Below, piece after piece: positions 1 through 64,000 of a DNA stretch of 64,000 bases. The translations under genes were made by a program, and so were the position numbers. The stretch is from Ascidiella aspersa (taxonomy: Eukaryota). The stretch's first letter is position 1. The number at the start of each line of letters is the position of its first letter. The DNA is taken from the NCBI GenBank assembly GCA_963924565.1, contig OZ004610.1:12710001-12774000 (forward strand). Direction: 5' to 3'. The notes under the pieces were generated by a model. That model was not told the origin of the DNA. It did not search any database and saw only the letters and a list, made by a program, of their open reading frames with translations.

Positions 1-385
1 AATTATTTTTTCCCAAAACCTAATCTCTTTGAATATTTCTTAACATTTCCAAATTACATAGTAAGCCTGTATATTACAATACTCCGTTTTAACTTGTCTT
101 GCCCTAATGACTTGCCCTAGTTGCCTCAGTTAAGAATTTCGAGGTTCTGCTTAGCTGTCCGCAAAAGGGTTTTTGTATTTTTACCCTTCCGCAAGTGCCA
201 AAAAGTTAAGAACCATACTGTTAAGAACCATACTGTTATAAAATAAGGATTGATTGTGCTTAAATGTTGTTTTTATATATTTTTTTCAAAGAAAAAAATG
301 ACTTGTTGAGCAATTTAAAGTGTTTATGGCTCCAGCGATAAGAACAAGTATATTCAATTTTACAGAACTTGTTAAAACTTTGTAG

Positions 386-3300
386 GCGAGCGACGGTTAC
401 GTTTATATCGTGATGGAAGCTGCCCGCAACGGTGACATGCTTCGCTATGTGCAGCGTCATGGCGCACTTCCGGAATCCGAAATTCGCCAGTATTTTTGGC
501 AACTCTGTCAGGCGATCAACTACTGCCATCGGCATAACATATGCCACAGGTCAATCGTTGTGTATTGTAGCACAGGGTCCTTTTAAACCAGGGGTCGAAT
601 ACTTTTTAGCTAAGGAAGCCGTAAAAGCCGAATATTTTTGGTTGTATTTCCATGAGATTAGTGGAAAAAAATTGTGATTAGAATAGGTTATTTAGTTCAC
701 ATTTAAAACAAAATTTGTAAACGCGAAATTTGCCTTGGTTAGGTTAAAAAAAATATTTATTACGAAGTGCCATGTATACGCACTGGATTTTAAATATCCC
801 CCCAATGGGACACGAAAATACAATGAGAAGTCGCGCGAAGCTCGGAAAAATTTTCTACCATATACCCATTTTAAATAAGTAAAAAATACAGCTTGGAAAG
901 GGGTGACGGCCGTGTGTAATTTGATTCGTTACAATCGTGCTAAGCAATAATAGCTTAGATTTATCCGCAAACACTATTCCTTCATAAAAAGAGCCATGGT
1001 CCCGTATGGCTCACGAGCCATAGGTTGCCGAACCCTGCTGCTTTAGACACTTCTTTTATCTAGCCTATTTACGAGTTGTTAGGAAATCCGACTGAAAGCT
1101 AGGAGTAATCGTAATAAACTTTCCCTCATCAATACATTACATCAATACAGAAAGAATCTCTACATTCACGTTGTTTAATGTTTCGCTATCAGCCACTAAG
1201 TTTGAACAAAGTTCGATCTAGCTAGGGAAATGATGCCCCTTGAAAAAATGTCCAGCTGGCGTCCCTGTTAAAAGAAAGCCTATATAGGCCTACCATTTTG
1301 TGTTTTTATACAATGCTTGTACAAAATCAAGTCAAGAAATTTCCATTTACCATCCTTGTAATGGCAAGTTCAAACATGTTTATTACTTATGGTTGTTTTT
1401 CTCCATTTCTACAAATCAAGTCTCTTTAGGTGTGCCGCAATATATTTTTCTCATTTATATGGTTGTGTAATACTTGCATAAAATGTTGAGGAAAGACTCT
1501 TTCGGGGTATAACCACTTTTCCTTACTTGTTGGTCCATATTCTTCATATGTTTGGAAATTGAATTTCCATGTGTGTTTCAACAGAGACTTAAAATGCGAA
1601 AATCTCCTGCTTGCGGAAGATAACAAACTGCTTTTAACCGACTTTGGGTTCTCGAAGCCGATGTCCTACGATTCACTTGGTCGTATCAGCTTAAGTTCAA
1701 CCTTTTGTGGGTCTGCCGCCTATGCAGCACCAGAAATAATACAAGGTTTACATATAGTTTACAAACATATAGTGCTATTTTGCACCCATTAATTTAGTCT
1801 TAATTTTGGCTTGGTCATTTTTTATGCGCACTGCATAGTTTTTATGATCTGCTCTGTATACTGTATTTTATTAACTCTGTTATACCTTAGTGTTACTTAA
1901 ATTGTGCATAACTATTGGTAAGCTGAAATACTGTAGGAAGTAAGGAATCTACCGCAGATATTAAAATACAGATTCTTGTTTCGTATCAGATGATCTTAAG
2001 ACTGTTGAATAAAAACAGGTGTAAAACATAAAATCTTCTTAAAATTTTACAGAAATATATATTTCGCCATATCAATAGGCATCATCAGTTTCTTAATTCG
2101 AATGGAAGATTTCATAGTCTTAAGATTATAAATATTGGTATTTTTTTAAGGACAGTCTATGGACAGACCAAGCCTGTTTTGACTAAATAATATTGCATGA
2201 TATTCACTTGCAAACTGCTGTTCGGTTTCTATCAGGAAGGCCCTACGACCCCCGAATGCACGACATGTGGAGCATGGGCGTGATTCTCTACATCATGGCT
2301 TGTGGTCATATGCCCTTTGACGATTCTAACGTCAAGAAGATGCTCAAAGTTCAGCTGAGAAACCATCTGAGATTTCCGCCACGTGTTGCGGACAAGCTGT
2401 CAGATCCACTTAAGGTACAAGAACAGCTGTGCGTAATAGTGCGGGTGACATAACCCAAAAGCCTCTTTGTTTTTATAGGGATAATAGGGACGTCTGATTC
2501 TTTGTTTTGAGTTTCGATACCGATACTCGGCGGTTTCAATGAAAAATACGACCGACTAACTCTAAACTGATAAAACTATTGTTATAAAATAAAATAACAT
2601 TAATACTTCATGTTACTTTTAGGCAACACCAATACCTTTTTTAGAAATATTGAACTTTCATTGTTAAAACGTTGCGTGGGATCGCAAAAATATGCTACTT
2701 TGATCATATCATAAACCAAAAACGCTAATACTGAATACTTTAAAATATGAAACGAACGAAAAAGTGCGGTTTGCAAATAAAGCGATATAAAGTATTTTGC
2801 TAGTTTAACTCGTAAAAAAAACTTTTTTTGTTTTTAACGTCGAATGTTGTCCACTTGACAACTGAAAACACGAAACCCTTTTTCTTTCGACCATTGTGTT
2901 TTTGTCAACCATTGTGTTTTCTGTCATTCGACCATTGTGTTTCCGTCTGTTGATATAAAGCATATGATCCGGAGCCTTATTCAACCGGATGTGACGCAGC
3001 GGGCAACGATGGAACAAATGTTTGATCATCCGTTTCTCGCCGGCTGCTCAGATGAGGCTACGAGGTGCGTTTAAACTTTTTTTGGTAATTTTTCGTTTGT
3101 TTAAAGTGAATGCCAAATTGCCAACACAATCCAACATACCTAAGGGTTAAGCCAAAACAACGACAAGGCATTTAGCCAGCATAGCAAAGCTTATTAAACT
3201 TTTTCATGTTGTTCACTCTAATTCGAACTTGAAAAAAATATTCCTTACTATTTTTAAAGTTAAAAAGTATAACGTGCCATTAACAATTGGTAAACACCAC

Positions 3301-3847
3301 ATTAAAAATGACTAGTTTGCAATTATCACTAGTTTAAAAATTAGAAGGCTGATATTTTTCTAAAATGTATATAGACAGCTCTTGTAACACGCATCATTTC
3401 CTGTTTCCACTATTGCGTTAACAATTAAATCTGTTATATGTATACATGTTTTACACTATAATAAACTCGTCTGCTTTGTTTCTGACATTTAACTTACAAA
3501 TCATAATTTATTCACCACGAAATTCCAGAACCTCTCCACTCAATCCGGCCGCCAGCGTCGTCCAGCACATCTACGATTTTTTCACCGGTCGCCCGTCCAC
3601 CACGCACACCAACAGGCGCGGTAGCGTTGGCAACAGCGATGACGCAGCAGCCGGCTGCAGCACCGCCCAACGACGTCACCATCACCATAGCAACAGCGAG
3701 CGGCATCACCACCACCATCATCACCAGCAGCATCCGCCCAACTGCTGCTCCGGCAACTCGTCACGTGACCAGTACGACCCGGGAGAGTCCACTCCCTGCC
3801 AACGGCGATGTCGTCATCCGCGTGGCAGAAAAGAAGGGGACACTTGA
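386..3847 (+). CDS. Testis-specific serine/threonine kinase (TSSK family, CAMK group), 5' part lies upstream of the window
   Basis: GT-AG exons 386-549, 1585-1745, 2236-2414, 2961-3064, 3529-3847 splice in frame. Motifs: [79 protein letters not shown] and PFDDSN are TSSK hallmarks. AATAAA at about 3994. Confidence 0.9.
589..1037. mobile_element. hAT-type MITE (degenerate)
   Basis: Termini CAGGGGTCGAAT.. / ..GTTGCCGAACCCTG, similar to the element at 7124; TSD imperfect. Confidence 0.55.
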
Positions 3848-6800
3848 GAGTTTGTTGATAAATGTTGATTGGTGGCCACCGCATCTCTTTGTGAAAGCAC
3901 TCACTGAAAATCCCACTAATGCGAAAACCATTATGTTACGATTTTTCTTGTGGCGAAGCGCAATTTTCCTGATTAGTTTTGTTACTAAAATGCAATAAAG
4001 CAGCACCTGCACTTTACGCTGGTCGTGTTGTGTCATTTGGGGCGCGTGGCTTATTTGTTTCTCGTTTTGCAGATTTTACAGCTTTACTGAAAATTAAATA
4101 TACTTACTTACCCTACGTCAGACTTTGGTAAAATTCTGCTTGTCAAGCAAGTTATTTCGGCCCACGTTTTTCGCGGCATTTTCTTTAAAACAATTTTTCT
4201 CGGTATTTCTGCGCTAATTTGACAACAGATGTACAACTCTATCCCAGTCTATTTTTTCAAGAATATTTAAAGCTATGAAGTCATTGAGGTACATTGTAAA
4301 AATAAACGCGACTTTTTATATGTTAGGTTATAACTTTTAAATATACCCTCTACTCTACACTCTTATCAGGGGCTGATCGATCTACACAAGCCGCGACTCT
4401 ATTTTACCTGTTTTAACTGCCTCAATGTAAATTGATTTCAAACTTAGCGCGAATATGATTAGCCTTTCAAATATTGTTAATATGATTAGCCTTTCAAATA
4501 TTGTTTACGCAGGTTTTTTGATTTATAAAAAGCCCTCCGATCTCCGTATTATGGTACTCTTTTAAACGAACGTTTTGAAAATTAAATAATTATAAATGCA
4601 TTTTTGTGCGTTGATCGAATGTATATCGCCTTTAACTATAAACAAAATATTAGTGTATCTTTCAATTCCGTATAACCTCCAAATTCACATTTTTATAGCT
4701 AATTTTTGTAATGTCATTTTTTCGAGTTTGCGGAATTTTCTTAAAGGTCGACTTCATTTACATATTTGCGCACAACTATCAACGTATAATTACAGGTTTA
4801 TTGAGCTTAACTTGTTTTATAGCGTTACAGCATAAAGTCATATTGTATGTATTTAATCCTATTTTTGATCCGGCCCGCCACAACAGTAGGTTTCTAAAAC
4901 GACCCTGTGTAAAAAAGAATTGCCGACCCATGTTCTGCATAGTTGTCATTATGAATAACACGCCTTTTTACCAAGGCGTTTAAGAATCGTTTTTAAAAAC
5001 ACAGCTTGAATATAATTGCCCCTTTTTTCGAAATGTAGGCCTGCGACTAAAAATCGATACTAAACGTCGTGTTCAGCTGAAATGGATTAAAATTTTCACC
5101 AAGAAATATTTAGTTGTCGATACCAGATGGGTTCTGTTGTACTGCTGTTTAAGACACATATCAGCGATGTTGATATAAAACGCTCCTCCGAAGGTTGTTT
5201 AGTTATAACACAGCAGTCAACAGCGTAACTTTCACTTCTTGTGTACTGTAATTCAAATTCAATCAGTGCAAGTTTTAGGAGGTTTTCCGCCAAGGAAAGC
5301 TGTTAGTCAATTGTCTCTGAACCGGGGGTAATTTTCCCCTATTGGAAATTTGGAATTAGACAAAAATAGGTATGCCTATGCCTTAGTTGGGGGTATTAAA
5401 CAGTATAGGTCTTTTTCGCAAGCGAGACAAAAATTTAACTGAAGTATACATTTTTTTCGGTTATTTAGTACTACTGTGGTCTCTGTTATTTAATACGACT
5501 GCAGTTATTGATTTGTTAAAGTCATTTAGCAAAGTAGATTACTTATAATTTGATAGTAATATAACGGATGAAAAGCTTGCAACTTTATAGAGCATCTACT
5601 TTATTTTGTATGGGCAAATTATTGTATAGGTATATTTTCAGAAATTGTTTTTCTAAAGAGGAAATTGAGGTGGGATAGCGAAACAAGGGAGGTCCACGGA
5701 ATAAAAAAAGGTTGATGATATGATATTATAATATGCTTGTTGACGATGCAGTGGATCGCCTGAACTACTTCACAATCAACTCGTAATAAAAATATTCAAC
5801 TCGTAAATAAATAAAAAATGTTGGCAGCCTCTTTATACACGAGAATATATTTCGACCATATTTTGAAGGTTATTTTGTACTTTGGTATACCATTCAATTG
5901 TAAAATATATTGCCAGAAACAGGTGGTCGAAACGTTAGTACTTTAATAAAATGTTACCGGAAAAACAATTTTACAATTGAAACATGACTGGCAGCAACAT
6001 TATAATCATATAAGGCGTTGTGTAACTAAGTGACACGGTCCTGTGAAATCGTATTACGTGTTTTAATATTTAACGAAAGAAATCTGTGCGTTTGCTGCTC
6101 GATGCATTTGACCAATCGTACGTGTTTGGCCGACGATAGGTTGAATATGTCGACCTACAGACTGCACAAATGTCAGCAATGTTACCCAATACCTTTTTAT
6201 TTGGATGACACACGCTACGTATCCACTGTAAATGCTAGTTTCACAAGTAGATTGCCCGTTCGCAGGGAATGATTCAATAATTTCAATCAATTCTGCTTTA
6301 CCGACAAATGCCAGGATAGGTTGAAATTATTGCTTCGTTACATCTGCACTTTCTTAAAAACGAGCCTTCAACAAAAAATAAGTTTTTGTTTTTAATTAAA
6401 ATAAACTGCAAAAAGTTTTTAACAACTCGAAAACTATCAAGACTCCGTAATAAAAATGTAACCGTAATTAGCATACTGAAACTAAAGTAAGGTTGTGAGA
6501 TAGCATCGTTAAAACACGGGAAACATATACAAACAACGTGAGGGTATTCCACAGTTACAGGAAAATCTCCATCCTAACTAATATCAAGCCTTTATACTAT
6601 AAACTCAAACAGTGCATTTTTATTTTTAATGACAATTTGAAGGAATGGCGACTATCATTTGACTTTTATATTGGTATCGACTCTAAATGAATATAGGCGT
6701 CGGATTACTATGCGATATATAAACTTTAGTTTTAAGTTGGTCACTAAGAGTTTTATACAACAATAAAAGAGTGACATTGTATGGCACGTATGTCAAATTC

Positions 6801-6874
6801 GAATAAAACTGGATATTAATACAAAAAGCGTAAAAGTGTGAACGTGCGAATGTAACCATGGTAATCAAGTTTTG

Positions 6875-9800
6875 TTAAAACTCAGATGCGGTGTGAGCAA
6901 ATAGCGGTCCTCGTCGCAGGTTCAAACTCTTGCATGCAGATTCGATACTTTCTGCCACTGCTGGTTGTCCGCAAGTGAAGACGCCGATCTTTTTAACCTT
7001 GTTTAAAACATGTTATACGTTTGGTACTTGGACGTAATTTGTTAAACAAATATTACGGTTTAATTCACTTTTTTCTATGTTTCTAAATTTAGAAAAGACG
7101 CGATGTGTAAGGGTTGTCTAGACCAGGGGTCGGCAACCTTTTTTGCACTGCGGACCGGTTTAAAACTAAAATTTTGTCGCGGATCGGCCTTGAAAAAACA
7201 ACAAATGTTCAGGAAAGGAAATTTATTACAACTTTCAATGCGAACTTTATACTTGTTTTGCCGCAAAGAGATGCTCCCATCTAACAATTATTGAACGTAC
7301 TGAAACCCGCGAACGGCATCCGGCCAGCCAAACAATTTAGTTTAACCCAGCCCGCGGCTTATTTCAATAAAACTTTTAGGCCTTTACGTTTTTTTCTTAA
7401 ATTACACTGGTATAACATAATTACCAATTCCTATATTCTTACCACCTTCTCAAAATAAGGATATTTAAGTTCGTTTTTCAACAAAAAAATTTTTTTTTAA
7501 ATTTTTTTTAATCTTACAACCCTGCTACGGACCGGTAACCAACTCCTTGCGGACCGGTACCGGTCCGCGGACCGGCGTTTGCCGACCACGGGTCTAGACA
7601 ATTAATATCTGCCGATTTGCTCTGTTCAACTGTGGAATGTTTGTATGCATATAATATGTTTAACCATTGAATTCAAAATAAATAAAAGGAGATAATGCTG
7701 GTGCAATTTTTGGAAAATTTTGTCATTATTCAGCTTATTAAACAACGTGTTTCTTGTTAATTTGGGTTTTGATAGCTATCGAGAGCATCACAAGATGTGC
7801 CAATTGGAGCTAACGTAAAGGGCTTCTTCAGTGTACAGTAGCTATACCAAGTATGTTGGATTATTATTTACCCTCCTGTGTTCACGCGAGTTTTGTACGC
7901 TCTCCAGAAACTCCTTGAAATTAGGTCTTCCGAAATGCGTAGTCGCCTTCAGCCCGGTGAACAAAGACCTGCCCTCGACCTTGTGAAAGTGGCGCTCGCA
8001 AGCGTACTACAAAAGCATGTGAAGCTGATGTTTACGGCCCGTTTGGAGAAAAACACAGAATCGTTTTAAATACAGCAGCGTGGCAGATTAAATGAGATGC
8101 TCTTGCATTTTTGGTCATCAGAAATACGCAAAAAAGTTTGTTGGAAAACTTACCCTGCTGTGTATTTTTTTTAAGTTACCAAAACGATGTATAGGTTAAA
8201 CTAAAAGTTAAAAATTAGATTACAACAATGTATTGTTTTTAGTATCCCTATTTTTCACTTTGCGGAGAAAAAAACAAAACAGATGTGTATATCAACAAAA
8301 AGGTCCCAGTTCATCTGACCTTGAAAAGCTTCCATTTGGGAAATTCAAAATGGCCGCCATCAGGATCAACTCACCAGGCCATGTAACCCATCGTTTCAAT
8401 TGCTCAAAGTATAGTTAAATTAATATTGTCTTTTTATTTTCCTCTAATATTTTCTGTGACCTACGGCCTTTTTCGTGGGATTATTTTTGTGCTGGTTCAT
8501 GCGTAACTGAAAAAGTAAAATTTAATGTCTTGTCGTTTCCTGTATTTTCTCAGTCATCTAAATTGGAGAGAGATAAGTGGTAAATAAACACCATGCCGTG
8601 GCTTGCCGTGCGCATTGAAGTTACAGTGGCGTTTTTTACTGCACTAGCTGTTTTTTGTCTAATGTTTTCAACATAGTTTGCGAATTCCTTAGCGGAACAA
8701 TAATTTAATTTGCTTTTACAGCAAAAGCATTTATTTTGCTGCAAAATGTCTCAAGTTAAACATATATGATTTAATTATTAAACGTTCCTTATAGCTCGTT
8801 ACAAGTGTTTCAATTTTGCAATTAAGATATGCACTGTCAATATATGTTTTTAGCAAGACAATTTGTTGCTAGATCGAAACATAGGTTTTCCAATGAAAGT
8901 TAATTAAATTATTGTTTCGCTTGAATGATTTCGTAAGCTATGTTAAATACATAAAACAATAAACAACTAGTAAAGTTAAAAAACACCAAAATCCAGTGTA
9001 ATTGTTTGTTTACAAATTATTTGGAGTCATATATAGAGAAAAAACTGAAATGACATCAAATTTTACTGTTTTAGTTACGCTTTAATGAGCACATATGTGG
9101 CCTTACGAAAAACGCCTTATCTCCGAATACAGAAAGTATTTCAGTAAATTAAATACGAAGTGGTTTTCAAAGAGACTTGTTCAGTGCAATTTAACAACAA
9201 CTTTGAAAAAAAAATGACACCGTGTGTTACATGACCGAGTGAAATAACATGGAATATTACCCATTTGAACATAATAAGGAGGCAAGGATAAGTGCGAAAT
9301 AAAGAAATATTACCATCATAGTAGTCTTTAAGTCAAACGTGTCTACGCCATCAAAGTTATATTTGTGCTTCGTAATAAAGATATGAGTTTCCAGTAAGTT
9401 CAATCTGTCCTCGTCTTCTACATTCTTGATGATGTCAATCAGCCACTCGTAATCACTTTGGTTTCTTGTTGACCATATAAAGTAAACCTAAAATAAATCT
9501 AACAATTTTAATCAAAGATTCATTTTTATTTGAATCAGGTATTTTTAAGCACATGAATCTATCATAGACCAGAGATTGATTGTTTTCAAAGAGCAGAATA
9601 ATGCTAAAACAAAAATGATGAATAGAATAATAATATAAAACACTACAATAACATTCCATAAAACAGAAACGAGTGGAGGTAATACCCTTTTGCAAGCAAT
9701 TCCCGATCCAGTTGTACTTTTATGGACTAGGTCTTTTAAAATGGATGAAAAGGGAGTCACTCCGATTCCTGATCCGATTAATACTGCCACCTGGTGCTTA

Positions 9801-12800
9801 TACCAGTCCTGGTGGCCCTCACCCAAAGGACCGTCGATATACAGCTGTAACAAAGCAGGTTTGGGCTACTACAGTTCGTATTCCAAATCACTAAAACAGC
9901 AATTCAGTAGCAGCATACCTTTGGATAGCGATTACAATCTAATGTTTTTTGTCTGCACAATTTTCTAAGTTTTCTTGTCCAAGGGCCAGCTTCTTTTATG
10001 TGAAGCTCTATCGTTGATTCGTTTGGAGACGACGATATTGTAAACGGGTGATATTCGTGTGGAACGATCTCTGGACATGCTAGCAATAGCTGCAAAAAGG
10101 AAAGTCGTTAATATTAGTAAATGTTGACAGATTTTTGAAGTTATCTATTATCCTAAATGTCAAAAACTTTATCCCTCCAAATGTTCTTTCCTAATAGAAA
10201 CAGGAAATACTAATCAGGTTTGTTTCCTAATTTAGTTTTAATTAGATAAAGTGTTGTAAGGTCAAAGTAAGTACTACTAAATTTGGTGTAGGTCAAAGTG
10301 GACCAAACGTAAGCCCGCGAATCGCATGTGGCCCTTGACTTTTTGCCGTTTGGGCAAATCTGTTACGTATTTGGAATCTGACTATTGTATCGTAAATAAC
10401 ACATTTACCAGTTTTTAACAAGAAAACAACGGGCCCTAATAATTTGTTTCCAAAGTAATCTGATAAAAGTCATAAATCGAGCAATGTACTAATTTTCTTT
10501 TTTAAGTCTCTTTATACTGCCTATAAAAGATTACCTATATAAACAAAATACTTATTGTTTTCGCGCTTCACGCGATTTTGTTGCCAATTTGCATACGAGT
10601 TCGCTGGAGAAAAAAAGTTTTTAGAATTAGTAGTTTAATGACGTTACATCAATGACGTTACATCACGAACTAAATTAAATGAACTGGCCACGTAAATTCA
10701 GCGTCTATTGTAAGTGACCCGGGAAAAACACGCCAGTATTATTGCCCCAGGACCTGTCAATATTGTGACCCCAGGTGCTGACTGGAATAAGAAATAAAAC
10801 ACAAAATTAACAACGAGAAAATTTCCATTTCGTATTGAGTGCACTGCAAAAATAAAAAACACTGTCTTTTCAATTGTTCGCAAATACGGAAAAGTATAAA
10901 ATAATAGACAAAACTTAATAATCAATGGAAGAAGCAATCACTTTCGGGTTGATCCAAGTAAGCTAATCATACCCATTGTCCAGCTAAATAGTGGAAATTC
11001 TGAGGCCGCCTAATTGTCAGATGGAGGACTTCAGAAGGCAAGAGTTTTGCACATTCAATTTGATATTCGGTCCTGCGGCGGCTTAAGCTGTATATCTTGT
11101 CAAGAGTATACAGTATGGCTGGACCAAGAAAGTAGAGATAAAAGCCAGGTTCCTAAACAAAAAACGATGGTTTACGTTTATGCTTTTCATTGTCTGTTTT
11201 AATTAGTAGTGTGCCTAGATGGGAATACTAATATTGTACACCGAAAAGCCATCGCAGCCTCGCCGAATCTGTCGATCTATGATGCAAGCAGAGCAAGCCA
11301 GAAAAACAACTGGCCTGCAGTGAGGTTCGAACTCACGACCTCCGGTCAAGCCGGGACCGTCGACTCGCTCCTCTCTGAGTCGACTCGCTCCTCTCTGAGC
11401 CTGCATAGCTCAGTTGGTAGAGCGACGGTCCCGGCATGACCGGAGGTCGTGAGTTCGAACATCACTGCAGGCCAGTTGTTTTTCTGGCTTGCTCTGCTTG
11501 CATCATAGATCGACAGATTCGGCGAGTCTGCGATGGCTTTTCGGTGTACTATTGATACGGAAGCCGTAATCGTTGGTCATAAAGCAACTTCCGAGGGGCT
11601 AGATCACAGGTGTTATTAAACACATATGTTTGTGTGTGTCTTTCATACTAAAATTGTAGTGATACCTCAACTAGCATACAGCCACCATGCAGTAACATGA
11701 AGATGTAAAACAGCAGAATGCCACAGACATGCGTCCAGTGAAAGATGCGGTAAACTACATGTCGAGCGTAGTCGCACGCAAACAAGTACCTGCCAGAAAA
11801 ATTACATGATAATTTGCATAAAAAAATTATTTACAGCTCTATATTTTACTTATGTTAAGCTTTACAACAAAAGCAAAGGATGTTATCTTATTCACCTACA
11901 TAATAAGAAGAACCACGCACAGAACGATCCCAGTAATACCGGTGATAGTTTGGAATCCCCAAAAGAAAAAGGTCGGCAAAAAGTTACTCGGCCACCAGAT
12001 GTCACTAAAGTAACACAGCAAGTCCATCGGGGACTGGGTGGAAATCGAAAAGAAATTAATTCCGTGGGCTACCACGTGGACCACTGCAAGCAACAAAATA
12101 GCCAAATGTTTCGTTCCGGTCGTTAAACAAAAGTGTTCCAACTTTCAAGTCCAAAAGTTAAGAAATACATATTAATTTGTAGCCACAATTTGAAAGCACT
12201 TCTTTGAACCATGTTACATTTAATTTTGTTTTATAGCGAGTGGGGTCGAATATTGAGCCTAAATTAAAATCCAAAGACAAATTGGTGCAATACTGTGTAG
12301 AGCACGCCTTATATGCAGCAGGTAAACTAAAATAACGGATTAACGACATTGGTTGGTTCTTTATTGTTTATTATTAATAATTTCATAGAACCACTTGTCC
12401 TAGGAAAGTCAGAACTAAGTTATCCTGGAATGGGTGGATGCCTATAGGGTAAAATAACTAATAAAATGGTCTATTTGTAGCCCATATCTTACCGGAGAAA
12501 AATAGTCCCATCCATGCTATGATCTTGTGCATAGTGATAGCGGCGTCGAAAGGCACGTAATGCCGAACGAAAGTCTCCCGCAGGAAGGTTATCGTGTTCC
12601 AGCAGACGGTTAGCAGCAGAGTGGAGAAATTGAACATGAGAGCTCCCGCCGATGCTTTGGCGATTGGCAGCGGATATCCGGCCATGTGTAGTAGCCCGGT
12701 GGTTAAGTTCGATGATACCGCACCTGGATAAAACGAAAACAGCTGTTTTGAACAGGGAGTCGAACCGTTTGACTTTTTCGGTTCAGGTTGGGTTCGGGTT

Positions 12801-15800
12801 CAAGGATTTTTTCGGAATCCAGTTCAGCTCCGGTTTCGGTTCGGAGGAAATTAAAAGTTCCGGTTCAGCTCCGGTTCGACCATCGCTATTTCAAAACCGG
12901 TTCATAAAGTTCCGGTTCCGATACAATATAATTTGCGTTAAATCTCAAAATGTGGGTCGATAAATGTAGAGAATAATGTTTGAATAGTAAGTCATTTAAC
13001 CTAAGTTACGTGAATTATTAAAAAAACAGCAACTTATTATTAAATATCTAAAAAGTAAAAATTCAACGATTTTTTCATTTAACATTCATATTTATTTTTT
13101 TTTTATTTTTTTTTTTAAATTTCGAACATGGCGTAACTTGACTCTGTAAAATAGAAGTTGTGACGTCATCAGGAGCGAACCGCTTTCATTTACAGGTTCG
13201 GGTTCGATTGCGGTTCAGGTACTTTCAAATTATTCGGTTCAGTCGGCTCCTTAAAATCTTATAAAAACCGGTTCAGGTTCGGTTACGTTTAGGATAAAAT
13301 TGACCCAAAACCGGTTCATAAAGTTCCGGTTCGGTTCCGGTTCGACTCCCTGGTTTTGAAGCCATTTAAATCACGAAACTTGTCGTTTTAAGATATAAAG
13401 TCACAGTCTACACCAGGGGTTATTAACGTTTTTTTATGTTTTATCCTTTTAACAAATATGAATCAAATTTACCCAATATGTAAATTTGTGCCGATTTATT
13501 AAAAAAACGAAAGTAATTATTTACATCAGTTATGACGTAACAATGAAGTAACTAAGAGATAAGGATGTTGTCAATTAACTAAAAAAAGTATCAATTAGCA
13601 AAACATAACTTTACCGACACTAGACGATAAAAAATCAATTTGCCACTAGGCTAACTTGGAATTAGCAGTTAATCTGAACTATAGGAAAGTAGGCCACCGA
13701 CACCTATAACTGGCACAATTATTCTGTTCCGTCAACTGATGTGGATATTTTGATTGACAGCTCATTTACCCCGTAAATCGAGGAAATTTATCCCAGGTTT
13801 AAGAAAGGCTGGTCTACACTGGGTGGGCCAAGTACTATAGTCCCACGAATATATCTTATAAAAGAAAACGTTTTTAGTGACCAACCAATTGGATTTTTTA
13901 TTTAATTGAATTACCCCTAATAAATATTGGATTGTTTTTCTTTTGAAATATATACTTACTGAAAACGTAGGCAAAAACACCGACAGTGATGCAGCAATAT
14001 AATGACAGCCAAAATATGTGCAGCTTGTAGTGGCCTACCATCTTCAGGAAAAATTTCCACCTCTTTTCAAAGCGCGTTTTGTGAACTTGGTGGATTCTTT
14101 CGACTGTGAAACAGTCTCGGTCTGGTGGACACTTTCCATGTACACCAAGCATTTCAGTTTCTGCATGAAAAAAGCGTTTTCGATCAACTGATGTTAGAAT
14201 ACGATGTATATTCCTATTCATACGATGTATATTCCTATTCCAACCAATTTTTAATAAATTATTTGGCGTTGCAAGTAATTCTTACATCTCTTAATTTAAA
14301 AAAAATGAAGTTCATTTCCGAAAGAAAAGTCAGTATTATGAAAGACAACCAACGACACCAAAACAAAAGCTGTTGGTATGAAAAAAACGTAAATAAAGTT
14401 ATTTTCTACAAATCTGTTATCCGTTATGTATAGGCAAACCATTTATTAACCATTTATTGAAAGTCAAGACTACGACATTTTTTGGGTAATTATTTTCAAT
14501 AAACTGTAAAGCGAAAGAATGCGATTTATTAGCCATAGAGCTTTTTGGGGGGATTACGCTAGGAGCATTAAAACTGCGATAATTAAATGGTGTACATAGC
14601 GAACAAAACCCCCCTTAAAGAAGCCCTGGTCATGCAAACCATTAAGCAACTGCAATACTTTCATAAGCACCAAATACACTTGGGAGTACACAACCTTGCA
14701 GTTTAGCATTGTCGAGTTGGATTTCGTGGTGTTTCAAAAAACTTTGAAAATCTTGAAACGCTACATCAATCGGCAAGTCTATTCCAGCTGTTTTAATCAT
14801 ATCCTTAACGACCTTGTCAAGATCTGCGTCGCCAATAATGAAAGCACCAGTAAGAGATGACAACGACCTGCCAAGAGCGTTGGTATAACTTTAAACATAT
14901 TTCATGGAAAAGTTGTTACACAAAGCAAAATAATTTTCCGAATTTTTACACAAACCTACCGTATCATTTCAACGAATGGTGACTCTCTTAGAAAACCACA
15001 ATTTTCCTGGTCGTACAGGTTAAACAGTGCTCTTGATTTTTCTTCACCTTTACCTGTTTGATATAAAGCTGTAATTTAAGTTTTTTTTACAAGGGATGTT
15101 GTGAACTTTTAATTTGTTAAATACGAAAAGCAGTCGTTCTTGCAATAGCACGAAAATTATCGAAATCTCAAAATGTAACCCAACACAGAAAAAAGAGTTA
15201 CGGTACTTAATTATCCACTAGAAAAATCTCTTCTTAAGCGATCGATTAAGAAGAGGTGTTCTTAGAGGATAATTGAGTTATCAACTCGTTGAAAAACTGT
15301 ATACTGCAAGCTGTGCAGTGTGCATGTTTATTCAATGTCAACAAACCTTTGCTGAGAAGCACTAAAAATGGCATTAAATCAGAACATGTAATGGCGTCTT
15401 GTTTGTTGCAGCCGTCAAAGATACGAGAGAGAAAATTAGATTCCGCTCGCACGCCAAAGCAATTTGCGAGGTCGTTTCGAGTAAACTTAAAGTGGCGCAT
15501 CGACTCCGGAAGTTCGTCCACTTTGCTTACACCCTGGTGTATTAACATATTTTTTTACTTAGGCGTAGCTCACTATTCTATTAACTAACAATTTTTTACA
15601 AGATTTTCGGAAACCCTGTGTATTAAAAAGAGAGTAACAAATTTATTGAAATTTAGTAAGGGATAATTTGTACTGATATTTTTGAGAAAATAGGCTTTTT
15701 TTGTTTGCTAAAATAACTCCAAATATATGTCCCAGGTTATATTACAGTTTTCGCTCGTATTGATTTGCCTCAACAATTTTTTTTTTAAATATTCGTTCAT

Positions 15801-18800
15801 TATCCATTCATGCTGTGAAAGTATAAAACGTGGTTTACCCTTATGAGTAATTTTCATTGACCTTTAATTTAGTGCTACTCGGTTACCTCCCCTGCAGTAC
15901 CAGGTCAAAACACGTTCATATTTAGACGTTATACTGTTGAAGTGTTTTGGGGGCGAAGGATTTAAAGACAGTAATTGAACATTTACTTTCTGTTTATTAG
16001 CTATACGTCAACAAAAAACAATTCGGTTGCTCAACACTAACAATACTTACAAAAGAAACGACATTCTCGATAAACTTCATTATTTGGCTTTGAACATCTT
16101 GCTTGGTTCGAGCCTCCCTAAGCAAATCGTATCTGTTCGATCGTTTGGTTTGTAGTATTATCTGATTGTCTCTGCAGTAGCTGGCGAATCTATGACAGAA
16201 AAGCTCGCACCTCTCTCGAGTAGGAAACTTTAATGTCTGTAATGAAGTATTATAAATCTTCTATATAGGAGACATGGTGGGCTATGGTGTCTTTGGGATC
16301 TTAACTTAACCAACGACTATTGCGCAGTTGGTCGTTTTGTGAGGTTATCGTGAATTATGTTGTTATCAAGATTCCCAACTGTTCCAACAGTGAATAGTAT
16401 GAGATGACCGATAATATCGTATCATAGCCGATACCCGATGCTAAAAGGCAGTCTCAGTTACACACTGTGGTTGAAATGCTGGAATTAATATGGTATCTGC
16501 ACTGACACCACACAAGTCTCGGACGAGTACCAACACTAAAACGTTTAGGCTCCGATCGGATATTTTTCTCTAATCGGTAATCATTCAATAGAAGGGTGGT
16601 ATCGGTGCCGATCCTAAACTAAGTTTAGAAAGGCAACAGCCAAGGTCTGCCATCCAACGGAGTGATTTTACATTAAAAGGTAAAAATCGTAGGATAATGA
16701 TCGAAGATAATTATGGAAAATCATACTATGGTTTAACATGCAGAATAACATGGTATTTATATGCTATAAATCAAACAATTTGGCGTTGTAAGTGTTGTAA
16801 TAACGCCAATTATAATAGGATTTGTCGGCCGTAGGTATTTTGTGCCAAAAATACTTAAAATCGGTATCGGAATGTTATACAAAGTATCGCGCAAACCCAA
16901 TGTATTTTGATAAAATGTGACAATTATAAAAGGTTCTGGCATGTGAACGTTACCAAATCATAACTGTCCTTGGGTGTTCTCAACATCGCATGACGCCTCT
17001 TTCCAGTGTCACTGACACAGAACAACAAACCAGCTTCACCATTAAGGTCAATTCTTCTCGAGTTAACTGACATTTTACCTCCATCGTTCAAAGTGATCTG
17101 CAACGTAACAACAAAACAATTGGACGACTCTCTATTTTCCCGGACACATTTCTCCGTATTTTTTACGACACATTCTCCGTATTCCCTTCAGCTACGACAT
17201 ATTCTTGGTCATCCAGCTATATATGTTACTGCTACAGCTAAATTGAATTGCGGTCTTACCTCAACTTTCGACCATTTTTCCTTAGGTTTTAAACCGATCA
17301 GTTCTTTCGCGACCCATTCACTTGTCTTGGACAACTTGATGATGCTTTTTTTTCGTTTAAAGTATTTCACAATTAAAAGCATAACAAAAACCGCCACTAG
17401 ACAAAAAAGATTTGTGAGTAAATGAAATATTTGAGGTATATGATTAGGGAAAGTACGTAGCCTATACGTTTTATTGTAGGCTAATATAATGGATATATGT
17501 TGCTATTTGTCATAATCCTTTCGGTTTCAACTGGTATATATTTGTAAATTTTGCGTAAGAGCCTATTTGATTACCTATGCAAATTAGGCCCAAAACAGCA
17601 AATGTTACAGCAAACGAAACTTTGCTGCGTTCAAAGTAATCTAAGGTTGCCAGCGGAGTGCACTTTTCAGTCATCGTTTCGCTGGACAGCATTTCATCCG
17701 AGCATTTTACTGAAAAAAAATATAGATAAATGATTTCCTAACAAACAATTTGTGCTTCGACAGTTCCTAAATTTGAGGTAAAAATACAAAAAAGGTATAG
17801 TTTTTGCTTTAATAATAGTGCTGTCCTAAAAATAGGAATACGAACGTTTTTATCAGGAGTAGGCGATTATTAAAATTGAGAATGAAGAAAAGGGTTTAAT
17901 CAGAAAGAAAACACTAACCGTAACAATTAAAAGCTACTTTAAATTAAAACATAGGCTACGTCGAGTATCCTTACATTCTGCGTCCCATTGGAATAAGTTG
18001 GACGGTATTTTTGTTGTTCCATTAAGTACGCGAATAAGCACATCGCGGAACGTGGTATTGCTAATATCCTTGATCATATCCAAGTCAAGGTGGCTAAGTT
18101 TAAAATATACCTCAATCAAATCAATTAAAAATATTTTGATCGAATGAGTGTCGCCGTATTTACCCATTTTTGTAGTTCTCAAACCAAAAGCGATCGCCGT
18201 CGCGTAATGCTTGAAATTGGTTTCTCAGAATGATATAAAACAAGTCAGATGGATTAGGACTGTCAACGTTTTCAAGCAAGCCACCGATTAGGATGTCAAC
18301 ATTGTCGTAGTTTGGACTGGAATCGTGAATAACATCCAGGGCTTTTTTCTAAAAAAAACACTCAAATCTTTTAAGATAGAATCTACGCATAGTTATCTTC
18401 CGGGGAAGTTTTCCCCTCCCCCTTTTTAATTGAAAAGTTTTTGCTCATGGGTTCTATTTTACTCGTTCACAAGGCCATTTATTTGTCATTACTTACTTGC
18501 TTGTAAAGCCATCTTATGACAACACTTAAACATTGGACAATTAAATGGTGTAAATATAAGTTTCAAATTGTAACCAGGGCTTGAATATTGCAAAACAGGA
18601 AATGAACAAACCAGAGAATCCGAAAGGTGTTCAAATCTTGTTCGATTAAGGCCTAAGTACTCTCGAGCTGTGTTGTAGTCTGGTAGGCCGTGATCTCGAC
18701 CGGTCTGTTCAAATAAAAAAAATTTCACCATAAATAAAAACTTTCTCCAGGATTGTTTTTTTGTATTATAGTTAAGTTAAAAAACAAAGTATGTAGAGCA

Positions 18801-21800
18801 GACGTGTTTCCAGGATTTTTGTTCGAAGATGGCTATGAAAATTTATTCTTAGATTACGTCACAAAATCACGTCAAAACTTGACGTCATAAAGTAACGTCA
18901 AATTTTGACCTCACACCTAAACGTGGCGTCATAAAGAAGTAACCCTAAGAACTCCACACAGCTCGTTTATTTTGTAAAGTTTTAGGTTTGAGATAGGCTA
19001 CTGTATTTAAAAAAAGCTACATTACAATTTTTTTATTGATTGGGGCAAATCTTAAAAAAACTTTAGAAGTTGATAAAACTTTAATTTTCATGTGTGCAAA
19101 AACACGCACGACGCCAGATTTTATTACAGACCAGAAACATAATGCAGTTTGATAATAAATTGCAAAGCCAAAAAAGGTCGAGTAAATCGACAGCATCTTG
19201 TTTAAGACGTTTCTATACGAGCTTGTATCATCTTCAGTTAATGTGACTGAGAAGCAATTCAAGCATCACTTATAAGAGAATAGACGCAATTGTTATCAGT
19301 CTTGAGTTTCGAAAGTAGGAGCATAATTTAGCACCTTCAAGTGTTGAACAGGTACAGCGGTGTTGATAAGGTTTCCACGTTTAGTTCGACGTTTATTATG
19401 CTCCTACTTTCGAAACTCAGACTGATAACAATTGCGTCCCATCTCTTATAAGTGATGCTTGAATTGCTTCTCAGTCACATTAACTGAAGATGATACAAGC
19501 TCGCATAGAAAGGTCTTAATCAAGATGCTGTCGATTTACTCGACCTTTTTTGGCTTTGCAATTTATTATCAAACTGCATTACAGATCCGTGTATAGTGTA
19601 CCCAAGAAACATAATTAATGATGAGTTAAACCTTGATTCTTAAATTTTAAAAGGAATAAAAATTCTCAACTTAACGTTTTTGGGCAGAATTATAAAAATG
19701 CTAAAATTTTAACTGAGGGGTTGAAATACCTGAATCGACAAAGATACCAAGTCTCGGCGAGAAAATTCCAACGGCCCGTGATAAAAATCTCGTACATCTT
19801 CCGTGATAAAATTGTCTTCCGCCTCAGCCATCTGACTTGCCATTCCAAGCACAATGTTTTCAAGTTTCTTTTCTTTTATAATTTTCTAAAACAAGGAAGT
19901 ACAAACGAACAGTAGTTACTCTTATTATGCCTATTTTAAATACATATTATATTATTCAAGGTAAACAATGAACAAACTTTATATTGCAATACGATTTACC
20001 TCCGATCGCCAGTAACAGTTGCACAGACGCACAGGATGCCCGAATTGGCAATTTCTGCAAAAGGTTTGTGCTATGTCAATAATATGAAGTATGGTCAAAA
20101 ATTTGCAACTTTATATGTAGGCTTTGTTGAATGTAAAAACGTTAGGTAACGGTTGAAAATTAAATATCAAGCTGTACCCTTTCAAGTCGTTCCGCACTTT
20201 AACTCCAGGTGGCAGCATTGTATGCAAATATCGCATGGCGGCGCTTTGGAAGACGTTGCTGATACCAACTGGTGTGGAGGCTTTGTAACCTTTTAAAATA
20301 CACCACTTAAAAGTAAAAGTAAGCAAAACTAACTCAGCCAGGTGGTTAACTTAGTTCAACAACGTTAATTTTATTGTTATATTTTGCTTACCGACGTATG
20401 GAGGAGATGGTTCGCCAAGTAAAATAGGAAGCCAATCGTAGTACGCTATTTTCTATTAAAAAAATAAAATACAAAAAGTTATTGAAATGGACTTAAGGAG
20501 GCACCGCTGGTATTCTAGATAAATAATTTTTTAAATAGAGCCTACTATTGCCACCAGGCGTTTAAAATCTGTTAATAAATCACTTAATTCAATCCTCGTC
20601 TATATCAGAAATAATAGATTGCATAAATGGTAAATTCTTAAAATATCAACCAAACGTCATAAAATAATTCGTTTAAAAGGCACAATTTTCTCAATCTGTT
20701 TTGAACTGCATTACTATTGCGCTATTAAAAGCTCCAGTACGCAAGCAAATTTAACACTAAATATTCTTGTTTTAAAATTGTGTGGTGCTGCGAAATTTGA
20801 AATATCTTCTATGCCACGGTAGCGTTTCTTTTAGCAATATAGTCCTACATTATGTGTGAGTATTTCAGTGTTGTAAACAAGTCATTTAAAAATGACTTAA
20901 GTCCCAGTCAAGTCGTTTGTAAAATAACTTAAGTCCAAGTCAAGTCTTTTTGAATAAATAACAAGTCAAGTCCCAGTCCAAGTCATCAGTTGCGCAAGTC
21001 AAGTCCCAGTCAAGTCATAATTACAGCAAATCAAATTTAAGTCACTTCCTTGTTATAAATATAAAACGTTTTATGAGAAATAACTGAACTAAAACAAAAA
21101 ACACACAGCAAGAAAAATTGCAACACACAGCAAGAAAATTGTTTTATGTGCAAAAATTCGGATAAATAGCTCAATTTTATCAAAAACTCCTAAAGAAAAC
21201 GCTTTATTTCAACCCAAATTATTTGTCCAAAAGACTTAAGTCAAGTCAAGTCATTTGAAAACAGTGACTTAAGTGCAATTAAGTCAAGTCATTGACTTAA
21301 GTCATTACAACACTGGAGTATTTTCGGGTTCGTAAGAAAGCCTAGTGATTCCGATATTTAGCTGACATGATACATCATATGTGAATTTAAGCAAAGAAAC
21401 ATACATGACCATGTTAAGTTTGTTTAAAAATGTTATGAATGAATCTTATTCTCGGTTTTAGTTAATTTGTACCTGATAAGTCGCAACGTTTCGGATCCTC
21501 GCCTCCTGAAACACTTGCTCATCAGACCATTCTTCGTGTAGGCTGCGAACAACCCCCGCCAACCAATTGTGGTGGCGAAACCAAATCACACTGATGGAAA
21601 GGAGAAAGGGGTTTTCGTTGTTCAGCCTACTTCCGGTGGCTAAAGAAAACAACATAAAACGATCATACACGGGACAGGAGATGAAATCCCCTTTAAAAAG
21701 CGTAAAATGTTTTACCAAAAAATCTCCCTGAAGGCTTTATCTTGTGCGATTTGGAAACAGCCGGATTATGGATGGGTAATCCAAATGTGTTCAGTGTGGG

Positions 21801-24587
21801 GAAATTTCCTTTGTCATCGCTTGCAAGTAGTTCTCCTCTGCAGTCCTATAAACAGTTTTTTTATATCGTTCAAAATTTAGGAAACAAATATTGACCTCAC
21901 ATAAATAAAATAAAGTTAGACTTTTGTAGACTATATGGCTGTAATAATTTTCTAGGGTATAGCCCTCCCTGATTTGCAATGCTATACAAATGTTTTCTAT
22001 AGGAGTTCTCTCGGTGAATTACGACCAATCATCGTAATTCTACACAACGTTTAACACGTTTTCCAAACTGAGAGTTGTTAAATAAGTTACATTATGGAAT
22101 CATAAAGCTTTGCAATTACGCCCAACCTGTTTTCCCGTACAGTTTCTGTTTCTTCTTCGCAGCGAGTCGGCCCAAACGCGACCTTGGCCGTATATACTGC
22201 TGCCATCGAAGAACGACGTCACCTCGTTCAGCTGGTTCCTCGGGCTGTTTGGGGAGTAGCCAGAGTTTGATGTATCGTAACGCGATCTCTTGTGCGGAAT
22301 TACGACATTTCCTAAACCTTTGGGGTCAAAAACTGGATCGCCTTTAGGGACCTTGATGTTCATGACTTCTGGTGGGCAACCGTCAAGCTCAGTGCCCACT
22401 ATTTCGTTGAACACGTGCTGGCCTAAACAAGTCAGTTAAGGTTGGATAGTGGACCTTAAACTAATAACCTACCCAGTAGTTCACAGTTCGACAGTAAACA
22501 TCAACGTACAATTGTGCTTTACATAACTACTTTTATGAAAAAAAATTGTTGTTATACTCAATTCTATTCTATTTTGACAGTTCTAGTAAAAACCTATACA
22601 GTGCTCTAAAATATATTAGTTTTGCAAGGTCGACCAGCTTTTTTGATTACAAGGCAAAAAACTCAGAAAGGTGGGCCTTAAAAAAATGATACTTTTGTTT
22701 TAAAAACGTGTAGTTTTTAAGCGTTTAATATAACATCTGTTAATCACGGCTGACCTAGGAAAGCTTATGTGTCTAAATTTTTTAACTCTAAACGCCGCTA
22801 TCAACGATTTCGCTGGAAAGCATATGCTTTTAAAAAAAGGCAATGCCGTTTAGCCTATTTAGTTTATCGTGTAATTTGAATAGTGCCGTTTAACTTTTGA
22901 TGTCATATGCTCATACTTAAGGCCGGATAAAATTTTGCGAAGGGCTATACCAAGTTGGCAAAACTTTCTTTGGCTACAATATTTAGGGCTGCAAATTTTT
23001 TTTTTTAAATCGAACACACTAGATGTAAGCTACCAATAAAATAAAGAATAGTCTTGGGCGCAATTAAAAAAAATGACAGGCAGATTATTTTGCATCGGCT
23101 GGCCGTATTTAATTTTTTGGTTTAACTTCCAAATAACGTAGCCTATTTGTGCAAAGAAACCATGCCCGACTGAACATATAACAGCCAATAGCAAACCGGC
23201 TAATAGCTAGATAAATAAAAACAAAAATGCTGCATATGGCTTAAGACTTTGTTTATTAACTTCAAGTAAAAACATCATGATTACCATAAAACACAAACAG
23301 CGCAGTTTTGTTGTCAAACGATGGGATGCCAGATTTGCCTTTCATCAGGGCGTTGCTAACATCACGGGGGTTTGGCCTATTCCACCCAGACGCCGAATAA
23401 ACGCCATCCTGATAATGAGGCGGCAGCGTTCGAGTGAGTACATTGTCTGTCATGTAAAGAAATTGTCCGTTATCCAACAAATCGGTGGAATTCCCGACGA
23501 ATATCTATCTGAACAGCTGCAATTTCAGACGAAATTTTGACGTCGTGATAAAATACACATCAATACCACGGAACCCTTGACGTTAATCCTTTATTTTTTT
23601 TTCTATTTTAACCATAGGCGTCAAATCTGGTGTAACAATAAGTGGGCAATTAGGCATTTGACTATTAAAGCCTAATTTTATAAATTGTTGGGTCATTTTT
23701 ACGCCTTCTTATTATTCGATGAAAAACAAGTCACCTTAGCAAACGCTAAAGTTAATTTTTAAACTTTTATTTTTTATCGTTGCAAGTTCTTTCCCGGCAA
23801 TAATTATGCTAAGTGGGTAGAGGCGGTGAAAATAAACGATGGGTGGAGTTTTATAGTCTTTATAGGTAACATTTATTTTTAGTGTTTAATGATTTTTTTG
23901 ACGCCATCTATCCACACATTGTGAAGTAGGTCAATAAAACTGCAAAATGTGCTGAATCACCAATATAGGTAACGCAATAAAAATAAAAATGTGTTCATCA
24001 GTTTACATTTTACTATTTTTAGTTTTTTATGGCGTGTGTGAACGGCTTAATTATCGCCAATATACATTTGCATGACTTTATTGGGCTGTCGGGGCGGTAT
24101 ATTAAAGTTTCTTCTTATCAGGCAATTTAATCTCACATCAATACTATTTTTTAAGATTGAAATTTAAATAGATGTTGTGTAAGTTAAAAACTATTTACAT
24201 ATGTCTGACTGTATACATCAATAAATGTTACGGACCTATGCTGTAATATATCGGGGTCCTTCCACAGGAGCAGCTACCCAACATAAACGTGTACTAAGCA
24301 AGCAATGCGGGTTGTAATTGTTCATATTTGTTCATACACGCATGTATATTTAGTAAAGAAAAGGCTTATTGCGATATTTATGCCGCCTTCCGATATAGGC
24401 TACATACCCAGAACAAAGAGGTCACGTACGATTGAATTAAAAACAGGCAAAGCCAGTTCTTGGAATTTGTTCTAGGAATTTCTCATACCTGGACTTCCCC
24501 AAGACGGATTGGCTCGATTGTTGTTCCAACCGTTGTATGAGGGATATTCTTTTGCCGATTTTCCGGCCGTCGAACACGTTATCGCAA
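6875..24587 (-). CDS. DUOX: Dual oxidase (peroxidase-homology domain + TM + EF-hand region + NOX ferric-reductase TM/FAD/NADPH domains); first coding exon not resolved
   Basis: About 28 exons. Peroxidase part: [16 protein letters not shown] (24587-24489), [85 protein letters not shown] part: TM His pairs, [66 protein letters not shown]. Stop TAA at 6877-6875. Confidence 0.95.
7124..7591. mobile_element. hAT (Charlie/Buster-like) MITE
   Basis: TIRs CAGGGGTCGGCAAC / TTTGCCGACCACGG; perfect 8-bp TSD GTCTAGAC (7116-7123, 7592-7599); subterminal GCGGACCGG repeats. Confidence 0.88.
11239..11546. mobile_element. Foldback MITE-like element, TA-flanked, with ~125-bp inverted arms containing tRNA-like sequence
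   Basis: TA|CACCGAAAAGCCATCGCAG...CTGCGATGGCTTTTCGGTG|TA; near-perfect inverted arms; central 2x20-bp repeat GTCGACTCGCTCCTCTCTGA (11359-11398). Lies in a DUOX intron. Confidence 0.8.
11399..11473 (+). tRNA. tRNA-like Pol III unit (pseudo-tRNA/SINE-type head, atypical anticodon arm, nominal anticodon GGC)
   Basis: Acceptor GCCTGCA/TGCAGGC; D arm GCTC-AGTTGGTA-GAGC (A box); CGGTC-CCGGCAT-GACCG; T arm GTGAG-TTCGAAC-ATCAC (B box); T5 terminator 11479-11483. No U33 and extra bases flank the anticodon stem, so unlikely to be a functional tRNA. Confidence 0.6.
12753..13352. mobile_element. hAT-type MITE with GGTTC subterminal repeats
   Basis: Perfect 15-bp TIR CAGGGAGTCGAACCG / CGGTTCGACTCCCTG; perfect 8-bp TSD GTTTTGAA; internal duplication of AAAACCGGTTCATAAAGTTCCGGTTC. 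Confidence 0.9.
19140..19581. repeat. Long inverted repeat (~187-bp arms, ~67-bp spacer) with a hammerhead-like core in each arm
   Basis: TAATGCAGTTTGATAAT...ATTATCAAACTGCATTA. Arms 19140-19327 and 19395-19581 are near-perfect reverse complements. Confidence 0.9.
20866..21315. mobile_element. hAT-type MITE with AAGTC repeats (family copy 1)
   Basis: TIR CAGTGTTGTAA / TTACAACACTG; perfect 8-bp TSD GAGTATTT; dense (C)AAGTC repeats. Confidence 0.9.
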
Positions 24588-26903
24588 CTAAACGGAAAAA
24601 TAATATGTCATACAGTCGCTTGTATACAAACCACAAAAGGACTTGGATCGCTTTTTAATGTTTATTTTGTTTTGAAGTAGAAGCCTTACTGAGTAATGAA
24701 CTTTTTTATAGTTGACGTTACACATATCATAGCAAGGTTTTTCCTTCAGCGTAAATTTTGTTCATTGTATAACAGTGGGTAAGATTCAGTTTAACTCTGG
24801 GTATACCAACCCGACTGTTTACAATTACCAGATATAATTAGAATCCTAAGATACTTCATTGTGTCTTCTTCTGGCTTGAAAAATGCAAAACAACATCAAC
24901 TGCTTACGTTTTATTCAATCGATGTAAAACCTGCGAAATCCCTTAAACTTAAATCATATCAGACTTTAAAACCGAGGCGATACTAACGACAAAACCGATA
25001 TTTCTTGGTTTGTCTTTTACGTATTTCTTTTTTTTTGCTTATGTCTAGTTTTTGTTTTTTATGTTTTGTTTACCCCTATTACAGGAGCTGCATTCCCTTA
25101 ATCAAATTGATTTTTTGCGGTATTTTTTAACGATAAACGTGTTCATCCTATTATATATATATATAAGTAACAACCAACCTTAACAAAAAACTGGGGTTTC
25201 ACAAAACACGAGTTATAAGCCAAATTTATGCCTTTAAAATATAAAAAAGCATTTTCCGATTAGTCACTAAGGTTGGCCCACTGCTGAATTTTAGTCAACA
25301 GTTTGTCAATACAAAAGAGAATGTTTTTTACGACTGCACTACGATAAATCCGTTCTATTAGAAAAAAATGTTAAACCAGGATTTGGGTTTTTATAAGACC
25401 GTTTTTAAGGTAATAATTCAACAATCTCTATTGGTTCGCTCTTGCAAGTTATTACCCTATTTATGAAAACAGTTGCTTTAAAGGTTGCTGTATAACTCTC
25501 CTTACTTGTCTTACTATTTACAACATTAACATAAGATTATTTTTCTGTTTATTGATAAAGTATATGTGCGCTAATTTATATATCTGAGTTATCATGCTAG
25601 TACTATATAAAAACGCGTTATAATTTCAAAGCCGTGGTCAAAATTTAGTAGTCATTTATTCGAAATATGTTATTATCTTATGTGAGGGTTCATTATGGGT
25701 TCGTTCAGATTAAAATAACCTACTAAACCTGCCTATATGTCGTATTGCACACATTTTTTTAAACATTTTTTTTTTTTTTAAGATTTTTCTTTATTTTTAA
25801 ATGAAAAATAAAAAGCGTCGGTTAAAATGCGTACTTTCTTCTATACTTAAGCCCATTCCCTTGCACATTTCTAACATGTTAATGTCGGGACCAGAACGGC
25901 ATTAACTTGCAAAGCAAAAACCGCCCAACTGTTTAATTCGCCGTATACGTTCGGCTTTATATACAAGTGGTGTTTGCGAGACTTGAAGTAGTCTGTTATT
26001 TGCCGCTGCGGTTGCCAACGACCATCGGGAGAAACGGTCGACCATCGGCAAGCCCGAACGAAGTATGAAATATTGTATCAATTACAGAAGTTCTTTATAT
26101 TATACACCAACCGAACCCAAGTCCTGCATGAAAATATAACAAGGAGGCACAATAACCTTAGCATTTTGACCAAAAATAAACCTTTTAAAACGGCAGTCGT
26201 ACAATAGTTATGGGACGACTAAGGGTGGCAGTAAAATAAACTAGCGTATATAGTTTTCGTGCAGGAATTTAAATTAGCTTCCCAGCGCAGTGCTTATAGA
26301 CTACGTAGGCTATATTGTGGATCAGAACGAGGTTGCTTGTTCTGTATTAACGTTTTATTTGCACACTATGACTAAGTATTTTCCGGCATTCACTGCAAGG
26401 TAAACCATAAAGCCAACTATAGCCAAGAGCATAAAATTAGTCGCCACTAAGAACCGTTCGTCGGTAAAACCATGGATAAAAAAGTTCTGATCGGTTTAAG
26501 TCAGAGTTTTTAAATTGCAGTAAACCTTCAGGCTAACTTTTTAACACTTTGAGAAAATGCTCGCCATGTCAAAGAAAAGTACTAACAAAACATATCCTCG
26601 TCACGATGGCGTCAATTCTTATAAATTAATTTTCTGATCTAATTAATCATTCATATATTTGGGGCTTCCCCGTTATTTAACTTTCCCAATGTTTTCGTTC
26701 TTCTAAAATGCAAATCATGTGCTAAATTACTGTTAGATATCTTTTCTATATTTATGTCAAATAATTAAATTTAATTAAATTTAATTTAAGTTAAATTAAA
26801 AATAATTATAGTTAAAAGATGACAACTTTGATGATTTGCTAGAAAGTTTAGATGGGATAAATTAAAGTTTTAGTTATCATGAAAAATCATCTAAAAAGCT
26901 AAT

Positions 26904-29900
26904 ATGAAATTGTTGAAACCTGACTGGGTTTCACATGACGGTAGGTGGTACCATGTACTACTAGTACTAAATTATTGATTTCAACAACAAATGTATTTTA
27001 AAATATATTATATCGATACATTTACATTATACAAGTGGCAAAATTTAACATCATAACAACCCTTTGTTTTAATGCTACTCAACCTGATTGCATTCCAGTG
27101 CCTTCCCGCCAAAGATCTTTGGCTTGGTAAGCTAGCCCTAAACTACGTCTGAGGCACCATTTGGCGAAAAAAATAAATGTCACAGCACAATAAAGCATTG
27201 TATTTTGGCATACAGTAACCAGTGGTTCTTAACCTTTTCCCTGGCTGCACTCCCTATAAATCACCAACCAATTCTCGCACCCCTTTTAGAAGAACAAAAT
27301 CATTGTAATTTAATTTTTATACAATCAACTATTAACACAGTAACGTTCTGTGTAGCATCCCCGCACCTCCTTGGAAAAGTTTTCACACCCCTCAGGGGTT
27401 TGAGTACCCCTGGTTAATAAACCCTACAATAACTGTTTTGTAGAACTTTGGTTGCCACAAATTATGGAATGTAGTCACAGCTCAAAAAGCCAAGGTGATT
27501 TCAGGGTTGCACATGGCCATGATACTCAAACTGGATACTTTTGATGCTGTTCTTAAATCCTACCACATTTTCGTCATGGTTTTATGTTACTAACATTAGG
27601 GTTTGTGTGGGTCAAGTATTATTATGAAATTTATTTATTTCTTGCAATTTAAATTTTGACAACTTATTTTGTAACTGTAAAAAAGTGTGAGATGCTAGAC
27701 CAGTGCCATTTTTGGGCTAGTTTTTTTTAACTACATCAATGCAAACATTTCAAACGTTCTGTTTGGTGTTCTTTAGGTTACGTTTTTGTGACGGCATGCT
27801 AAGATATACCTTTGTGACCCCCCTCCCACTCAAAAAAAAAGAAAAGAAAATTAAAATCATGAATTTTAATATTTTAATGCACTTTTTATTTTTTAATTTG
27901 CCAATCAATTTCGTTTTCAATCATAAAACGTTTGTAACATCTTGTTCTACTCCCCGTGTAGGGCAGCCAATATTTGCCATAGACATTCACCCCGATGGGT
28001 CCCGGTTTGCCACTGGAGGTTTGGGAGATGGCGGCAGCAGTGGAAAGGTTATCATTTGGAACATGACACCGGTGATTAACGAACAAGATGAGGAAAATGA
28101 TACCATTCCGAAAGTTCTTTGCGTCATGAACAATCATTTAGGTTAAATAAGTTAATCTTGTAACAACTTTTAATAATCCCCCACAAAAACTTAATAAAAA
28201 TAAAAAAATACAGCAGTGCAAAACTTTTATGATCTGTGAATTTTATATTTTGTCCATATATTACTTTAAGTTTAACATAGTTTTTTATCCATGTTATTTT
28301 TTTTATAAAAAATAGTAGTAAGTCATTTTTAGTTGTGAAAATTTGTTTAACTTGTACTTTTTGACCATTGGCTGAAATATTTGTTGCAGCTTGTGTGAAC
28401 TCTGTAAGGTGGTCATGCAACGGGCGGTACCTAGCATCAGGTGGAGATGACCGTCTCATAATGATTTGGCAATTTGCAGGTAGGCAACTTCAACTTTTTA
28501 TTTGCGCTTAAATGCAATGTAATTTTCCCCCAAAATGCCATGTCATGTTCCAAATAATGCAATGTCTAAGTCACTTAAACATATGTTGATAAAAGGTTGT
28601 TTTATCTTATGTAGAAATATCATTATTAATGTTAAGCGTTACCTAAAGTGTTGACTTTGCCTAAATACTTTAGGATATGGGGATGTCGGCAGTTTTGGTG
28701 ACCCTTCCAAACTGAAAAGCACAGTGGGGGAAAGATGGAGATGCACTCATACCCTAAAAGGTCACACTGGAGGTAAAATATCTCACTTTTTTTATTTTTA
28801 GTATAGAGTGTTGGAATTTTTATACAACAGTGTTAAGTTGGTGCAATACACAGATTATTTCTTACGATGGGGGGCAGATATATAATTTGGAGGAAAATGA
28901 CTTTATTTAAGAACTTTTTGGGCAGCCTTTATTTGAAATTTTTTTTAATAGATGCCTGGCATCAAGCGTTTGTTATGCATATGCCAAGTGCAACCACATG
29001 ATTTTTTTAAGACAGTAGTGATATATTGTGTAACATTGTATTTAAAAAATACAAATTTGTTATGATTTTACTGGTGCTGTTGTGTAGATGTTTTGGACCT
29101 TGCCTGGTCACCTGCAAACCAATGGCTGGCCTCCTGCAGTATAGACAACACCGTCATGATTTGGAATGCTGAGAAGTTCCCAGAGTCCACAGCAGTTCTT
29201 AAGGGTCATTCAAGTTTGGTTAAGGTCCAGATATGTAGTTTATGCCCCTTTAACTAGCGCCCTTACTGTAGCTGAATGATGTCTTATTGTCCAGTTATCT
29301 CTGTTAGTACCCTATTTCTCGATCCCTGGTACACATAGCAGATTATTTTTTTATTTGCTAGCGCCATTGAAATATGACTTTTAATTATTTGCTTCATTCT
29401 TATTTTCCCTCCAATTTCTTTACATTTAATGTTTAGTTTTAGTTAGTTGTATATATATCAACACATGAAAAAATGTCGTTGAGAAAGTAATCTAGAAATA
29501 ATGAATTTAAGCAAACATAACTTAGGTGAAATCCGATTTTTCCTTTTCCAATATTCCCAGGTTATGGCAACTATGATTCGCAGCGTGATTAATGGCTATA
29601 CCTATTTTCAAACAAGTTTTATTATTTCTAAAACCTCAAACTCACTCCACTTGTTGCAGACATTGCTAGTTCTACTATTAGCCATTTTTAAATCGTTGTT
29701 TACACAGGGTGTTACTTGGGATCCGATTGGGTCATACTTGGCTTCTCAATCTGACGACAAATCAGTAAAAATCTGGAAGACGCTTGACTGGAAATTGGAA
29801 GAAACTATAACCGATCCATTTACTGAGGTTTGGAAGAACGCAAATCTAAAACATATAAAATATACCTATCATCGTGTCTAAATCTGTGGTATGTGATTTT

Positions 29901-32900
29901 GCATCGTTTTTGTCTCAAAGTTTTTATATGTTGCCTTCACTTCAAAATGTAGGTCTACCATAGGTTAGATCAGCGCTTCTTAACCATGTGCCATGGAACG
30001 TTGCCAGTGGAAAAATATCTAAAATGTAAAGAATATGTTTTTATCATTTGTATTTTCCATTTTGACTTAGCTCATTCATTCAACAGTTATTTAAATATAA
30101 AGCAACTATGAGGCCTATAAAATACAAACTTGTAAATGTTTCATAGGAAATACCGGTCTAGCCAAACAATTAAAGATCGCTTTGCTCGCCAGGTTCGCCG
30201 CCAGGTTTTTGGAGGTCTGTAGGTGCGCCATGAGTTAATTAATCACTGGCTTGTTAATATTTAGTGCACAGCCACCACACACGTGCTCCGTTTAAGCTGG
30301 TCACCGGACGGGGGTTATCTGGTATCGGCACACGCAATGAACAACTCCGGCCCCACCGCGCAAATTATTCAGCGCGAAGGCTGGAAGACGGACATGGACT
30401 TTGTTGGACACCGAAAGGCAATCACATGCACGAGGTTGTATACCGCTTTACACAAGTCTTGTGTATCTGTAATACGGAATACAGTTCTACAAAGTTCTTT
30501 TGTAGCATGTGTTTTTTGTTTATACTTGTTCAACGAAGCAAATTGATTTTAAATGTGTCATTAAAGTCTTAACCTTAATTTAAATTCCCGAATGTAAATG
30601 ATATTATAGGCATGATCCTGTACAAAACACGATATTGTATTAACTGACCATCTTTTATTTTAAAACATTCTAAATACCTCATTAAGAAGTCTTCCCTAAT
30701 ATAACAAACATAGAACGGTCAACCCAAACCAAACCATACCCAAACCATACCCATAGGAAAGTATCATAAAATTCAAACTTATTCCGTTAATTTTTATTTG
30801 CTTGTTCTGACGTAAAATGCACATTCCGACGGCCCTTACTTATTTAGTGCCATAACATGAAAAAACGAACGCCCATTAGGACATGTTTTGACCTCTTCTT
30901 GGTCTTCTATCAATTTGTAAAAACCTAATATTATATATTTGTTTTAACAGTTAGGTAGGTAACGCAATCTTGAATACAAGTTTTGTAAAACGAGATTTTG
31001 ACGTTAACATATCTTAACCAATTTTGATCAATAGTTAATATATCTTAACCATTCGGAATACCGTAAAAACGTATTTAAAATGTTTTACTCGACCTATATA
31101 GTCCTAAACATAAAAAGATTCGTGTCCAGCACATTAACCTCGACTTATACGTTTTCGACGCTTGATCACAGCTGTGTATGTATAGTCAAACATCCAAAGT
31201 GAAGTGTTATTTATTTAGTTTACGCGACTCTTTTTTGTGGAAATGCGACTTTTTCCAACGTGTATATGTTTTCCTGTAGGTTTAACGGCTGTGTGTTTTC
31301 CAACCCTTCTTCCACGAAGGAAGACAAGAAGGCCTCTTCCCTGCCGTACACCTGCTGTGCGGTTGGAAGTCGCGACAGGTCGCTCTCCGTGTGGCTCACT
31401 TCGCTGAGACGCCCCCTTGTGGTCATACACGACTTGTTCGACGACTCGGTGATGGACATTTCGTGGTAAAATTTTTGGCTTTTATTTTAATGGTATAATT
31501 TATAGCAGTTTTGTAAACAAGTCATTTTGAAATGACTTCAGACCCCGTCAAGTCATTTGTGAAATACCTCAAGTCCGAGTCAAATCTTTCGAAAAAATAA
31601 CAAGTGAATGATTTTTATAGCTAGTCAACTCCAAGTCAAATCACTGATATAAATGTAAATTGATAAACGATTAAAAAAATTAAGTCCGATAATTAAAATG
31701 AGTAATAACCTTACTAAAAAAATATGTAGCGTTATAATCGTTTTACCCGCAAAAAGTGGCATAAATAGTTCAAATTTATAATAAAATGTGAAATCCTTAT
31801 TCCAACCCAAGTCATTGGATTCGACCACTTAAGTCGAAATCAAGTCATTTGACAGTGACATAAGTGCACTTAAGTCAAGTCATTGATTTAAGTCATTACA
31901 ACACTGAGTTATAGCTCTGCGGTGACATAGATTTCAAATTACGTATTGCGACACCCTGATTAAAAGTCGCCATAAAGTTTAACCTAATTTGACAACTTTT
32001 TAAATAAATTTTAAACAGTCAGTTTATTTCTCGCTAATTCTGTTATGTTACTATATGAAGGGCTTTTACGGGATACCATCTTCTCTGCTGCTCATGGGAC
32101 GGGACGGTTGCCTACGTTGGTTTCGACAAACCGGAAATCGGCCAAACGTTAACACAACAAGAAAAGGTAAGTCCAAAAATCAGCGTCGAAAAGGCACTTT
32201 AACCAAATAAGGCGTTCTATTCAAAAAAGTGTTTCCGACTTAAGTAACCGGTAAAAGAACGGTGACTTTAAGATCTTAGGGTGAAGTTTTTCACTCTATA
32301 AATCTCATGCTATTGGTGTTGGTGGAAAATTTAACGCTTAGGAGTTTTATTTCCACCGTTTTTCACATGCTGGTGGAATTTAACACCATTTTTTTACAAC
32401 TTTCCACCCAAACGTGGATTATTACAAACTCCAAATTTTACAGTGTGTGCTTATTTTTCTCCTCCCGGTAGAACAAATTGCACAAGGACACCTACGGAAA
32501 GACGTCGTGCGTGGCCCAACAGCCCCTAATCATTGAGAACCCGGCCATGCTCGCCATTCAGCAAAAGAAGAGCGACCAGGCTGCAGCACAGGGCGATCAG
32601 GTCGACACCAAGACCTCCCCAACGCCACACAACTACCCCGTGAGTGTTGCTTTAGGGCAGTGTACCTCAGGCCTTTATGGCTAGCTGCCACCCTCCGAGA
32701 TAATAAATAGATAACGACACCCCTATAAGTTTTTTTCTGTAGGTAATTCATTAGAATGTCACAATAAACGGAAGTGGAACAACACACATCGATTCTACAC
32801 AACGTAGAAATTTATAATTGAATTTATTCAACTCTACTTTTACACAAAAAGTTGAGCAAAAATCAGATTCTTAAAGATTCCCAAATATGTCGCGGCACCT

Positions 32901-35900
32901 TAATGATTAGAAATTGCACCACACTGTACCGCGGCACCCCGGTTGAGAACCACTGTTTTTTAGGGGTTGTCGACTGCCTTTGCACTTCCAGCAAGCCACG
33001 CCTGGCTATAGTTGCGATGTTCGACGCGATCGACACAAGTAATCGAATGTCCGCCATTTTATTATTATGTACGCTGAGTTTGGGTTTCGACGATACGATA
33101 GATTACTCTGTAAATCGAAATCTACTTCTGAAGTATGCGGATTTGTAATTTAAATATTTATTTTATATTCGAACGAAAATTGTTTTATTGATAGAAATAG
33201 GTAGCCTAACGTATTAACGATTTTTCAATTCTGTGACGTAACCCTTGCAAAAGTAACTGCTCGAGCGAATGACTTGATAAATGACACTTGTAGAACCTCA
33301 CCACTTGACCATTCGAATATATAGCGATTTTATTTTGATTTTTAGTGTTTATAACATTTAAATCAGGCTTGTCCACCTAACATTTGTCGTTTCTCCAACT
33401 ATACTTGGTATGAAAAGCAGTATCCAAATACATTTTTGATTACGTGTACAACTTACTCACTTAACTGTTTTTTATGTATGTTGGCCGAACATTCGACTTT
33501 ATATTTTATCCAACATTTCATATTATATTGAACACAACAGTTGTTGAATCGTCCCAGCTATTATAACGTTGTTTGGAACATAACAATCCTATTTTGTTCG
33601 ACAGACGAAGCAGATCGAAACAAGAACGGCAAACGGAAAACGCCGAATTATTCCGGTCTTCGTGGCACCACAAGAAGCCCTTGGGTAAATATTAAATACC
33701 TTTGAAGGACACAAGAGTTATTCAAACTTTACACTTTACACGCCCTACTGGTGTGTCTGAAAATCTCTTATCCATTGTAGTGCTTTGCGCCTTTCAAACA
33801 TTTCTAAATTGACCTTTAAGGTTGGGTGTAGTTTTATGAGGTGGATTTAATACCAAAAAAGCTACGTTTGTTAAACATGCATGGAGGGCAACTAACATAA
33901 AGTAAACCAATTTTGTTCACCAAATTGTTGGCAAGCCGTCCTCGACGAAACCTCACTCCTTTAGAAATTATTTAAAATCACGGTCAATGTATTTTTATAA
34001 CTCGACAAATGTTAATTTTTAAAGAACTTTAATTTAGGTTGTTGTAATCATTCCGTTAATGCACTTTGTTGTTGTTTTTAGTGGCATCCCTTGTCCGTTC
34101 GGCACTAACACTTCTTTCGGCCGCCCTCCCTCTACTTCATCATTGACAGGCTCCGCTCAAAAAGTAAGCCCGAACTATGTTTACAAATGTACCTGTATGC
34201 TTTTACTTTATTTCGCAAAAAAATTATAACAAAAAACTTATTTTATTTTAAAACTCAATCATTATTTTAAAGGTTACCCTCTATTTTGCTTTTAAAGTCA
34301 CACACATCAACATTGTTTTCGTGATAAAGGATCCGTTAATCTATAAAAAAAAAACGATCCGTCAGAAATTAGTGCAGTTCTAAGCAAAAATGTCTACGAC
34401 AATTAGTGCTTTCATTGAATCAGAAATGTTGACTTTTATACTTTGTTGACAATGCACTAATTTAACTTAGGAACTTAACTATCTTATGCCCAGGTTTTTT
34501 TTAAGGTTTGGTTTGGGTGACCGCTAAGTAGTTTTAAGAGACCGCAAGTGTTTCATTTAAATACCAAAATGTTGCAAGTCCAAAATTTGGGAAACCGCTG
34601 GAGAAATTTGGTTTCGGTTCCCCAAAACACCTTAAAAAAAAACACTGCTTATGCCCACCCGAGTTTGGGTTTTTATTCCAGCATTCAAATAACTATTAAA
34701 ATAACGCACATTATTATAACGAATCGGGTGAAACAAACCACTAAACACGTCTGATCAAAACCGTAATATTGTATCATTCTGCTTTTCTTTATAGTCGTTG
34801 ACATCTCCACCTGGCGCCATGGAAACATCACCGATGAAAATCAACAACACCTCTCAAGATGGCGTTAAAATGATGGTCGATGAAAAGACGCCAGAGCCGA
34901 AGCCACCGTCTGATTTACCAGGTGTAATTTTCTTGCTCGCGGATATAGTTTTAAAATTAATTAGGCTGGCAGTTTTGCAAAAATGGAAAAAAAATGATCA
35001 AAAATGGATTAATTTCTCTGTCGTTTGTTTCTGTCATTTTTGGTCTACCAATGTCGGACTTAATTACAAAAAGTAAGAAAAAGTAAGGGTTATCTAGTTA
35101 AGGGTTTTGGTTGGTGTTACGTGTTAATTAAACACATAAAAGTCATGTGTGTAACAGCTGGGTTTTTTCGATTGCCCAACAAGGTTTTTAAGGAGCGCTG
35201 ACTATAATATGTACAATTGTACATGTTTTTAATTTAAATGCGTATTCTCATTTAATTTTGTGAAGAACCAAGTCCAAACGAAAAGGTCGGAACCGATAAG
35301 AAGAAATCTCCTCAAAAGCAGGCCAACGGGGATGTTGAACAGGTGCTCTTCCACACTTTAAATTGAACTTATGAAAAGGTAGATTTTAAATTTGTGTTTT
35401 TTTCGCGCAGAAGCGAAAGGCTGTGCTGGACAGTCGGCTCTGTGAAAAGTCGACGGAGTCCAACGCCTCTGAGAAGGGCAAGACCGTTCAGCTGCCCACG
35501 TTTCTTTCGCCAAGCAGGTTTGTACCGCTAATTTAAGCCTTGTATGCATACTTGGCTATTTCATAAAACGCTTTTCCCGTTTTCCGACCATTTGGCTCTA
35601 TTTTTGTCGTATTTGACCGTGACATGGCCATTGGGCACTGATGATTTAACAATTAATTTGTCCGATTTCAATTTTATGTGTATTTGATATCATATTATTT
35701 TTCAACCTGCTTTTATCGTGGAGAAAGGCATTTTCAGTTTTATGCGGTGCCATACTATTGTTTAAGCAAGATCCAAAACTTCTAATAGAATACAGGCAAT
35801 TTCACAAAATTAAACATTTTAAGCCAAACCAAAATCCTAACTAAAACTGATAGCAGAGAATTCCGATTGCCACCGTGGGTTTAGTACCACGTACAACACT

Positions 35901-38900
35901 CCTCTTCCATTTTAAATCATTCTAAGGTTGTCATTTTGATCGTGTGTTTGTCCGTCGTTCAACTAATCGTGGGTTGCTCAAAGAGTAAAAATAAAGAGTA
36001 CAATATTTATATATACATCAAATAAGTTGGGCGAGTTTGGTCTCCCCTTCTTCATAATGGCGTAACTCGTACCATTGCCTAAGCTTTGTATAGTTGACAT
36101 TATTTTCCAGCAAAGAGCTGGACAAGCGATCGCCGCTCCAAGAACCCGCCGCGCCCCCCGCCAAGCCCAACAAGGCCCCTTCCGCAGCGGCCCCCTCGCC
36201 CAGAAAACCGGGCCGGCCACCGCTTCATCTGTCGCGCAAGGTCAACGGCGCCGGGGCTTCCCCGGTGCGCAAGCGGCCCTACAAGCAATTGCGAAAGGAC
36301 CACGTCAAGCATTTTTCCGGCGGCATCGGCGACGCGGCTTCGGTTGAACAGCAAGCGACGGTTAGTGAGGCAAGTCAACAAAGTTGAATTTGACTTATGG
36401 GTGCAAAAGTAACGGTTAAAGGTTTTGTTATTCGAAAGCTGTTTGTTCGTAGGTGCCAGGCGCCGGCCACAAGTCACACAGCACACATCATCACGTTACA
36501 CCTCCGTTATTGCCGAGGAATAAGCTCACCAGAAAGATTGCGGTGCAATCCAGGGTAATATGTCAACGTGTTGTACTTTTTTGTGTGTGATAGTGTGATT
36601 TTTTTGGCAATAATAATATTTGTTCACTACAAGGATTGATATTTTTTTTGTTATTTATCTAAAGGTAATATTGATTCAGAAAAAAAGCTTGCTGTAAAAA
36701 ATGAAAGACAACAAAAGTATTATGTGAATAGGTCTACTGCTATCGTTCGGTGAATCTCTAATACCAGTTCGTTTAAAATGTCGCCATTGTGATAATCATA
36801 TTCCAAGAATATACTGATGCTGCCAGGCATTGTAGTAATTGAAAGTCGAACAAAAAAATATTATAACCCCGACGTTTCGATTCCCTATTCGGGCAATCCT
36901 CTTTAATTTCATATAATTATATAACCAAGTAATCGACAAACAATAACGCTTTACTTGGAAAAGTAACTGCACAGATTTTCTATTCTAAAATTTTATTAGG
37001 TTTTGAATTGTCTGAGCTCACTGTGTGGTTTAAACAGAAATTCCATCGGAACAAGACCTAAACCCGTAGAAATAAAAGCTAAATGGCCAGTATAAGGCCT
37101 ATACAACTTTTGCTTAACCCCAAATCACTCCTCCAAATTCATCATTAACTCCACTAATACCTTTAATCCTAAACCAAATTCTAACCCCATGAATTACCCG
37201 CCCCTAACCCCGAACAGGGGTAAACAATTTTGTGCCAAAACAGCGGCGCCCCATCGGCCCCGTTCAAGCAAGGGCGCCCAAATAAAACACCAAGACGGCC
37301 GATGCCAGAAAAGTGTCACTTAACCGTACCATACCCTCTCCCTATTGGTTTAGGCGTTATTTTGTCCATTTCGGCCTTATTTTGGTAAATGAAGGACTTA
37401 ATAGGTCTTATTCAGCCGATTTTAGATCTTACCCTATCGTGGTTATTACTTCTTATTTGGGTTTATTATGTGGTTAACCTTAGTATAATAGATAAATCTG
37501 ATTTAGATATAGTTGCTTTGTATAGGTTTATTGTGTGTTCCGTTCAGGGGGCTTTGCTAACAGTAAGCCTAATATTTTGCAAAAAACTTAAAAAAAAAAC
37601 CCGACTGTAAAAAAATCCCACGCACTTTCTACTGGTTACTGTTTAACTCCGGTCTTAAAACAGATGTCAAACGTTGCTCTTGATACTCTTTTATTGCTTG
37701 TTTTGCTTTTACCGTTGCGCCACCGTTCGTCGAATTTTGTTAATCTTTAACCGGTCTTAATTCAGGACTCCGCCGTTCCCCTGGCAACCGTGACCGTCGT
37801 CAACGATCTGACGTCAGACGACAAACCGGTGACGTCATCGCTGCAGAAGGTCAGCTGCTCGTGCGAAAAGGAGGAACGGTGGAGCACGGTTATGACGTCA
37901 CCGGCGGTCTGTCTGCACATAAGCGAGTGAGTACAATGGACGATACTAAGAATTTATCTAAAATTTACTTAGCGGTTGAATGAATGCCCTATATACCTTG
38001 GCTTTTAAATTTCTTTCAACGTCGACAGCAGTCTGAAAATATTTAATTATTGAAATTTGCGAACCACAACGCAGACAGTGCGTGGCGCTAATTTACCTAA
38101 TTTTAATTATCTACTGTTCACGGAAAGATTTGTAGGGGGTGATTTCATGGCAGTTGTATTTCAATATAGCCTATTGCTATTTGTTAATTATATTAACATC
38201 GGCCTACTAAACATTGATAAATTATTGGAAAAAATAAAACAGTTAGTTATGTTATTAACTGTAAGTTATATTATTACCACTTTATTTGGTGTCAAAACAC
38301 TGAAAATGTATTTTTTGTAACTACTGTTCATAACAATCAATATTTATTCAGAATTTTCTACGTCCGTAATTTGTCGATTTAATAACAAGCTTGCTGTGAC
38401 TGTAATACGCATTGCACATTCCAAAGGCACATCGTGGGAGTCGCATGTTTGGACCATTCCATCCACGCGTTGTCAGTTGCTTCCGGGAGACGCCTCTTCC
38501 CACCGATTCACCTCGGATCATCCGTCGCTCAACTACACTGCAAGGGACACTACTTGATGGCGGTGGACATTGCCTGCAACCTTTCCGTTTGGTAGAAATA
38601 TTTTTCTGAATTTTAGTAAAACCGTACCTTTTATTTTTAACATGACGAAGAAAGCACCTTTTTGAAAAGGAAAAAGGAATGATAAAACGTTCACAAAATT
38701 GTACCTATTTCGATATTAGTTTTGATACTTATCCTACGCATAACTACAGCATTCAGCCAATATCCTCCAAAATATCGCTTTGTTTTAAAAAAAGACTATA
38801 CCTGCAGTATCTCGTTATTATAAAAGAACTGCTTTAGCCACTAAACTTTAGGTCAGTGTCAAAAATCTTTTACACTTTTCATGCGGCATCGTCATCAAGT

Positions 38901-41900
38901 TTAGTAAACTCTCAGCTTTTAATGACCAAAATTGGCTGACCTAAAAATGCAAAATACAAGTCTATTGAATTACGCAGTGTTTTGTTACTTTGCTGGTATG
39001 CTGTAAAATACTGTAATATTATACAAAACAAAGGCAAATTTCAATGTTAGAATCTACTTTTAAGGCAAGTCGGTTAACAACTGCTCAACTTCTGGCAATT
39101 ATGCTTCAATTTAAGCTTCGTCGCCATATAAATCCTACAAATGAATTTCACTAAAAAGTGCTTTCTCCTTAGGGACACGAAGTTGGGCAAGGCGGTGGTG
39201 GCAAGTCGCTCTTTTGCGCACCTGGTGGACGATGTGCACCGTTCCCACAGCAAATCAAGCGAGCCGTCGCCACTGAGGAAATGCTCCCTCACAGACCGGG
39301 GCCTACCCGTTGTAAGCCTCGTGAACGGAAAAACCTACTCCTTCAGTCTGGACCTGGCCTCCTGGTGAGCCGTAAACCTACAATCGTACCGTTTCGACTG
39401 GTCCCTAAAATTTCTTTTTCACGGAGATAATCTTTCATTCAGAGAAATATTTTTCGTATCTCTGTAGTTTTGCGTTGGCGGTGTGAAACAATATTTAAAT
39501 TCTGCCTTATTACTGCTTACTACTTATGTTCTAATAAAACTTTTACAGACAACCCCCCGATGTAGATATACTGTATTGCATTAACATTAATTCCCTAAAT
39601 AGTTTAATTCTATTTCGAACCCTTTTGATTAGTTTCATTAAACTTTCAAGTGATACATCAAATGTATTTTTGTCAATTTGAAGTGCGACAATTTCAAAGC
39701 TCTTACAGAAGTAGGTGGCATTTTGAACCTTTCGAATATCTCTTTATTCATTTTCAACACACATATGTTAAAAATAAATAATGAGATATTCGAAACGTTC
39801 GTGCTACTTACTTCTGTATGGGCTTTGATATTCTCCAGCCATTATGCTTCCAAGTGCAAGAACTTTTATCTTTATTTAAAATTCCACGAACTGTTTCGCA
39901 ATATACGATCGTGCGATTCCGCGACAGGGTGTTGGTCCGTTCCACCAGCGACGTGGTCGAACAGTTTGCCGAAAACATCGCGCTGCCAACCGACGATCAC
40001 GCGAGCTCCCTGGGCGACCAATTGCTCCCCTCCATTCTCAAAAAGGTCACTGTCGGGTGAGAGGAGCCAGAAAATGCTTTTTTGATTAAGTTGCGGCGTG
40101 CCTGTGTTTATTTTGCGCAGCGATTCCAGCGCCACCCGCGGGAATTTCCTTTATTCTGTTTGACTGCCACTTTATGTTGACTTTCGCTGTGTGATGTCGT
40201 GCCAAGGTGGTGTTTGTCAAATGTATTTGCTAATTGCGCGTTAAAACGCCGAAAGAAAGCCTGACAAAACTTCACCTGATTTTGTATAGGTTGTGTATTT
40301 TTTGCATTGCTGTCAAAAAACTATTTTTTGTTAGGGCAAATTTAAGAAATTTGATTCTAGCTAGTTTATTTCAAACAAAAATTACTACGCTAGTCTTAAT
40401 GTAAACGGTAATACGAAACTAATATTTTTTCTCAATCCATTTAAAAAAATGTAATAGTTCAACTCGAGCGTTACTCTGTTTTAACTAGACAAAATTAAAA
40501 AAAAACGGTAAAAATGGAAACACCTTTTACGTTCCTAGTTTTTTTAGGTGAATAAATTGATTTTTTATATAGCTGTTTCTACCCCGACAATAGTTGTGTT
40601 TTAAGCGCCTTAAATGCTGGACTGAGCAAGACTTTGTTTTGTCCTTCGTGACCAAGCTTTAAATACCCTTATTGCCGACTAAATTTTTTGGCTGCAAAAA
40701 TTGTTTTTTTTATTAATCCGTTTCTACCCCGACAATAGTTGTGATTTAAGCACCCCAAATGCTTGACTAAGCAAGACATTGTTTTGTCCTTCGTGACCAA
40801 GCTTTAAATACCCTTATTACCGACTGGTCCAGGTTGGGTGCTCACGCCTCGCGATCGTCGCACACCGACCCGGCCACGCAACGCAACGCCACCCTCGCCA
40901 TGCTGGAGAACAAGCTGGCCGCCTGCGTGCTCATCGAGTCCGTGCATGAATACAAGAAGTGGATGCTCGCCTACGTTAGGTTGGTTGGCGCTTGCTATAT
41001 TGTCTACTCGTATGCCTCTAGGTGTGATTTTTTTAAGACTTGAGTTAAGAACACCTAAAGCCCGGCATGAGCCATTATTCGTTGGCTTTTAGCAACTGAA
41101 ACGTACATATACATAATGTGTGTTCTCTGATCAAGCCTTTCTGGTGTCGTACTGGCCAACGATAACGAATAAGTACATAAAATACCTTCGGAAAGGCTTA
41201 CCAAAATAAATCAGTAAGCCTGGTATAAAAGCCTGGCCTTGTTTGCACTATAATCCTTATCGGCCGACAAAATTCGGTAAGCTATTCCGAAGGCATCTTG
41301 TGTCGTTGGGTATAAACAGGAATATTTTCAACAGAAAATAAAATAGGTTTCTATTTCTTCTATTTACCTAGCCAGCCCTGTCCCAAGTTGGTGAAATACC
41401 AAACCAAGTTTAACCTTGGTCAATTTAATTTATACTATTTGTAACTACTTAAAAAGGTTATTCACAGTAAAATTGTAGCTAAAACTCACTCTGCATCACT
41501 ACAAAAGTTCATTTTGGCTTTCTCATTTCTCAACTGACTCAGATTCCAGATTTCGTTAAACTTGTAAAGGATTTATTTCTATTTAAAAAAAAATACAATT
41601 TTCTACTGTGTAGGTATTTGGTGCAAGAAAACCAAGAAGTGCGACTTCGAGAGGTGTGCAACGACTTGATAGGCCCGGTCGCTAGAAGGTCAAAGGTCAG
41701 CACGAAACCTGGTGAACCCGGACACTGGAAAACCCACGTTCTGGTGAATTATTGCCTCGTGTTGAATTAGATTAAACCAGGGGTTCTTAAACTGGGGTCC
41801 ATTGACCCCTTTGGGGGTACGGGAACTTGTTTTAGGGGGTCAATGAAGGCCTAATTAAAACATTAGTCTATATTTGAAAAGTAATCATTTTTTTCAAGAA

Positions 41901-42556
41901 AATAGTTTAATTAAAACGTTTTTTCCACTGACTGTATTTTGACTTCAGTTCACCTATACATTTTTTGGACCGAAAACAACATATTTCTGAAGTCTAATTG
42001 TATCGTTTATTTTTTTGTAATTTATGACGTCATCCCTAAACATTTTTTACCTATCCTGGTCCACGCGAAACCAGAAAAAATATAAGGGTCAGCGACAAAA
42101 AAAAGTTCCCCTGCGTTAAACAAATTATCGCTGTAAGGTCGACCGCAACAAGTTCGCCGAATAAACCTAAGTTACTGGACAGCGCATAGCAAAAACTAAA
42201 CCATCATTTCGGTTTGGATGTATTGAAATTTTTCAACTGTTGATTTGCGCTAAACGCGAAAACTGTAGGGCTTAATGCTCATAGTTCGTTGGTGTGCGTG
42301 GCAAACCGTGGCATACTTTAATTTAATGTAGCAATTTATCAAACGCTGATCTTCAATGGTCTAATTCTTAGTAAAAACTACTAAACTCCTTCTACGTACA
42401 AACTTACAGGGAATTCAGAAGCAAGTGCTCCTGCAAGACGAGGTACTACCCATTGTCGCTTCCAATCTTGCCTTCCAGCGACTATACACCGAGTACCAGG
42501 ACCAGCTCGACAATCGAACAAGGCGCTCGTACGCAGGATTAAACGGCGGGTTTTGA
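26904..42556 (+). CDS. HIRA: Histone H3.3 chaperone HIRA (WD40 + B domain + Hira C-terminal domain)
   Basis: Starts [13 protein letters not shown]|[19 protein letters not shown] (exons 26904-26940, 27962-28141). WD40 exons include [23 protein letters not shown] and [31 protein letters not shown]1-binding B domain [16 protein letters not shown] at about 33605-33683. C-terminal [17 protein letters not shown] and [16 protein letters not shown]. Stop TGA 42554-42556. Confidence 0.96.
27220..27426. mobile_element. Short hAT-type MITE in HIRA intron 1
   Basis: CAGTGGTTCTTAACC ... GGTTAATAAACCCT termini. Confidence 0.55.
31506..31906. mobile_element. hAT-type MITE with AAGTC repeats (family copy 2)
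   Basis: CAGTTTTGTAAACAAGTC...GTCATTACAACACTG; TSD ATTTATAG/AGTTATAG (1 mismatch); homologous to 20866-21315. Confidence 0.85.
40574..40825. repeat. ~105-bp direct duplication immediately upstream of a HIRA exon
   Basis: GTTTCTACCCCGACAATAGTTGTG...GACCAAGCTTTAAATACCCTTATT(G/A)CCGACT at about 40575-40680 and 40720-40825. Confidence 0.85.
41778..42113. mobile_element. hAT-type MITE
   Basis: CAGGGGTTCTTAAACTGGGGTCC ... TTCCCCTG; flanks GATTAAAC/CGTTAAAC resemble an 8-bp TSD. Confidence 0.65.
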
Positions 42557-44208
42557 GAATAATCAACTTTTTTACGATTTGCAATTCACTGCCATACTGA
42601 TGAACCGCATGTTCTGCTCGTCTGCCTATACTACATAAGAAAAGCAGCTTCCAGAACAGACAATAAATAAACTACCAAAGCCGAACATTCTGGTTTGTGT
42701 TGTTAGTATTGTAGTTCAGAGAGGAACACGAGACTAATATTAACGTCGCGGGAAAATGCTTTTGTATTCTAGCCATTGTTTTTTAACTGATGATTTATGA
42801 GTAAATGCAAAAATGAAAGAAGGCCAGTGTAGATGCTAATACAGAATATAATGGTACCTTTGGTTTGACGAAGAGTTCCGGAAGCTGGACCCTGACACAG
42901 ACTTGGACAACAAGCGGATTCTTGTTTTCTAGTTCAATAAATTAGAGCTAAAAACTCTAATATTGATTTTGGCAAATAATTCTAATCTATTTTTGATTTT
43001 ACCAAAAATGCTACTTTGTCCAGCGGCATATATCGTCCCTTAGTCCAAACAAAAAATATGAATTTATATTATTTACTCGAAACGACTTAATTTCGATTTA
43101 AAGTAAACGATTGTAAATGTAATTCTGTTTTTTAAGAAATTTGTAATTCTAACTCTTGTTTCTAATTTTCTATTTGAATTAAATTCTGTTTTTAGGAATT
43201 AAGCATTTCTAAAAAACTAAGATGATCTAATTCTAATTTCGATCTCATTCTAAATCTGTACTATTTTGAAATACCAAAATAAATTTAGTTGTCCCGTTCG
43301 TTGGCAAACGTTACTTAATCCTATCCACCTATTTTTTTATTATTTTAGACTAAATTGCTGACACTACATAATGAATTTAAGTGTACTTAGTTTATTCCAC
43401 CAGGAGCGGGTTTAGACAACATAGATGTTATAGGTTGCCACACGCATGGCTTAATATTGTAAAATGGGCATATACTCACGCTTGGTGTTTATTCGAACAA
43501 CGAAGAACACTGATCGAATTTTGGGAAAAAAAGCTGGCGAAATGAAATTCAGAACGGAAGCGTTTGTTTTTTTGAAAACGTATATCTAATTCTGGCGAAC
43601 CATTGCTAACCGTAAATTATTGTTTGAAGGTGGTAAATATATAAAATACTTAACAGTAATTATTTTTAGGATTCATCTATTTCGTTTTGGAGATGACTGG
43701 AATATGCTAGCTGTTCGTTGTTAATTTTTTTTTTTTGAAATTGTGACGGCATGGCGGAAAAGTGTTACAGCACAAACCGTAAAAAGCAAAATAGAAAATA
43801 ATGTTTATTAGATTTACTTGTTTGTTTTCGTAGGTGCTTTAAACTTGTTGGATATAAAAATGCAAAACTGTGCGGTTTCGAAATTTATTTAACAAAAGTC
43901 GACCTTGAACTTCAAAAATCGATTCCTTGGTATATGAAGCAACATTATAACAAAGCGTTGCAAAATCACTCTTTTAAGATACAAGCGGCATTGAAGGTAA
44001 ATCCGGCAAATTGAAAGTTATTTTATATCTGAAGCGATTGGCATAGAGAAGCAAGCAACTGTACTCTTTACAGTCAGCGGTGGTTGTGAAAACGACATTA
44101 TCCATTGTTAAAATGGTGCTGATTGAAATCAATTCCGCCTTGAGCCAACCAACATTTCTTGGCCGAAAAGCATTTCAAAGCGAAAGGTGTTGTTACGGGG
44201 ACGGCGCC

Positions 44209-47200
44209 TTATTCGACGTTCTTTTTGTCTGTGAGCAATTTTTCCAGTTCGTCTGCATCGTCGGAGGTTTTAACTCGAATCAGCATTGAAACAACCTGAA
44301 ACAGATTTTACAACTTCTCTTAAAATGTCCTAAAACTACGAAACAGATTGCAAAAAAAACTATTTTTTTATTTAAGCCTTTATAATCAAAGGCAGCGTTT
44401 TTTCATATAGCTCGCTCTAAGCGCGAGTGGTTTTCCTTGAAGTTAAAAATAAAATAAAATAAATGACCTTATCCGGTTCGTTTTCATCGATTGGTGGGTT
44501 CGGCACGCAAGAAATCGCAACGTTGTTCTTGCCCTGCTTACTGACAGGAATCGCCTTGTTAAGCAAAATGTTGAGGAGGATATTTCCCAAGGCCGTGTCG
44601 GCGCGAACGATCAACTGGGTCTTCTTGGACTCGGTAACTTCCTTGAGGTGAAGATATCCGACTCCTTTGTCGGCGTAACTCCCCTCCTTCATGTAGAAAA
44701 GCTTGCACCTATAAAAATATTTCTCTTTTTTGGTGTTTAAAAAAGTGATTTAATGCAAAGCTTGCACCTAAAAAATATTTCTGTTTTTTGGTGTTTAAAG
44801 AAGGGATGTGAAGCAGAGTCACGTTGCATTAAAAACTTTTAAAATGTCGGTGTTTGCTTTCAATAAATGACCTGTTGTTTTGCTGTCCTAGTATCACTAA
44901 CTTACTTTTTGGTGTAAAATGCATCGTCTTCTTTAACTGCTTCAACGTCGGGTTTGGGAGGGACATACTCATCTTCCTTTGGAGTTGAAAAAGAAACATG
45001 CTTTACATTACATTATTAAACTAAATAACACCCTTTTTTGTCATTAATCAAAATGGAAACAGGGAAAGGTATATATATTTTTCGCCTATAGTTGCAATTA
45101 CATTGCCCTGAATAAATTTGCCCGAATAGGTCATCGAAACGTTGGCTCTTTAATAAAATTTTGCCGGAAGAGCAATTTTATAATTAAAACAATGCGCAAC
45201 ATTCAGAGAACGATGGATCATTCAATATTTAGCGCTTTATCAGTAAACATCACCTTTGAATCCGATTGTGATGTTTGAGCAGCAGCCAGAGGCATTGGTG
45301 CACTGACAGCCGACGAGGAAAACTGGAAACCCGTAAAACCGGACGAGGTTGGTTTTGACAGGTCGCCAAACTTTCCAAAACCCTTGAAGGGAGATGCGGT
45401 GGAGGTGCTGGGCGCAAACATGGGTTTTGCTGGCGGCGAGGTTGCTTTTGCCTGACTTGCAGAGGAGAACAGGGATTTGCTTGGAGTAGAAACTGCTGCT
45501 AATGTGGTAGCTGGGATGGATGTATCTTCTTTGAGAAAACCAAAGGTTTTCTTTAGAGGAGAAGACTCCTTGTCGGGTGCTGAGCCTTGACTGAAATCAA
45601 ATTGGTAATACTTTTTTGAGTCTGCAAATTTAATGCTTTATTCCACTGTTTATCAAACTATTTTTCTTGTGACGCCTTTAAAAATTGTTGTTGGACTTGC
45701 GACACACCCGAGCGATAGGAGTTTTACTTATTTGTTTGTTTACAACATAACATCAAAAAATTTGCAAGCCTTTTATTACCACAATTGAGTTTAAATACGA
45801 AGTGGATTCACTATGCGACGCCCTCCGAAAATTGACACGACGCACCAGGGCATCACAACGCACAGTTTGAGAACCATTGCTTTATTCAATTAATTCATTT
45901 AAAAAACATGCATACATTTTAATTTATTTAATTACCAGATATCCAAGGGATACCAAACACTTTTTCAAGTGAAAATTAGCAAAATTGGAGTAATTAAGAT
46001 GGGTAAAGACCAGGTTTACAATTATATTAGGCCGTAACATGCCTTTTGAGAAGCTTTAATCTACCTTCCACTGTCAAATTGCAATTTACAAAAATTATGT
46101 TTTTAAAAACTATACCTGCTGTCACATTCAGATTGACTTTCCCCAAACTTTTCATCGATGCTACTCATGTGTTTTTCATAGTCTTTGAAAATCGGAGTAA
46201 GGTCACACAGTGGATTTTTATTCACGTGATCCTGAATATAAAGTTGCGATCACAGCAAGTTTAAGAGTCACTTCAAAGACAAACACAAAAATGCAAACAT
46301 ACCATTATCCATTGGCTGACACTTTTATTGAGAGCACTGAGATGCCTGTTGTACTCTGAACTTTTACTTCCCATGGTAGCTTCCTCAGATTTTTTCATCT
46401 GCATATATGTCATTTTAAGGTACAAGTAAATAATAAATTAACTGGCTATGTTAATGTGGTAACTCACCAATGGAGAAGATTGGCTGCTACTTGAAACGTC
46501 ACCTACTACTTTGGTAGCAGTACTCTCAAGCTTGGCTGAAAACAAACATATTTATATTATATAAATTAATTAGACAAATTGGAAATAAAATAACATAAAC
46601 TAGATTATAAACAACCTTTACAAATTTAAGTTGATCTACCTGTGTTGAGCTTGAAGGTACTAACAGGTAGATTTGAATTTGACGCAAGGTTGAAACCCTT
46701 AAAACCGTTGGAACTTGTTTGTGCGGTAGTTGGTTTCAAACCACCAAAACCAGAAAATACTCCAGAACCCTGTAAAATGTGCAAGAAAAAAACTGTTTTA
46801 AGTCTAACTATTGAATATTAACATCAAATGCGAGTGAAACAAAGGAAACATAACAAAATACTAACTTAAGGATGATGGAACACAGATGATTTTTTGTCCT
46901 GAGCATACAAAGTTATATGGACACATATTTGAGGGTTAGGGACAGGCACAATTACAATACTTTATTTGGGACCAATAGGGTCTTTTCAATAATGTAACAG
47001 ATGGTCCACAAATGTCATTGATGCTATCTGATTTACCATTGTCAGCCATATTTGAGGCCAGCGTAAACCAGTAAAAATAAGATTTAGGAGCGCTTTAGTC
47101 GATGTTGTGTTGCAATAAGTTTGCAACCAAACATCATTAAAGGTTAAGTAAATTCTAATTCGATAATCTAAATGAAGGCGCTTCTATGTTGTTAAAGAAT

Positions 47201-48472
47201 ATATTTTAAACTTGTAGGACACAAAAATCAAGGCAACAGACATCAAATTTAGAATAAAGCAGAAAGTCTGGTAGAGGTCCTAAATAGTTGCATTGGGGGT
47301 TGTCAAAACTGACTCCGATGAGATAAGTTTTCTATTAATAATGCCACTTTAAATACTATGCATATTTTATTTGTTTAAGTTAACCATGTTACTGAAAAAC
47401 GGAGACAAATATGAAGGTGATGCTCCACTTGATATAATGTTCAAATGCCCTATAAGGATTTAAGAAAACCTTTTTTTGCTTTAAGTTGTTGCCAAAATTT
47501 CAGAATTGCAACACATCATATTACTGCTAATAACAGACCACCTTCCAATGTAAAGCAGTATAGGGAATAATCTTGGTGGAAATCCAGTTTGCACTCTGTG
47601 GCACGAGCACACCAGAGATTTTTGAAAGCAGACTTTTGCGTGCATGTGCATGAATAAGCAACTTGCATGTACCTAAATTTAAATTAACGATCTTTGAGTG
47701 TGCATAAAACGTTGATTCTATATTTGCACACATCAAAATTTGGCGCTGCACACCAAGATCTCGGTGTGAAATGCCATGAAATGCAGACTTGTGTACATCG
47801 GAGTTAGTAAATTACAAACCAAAATTTTGCAAAAAAAGGTTGAATTGTGGAAAGATTTCAAACCTTATACATAAACCAAAACGTGTTGCACACCTGTACA
47901 GTGCACCTAAAAATTTGGTGCTAAACACCTCAGATCCTAGCAAAAAGTGAAATGGAACACAGACTGCACAACCCAAATGCATTTAATTTTACAACGTATC
48001 CACCAGAAATGCTATAAAATAATGTCACTGCCACTCTTTATGGAAGCCAGTCCACCCCAAAGATGTTTGGAAAAAGGCACTGAATGTAATCAGGCTGGGC
48101 AACATGCAACTAATTTCGGCGCTGGTCTCGAATCCTACCACAACAAGCATTATTTGGGTTAGGTTGCACCTAACATGTTTTGGGTTAAGGTGGGTCAAGT
48201 TTTATTATAATAATAATACTTGACCCACCCACACCCAAACGCCGACTTCATAACTATGGTAGGATTCTAGACCAGCGCCCTAATTTCTGTTAAAGGATGT
48301 TAAATGATCTCACTTTTGTTGCCGACTCTGGATTTCTTCTTTTTGCTTTTTTCATAACCCTTGCTTTGAGCACGTCAGTTTCAGCAGCTTGAAAAACTCC
48401 TGCCTCTTGGGGCTCATCTTCGTCTTCCCAGTTCTGGTCGGTCAAATATTTATCAGCACCTCTCTTGGACAT
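44209..48472 (-). CDS. NUP50: Nucleoporin Nup50 (N-terminal importin-alpha-binding segment, FG repeats, C-terminal Ran-binding domain)
   Basis: N-terminus MSKRGADKYLTDQNWEDEDEPQEAGVF..ARVMKKAKRR; FSGFGG/FKGF repeats. RanBD: EDDAFYTKK|CKLFYMKEGSYADKGVGYLHLK..QLIVRADTALGNILLNILL..CVPNPP|..MLIRVKTSDDADEL. About 9 exons; stop TAA 44211-44209. Confidence 0.93.
44698..44810. repeat. 59-bp tandem duplication spanning a NUP50 splice acceptor
   Basis: AAAGCTTGCACCTA(T)AAAAATATTTCT..TTTTTGGTGTTTAAA occurs twice, 59 nt apart. Confidence 0.85.
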
Positions 48473-48980
48473 GCCAGCAGAATCATAAAGACCAACGAAA
48501 CGAACTTTTCCTAGAGCTGACGGTCTTTTATGCGGCCTTCAATATATTCTTGTTTAATTGCTGTAACTCTTTGTAACCAACGAAGAGCAGGGTTTATACA
48601 AGAACAAAGTTACAGGTGAAACACGATTGACGTATCTGACAAACTTACACAACATGTTCTCATAAAAATCTTACGAAATTTCGATTGACACTAGTAATGC
48701 AGCTTTGGTTGGTTTGTTTGGATTTGTATTAAATATTTGTTTTTTCTCACGTATCTTAATTAGTTTCCACATTTTAATGCCTGTTTATAGCTTTTAATTT
48801 TTACACATGCATGTAAAATAGTTGTAGTGATAATACAATGCTAATTGCTAATACAACATTGTAATATTTGTTTTAGTTTAGGTGTTAGTCTGTGTTGTAA
48901 AACCTTTGTGAGAAGTGTAATAAATAATCGTGTTTCGTACAGTTGCGTTTAGCTAAATCCAAAGAGGTTATAATCTCTTT

Positions 48981-51266
48981 GGCTAAATCGATGCCGATGC
49001 GTGACACCCTGTCATGGATGTGGTGTCACCCTGTCACTCATTTTTTTTTTAATCTGGAAAAGGTTTGCTATGGTCAAAGCGCACTTTTATTAGGTTAAAA
49101 ACATTTTTAATTGTGGATTTTCATAACTGATAAATTATACTGTTCAAATTAATACTTTTTGATTGTACAAGATTTTCAGCCCGATAATAGGTACCTAGCC
49201 TTCTTCTAAACCAGCGGCTGGAAACTTAACAACATAACTCATAAATTGTATAATTTTTTTTCCATTAACAGCATTAAAATCCTATTAAATGTATACCCGG
49301 TAGTGATAAGCGTTACAGACTAATTTTTGTTTGATTTATAAAAAAAGTAATTATTAAAAGCACTCTGTATGTTATTTGAATTGCCTGTTATGATATGGTT
49401 AAGTTTATTAGTAATTTGGAACACTTTAATTTTAAGCAGTTGTTATTTGTACCAAAATGATTGCTGCTTGTCACACATTACTGCCCCTAAATACACAGGA
49501 CATTAGACATGCCTTAAAAGTTTTATCAAACAGTGTTTATAACTGTTTTGCAAAATGACAATAATTCACTCGCAGAACACACCAAAAAAAACTATTCTTC
49601 TTCCTGGATTTCTATTCTTCCTGGATTCTTTCAGTTGACATTCAACACATCGTTTTATTATATTTTATTACAAAGCAAGGGATGCCAAAAAAGGTTGACA
49701 GTCGCACAACGAAATAAATACGGACTAGTTTTGGCCACACCTTGAGTTTTTTACTGCTACACACACGTAATTTTCACAGCAGACAGACACGACTAAACGC
49801 ATTTTTAGCGAGATAGTGCGTGCACTACTTTTTGCCGTGACTAAAGATACTTTTTGATAGAAACCACCATTTTTTTACGGGTTTTGGTAGGTTTTATGTT
49901 CGGAATGTTATTTTACAAGGTTTAGCAAGTATTTTTTTAAAATTATCATGAAAATATATTCCTGGAACGCTTGAAAAGCCTTTTAATTCGAATCTTTCTT
50001 TTCTATGTCTGATTTTACCAGCTTGACTAGTTTAAAAAAACAATTTTTATGACATCCTTGCGTAATTTTGAAACTTATCTTCATGTTTCAATAAAGTGCA
50101 AAAAGTGTATGAAAATAACCCTATTTATACCTTTTTTCACAAATAGGGTGTACCCGCACTTGTGTTGCCGTATGAACGGCTTGTTAAGTTTCCAAATACA
50201 TATTTCTGCCAAAACTTCCATTTAATTTGCCTCCGCCATGATCATGACTGAATTATATCGCCTAGCTTTGTCGAGTTTAAGTTTCGCGCGCTTTGTCGGT
50301 GGGGATTAGACAGAGTCACTTTCATACACGACGCGACAAGTCAACAGTCAGACGTGTTTCGTCGCGTCGTGTCTGAATATTGAATATGTCTTCATACTGA
50401 TGCAAATATTTCACAAACAATATTCTACTAAATGAAGGACTTATTCAACTTTTACTGTAACCAAATATGTTTTAGGGCGTGTACTGTGTAAAACAGACAA
50501 AGTTTACGAATTAGCCATACTGCTGTCAATATGATTTAATTGCTTATTCACCTTTTGTATGTTGGCATACCTTATAAGAATAAACTAGAAAACTATTAGG
50601 TTGGTTGTGTTAATTAACTGAGGGGCAAAATGGGCCAACACTGCGCTGCATATAGATAATAAACTTAAAACAGTATTTAATTTTACAGATTGCCAACGAT
50701 ATCAGCTTTCAATTGACGAGGGTTTCATCGACTTCTTCCTTGGCAAGATTCTTTAAAGCCTTCAAGTTTTATAGATTCCTCCATTTCACATAATGCATCA
50801 GTTTTAAGCCATTTTTTTCATGTTGTTACACACTGCTAGAATACAAAACTTCAAATTTATAAAATAAATAGAGCCTTTCCTTTTTTGAGTAATTCTTCTA
50901 TGCCAGGCTTCCAGAAACTGCAATTAATATGTAATACCTGCATTCACGAATCGGTGACAGGGTGTCACGGAATCAGTGACAGGGTGTCACGGAATCAATG
51001 ACAGGGTGTCACAGAATCAGTGACAGGGTGTCACGGAATGGGTGACAAGGTGTCACGGAATCGGTGACAGGGTGTCACCAAATCGATGACACCTGTCACT
51101 AAATCGGTGACAGGGTGTCACGGAATCGGTGACATGGTGTCACCAAATCGATGACACCTGTCACTAAATCGGTGACAGGGTGTCACGAAATTGGTGACAG
51201 GTGTCATGGGTTTGGTGACACAGACAGGGTGTCAATAAAAAGTCACGACCCCTGTTGCATTTAACC
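48981..51266. mobile_element. Probable non-autonomous DNA transposon (~2.3 kb) with inverted GTGACACCCTGTCA subterminal repeats
   Basis: Left end GGCTAAAT..CGTGACACCCTGTCA (2 copies at 49000-49037); right end with an array of TGACAGGGTGTCAC and ..GTCACG..ATTTAACC; no intact ORF. Confidence 0.55.
50944..51235. repeat. Minisatellite, ~13 units of ~22 bp (CACGGAATCGGTGACAGGGTGT)
   Basis: Directly visible tandem array, including a duplicated higher-order block; each unit contains the hairpin GTGAC-AGGGT-GTCAC. Confidence 0.92.
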
Positions 51267-52345
51267 AAGACAGTCAGTTTGTTAACTTTTTTGTATCGAA
51301 AATAAAACCGAATAGAGATTTATTTAAGAAATTAGCCTCTTATCAGCCCAGAATTATGTAAGGCCAATTTATGTAAACTTACAAATGTTTAAATGTTGTT
51401 TTGGTTCCTACATCATTGGTGGTCCAAGGTTGACAGCGTGGCGGGCCATAATATTTCTTGCATATACAGTACTTTGCGGGCAACCTAAAGTAGGCTACCG
51501 TACATGCGTATCAGGAGCGGGTCAATAATTTTCGTTTTGTCTGGGCATGAAATGTTTATAGATGACTCCACACAGTAACATCGAAAGACATAAGTTCCAG
51601 AAACTTGCGGCTATCGATCTTATGCGCTAATGAAATCGAGTGATAATGAGATTGGGAAAAATTTAGCGCTCAAAGCGCGAAAAATTGTGTATTTGACAAA
51701 ACTTTTAATTAAGAAGAAGACTGCATTTTATAATCGTAGGATGTTCGCGGGCAAGAAATCGTGCGTTTATTTTGTTACCGTACAATTTTAGGAGATATGT
51801 TGCACACTTCACAATCGCTAAGTTATCGTTTCGCGCAAAAAAGTTTGACCTAAATCAATTTGGCTGAAATTGCATCTTGAAAAGGGTCAGCGCGTTACCT
51901 GTGAAACAATACTTTCCAGAAACGTGATATATTTTATCGTTCATTCACTTTAATTCGTCTCAAATAATCGGAATATATTTTATTTCTATTTTAAATTGCA
52001 GATTAGCTCGAGAATTCGGCTAGCAACAAAAGGCCTCTATAAGTTGGATGATTTGTGACGTCACGCTATAACGTATTTTGTGACGTCATACTTAAATAAC
52101 CAAGAATGCTGGGTCTGATGACTGTTTTGAGGGGCGTCCCGATTTTTAGCCTAAAAAATATGGCAACCTTACATTTGAGCAGCCACTGTACTATGTAATA
52201 CTGCTCTTTAAGTATTCCTTACCGAAAAAATACCGACATGAGTTCAAACATTCCAGGGAGCTTATTTTTCGAGGACGTTTAATATGCAAAAAGCGTATAT
52301 CGTACTTTTATCTATATCGATTTTAAAGTTTCTTTGCGGCGGCTG

Positions 52346-54375
52346 TCAATGTCGAACGACGTTCCTCTCGCGACTGTTGGTGGCGTGAAAATAACGCGAG
52401 CTGGTCCCGAAGGTGTCGCCAAAGCGGAACTTGTGCCCGGGCAGGTAGCCGGTGTAATGGGGGAGGAGACCACCATTTACGTAAATGCGCTGCTTCTCAC
52501 TTCCCGGCGCACGCCGAATTGAAGCGCTCGTACTGGGATTTAGTACAGGTTGGTTGTCGAGCAACTTTAGGTGCTGCTGGCGCTTCGTGAAGTCCACCAA
52601 TGCCTCGCGAGTCAGGTTGGGATAGTCCATTGCAAACCTGTCCATATAATATTTTTTTTTTATATATTGATAAGATTTTACAACTGGCGCGATTTCTCGG
52701 CCGTTCGACAAGAAAGTAACTTTCTCTCGGTGGGATAAACGGACTTCGTCTCAACTAAAAACTAACAAAAACGTAACGAATAGCAAGCAAATTGTTTAAC
52801 GTGCAAAAATTTGGATAAGTAAAGCAATATTATTACAAAATAATTAAAAAGGAAAGTTAATTTCAACCCAAATTATTTTGACACAATAACTCAAGTAGCT
52901 ACAAGATAGCCAATTCTTGTCATAAAACACGTAAGTCAAGTCATGTTTACCAAAAATACTTCAGTCAAGTTATTTAAAAACAGTGACTTAAGTCAAGGCA
53001 TTTTTAATGACTTGGTATTAAGTAATTACAACAATGGTGTGCGCTTTCCTGGTCTTATAGGACTAACAGAACAATTTTGACGGCAAAAAAACGATTTCAA
53101 TAAATTAAAAGCGAATTAAAAAAAACAGGAGGGACCTGCTAAGCTAGTAGGTCTCAACCATCCTGAATGCGTAACCCTGACTTCGAAAATATATATAAAA
53201 AAAGCTTCTCGCGTACTAATAACGTTCGTGTTACGTGTAGCACAAGTTATAAACCGCTGTACTGATCAATTAATTTTGTGACATCACAATTCTTGTTTGT
53301 TTCAATGCCCTTTAGATTTAGAACTTAAATTCACGCAGACGTTTTTTATTGTTAGCAATCACCTATTATGGGAGTTACAGTCACCAAACCGGAAAATAAG
53401 AAGTAGTTTAAACTTTGGTGCATCTTACTTTCTAAAATTCAGTCGAAATATGAACCCGTTTTCTTTGAAACTTTGTGCTATGCACTGTTTTGCATTACCC
53501 ATTCAAAAAGCACCAAACGCAACGCTAGAAAATTTGGTTACCTATAATAACTATGTCGTATCTGGACTGTTTCAGTAGCAAGAAACCTAAACTTACTAAA
53601 AACGAAACAATGTGTTACTCGTCTGTGGTAAAATTTTGCATTAGTCAACGAGTTTGACCTTAGCAACGGCCGGTAACATAAAAAATAAGGTGCTCGAATA
53701 AAATAAACAAAATGCAATAACATTTGTTGCTGCTTGTGCATCTTGTCTAGTCTAGGCATCAGTAAACTTTATGAAAACGATTAATCGTAAAAGTACATAC
53801 CTTCCTCTAGCTCTGGGGATAAAACCAGTGTACCCAGACATGAAGGTTTTGTCCGGGTCGTGCACGTTCATAAAGTACGGACTGACTGAGTGCTGGGCCT
53901 GGTTGAGGGAGACGTACGGTTTTGGCTCCAACCGAATCGCCCTTTGTGGCGGAGCCGGCGTCAACCGCTTACGCTCTTTGTGAATGTTTTGATCGTTCGC
54001 AAAATCAGTGATTGCGTTTTGACAGTTTTCGGCGTACCTCGTGCCGAAATGGTTCTCCTGCTTAGGAATGTAGCCGGTGTAGCCGGGCACCATTCGGTCG
54101 TTCAGTTTCTTGTCGCCCCAGCTCTGCTTACGTATTCGCTTCCACTCGTTCCTGTCCGGTCCCTTAACTAGGCTGTCATCTTCCTTCGGAAACATGTCCG
54201 CCAACACCAGCCTCCCAGACTTGGCCACAGAAGGATCTGTGAGCAGTCGTGATGTGGTCATGCCATAAGTGTCGCCGAACTGAAAGGGAAACTGCGGGCT
54301 GTAGCCGCAGTAGCCCGGTGGATAGTAGGGCTCATTGCAGAACGTCGTTCTTTTTTGGTGGACCTTTAAAGCCAT
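52346..54375 (-). CDS. FAM166/CIMIP2-family ciliary microtubule inner protein
   Basis: Two exons (54375-53801, 52637-52346) joined in phase (RG R|FAMDYP). Repeated PGYxG(Y/F)xP motifs: PPGYCGYSPQF..FGDTYG, VPGYTGYIPK..FGTRYA, SGYTGFIPR, LPHYTGYLPGHKFRFGDTFG. Confidence 0.85.
52800..53036. mobile_element. Partial third copy of the AAGTC MITE
   Basis: Shares TTTCAACCCAAATTATTT, AAACAGTGACTTAAGT and the right end TTACAACAATG with 20866-21315. Confidence 0.6.
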
Positions 54376-56039
54376 TTTCAGGTTCGCAACGTATGCATCT
54401 AACTTTTTAGAGATTTTCCTTTCTAAATTAATACCTTGCCTGAGACAATTGTAATGTCACAATGACAGGAACAAACTATAATTATCTGATTATATTTTCG
54501 GTATCTGACGTTTGTAACGTGTTACTGCTGTTTTCACTAACAAATCTTCAGGCTAAAATACAAACTTGAGCCAAATTGAACTTTTAATCGCAAAATAGAA
54601 AAAATCATAGGTTGTAATCCTTGATCTAAATTAAAATTTACTTACTACCCAAACCTAAGAGAAATTGTGCAAAAAACACAAAGGGAACTATTAAAAGTAA
54701 ACCCAATACATCTAAAATAAATTAAAACATATTTACTATAAACCATCGACTTACTAATATAAACCACTGAAATAATTGTATAGAAGTCAATGTCTTCAAA
54801 TAATTTGACTCGTTTTATTTTGGGAACTACTTAACTAAACTTATGTGTAAAAAAGACCAAGCGTTTTTTAGTTTGATTGCATTATATTTAATTGCCCAGC
54901 TTATTAACGTATACACCAATTTTCATGTAGGCCTAATGGTGTTTAACGTAAAAAGGAAAATAATAAAATTTTGCTGCGTTACCGTTTAGTGTTGCACTGG
55001 CGATGAAAGGTATTCACAATTTTTTATAGTATGTTCTACGAATCTAGGGTGAAGCAACGTCACGCAAAGCTCTCGCGATACACCAAACAATAGTTCAAGA
55101 ACAAAACAGTTCTATAGGCCAAAAACGTTGAGCAGGCCAGTTATCATGAAGCTTCTATATTAAAGGTTTAGTGTAAACCGCACGGCAATATTTAATTTAT
55201 GATTGTAAACACAGCTAATTGGCATTAGTTTGCATTGAGTGAGTACCAAAACGGGTCATAAGTTTACCCTAGTTCAAGGATGTCGAACCTTTTTATTGTT
55301 TGGGCCACTAACCAGACCCTAATCCATGAAACAGACACAAGGAGGTCATACACAGAGGCGGATCCACGATTTTTGCTTGGTAAGTCACGAAACCTTCTTG
55401 AATGTATTTAGACTTGATTTTATTTGTACACTTGCGCACGAGTTTGATTGAGCAGCAAGCTTCTTAAGGTTGTTTGTATTATACGACATCACGTTATATA
55501 ACGTAATTTGTCTGGTAATCTTTCTTGTTTAACAATTTCACTAAAGGCTTTGATTGATTTACACAACAGCTATATGCGTTGTTAATTATGTACAATTAAA
55601 CAATAGACATATCATATTAGCACGAAGCGACCATTGCAGTTTTGCGAGAATTTGGGTCCACACGTGACACGTCTAGCCTAAATCAGTGGCTCTGTTTGCT
55701 GGCTCTAACGGGAGATATTTTAAGGCATGCACAATGCGCCTCCTAAGGTGGACCACAAGAGGTCCACATGGAGTGTTTTTGAGTAATATAGTTAACACCA
55801 GTAATTCAAGACACACAAAAAGTAAAAAAAATTGGTTCTCCAGTGTATAAAAAATGTAAATTATGTCAGGTCAAATAAAAATTGGTAAACATAAAAAATC
55901 GTTACTTCGAAGGTATGGATGTTAATCAGAAAAAAATATGGCGTGTATAAGATTATAAACGGAAAATACCGTAATAAACCGCTTGAAAGCAAATTCTACA
56001 CGGCGGCATTTCTGCAAACACAATTATCTTTGTCGTTCA

Positions 56040-58290
56040 GTCAGCTTAGAACACCAGCTCACCCACGGCAGCTCGCATTCTCGATTTTACGCCAAGCGGG
56101 GCGTAAACTATTCAGTCGCAACCCAGAGCGGGATTTGGCGCTGATCAGCAGCCTCCGACGTTTACCTGTTCGGCAGCATCAATAACAGGCTCGCGAAACG
56201 CCAACGTAGCAACTTTACTGCGCTCAACTGCCCGCGATCCAGCCCCTTGCTGTCACGGCTGCGTAAGCGTGACCTTGCTTACCCGGCGAATCTTGCCCCC
56301 TCTTTTTCCAAAGGACGGGCGGACCTGGGTTTCGGCAGGCCCCGATAAGCGTCGGCCATTTGCAGGTGAGAAGCCGACGCGATAGGATGGTGGAACGTTC
56401 AGGGCCGCAGTGCGCGTCTCCGCTGCTGATGGGTGAGTGAGTTCGTATCTTTTAGAAAATCGATTCTTGATTTTATAAGATTTTTATACAACAATAGTTT
56501 ACTATTGTGGATTAAATTTGTATATATATCACGGAATGTCGCTGCTGCTTAGTTTTAAACAAGATTTACGTTTATTTGGAACGGACTGTGGTTTGATATT
56601 CGGTGGAAGCCTATGTCGTATTGCATCTGTCTCAGGAAACTCAAGTATATATATATATAAAAAAAAAAATACGTATACTAAAAAAATAGTCGAATGGTTT
56701 AAAAGTTACGAATAACACTTATTTGATTTACAAGACCATATTTAAAAAATTAATGCAGAGAAGGATAAGCCAGCCCTTTTTTATTTTGTAAGGTTTTTTT
56801 ATGTATTTTTTTATGAGAATTATATAGGCCTACAAACAACACAAATTATGCACAAATATTGTTTTAATGCAATTTTGCATTTTTTATGCTGTTTGTTTTT
56901 TATTAGATTAAAAAATGACTGATTTATTGATTCCGTATTATATAATTAAGCGACGTTTTTAACGCAAATTATGTCGTAGATAAGATCAATCAACGAATGA
57001 CAATATGCGATAACCTATAGTAGCGTGTAATTTTACGTTTATAAGCCCATACACTGCAGATGCGGAGAAATTGCGAAATCCGTATAGCTCAGCTACGTCG
57101 GCGTTTCGGTATGTAGGCTGAGGCCGTAGATGCTTAACACGTCTGCGCATTCGAGCGGTGAGGCGTAACGTCTAACAGGTAGGCACTGGCAACAGAGCAC
57201 CAGGCATCTCATCTGAGAAAAAGCCCAAAACAGAAATCTCCTATAATTTGCTGTTTCGAAAGAGGCCGTTTTTCGTACGTATTTGCCGATGTCGGTCTTT
57301 CGGCAACAGCCCAATCCAGTCGAACCCATCCATGCACGGCAGTCGAGTCGTCTGCTCTCAAATCGACTGTCTCCTTTTAAGTATAGGCGATACCTAGTCG
57401 GCTGTGTTGGCAATACTTGGTTGCCAGTCAAGCGTTACCCGGCCAGGTAAGATGGATTGCCTGGAAAGAATCCGACACAGAGCCTTAAAAATGCGTTGAA
57501 CTGGGTGGTTGAAGTCTGTCCAGCACTAACCACAGGGATGCTGTCTTTGTGGACTCGTTTGTGCAAACATCCACTGACATAAAGCAAGACCAAGATTTGT
57601 ACTTTAGAAAGAAAATAATTAAGCTCTTTGATGTAAAATGATCTTTAAAAGGACGAAATCGTACCCTTTTTTTAAAGTACGGTCGATTTTGACATGATGA
57701 AATCGGTTAAAATACCTATAGTTAGTCGTTTCTCGCAATTTGCGTGCTTAGCGATCCCACTTTATTGTGCACGCCAAGCACTCGAACGCCCGGTAATATT
57801 ACACCCTCGTCTTGGCGCCGTTTAGCCCCACCGCCTGAGAAACTATACATAGTTCCGTTTCGCTACGTTCCACTAATTTGCTGCTCGAGTTTTCTGCTAT
57901 CCCATGACTGCGTCCTACCCCCTTGCCTAAGCGTGACTATACAAACTTTTTGGAATGCCAACGCACACCACCCTGGGGACCATTCTGGGTGAATTTGTGT
58001 GGATCGGTTCATTTAGACAACGCCCGATCTGTTCAGTGAACTTACGATAAATCTGTTCCTAAAAACGCAAGTTTTACCCAAAATGCCTGAATTAAAGCTT
58101 TACTGCCTTAAATGTATGTACTGACCCATGTTGAAAGTATCAGATCGGTCAAAGCTTTTGTAACTGCCGAGTATGAAAATCTTCTGATTTGCTTGCCGGA
58201 CAATAGCGTGCTGCTTGGCGCTTGCATTAGTAGTACGTCGTTCTCCGGACGGTTGACTGGAGAACTATCGACATCTTAACGAATTCGGCA
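56040..58290 (+). ncRNA. Candidate highly structured non-coding RNA locus of unknown family (three GC-rich blocks, possibly spliced)
   Basis: GC-rich blocks 56040-56450, 57060-57600, 57740-58290 with no recognisable protein. 16-bp long-range helix 56057-56072/56422-56438 and many hairpins, with G.U pairs on the + strand. Possible intron GTGAGT(56433)..CTGCAG(57059). Confidence 0.5.
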
Positions 58291-58790
58291 AGTTTGATAA
58301 AATGTGAGGTTTACTTATTTTTTGCGATATTAAAGCTTCCTTTTCTGATTTATCAATTACAAATCTTTTTATCTACAAACAAAGATACATCCATTTTGTT
58401 TCCTTTGAGAAACAATATTTAGTCAAAACTGCTGTATGGGTCTTGACATGCATAGTACGTCTAACTAACATCTCCAACAATTATGCATTATCCAAAGATA
58501 TACCAATAATTCGTATATAATGTGCTATTGTCTGAAATCTAAATCCAAACATACACATGGGACAGCTTTTCCAAAAGGCAAACTGCATTCAGCATCTACA
58601 GAATATTCTTAGCAATTAAACTAACCTAAAAGAAAAGTTGGAACAAACATAAATATCCGCCATTTATTTTCGATATAAATAAGGCCAAACAGGACAATAG
58701 CTTAATTAGCCCTGCGTTGAATAGCAGAAACGCACATTTAGCAGATAATATAACATCGGTCGTGTCTCGGTTCTCGCCGGTCTGTGATTT

Positions 58791-61700
58791 TCACCAGTTG
58801 TTGGTTTCCATATCGTACCAGTCGAGGTACTTGGACACCCTGGTATAGACGGCCGGCGTTCCCTTGCCGCATTTCCAGCCCCACGACGTGATACCGGCCA
58901 AATACCAGGTTCCACTTTCGGTCTGGCACTGCAGAGGCCCCCCGCTGTCTCCCTGTTTAGAAAGTACAAGATTAGTTAGGTTAAATCCGGGGTAAATACA
59001 TAAAATAAGGTAAATACATATTGAAGAGCAAATTTTATGAGAAAACATGGTTTTAAATAGTTAAGCCAGTGTTCAGTGCTCTACATAAACCGCTTCAATA
59101 AGAGTAGTTTTTAACCAGTGGTATACGTGCCGGTGCCACTTGTACGCTAAAGGCGAGACGCGAAGGCGTTTCAGGTGGTACGCGAGCAGTTTAAAGGCCT
59201 TATGTATTTTGAAACATTATTTTGTAAATATACTACAAACGTATAATATCGCTCTGTCGTAAGTTATTTATTCCGTTTGACATATTAAATCGACCTAGAA
59301 TACAGCGTTACAGTTTTTTTTTCACTGAAATGAGGATTTTAAACGCTTTAAAAAAAAATTTCGAAAATTTGTTTCAAACCAGGTGGTACTTGGCTAGAAA
59401 GAGGCTAAGAACCATTGAAATAGTATCGCAAACCTTCAGGCTCGATCTAAAGCGACCTTTAAATACCTCAGAACTCGTTCGTTTTTACCTGACAAGTGTC
59501 GCCCCTGGTCGAAGTGCCGCAGATCACCGATTCGGGCATGATCGTTTCGCCAAAAAAGTTCTCGCATCTGGCGGGCGACAGGATTGTGGTGGGAGCTTGC
59601 CTGAGGACGGCTGACATGTCCGTGCCGTCTCCCTCCAATGCGTCGTCTCTGTCCTCTGCAAAGGAAACCATTTAGGAGCAATCTTTCAGGCGATAAGTGA
59701 GGTAAACAAATTGTTTTTTGAACGAAGGGTTCTGAGATGGTACCAAGACCAACAAAAAGTGTATTTATGAAGGTAACAAAGGCTACGGTACAAGGCCGAA
59801 GGTAAAAAACAATGAGTTTGATGATTTTTCCTAATGAACAAAAAGTATTGTACAGTTACCAGCCTTTCATACCCTTTTGGTAAAAGCAATGTGATTTGGA
59901 ATTACTAAATATGAATAAAAATAAGTCAATTTTAAATCAATTTTAAAAACGTTTTAAACATATATGTAAAGTCTTGTAATATATAAGTAATACAAAATCT
60001 GTTTTGCATGATATGTCAGTATCCCGATGAAGGCGTTCTGTATAAGACGTCAAAACGTCGATTGATTATATAATACTGCTGGATGAGCAACACTCGGTTA
60101 TATATTATGCCTGGCAGCATTGGCTTATTTAATACATTTTTACACTGTGATTTCTCTGATTTAAAGTCATATATAGATTGTGATAAACAATAAAGCATGT
60201 CATTTGAACTAAATCATATAAAACCTGAAAGTAATTGCACAATAATCCTTTTTAGAGATAAATAATAAAATAATCCTTTGGAGTGATTATCTTACTTGTT
60301 GCGCCCCAACCGGTGATGTAACAGGTCGTTCCGGTTGGTGGGCCTTCGTTCTGCATGGGCAAGCAGATCGGAATCACTTCATTCGTGAGGGTGGCTGGAA
60401 ACTCCAACTGAACGGTTTTAATGAAAAGTTTTTTTTTAACGCTTACTGGAATGTTAGTTTGTCACGGCAGCGTTTGTCGTTGTTTCGTTTAGATCAGAAA
60501 TTCCTAATTTACCCCTCAGAAAAACTTGGTTGATTTTATTAATTATAATTTCATTAAAATATATACCATATCGTATAATAGTCAAAGTTGTACAGTAAAA
60601 AATGTTCAAATGCACTTCAGGGATAATTACCCACGAATTAGGAACCACTGTTTTAGACCAAGATGGCACGGGTATACGATTTGTACACTTAGCCCAATAA
60701 ATTTGTACATATATTAATTAAAGCTATCATATCAAATTATGAGGGTCACGGAAAAAAAAGGAAAGAAAAATATGCACTGTAGTAAAAATCTTTATTGCAA
60801 AAAAGCAAGACCTCGATCAGTCCGATATCGTAAGCCGTTGACTCAGGGTCGAAAAACGGATGAGCGGAGGCTCGGTACACGGGGATCTCGACTCTGGACG
60901 ACGATTTTTTATAGATGTTGTGCTCTCCCAAAACCACCACCATACCAGAGGTGTCCCTGCGTAAAGGATAAAACAGGCTGTCAGTATAGCTATATGAATG
61001 TGTGACGTGGAAAACATATTTTGCAGTATTAGGTATTCAATGAATATCCTGTTGTTGCCAGGCATTTGGGGTTATTGAATGTATTAAATGGATATAGGTA
61101 TTGAATGGCTGCAAAACAAAAATTAATTCAAGACGTCGTTAGTTCCGCCTGCTGGGTTGAAATCAGCCTACATTATTTTAACTTGAGGGCGACGTTAACT
61201 TACTCGTCTTCTGGAAGGCAGTGAGCGGCGGTCAACACAAAAGACTCGTTGACTAGGGTTCCACCGCACTCATGCTCGCCGTAGTTCAGCAGCTGGACCT
61301 TAAATGCAACAACAATACATTTTTTGATTCTGTTATTGGGCAACCTTTTTTATTGATTGTTTTTTAACATGAGAAATGTGTATCGAGAGTGGATTGTGTT
61401 TGTCCTTATGTCGTTTTCATTCGATTGATGTTAACAGGGTATAGTCGTATGTGGTAATCGTTTACTACTCGCAGTAAATCTATGTTTTCTTTATCGTCAA
61501 ACTTCACAAGAGGTAAAGAAGGTAAGGTGTTTCTTTACCGATAGTTTACATGAAGTAAAAGCTCGACTGTAAAGTGTGTAGGGTATGCGTCAAACCATTC
61601 TTTCGTTTTTAAATGAAGCGTATAATAGCGCACACGTTTCAGTATAGTAAGCATATGGTAATATAGGAGCATCGTACCTGCCACGGCCAGGAATGGGATA

Positions 61701-61793
61701 CCGCTTCATTGCCCCGGATAATCTTCAGTACGCTGGTCAGTTTAGGCTTCTGGGACGGACTTCCGCACAACCTCGATTCCAGTTCTTCAGTGT
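58791..61793 (-). CDS. Trypsin-like serine protease (S1A) zymogen; N-terminal exon(s) uncertain
   Basis: Exons about 61793-61678, 61278-61204, 60956-60812, 60407-60296, 59654-59489, 58952-58791. Activation site CG...LK|IIGG..SWPWQ, CGGTL, TAAHC, YDIGL, PICLP, CYITGWG, DTCQGDSGGP (Asp189-type S1 pocket), [14 protein letters not shown]. Minus-strand AATAAA at about 58663-58668. Confidence 0.93.
59117..59418. mobile_element. hAT-type MITE in a protease intron
   Basis: CAGTGGT ... AAGAACCATTG termini; GGTGGTAC subterminal repeats. Confidence 0.5.
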
Positions 61794-62274
61794 CTGTAAA
61801 AAAGCGACTCTATTGTAGCTTAGCAAAAAATACCAGATTACAAGGATATTTGTTGAAGTCTGAAAAAACTTGCAAACACCAAGATAGGGTTGCTTTGTTT
61901 TTGTATCTTAAGTTTAATTTTGTATTATCACCCCTGTTTTAACACCTAAGCAAACACCTGTCTAAGAACCTACCTAGACCAATCTTATATAGTCTCTTAA
62001 GACATGTTGATTGACCCAAGTGCTCCTAGCGTTCATGTAAACACGTTTGTGAGCACCGCACCCCTTTCATTATTCTTTGTGGTATTTTCACCTATTTTTA
62101 GATGTAAGTACGTTCAGGTTACGCCTTTGAAATAGCCACCCAATGTAATCTTTGAGCTTAAACACGTACCGATGTAACCACATTGGTATTCAATATAGCC
62201 TACCACACGCTCACCACCAGTGGAATGCAATGGTTTCATAAACTTTTATTGTCTAATTTCGTAGCAACTTAAAC

Positions 62275-63812
62275 CAGGGTTTCCCAAACTGTGGTCCGCG
62301 AATTATTGGTGGTCCGCGAGGACTGCACGGGTGGTCCGTGGCGATATTACGAGAAATTAAAATGCCACACAGATACGTTGTCCAGTACGTACCCTTTTAA
62401 ATAAATTGACGCAGTTATTCACAACATAACGATTTCGAAAGCTTTTGCTATCCAGTATCGTGAATCTTACTTGTTGCACCTTTGTTGTAGTCAAAAAGTA
62501 AAATACAGGTCCAGACTTTCCGTGGATTCTAACTTATGAGTTTGCCTTTCATAAATAAATCCTAGAATTTATGATTTATGCAGAAAGAAGCAATCGCACA
62601 CGTCTCATTGATGTTTTCAGTTTGTAATTAAGTAAAATTCGTTTTTTGTTATTTTTTGCTTTGTATTGCGGTCTGCGAAAAAACTGTTTCACAAATAGTG
62701 GTCCGCGGCAGGGGCGGATCTAGAGTGGGGGCGATATGGCCATGGCCACCCCCAAACTAAAAAAAAATTAACATTTTTTTAACTTTAAAGCAGCTTTTTT
62801 TCGCGCTTCCCTAGGTAGTATGACCTATTTTCGCCAAAATAGGACATATTTTTAAGCTTTGTAGTGTGATGTATGGGCTCATGGCGCCATAGTGAATATT
62901 TCAAAAAAAGTGTAAAATTCGTTTCGCGAACTCGCGCAAAGCGGCGTTTTTCAGATTTTGCAGCGACGGCATATGTGGCCGTACGCTGAGACTATATAAT
63001 AAACGAACTTGAATCCAAGTAAAATTGAAAGCTTTTTGGTGTTAATGCAAATCTGTATCAGAACCAGCCCGCCAATATAATTCATCCGGCCTGTCGCCTC
63101 TTTGACAAATTAGACACGAGTCCATTTGAATTACTTTTTTGACTATTTTAAGTGTGTAAATGCAAAAAATGTTCCCGCTTTGCGCGAATCATCTATCTAC
63201 ATCCAGTGTGTTTACATGCTGATGCTCTTTTTGAACTAGATCAGCGCTTCTTTACCGTTGCGCCGTGGAAGACTGCCATGTGCGTCGCGGACAAACGAAA
63301 AACGTATTCAAAAATAATGGACAAATATTTTTTAACCAATTTTTTTTACAACTCGTAAGAAATTTAGAAGAAATACCGGTATACCAAAAAAATCGCGCTC
63401 GCTTCGCTTCCCAGGTGTGCCCGGAATAGTTAACGAACACTAAAATAGATTAACTATTAAACTTATTGCGTTTCCTCAAAGTAGTTTTATTACACTTTTT
63501 TAATAGTAGCATTCTAAACCGTTAACGTTTTTAAAGAACCGTAAACGCCTTTTTTTTTCAAAAATAAACGTTTTTTAAATTTTTTTAAAGTAAAGGCTTT
63601 GTTTAGCGCTTTGCGCCAAGACTTTACTGATTCCTTCAAAGTAATTATAAAAACATTTTTAAAGTGCAAAAAATATCCGCCAACCTGATTCACAATTGTT
63701 TCAAAGTTGTCATAACACAAAATCTCAGTTAACATATGTTGTGCGGCCCGCAGAGACCTTTCTGAGTTAGTTTGGTTTTGGCCTGCCACTACAAAAAGGT
63801 TGCTGACTCCTG
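62275..63812. mobile_element. Nested transposon fragments (hAT-like CAGGGTTTCCCAAAC end interrupted by an AGGGGCGGATC-ended element)
   Basis: GTGGTCCGCG repeats at 62291-62340 and 62698-62707 are followed directly by AGGGGCGGATCTAG..GGCCATGGCCACCCC; a hAT-like right end GGTTGCTGACTCCTG lies at about 63798-63812. Confidence 0.5.
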
Positions 63813-64000
63813 TGTAAGGATTTTAATAACCTATCCAATGTTAGGATTAAATGTTAGGATTTTTCTGCATAGAGTTTTGCTCATTTCAGCAACCTTATTT
63901 GACAAAAAACAATTACAGTAACTTAAAAATTGAGAGAAGTGCCATGAAAGAAGCACAGCCGACTGCAGCAGACAACGCTATGGTTTTGTTATGACGTGGC

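What the first reader, a model, noticed from the sequence alone, without database searches (positions are those of the whole stretch)
57060..58290. Two more hairpin-dense GC-rich blocks, possibly exons of one spliced structured lncRNA
Seen: CTCAGC..GCTGAG (57088-57122), CGTAGATG/CGTCTGCG (57125-57147, 2 G.U), CAGTCGA/TCGACTG (about 57340-57369), TGGCAA/TTGCCA (about 57408-57426), CCACAGGGA/TCTTTGTGG (57530-57552, G.U), GTGCTT/AAGCAC (about 57744-57781), and CTTGCCG/CGGCAAG enclosing GTTCTCC/GGAGAAC (about 58192-58292). Wobble pairs again favour the + strand. The AT-rich gap to the first block has a strong donor GTGAGT (56433 or 56437) and an acceptor CTGCAG (57059). The donor lies inside the closing helix of block 1, so folding could compete with splicing. 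The protease gene has its own polyA signal near 58665, so this is probably not its 3' UTR. Inference: a ~1.6-kb multi-domain architectural RNA between two genes of cilia/sperm-associated families.
Basis: partly seen in the sequence, partly recalled or inferred. Interest (0 to 1): 0.7.

Follow-up and report, generated by a model that had tools for sequence, protein, structure and literature searches.

The report
Candidate spliced sea-squirt non-coding RNA
Single-copy, GC-rich, non-coding blocks between a cilia gene and a protease gene in a sea squirt look like exons of a possibly folded long non-coding RNA, but the one RNA sample tested had no reads there, so the RNA is only predicted.

Summary
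All eight listed stems and the splice motifs are present as stated. Short stems are about twice the shuffle count (20 vs 9.2; G·U stems favour +). Folding energy is ordinary except for one 3' domain (58191-58293, z -4.2); true RNase P, MRP and 7SK of this genome are equally ordinary, so folding cannot decide. The blocks gave no second copy, and no codon periodicity in the finding itself. New links to block 1: a 16/17 complementarity (56194-56210 with 57092-57108) and a 7-bp helix across the proposed junction (P about 0.01-0.02). Against: no reads on the blocks in one stranded RNA-seq run where the neighbour CIMIP2B reaches 178x; SNPs keep 4 and break 4 predicted pairs; the minus strand offers comparable splice sites. 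Telomerase RNA, RNase P/MRP, 7SK, snoRNA, rDNA and ribozymes fail their tests. No homologue was reachable, and the scan had not noted this DNA elsewhere. Verdict: a plausible but unproven spliced + strand lncRNA (about 40%); regulatory DNA or a relic is nearly as likely.

The parts
53752..54397 (-). First coding exon of CIMIP2B/FAM166B (ciliary microtubule inner protein), head-to-head with the blocks; many reads end at 54397
   Evidence: PF10629 E 1.4e-18; 70-71% identical to Ciona proteins; depth up to 178x, 11 of 31 molecules end at 54397
55954..55959 (+). TATAAA about 85 nt before block 1; possible promoter element (inferred, weak in AT-rich DNA)
   Evidence: sequence; no snRNA-type PSE before either block
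56041..56432 (+). Block 1, predicted non-coding exon (outside the given coordinates): GC 0.59, acceptor at 56040, closing helix about 56055-56069 with 56424-56439
   Evidence: highest GC of 26 unexplained GC-rich segments in 484 kb
56194..56210 (+). 5' arm of the 16/17 long-range complementarity with 57092-57108 (A.C mismatch on +, G.U on -)
   Evidence: I12; inverted local alignment score 29, 1 of 200 shuffles as high, one of six comparisons; duplex -26.2 on +, -30.1 kcal/mol on -
56417..56423 (+). 5' arm of a 7-bp helix with 57062-57068 that becomes a local hairpin only if the gap is spliced out
   Evidence: P 0.008-0.023 against GC-matched window pieces
56433..57059 (+). AT-rich gap (GC 0.28), predicted GT-AG intron; alternative donor at 56437
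   Evidence: no junction read
57060..57600 (+). Block 2: GC 0.49, stem-rich on +; holds the 3' arms 57062-57068 and 57092-57108 and an internal strong donor motif at 57447
57599..57720 (.). AT-rich spacer with a 14-bp inverted repeat (57599-57612 / 57667-57680); 57622-57751 has no listed contig piece in run X2
57720..58090 (.). Block 3: GC 0.48, no stem excess, folds better on -
58191..58293 (+). Terminal multi-way junction domain, the only fold of the finding clearly better than chance on +
   Evidence: z -4.24 on +, -2.30 on -; controls give 3 such folds in 20.5 kb of strand
58329..58334 (+). ATTAAA, possible polyadenylation signal of the predicted RNA (motif is common)
58663..58933 (-). Last exon and AATAAA of a trypsin-family protease gene, convergent with the blocks; no reads in X9
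   Evidence: PF00089 E 5e-14

Best explanation
The single-copy, non-coding blocks are likely exons of a spliced, + strand long non-coding RNA of about 1.6-1.7 kb, predicted to be made by RNA polymerase II in a stage or tissue not sampled. It would start near 55985-56041, diverging from the CIMIP2B promoter region, lose the AT-rich gap 56433-57059 as an intron and end near 58350. In the precursor the closing helix of block 1 would hide the donor and 57088-57122 would fold locally; after splicing a junction hairpin and the 16-bp helix 56194-56210/57092-57108 could replace them. Shown: sequence, no second copy found, non-coding character, stem excess, complementarities. Inferred: transcription, strand, splicing, refolding and any function (most likely cis-regulation of, or co-expression with, the neighbouring ciliary gene).
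For: No second copy in G000 and X2 depth like the flanks. No codon periodicity in blocks 2-3 (p 0.31-0.92; block 1 p 0.095, its 5' half 0.047; 5 of 6 known exon stretches p < 0.02), no Pfam hit in 13 ORFs, longest ATG frame of the joined model 55 codons, a 1-nt insertion allele in block 1. GC edges carry + strand splice motifs: acceptor 56040 (P 0.07), donor 56433 (P 0.12), best acceptor at the block-2 edge (57087, P 0.12) under a small matrix from 9 donors and 15 acceptors. Stem excess with + bias. Junction helix P 0.008-0.023; 16/17 complementarity P about 0.01, about 0.06 after six comparisons; the two nest in the joined fold with pair probabilities 0.85-0.97. GC 0.49-0.59 resembles this genome's RNase P, MRP and 7SK (0.52-0.57).
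Against: No reads in 55881-56735 or 57078-58274 and no joint in X9 (7.8 million records, about 6 in 100 of the run), while CIMIP2B reaches 178x. Joining the blocks gains only -12.7 kcal/mol vs -9.2 +/- 4.6 for shuffled partners (12 of 60 as good) and 13 of 50 real control pieces as good; the junction hairpin's energy gain is ordinary (P 0.61). Stable-fold density equals controls. Of 12 substitutions in X2 within the blocks, 4 keep a predicted pair, 4 break one (one in the middle of an 8-bp helix, 56376) and 4 are unpaired or in low-probability helices (my reading on the folds). The 17-bp helix is perfect on - and mismatched on +. Unexplained GC-rich segments are common (26 of 69 in 484 kb). 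The region was picked for its hairpins, so the P values are optimistic.
Confidence: 0.4

Rival explanations
1. The blocks are untranscribed regulatory DNA (enhancer or promoter modules for CIMIP2B, the protease gene or a more distant gene); their GC is kept by selection on binding sites and most hairpins are by-products.
For: No reads; 1.6-3.9 kb upstream of a strongly expressed ciliary gene; folding energy like other GC-rich non-coding segments; such segments occur about once per 19 kb.
Against: No full X-box and no excess of half sites or Fox sites; sharp GC edge at the donor (0.68 to 0.17 within about 60 nt); cross-block complementarity is not expected.
Confidence: 0.24
2. The blocks are an old, now single-copy relic of a mobile element or other foreign GC-rich DNA, split by an AT-rich insertion; the cross-block pairings are remnants of its original continuous fold.
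For: Non-coding, sharp edges, no reads; complementarities across the gap fit any once-continuous element.
Against: No second copy at E <= 10 (a search that can miss diverged copies); no phage or plasmid match beyond chance; no hammerhead or HDV-like core; no target-site duplication seen by eye; GC is higher than decayed DNA would suggest (inference).
Confidence: 0.17
3. The blocks belong to a minus-strand transcript: alternative non-coding 5' exons or an outron of CIMIP2B, or a long read-through 3' end of the protease gene.
For: Minus-strand donors at 56282, 56165, 57715 and acceptors at 57602, 57213; the 17-bp helix is perfect on -; block 3 folds better on -.
Against: No minus-strand reads upstream of the CIMIP2B exon although that gene is at 178x; the protease has its own AATAAA; the 8 hits of minus-strand ORF 56256-56447 are weak matches summed over unrelated repeat proteins.
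Confidence: 0.15
4. It is the missing tunicate telomerase RNA in a strongly changed form.
For: Tunicate telomerase RNA was not found in a genome survey (PMC8704543, passages); single copy, GC-rich, no snRNA promoter; a low-abundance RNA could be missed in X9; the 3' domain is a multi-way junction.
Against: Telomeres are TTAGGG and the blocks hold no 7-nt or longer template on either strand; the nearest 7-nt match (55316) lies outside, in a stretch with repeat-like depth; no Rfam telomerase hit at E <= 10.
Confidence: 0.04

Closest known systems
Spliced long intergenic non-coding RNAs transcribed divergently from a protein-coding gene (general class; recalled, no call defines it)
   Same: Single copy, non-coding, intergenic, GC-rich exon-like blocks with GT-AG motifs, head-to-head with a coding gene
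   Different: Transcription not shown; GC and stem count higher than most non-coding segments sampled; predicted pairing between exons
Animal telomerase RNA (PMC8480181, passages read)
   Same: Single-copy, GC-rich, multi-domain; not yet found in tunicates (PMC8704543, passages read); a multi-way junction near the 3' end
   Different: No template for TTAGGG, no Rfam hit, no P6.1-like or H/ACA end recognised by eye, about three times longer than the 436-nt acorn-worm RNA named in that paper
[quoted passage not shown]
   Same: Similar GC (0.52-0.57) and equally unremarkable folding z-scores; block 1 has a similar size and a closing helix
   Different: All three are present elsewhere in G000 with a shared upstream element at about -70 that the blocks lack; no Rfam hit here
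Predicted structured RNAs from genome-wide screens in urochordates (PMC1892782, start of abstract in a search listing only)
   Same: Structured non-coding candidates without known family
   Different: Those rest on cross-species alignments; none could be made here

Membership tests
Spliced structured lincRNA | Transcribed, longer than 200 nt | tested here: inconclusive
   No reads in one library, 6 in 100 of the run; neighbouring protease also silent
Spliced structured lincRNA | No protein-coding capacity | tested here: met
Spliced structured lincRNA | Splice junction used | tested here: inconclusive
   Motifs present with modest scores; no junction read
Spliced structured lincRNA | Structure conserved by covariation | not testable with these tools
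   No homologue reachable; within-species SNPs split 4 to 4
Telomerase RNA | Template of about 1.5 telomere repeats | tested here: not met
   TTAGGG telomeres; only a 6-nt match at 57526 inside the blocks
Telomerase RNA | Pseudoknot, CR4/5 and H/ACA domains | tested here: inconclusive
   No RF00024 hit in the region, but that model is vertebrate and found no credible gene anywhere in G000
RNase P / MRP / 7SK / U snRNA | Match to the family covariance model | tested here: not met
   the real genes lie elsewhere
RNase P / MRP / 7SK / U snRNA | Proximal sequence element at about -70 | tested here: not met
   Matrix from 6 distinct sites scores 13-24 on them; no + strand site above 6.9 just before either block
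Box C/D snoRNA | C and D boxes with an antisense guide to rRNA | tested here: not met
   One C-box motif at 57694; longest rDNA complement 13 nt, reached by 9 of 50 shuffles and not beside that box
rDNA-derived fragment | Similarity to the rDNA unit | tested here: not met
   Longest exact match 11 nt, at or below shuffles
Hammerhead or HDV-like ribozyme element | Catalytic core motif | tested here: not met
   0 hits with simple descriptors written from memory; no Rfam hit
Transposable element | Other copies, terminal repeats or target-site duplication | tested here: not met
   One candidate per search; old diverged copies could be missed

The most novel reading that the evidence does not exclude
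A 1.6-kb ascidian RNA whose splicing flips it between two folds: a precursor fold that hides its own donor, and a mature fold locked by a 16-bp helix between exons. It would be a splicing-coupled structural switch in a large non-coding RNA of no known family, acting beside a ciliary gene.
Probability: 0.12. Interest if true: 0.75.

Novelty: new member of a known kind. Interest (0 to 1): 0.36.

Why it matters
Large structured non-coding RNAs outside the housekeeping set are scarce in invertebrate chordates, and several expected RNAs (telomerase RNA, U7, Y) were not found in a tunicate genome survey (PMC8704543, passages). A real, conserved, spliced 1.6-kb structured RNA here would give a tractable case of folding coupled to splicing. 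If it is regulatory DNA or a relic, it is ordinary. Six literature searches (listings only) showed no paper on a non-coding RNA at this locus; most subscription papers are not in that library.

Tried and rejected
Rfam at gathering score (whole window) and at E <= 10 (55500-58700): only two chance hits in the region. The look-up of sequencing runs: no RNA holder listed, not used as evidence. Traces in X4 and X6 are short pieces at depth 2-6, unspliced across 57059 (X4) or cut at GATC (X6), read as DNA carry-over, not as expression or a relative. Only one RNA library was laid; runs X1, X3, X5, X7, X8 and X10-X13 were not examined. Synteny: the one metagenome locus with a CIMIP2B relative (L025, 65% identical, 5.1 kb upstream) shows no match to the blocks; it is distant and repeat-rich, so this is weak. 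RF00024 over G000 gave five sub-threshold hits that are copies of a repeat. Minus-strand ORF 56256-56447 with two amidation-like motifs: 8 hits, all unrelated repeat proteins, pairwise E 1.8 for the best; ORF 57096-57434 had no hit among proteins of 62-198 residues. Phage and plasmid blastn: none, and 2 at E 0.7. Ancient inverted duplication of block 1 into block 2: rejected, because the complementarities do not lie on one diagonal. The z -3.1 of the joined domain closed by the 16-bp helix was set aside: it was chosen after the fact and the minus strand scores -3.6. A self-trained exon finder picked 56229-56425 on -, but it also picked non-coding GC-rich DNA. Supplementary files were not read.

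Full report
Setting. The window lies on contig C4 of G000 (308.6 Mb, nine contigs over 26 Mb, TTAGGG telomeres). The left neighbour is CIMIP2B/FAM166B on the minus strand (PF10629; best hits 70-71% to Ciona proteins), so the host is an ascidian. The right neighbour is a trypsin-family protease gene on the minus strand with AATAAA at 58663-58668. Between them lie block 1 (56041-56440, GC 0.59), an AT-rich gap (0.28), block 2 (57060-57600, 0.49), a short AT-rich spacer and block 3 with a terminal domain (57720-58300, 0.46).

Observation. Every listed stem and splice motif is at the stated place. In 57060-58290 there are 20 Watson-Crick stems of 6 bp or more with loops up to 40 nt, against 9.2 +/- 3.0 in 100 dinucleotide shuffles; stems of 8 bp or more with up to two G.U number 13 vs 5.3 on + and 7 vs 5.0 on -. 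The excess sits mostly in block 2. To calibrate I took 484 kb (the window, two flanks and 40 spaced 10-kb stretches) and found 69 GC-rich segments of 300 nt or more: 32 coding-like, 11 repeated, 26 unexplained, of which two are blocks 1 and 2. Of the 24 others, one exceeds block 2's stem z of 2.9 and two exceed block 1's 2.3; the top one looks like a last exon with a palindrome-rich 3' end (my reading). By energy the blocks are ordinary: z -1.48, -0.38 and -1.06, and 3.9 locally stable folds per kb against 3.2 in controls. That is not decisive, because this genome's RNase P, MRP and 7SK score -0.7, -1.8 and -0.6. Only 58191-58293 stands out (z -4.24 on +, -2.30 on -), and controls give 3 such folds in 20.5 kb of strand, so one in about 3 kb of strand is not rare.

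What it is not. The 2.4-kb region and each block returned only themselves in G000, and X2 contig depth matches the flanks. Rfam finds nothing credible. RNase P, MRP, 7SK, U2 and U6 lie elsewhere, and their shared upstream element at about -70 has no counterpart before the blocks. There is no telomerase template, no rDNA similarity or guide complement beyond chance, no hammerhead or HDV-like core, no phage or plasmid match. Codon periodicity is absent in blocks 2 and 3 (p 0.31-0.92), marginal in block 1 (p 0.095; 5' half 0.047) and clear in 5 of 6 known exon stretches. Thirteen ORFs have no Pfam hit; two searched more widely gave only artefacts or nothing.

For one spliced + strand RNA. The GC edges carry an acceptor at 56040, a donor at 56433/56437 and acceptors at 57059 and 57087; under a matrix from 9 donors and 15 acceptors of this window the best site at each of these edges has a chance of 0.07-0.12. 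Two complementarities tie block 1 to block 2. One is 16 of 17 nt between 56194-56210 and 57092-57108 (1 of 200 shuffles scored as high, in one of six comparisons). The other is 7 bp between 56417-56423 and 57062-57068, within 20 nt of each side of the proposed junction (P 0.008-0.023). In the joined model they nest, with pair probabilities 0.85-0.97. They compete with block 1's closing helix, which covers the donor, and with the local hairpin 57088-57122. Precursor and spliced RNA are therefore predicted to fold differently.

Against. Run X9 is stranded RNA-seq of the same species label; about 6 in 100 of it (7.8 million records) was laid. CIMIP2B reaches 178x, but bins 55881-56735 and 57078-58274 have no depth and no joint is listed. 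Three reads over 1.6 kb would be about 0.24 per kb per million records, several hundred times below CIMIP2B (my arithmetic). The protease exon is also empty, so real genes here can be silent in that sample; tissue and poly(A) selection are not given. The energy gained by joining is not significant (-12.7 vs -9.2 +/- 4.6; 12 of 60 shuffles and 13 of 50 real pieces as good). The long helix is stronger on the minus strand, block 3 folds better on minus, and minus-strand splice sites of similar strength exist. Of 12 substitutions in X2 inside the blocks (one table row was not shown), 56116, 57289, 58141 and 58286 keep a predicted + strand pair, 56376, 58055, 58080 and 58258 break one, and four are unpaired or in weak helices; computed energy changes show no clear pattern. 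No homologue was reachable: L025, the only CIMIP2B-bearing metagenome locus, has none in 5.1 kb, and the scan's index has no look-alike.

Weighing. The most likely single reading is a spliced, polymerase II, + strand non-coding RNA with restricted expression (0.40). Regulatory DNA (0.24), a split relic of foreign or mobile DNA (0.17), minus-strand non-coding exons (0.15) and telomerase RNA (0.04) share the rest. The step from 'non-coding exons' to 'architectural RNA' is unsupported until covariation or probing is in hand.

Literature seen. PMC8704543: passages (telomerase, U7, vault and Y RNA not found in Didemnum; P, MRP, 7SK found). PMC8480181: passages (animal telomerase RNA domains; the words Ciona, ascidian and urochordate do not occur in its main text). 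PMC13746493: keyword passages, nothing relevant. PMC1892782: listing and start of abstract only. No supplements were read.

Noticed in passing
window 11236-11553: Head-to-head inverted duplication of a tRNA-derived element (arms of roughly 120 nt) with a 20-nt tandem duplication at its centre; Rfam scores 11399-11473 as tRNA.
   Followed up: no
window 50944-51220: 22-nt minisatellite with palindromic units, 12.8 copies; gives the highest stem count of the window.
   Followed up: no
G000:C7:20.57-21.80 Mb (L031-L033): 15 of 17 7SK matches cluster in about 1.2 Mb on both strands, some with deletions; two checked copies keep an upstream element at about -70.
   Followed up: partly
G000:C5:29.50-29.60 Mb (L039-L048): U2 and U6 genes alternate head-to-head in a 1193-bp tandem unit, over 40 copies each.
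   Followed up: no
L029, L030, L032, L033, L039, L044 upstream regions: A shared proximal element sits at -70 to -73 before RNase P, MRP, 7SK, U6 and U2; RNase P and MRP share 17 of 20 letters. It could seed a genome-wide search for missing small RNAs.
   Followed up: partly
window 54397: 11 of 31 CIMIP2B molecules end at one base next to an AG on the minus strand, which would fit a trans-splice acceptor or a sharp start site.
   Followed up: no
window 56349-56380 and 57443-57464: The two best-scoring donor motifs of the region (56366, 57447) lie inside predicted hairpins; 56365/56366 is an acceptor directly followed by a donor.
   Followed up: no
window 56831-56896: AT-rich hairpin inside the gap, z -6.7 on the minus strand.
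   Followed up: no
L095 5122-5532 (G000:C9:17.005 Mb): Apparent last exon of a membrane protein ending in ERLI, followed by a stretch dense in TGACGTCA palindromes.
   Followed up: partly
L034-L038: A dispersed repeat with telomere-like hexamers gives sub-threshold hits to the vertebrate telomerase model.
   Followed up: partly
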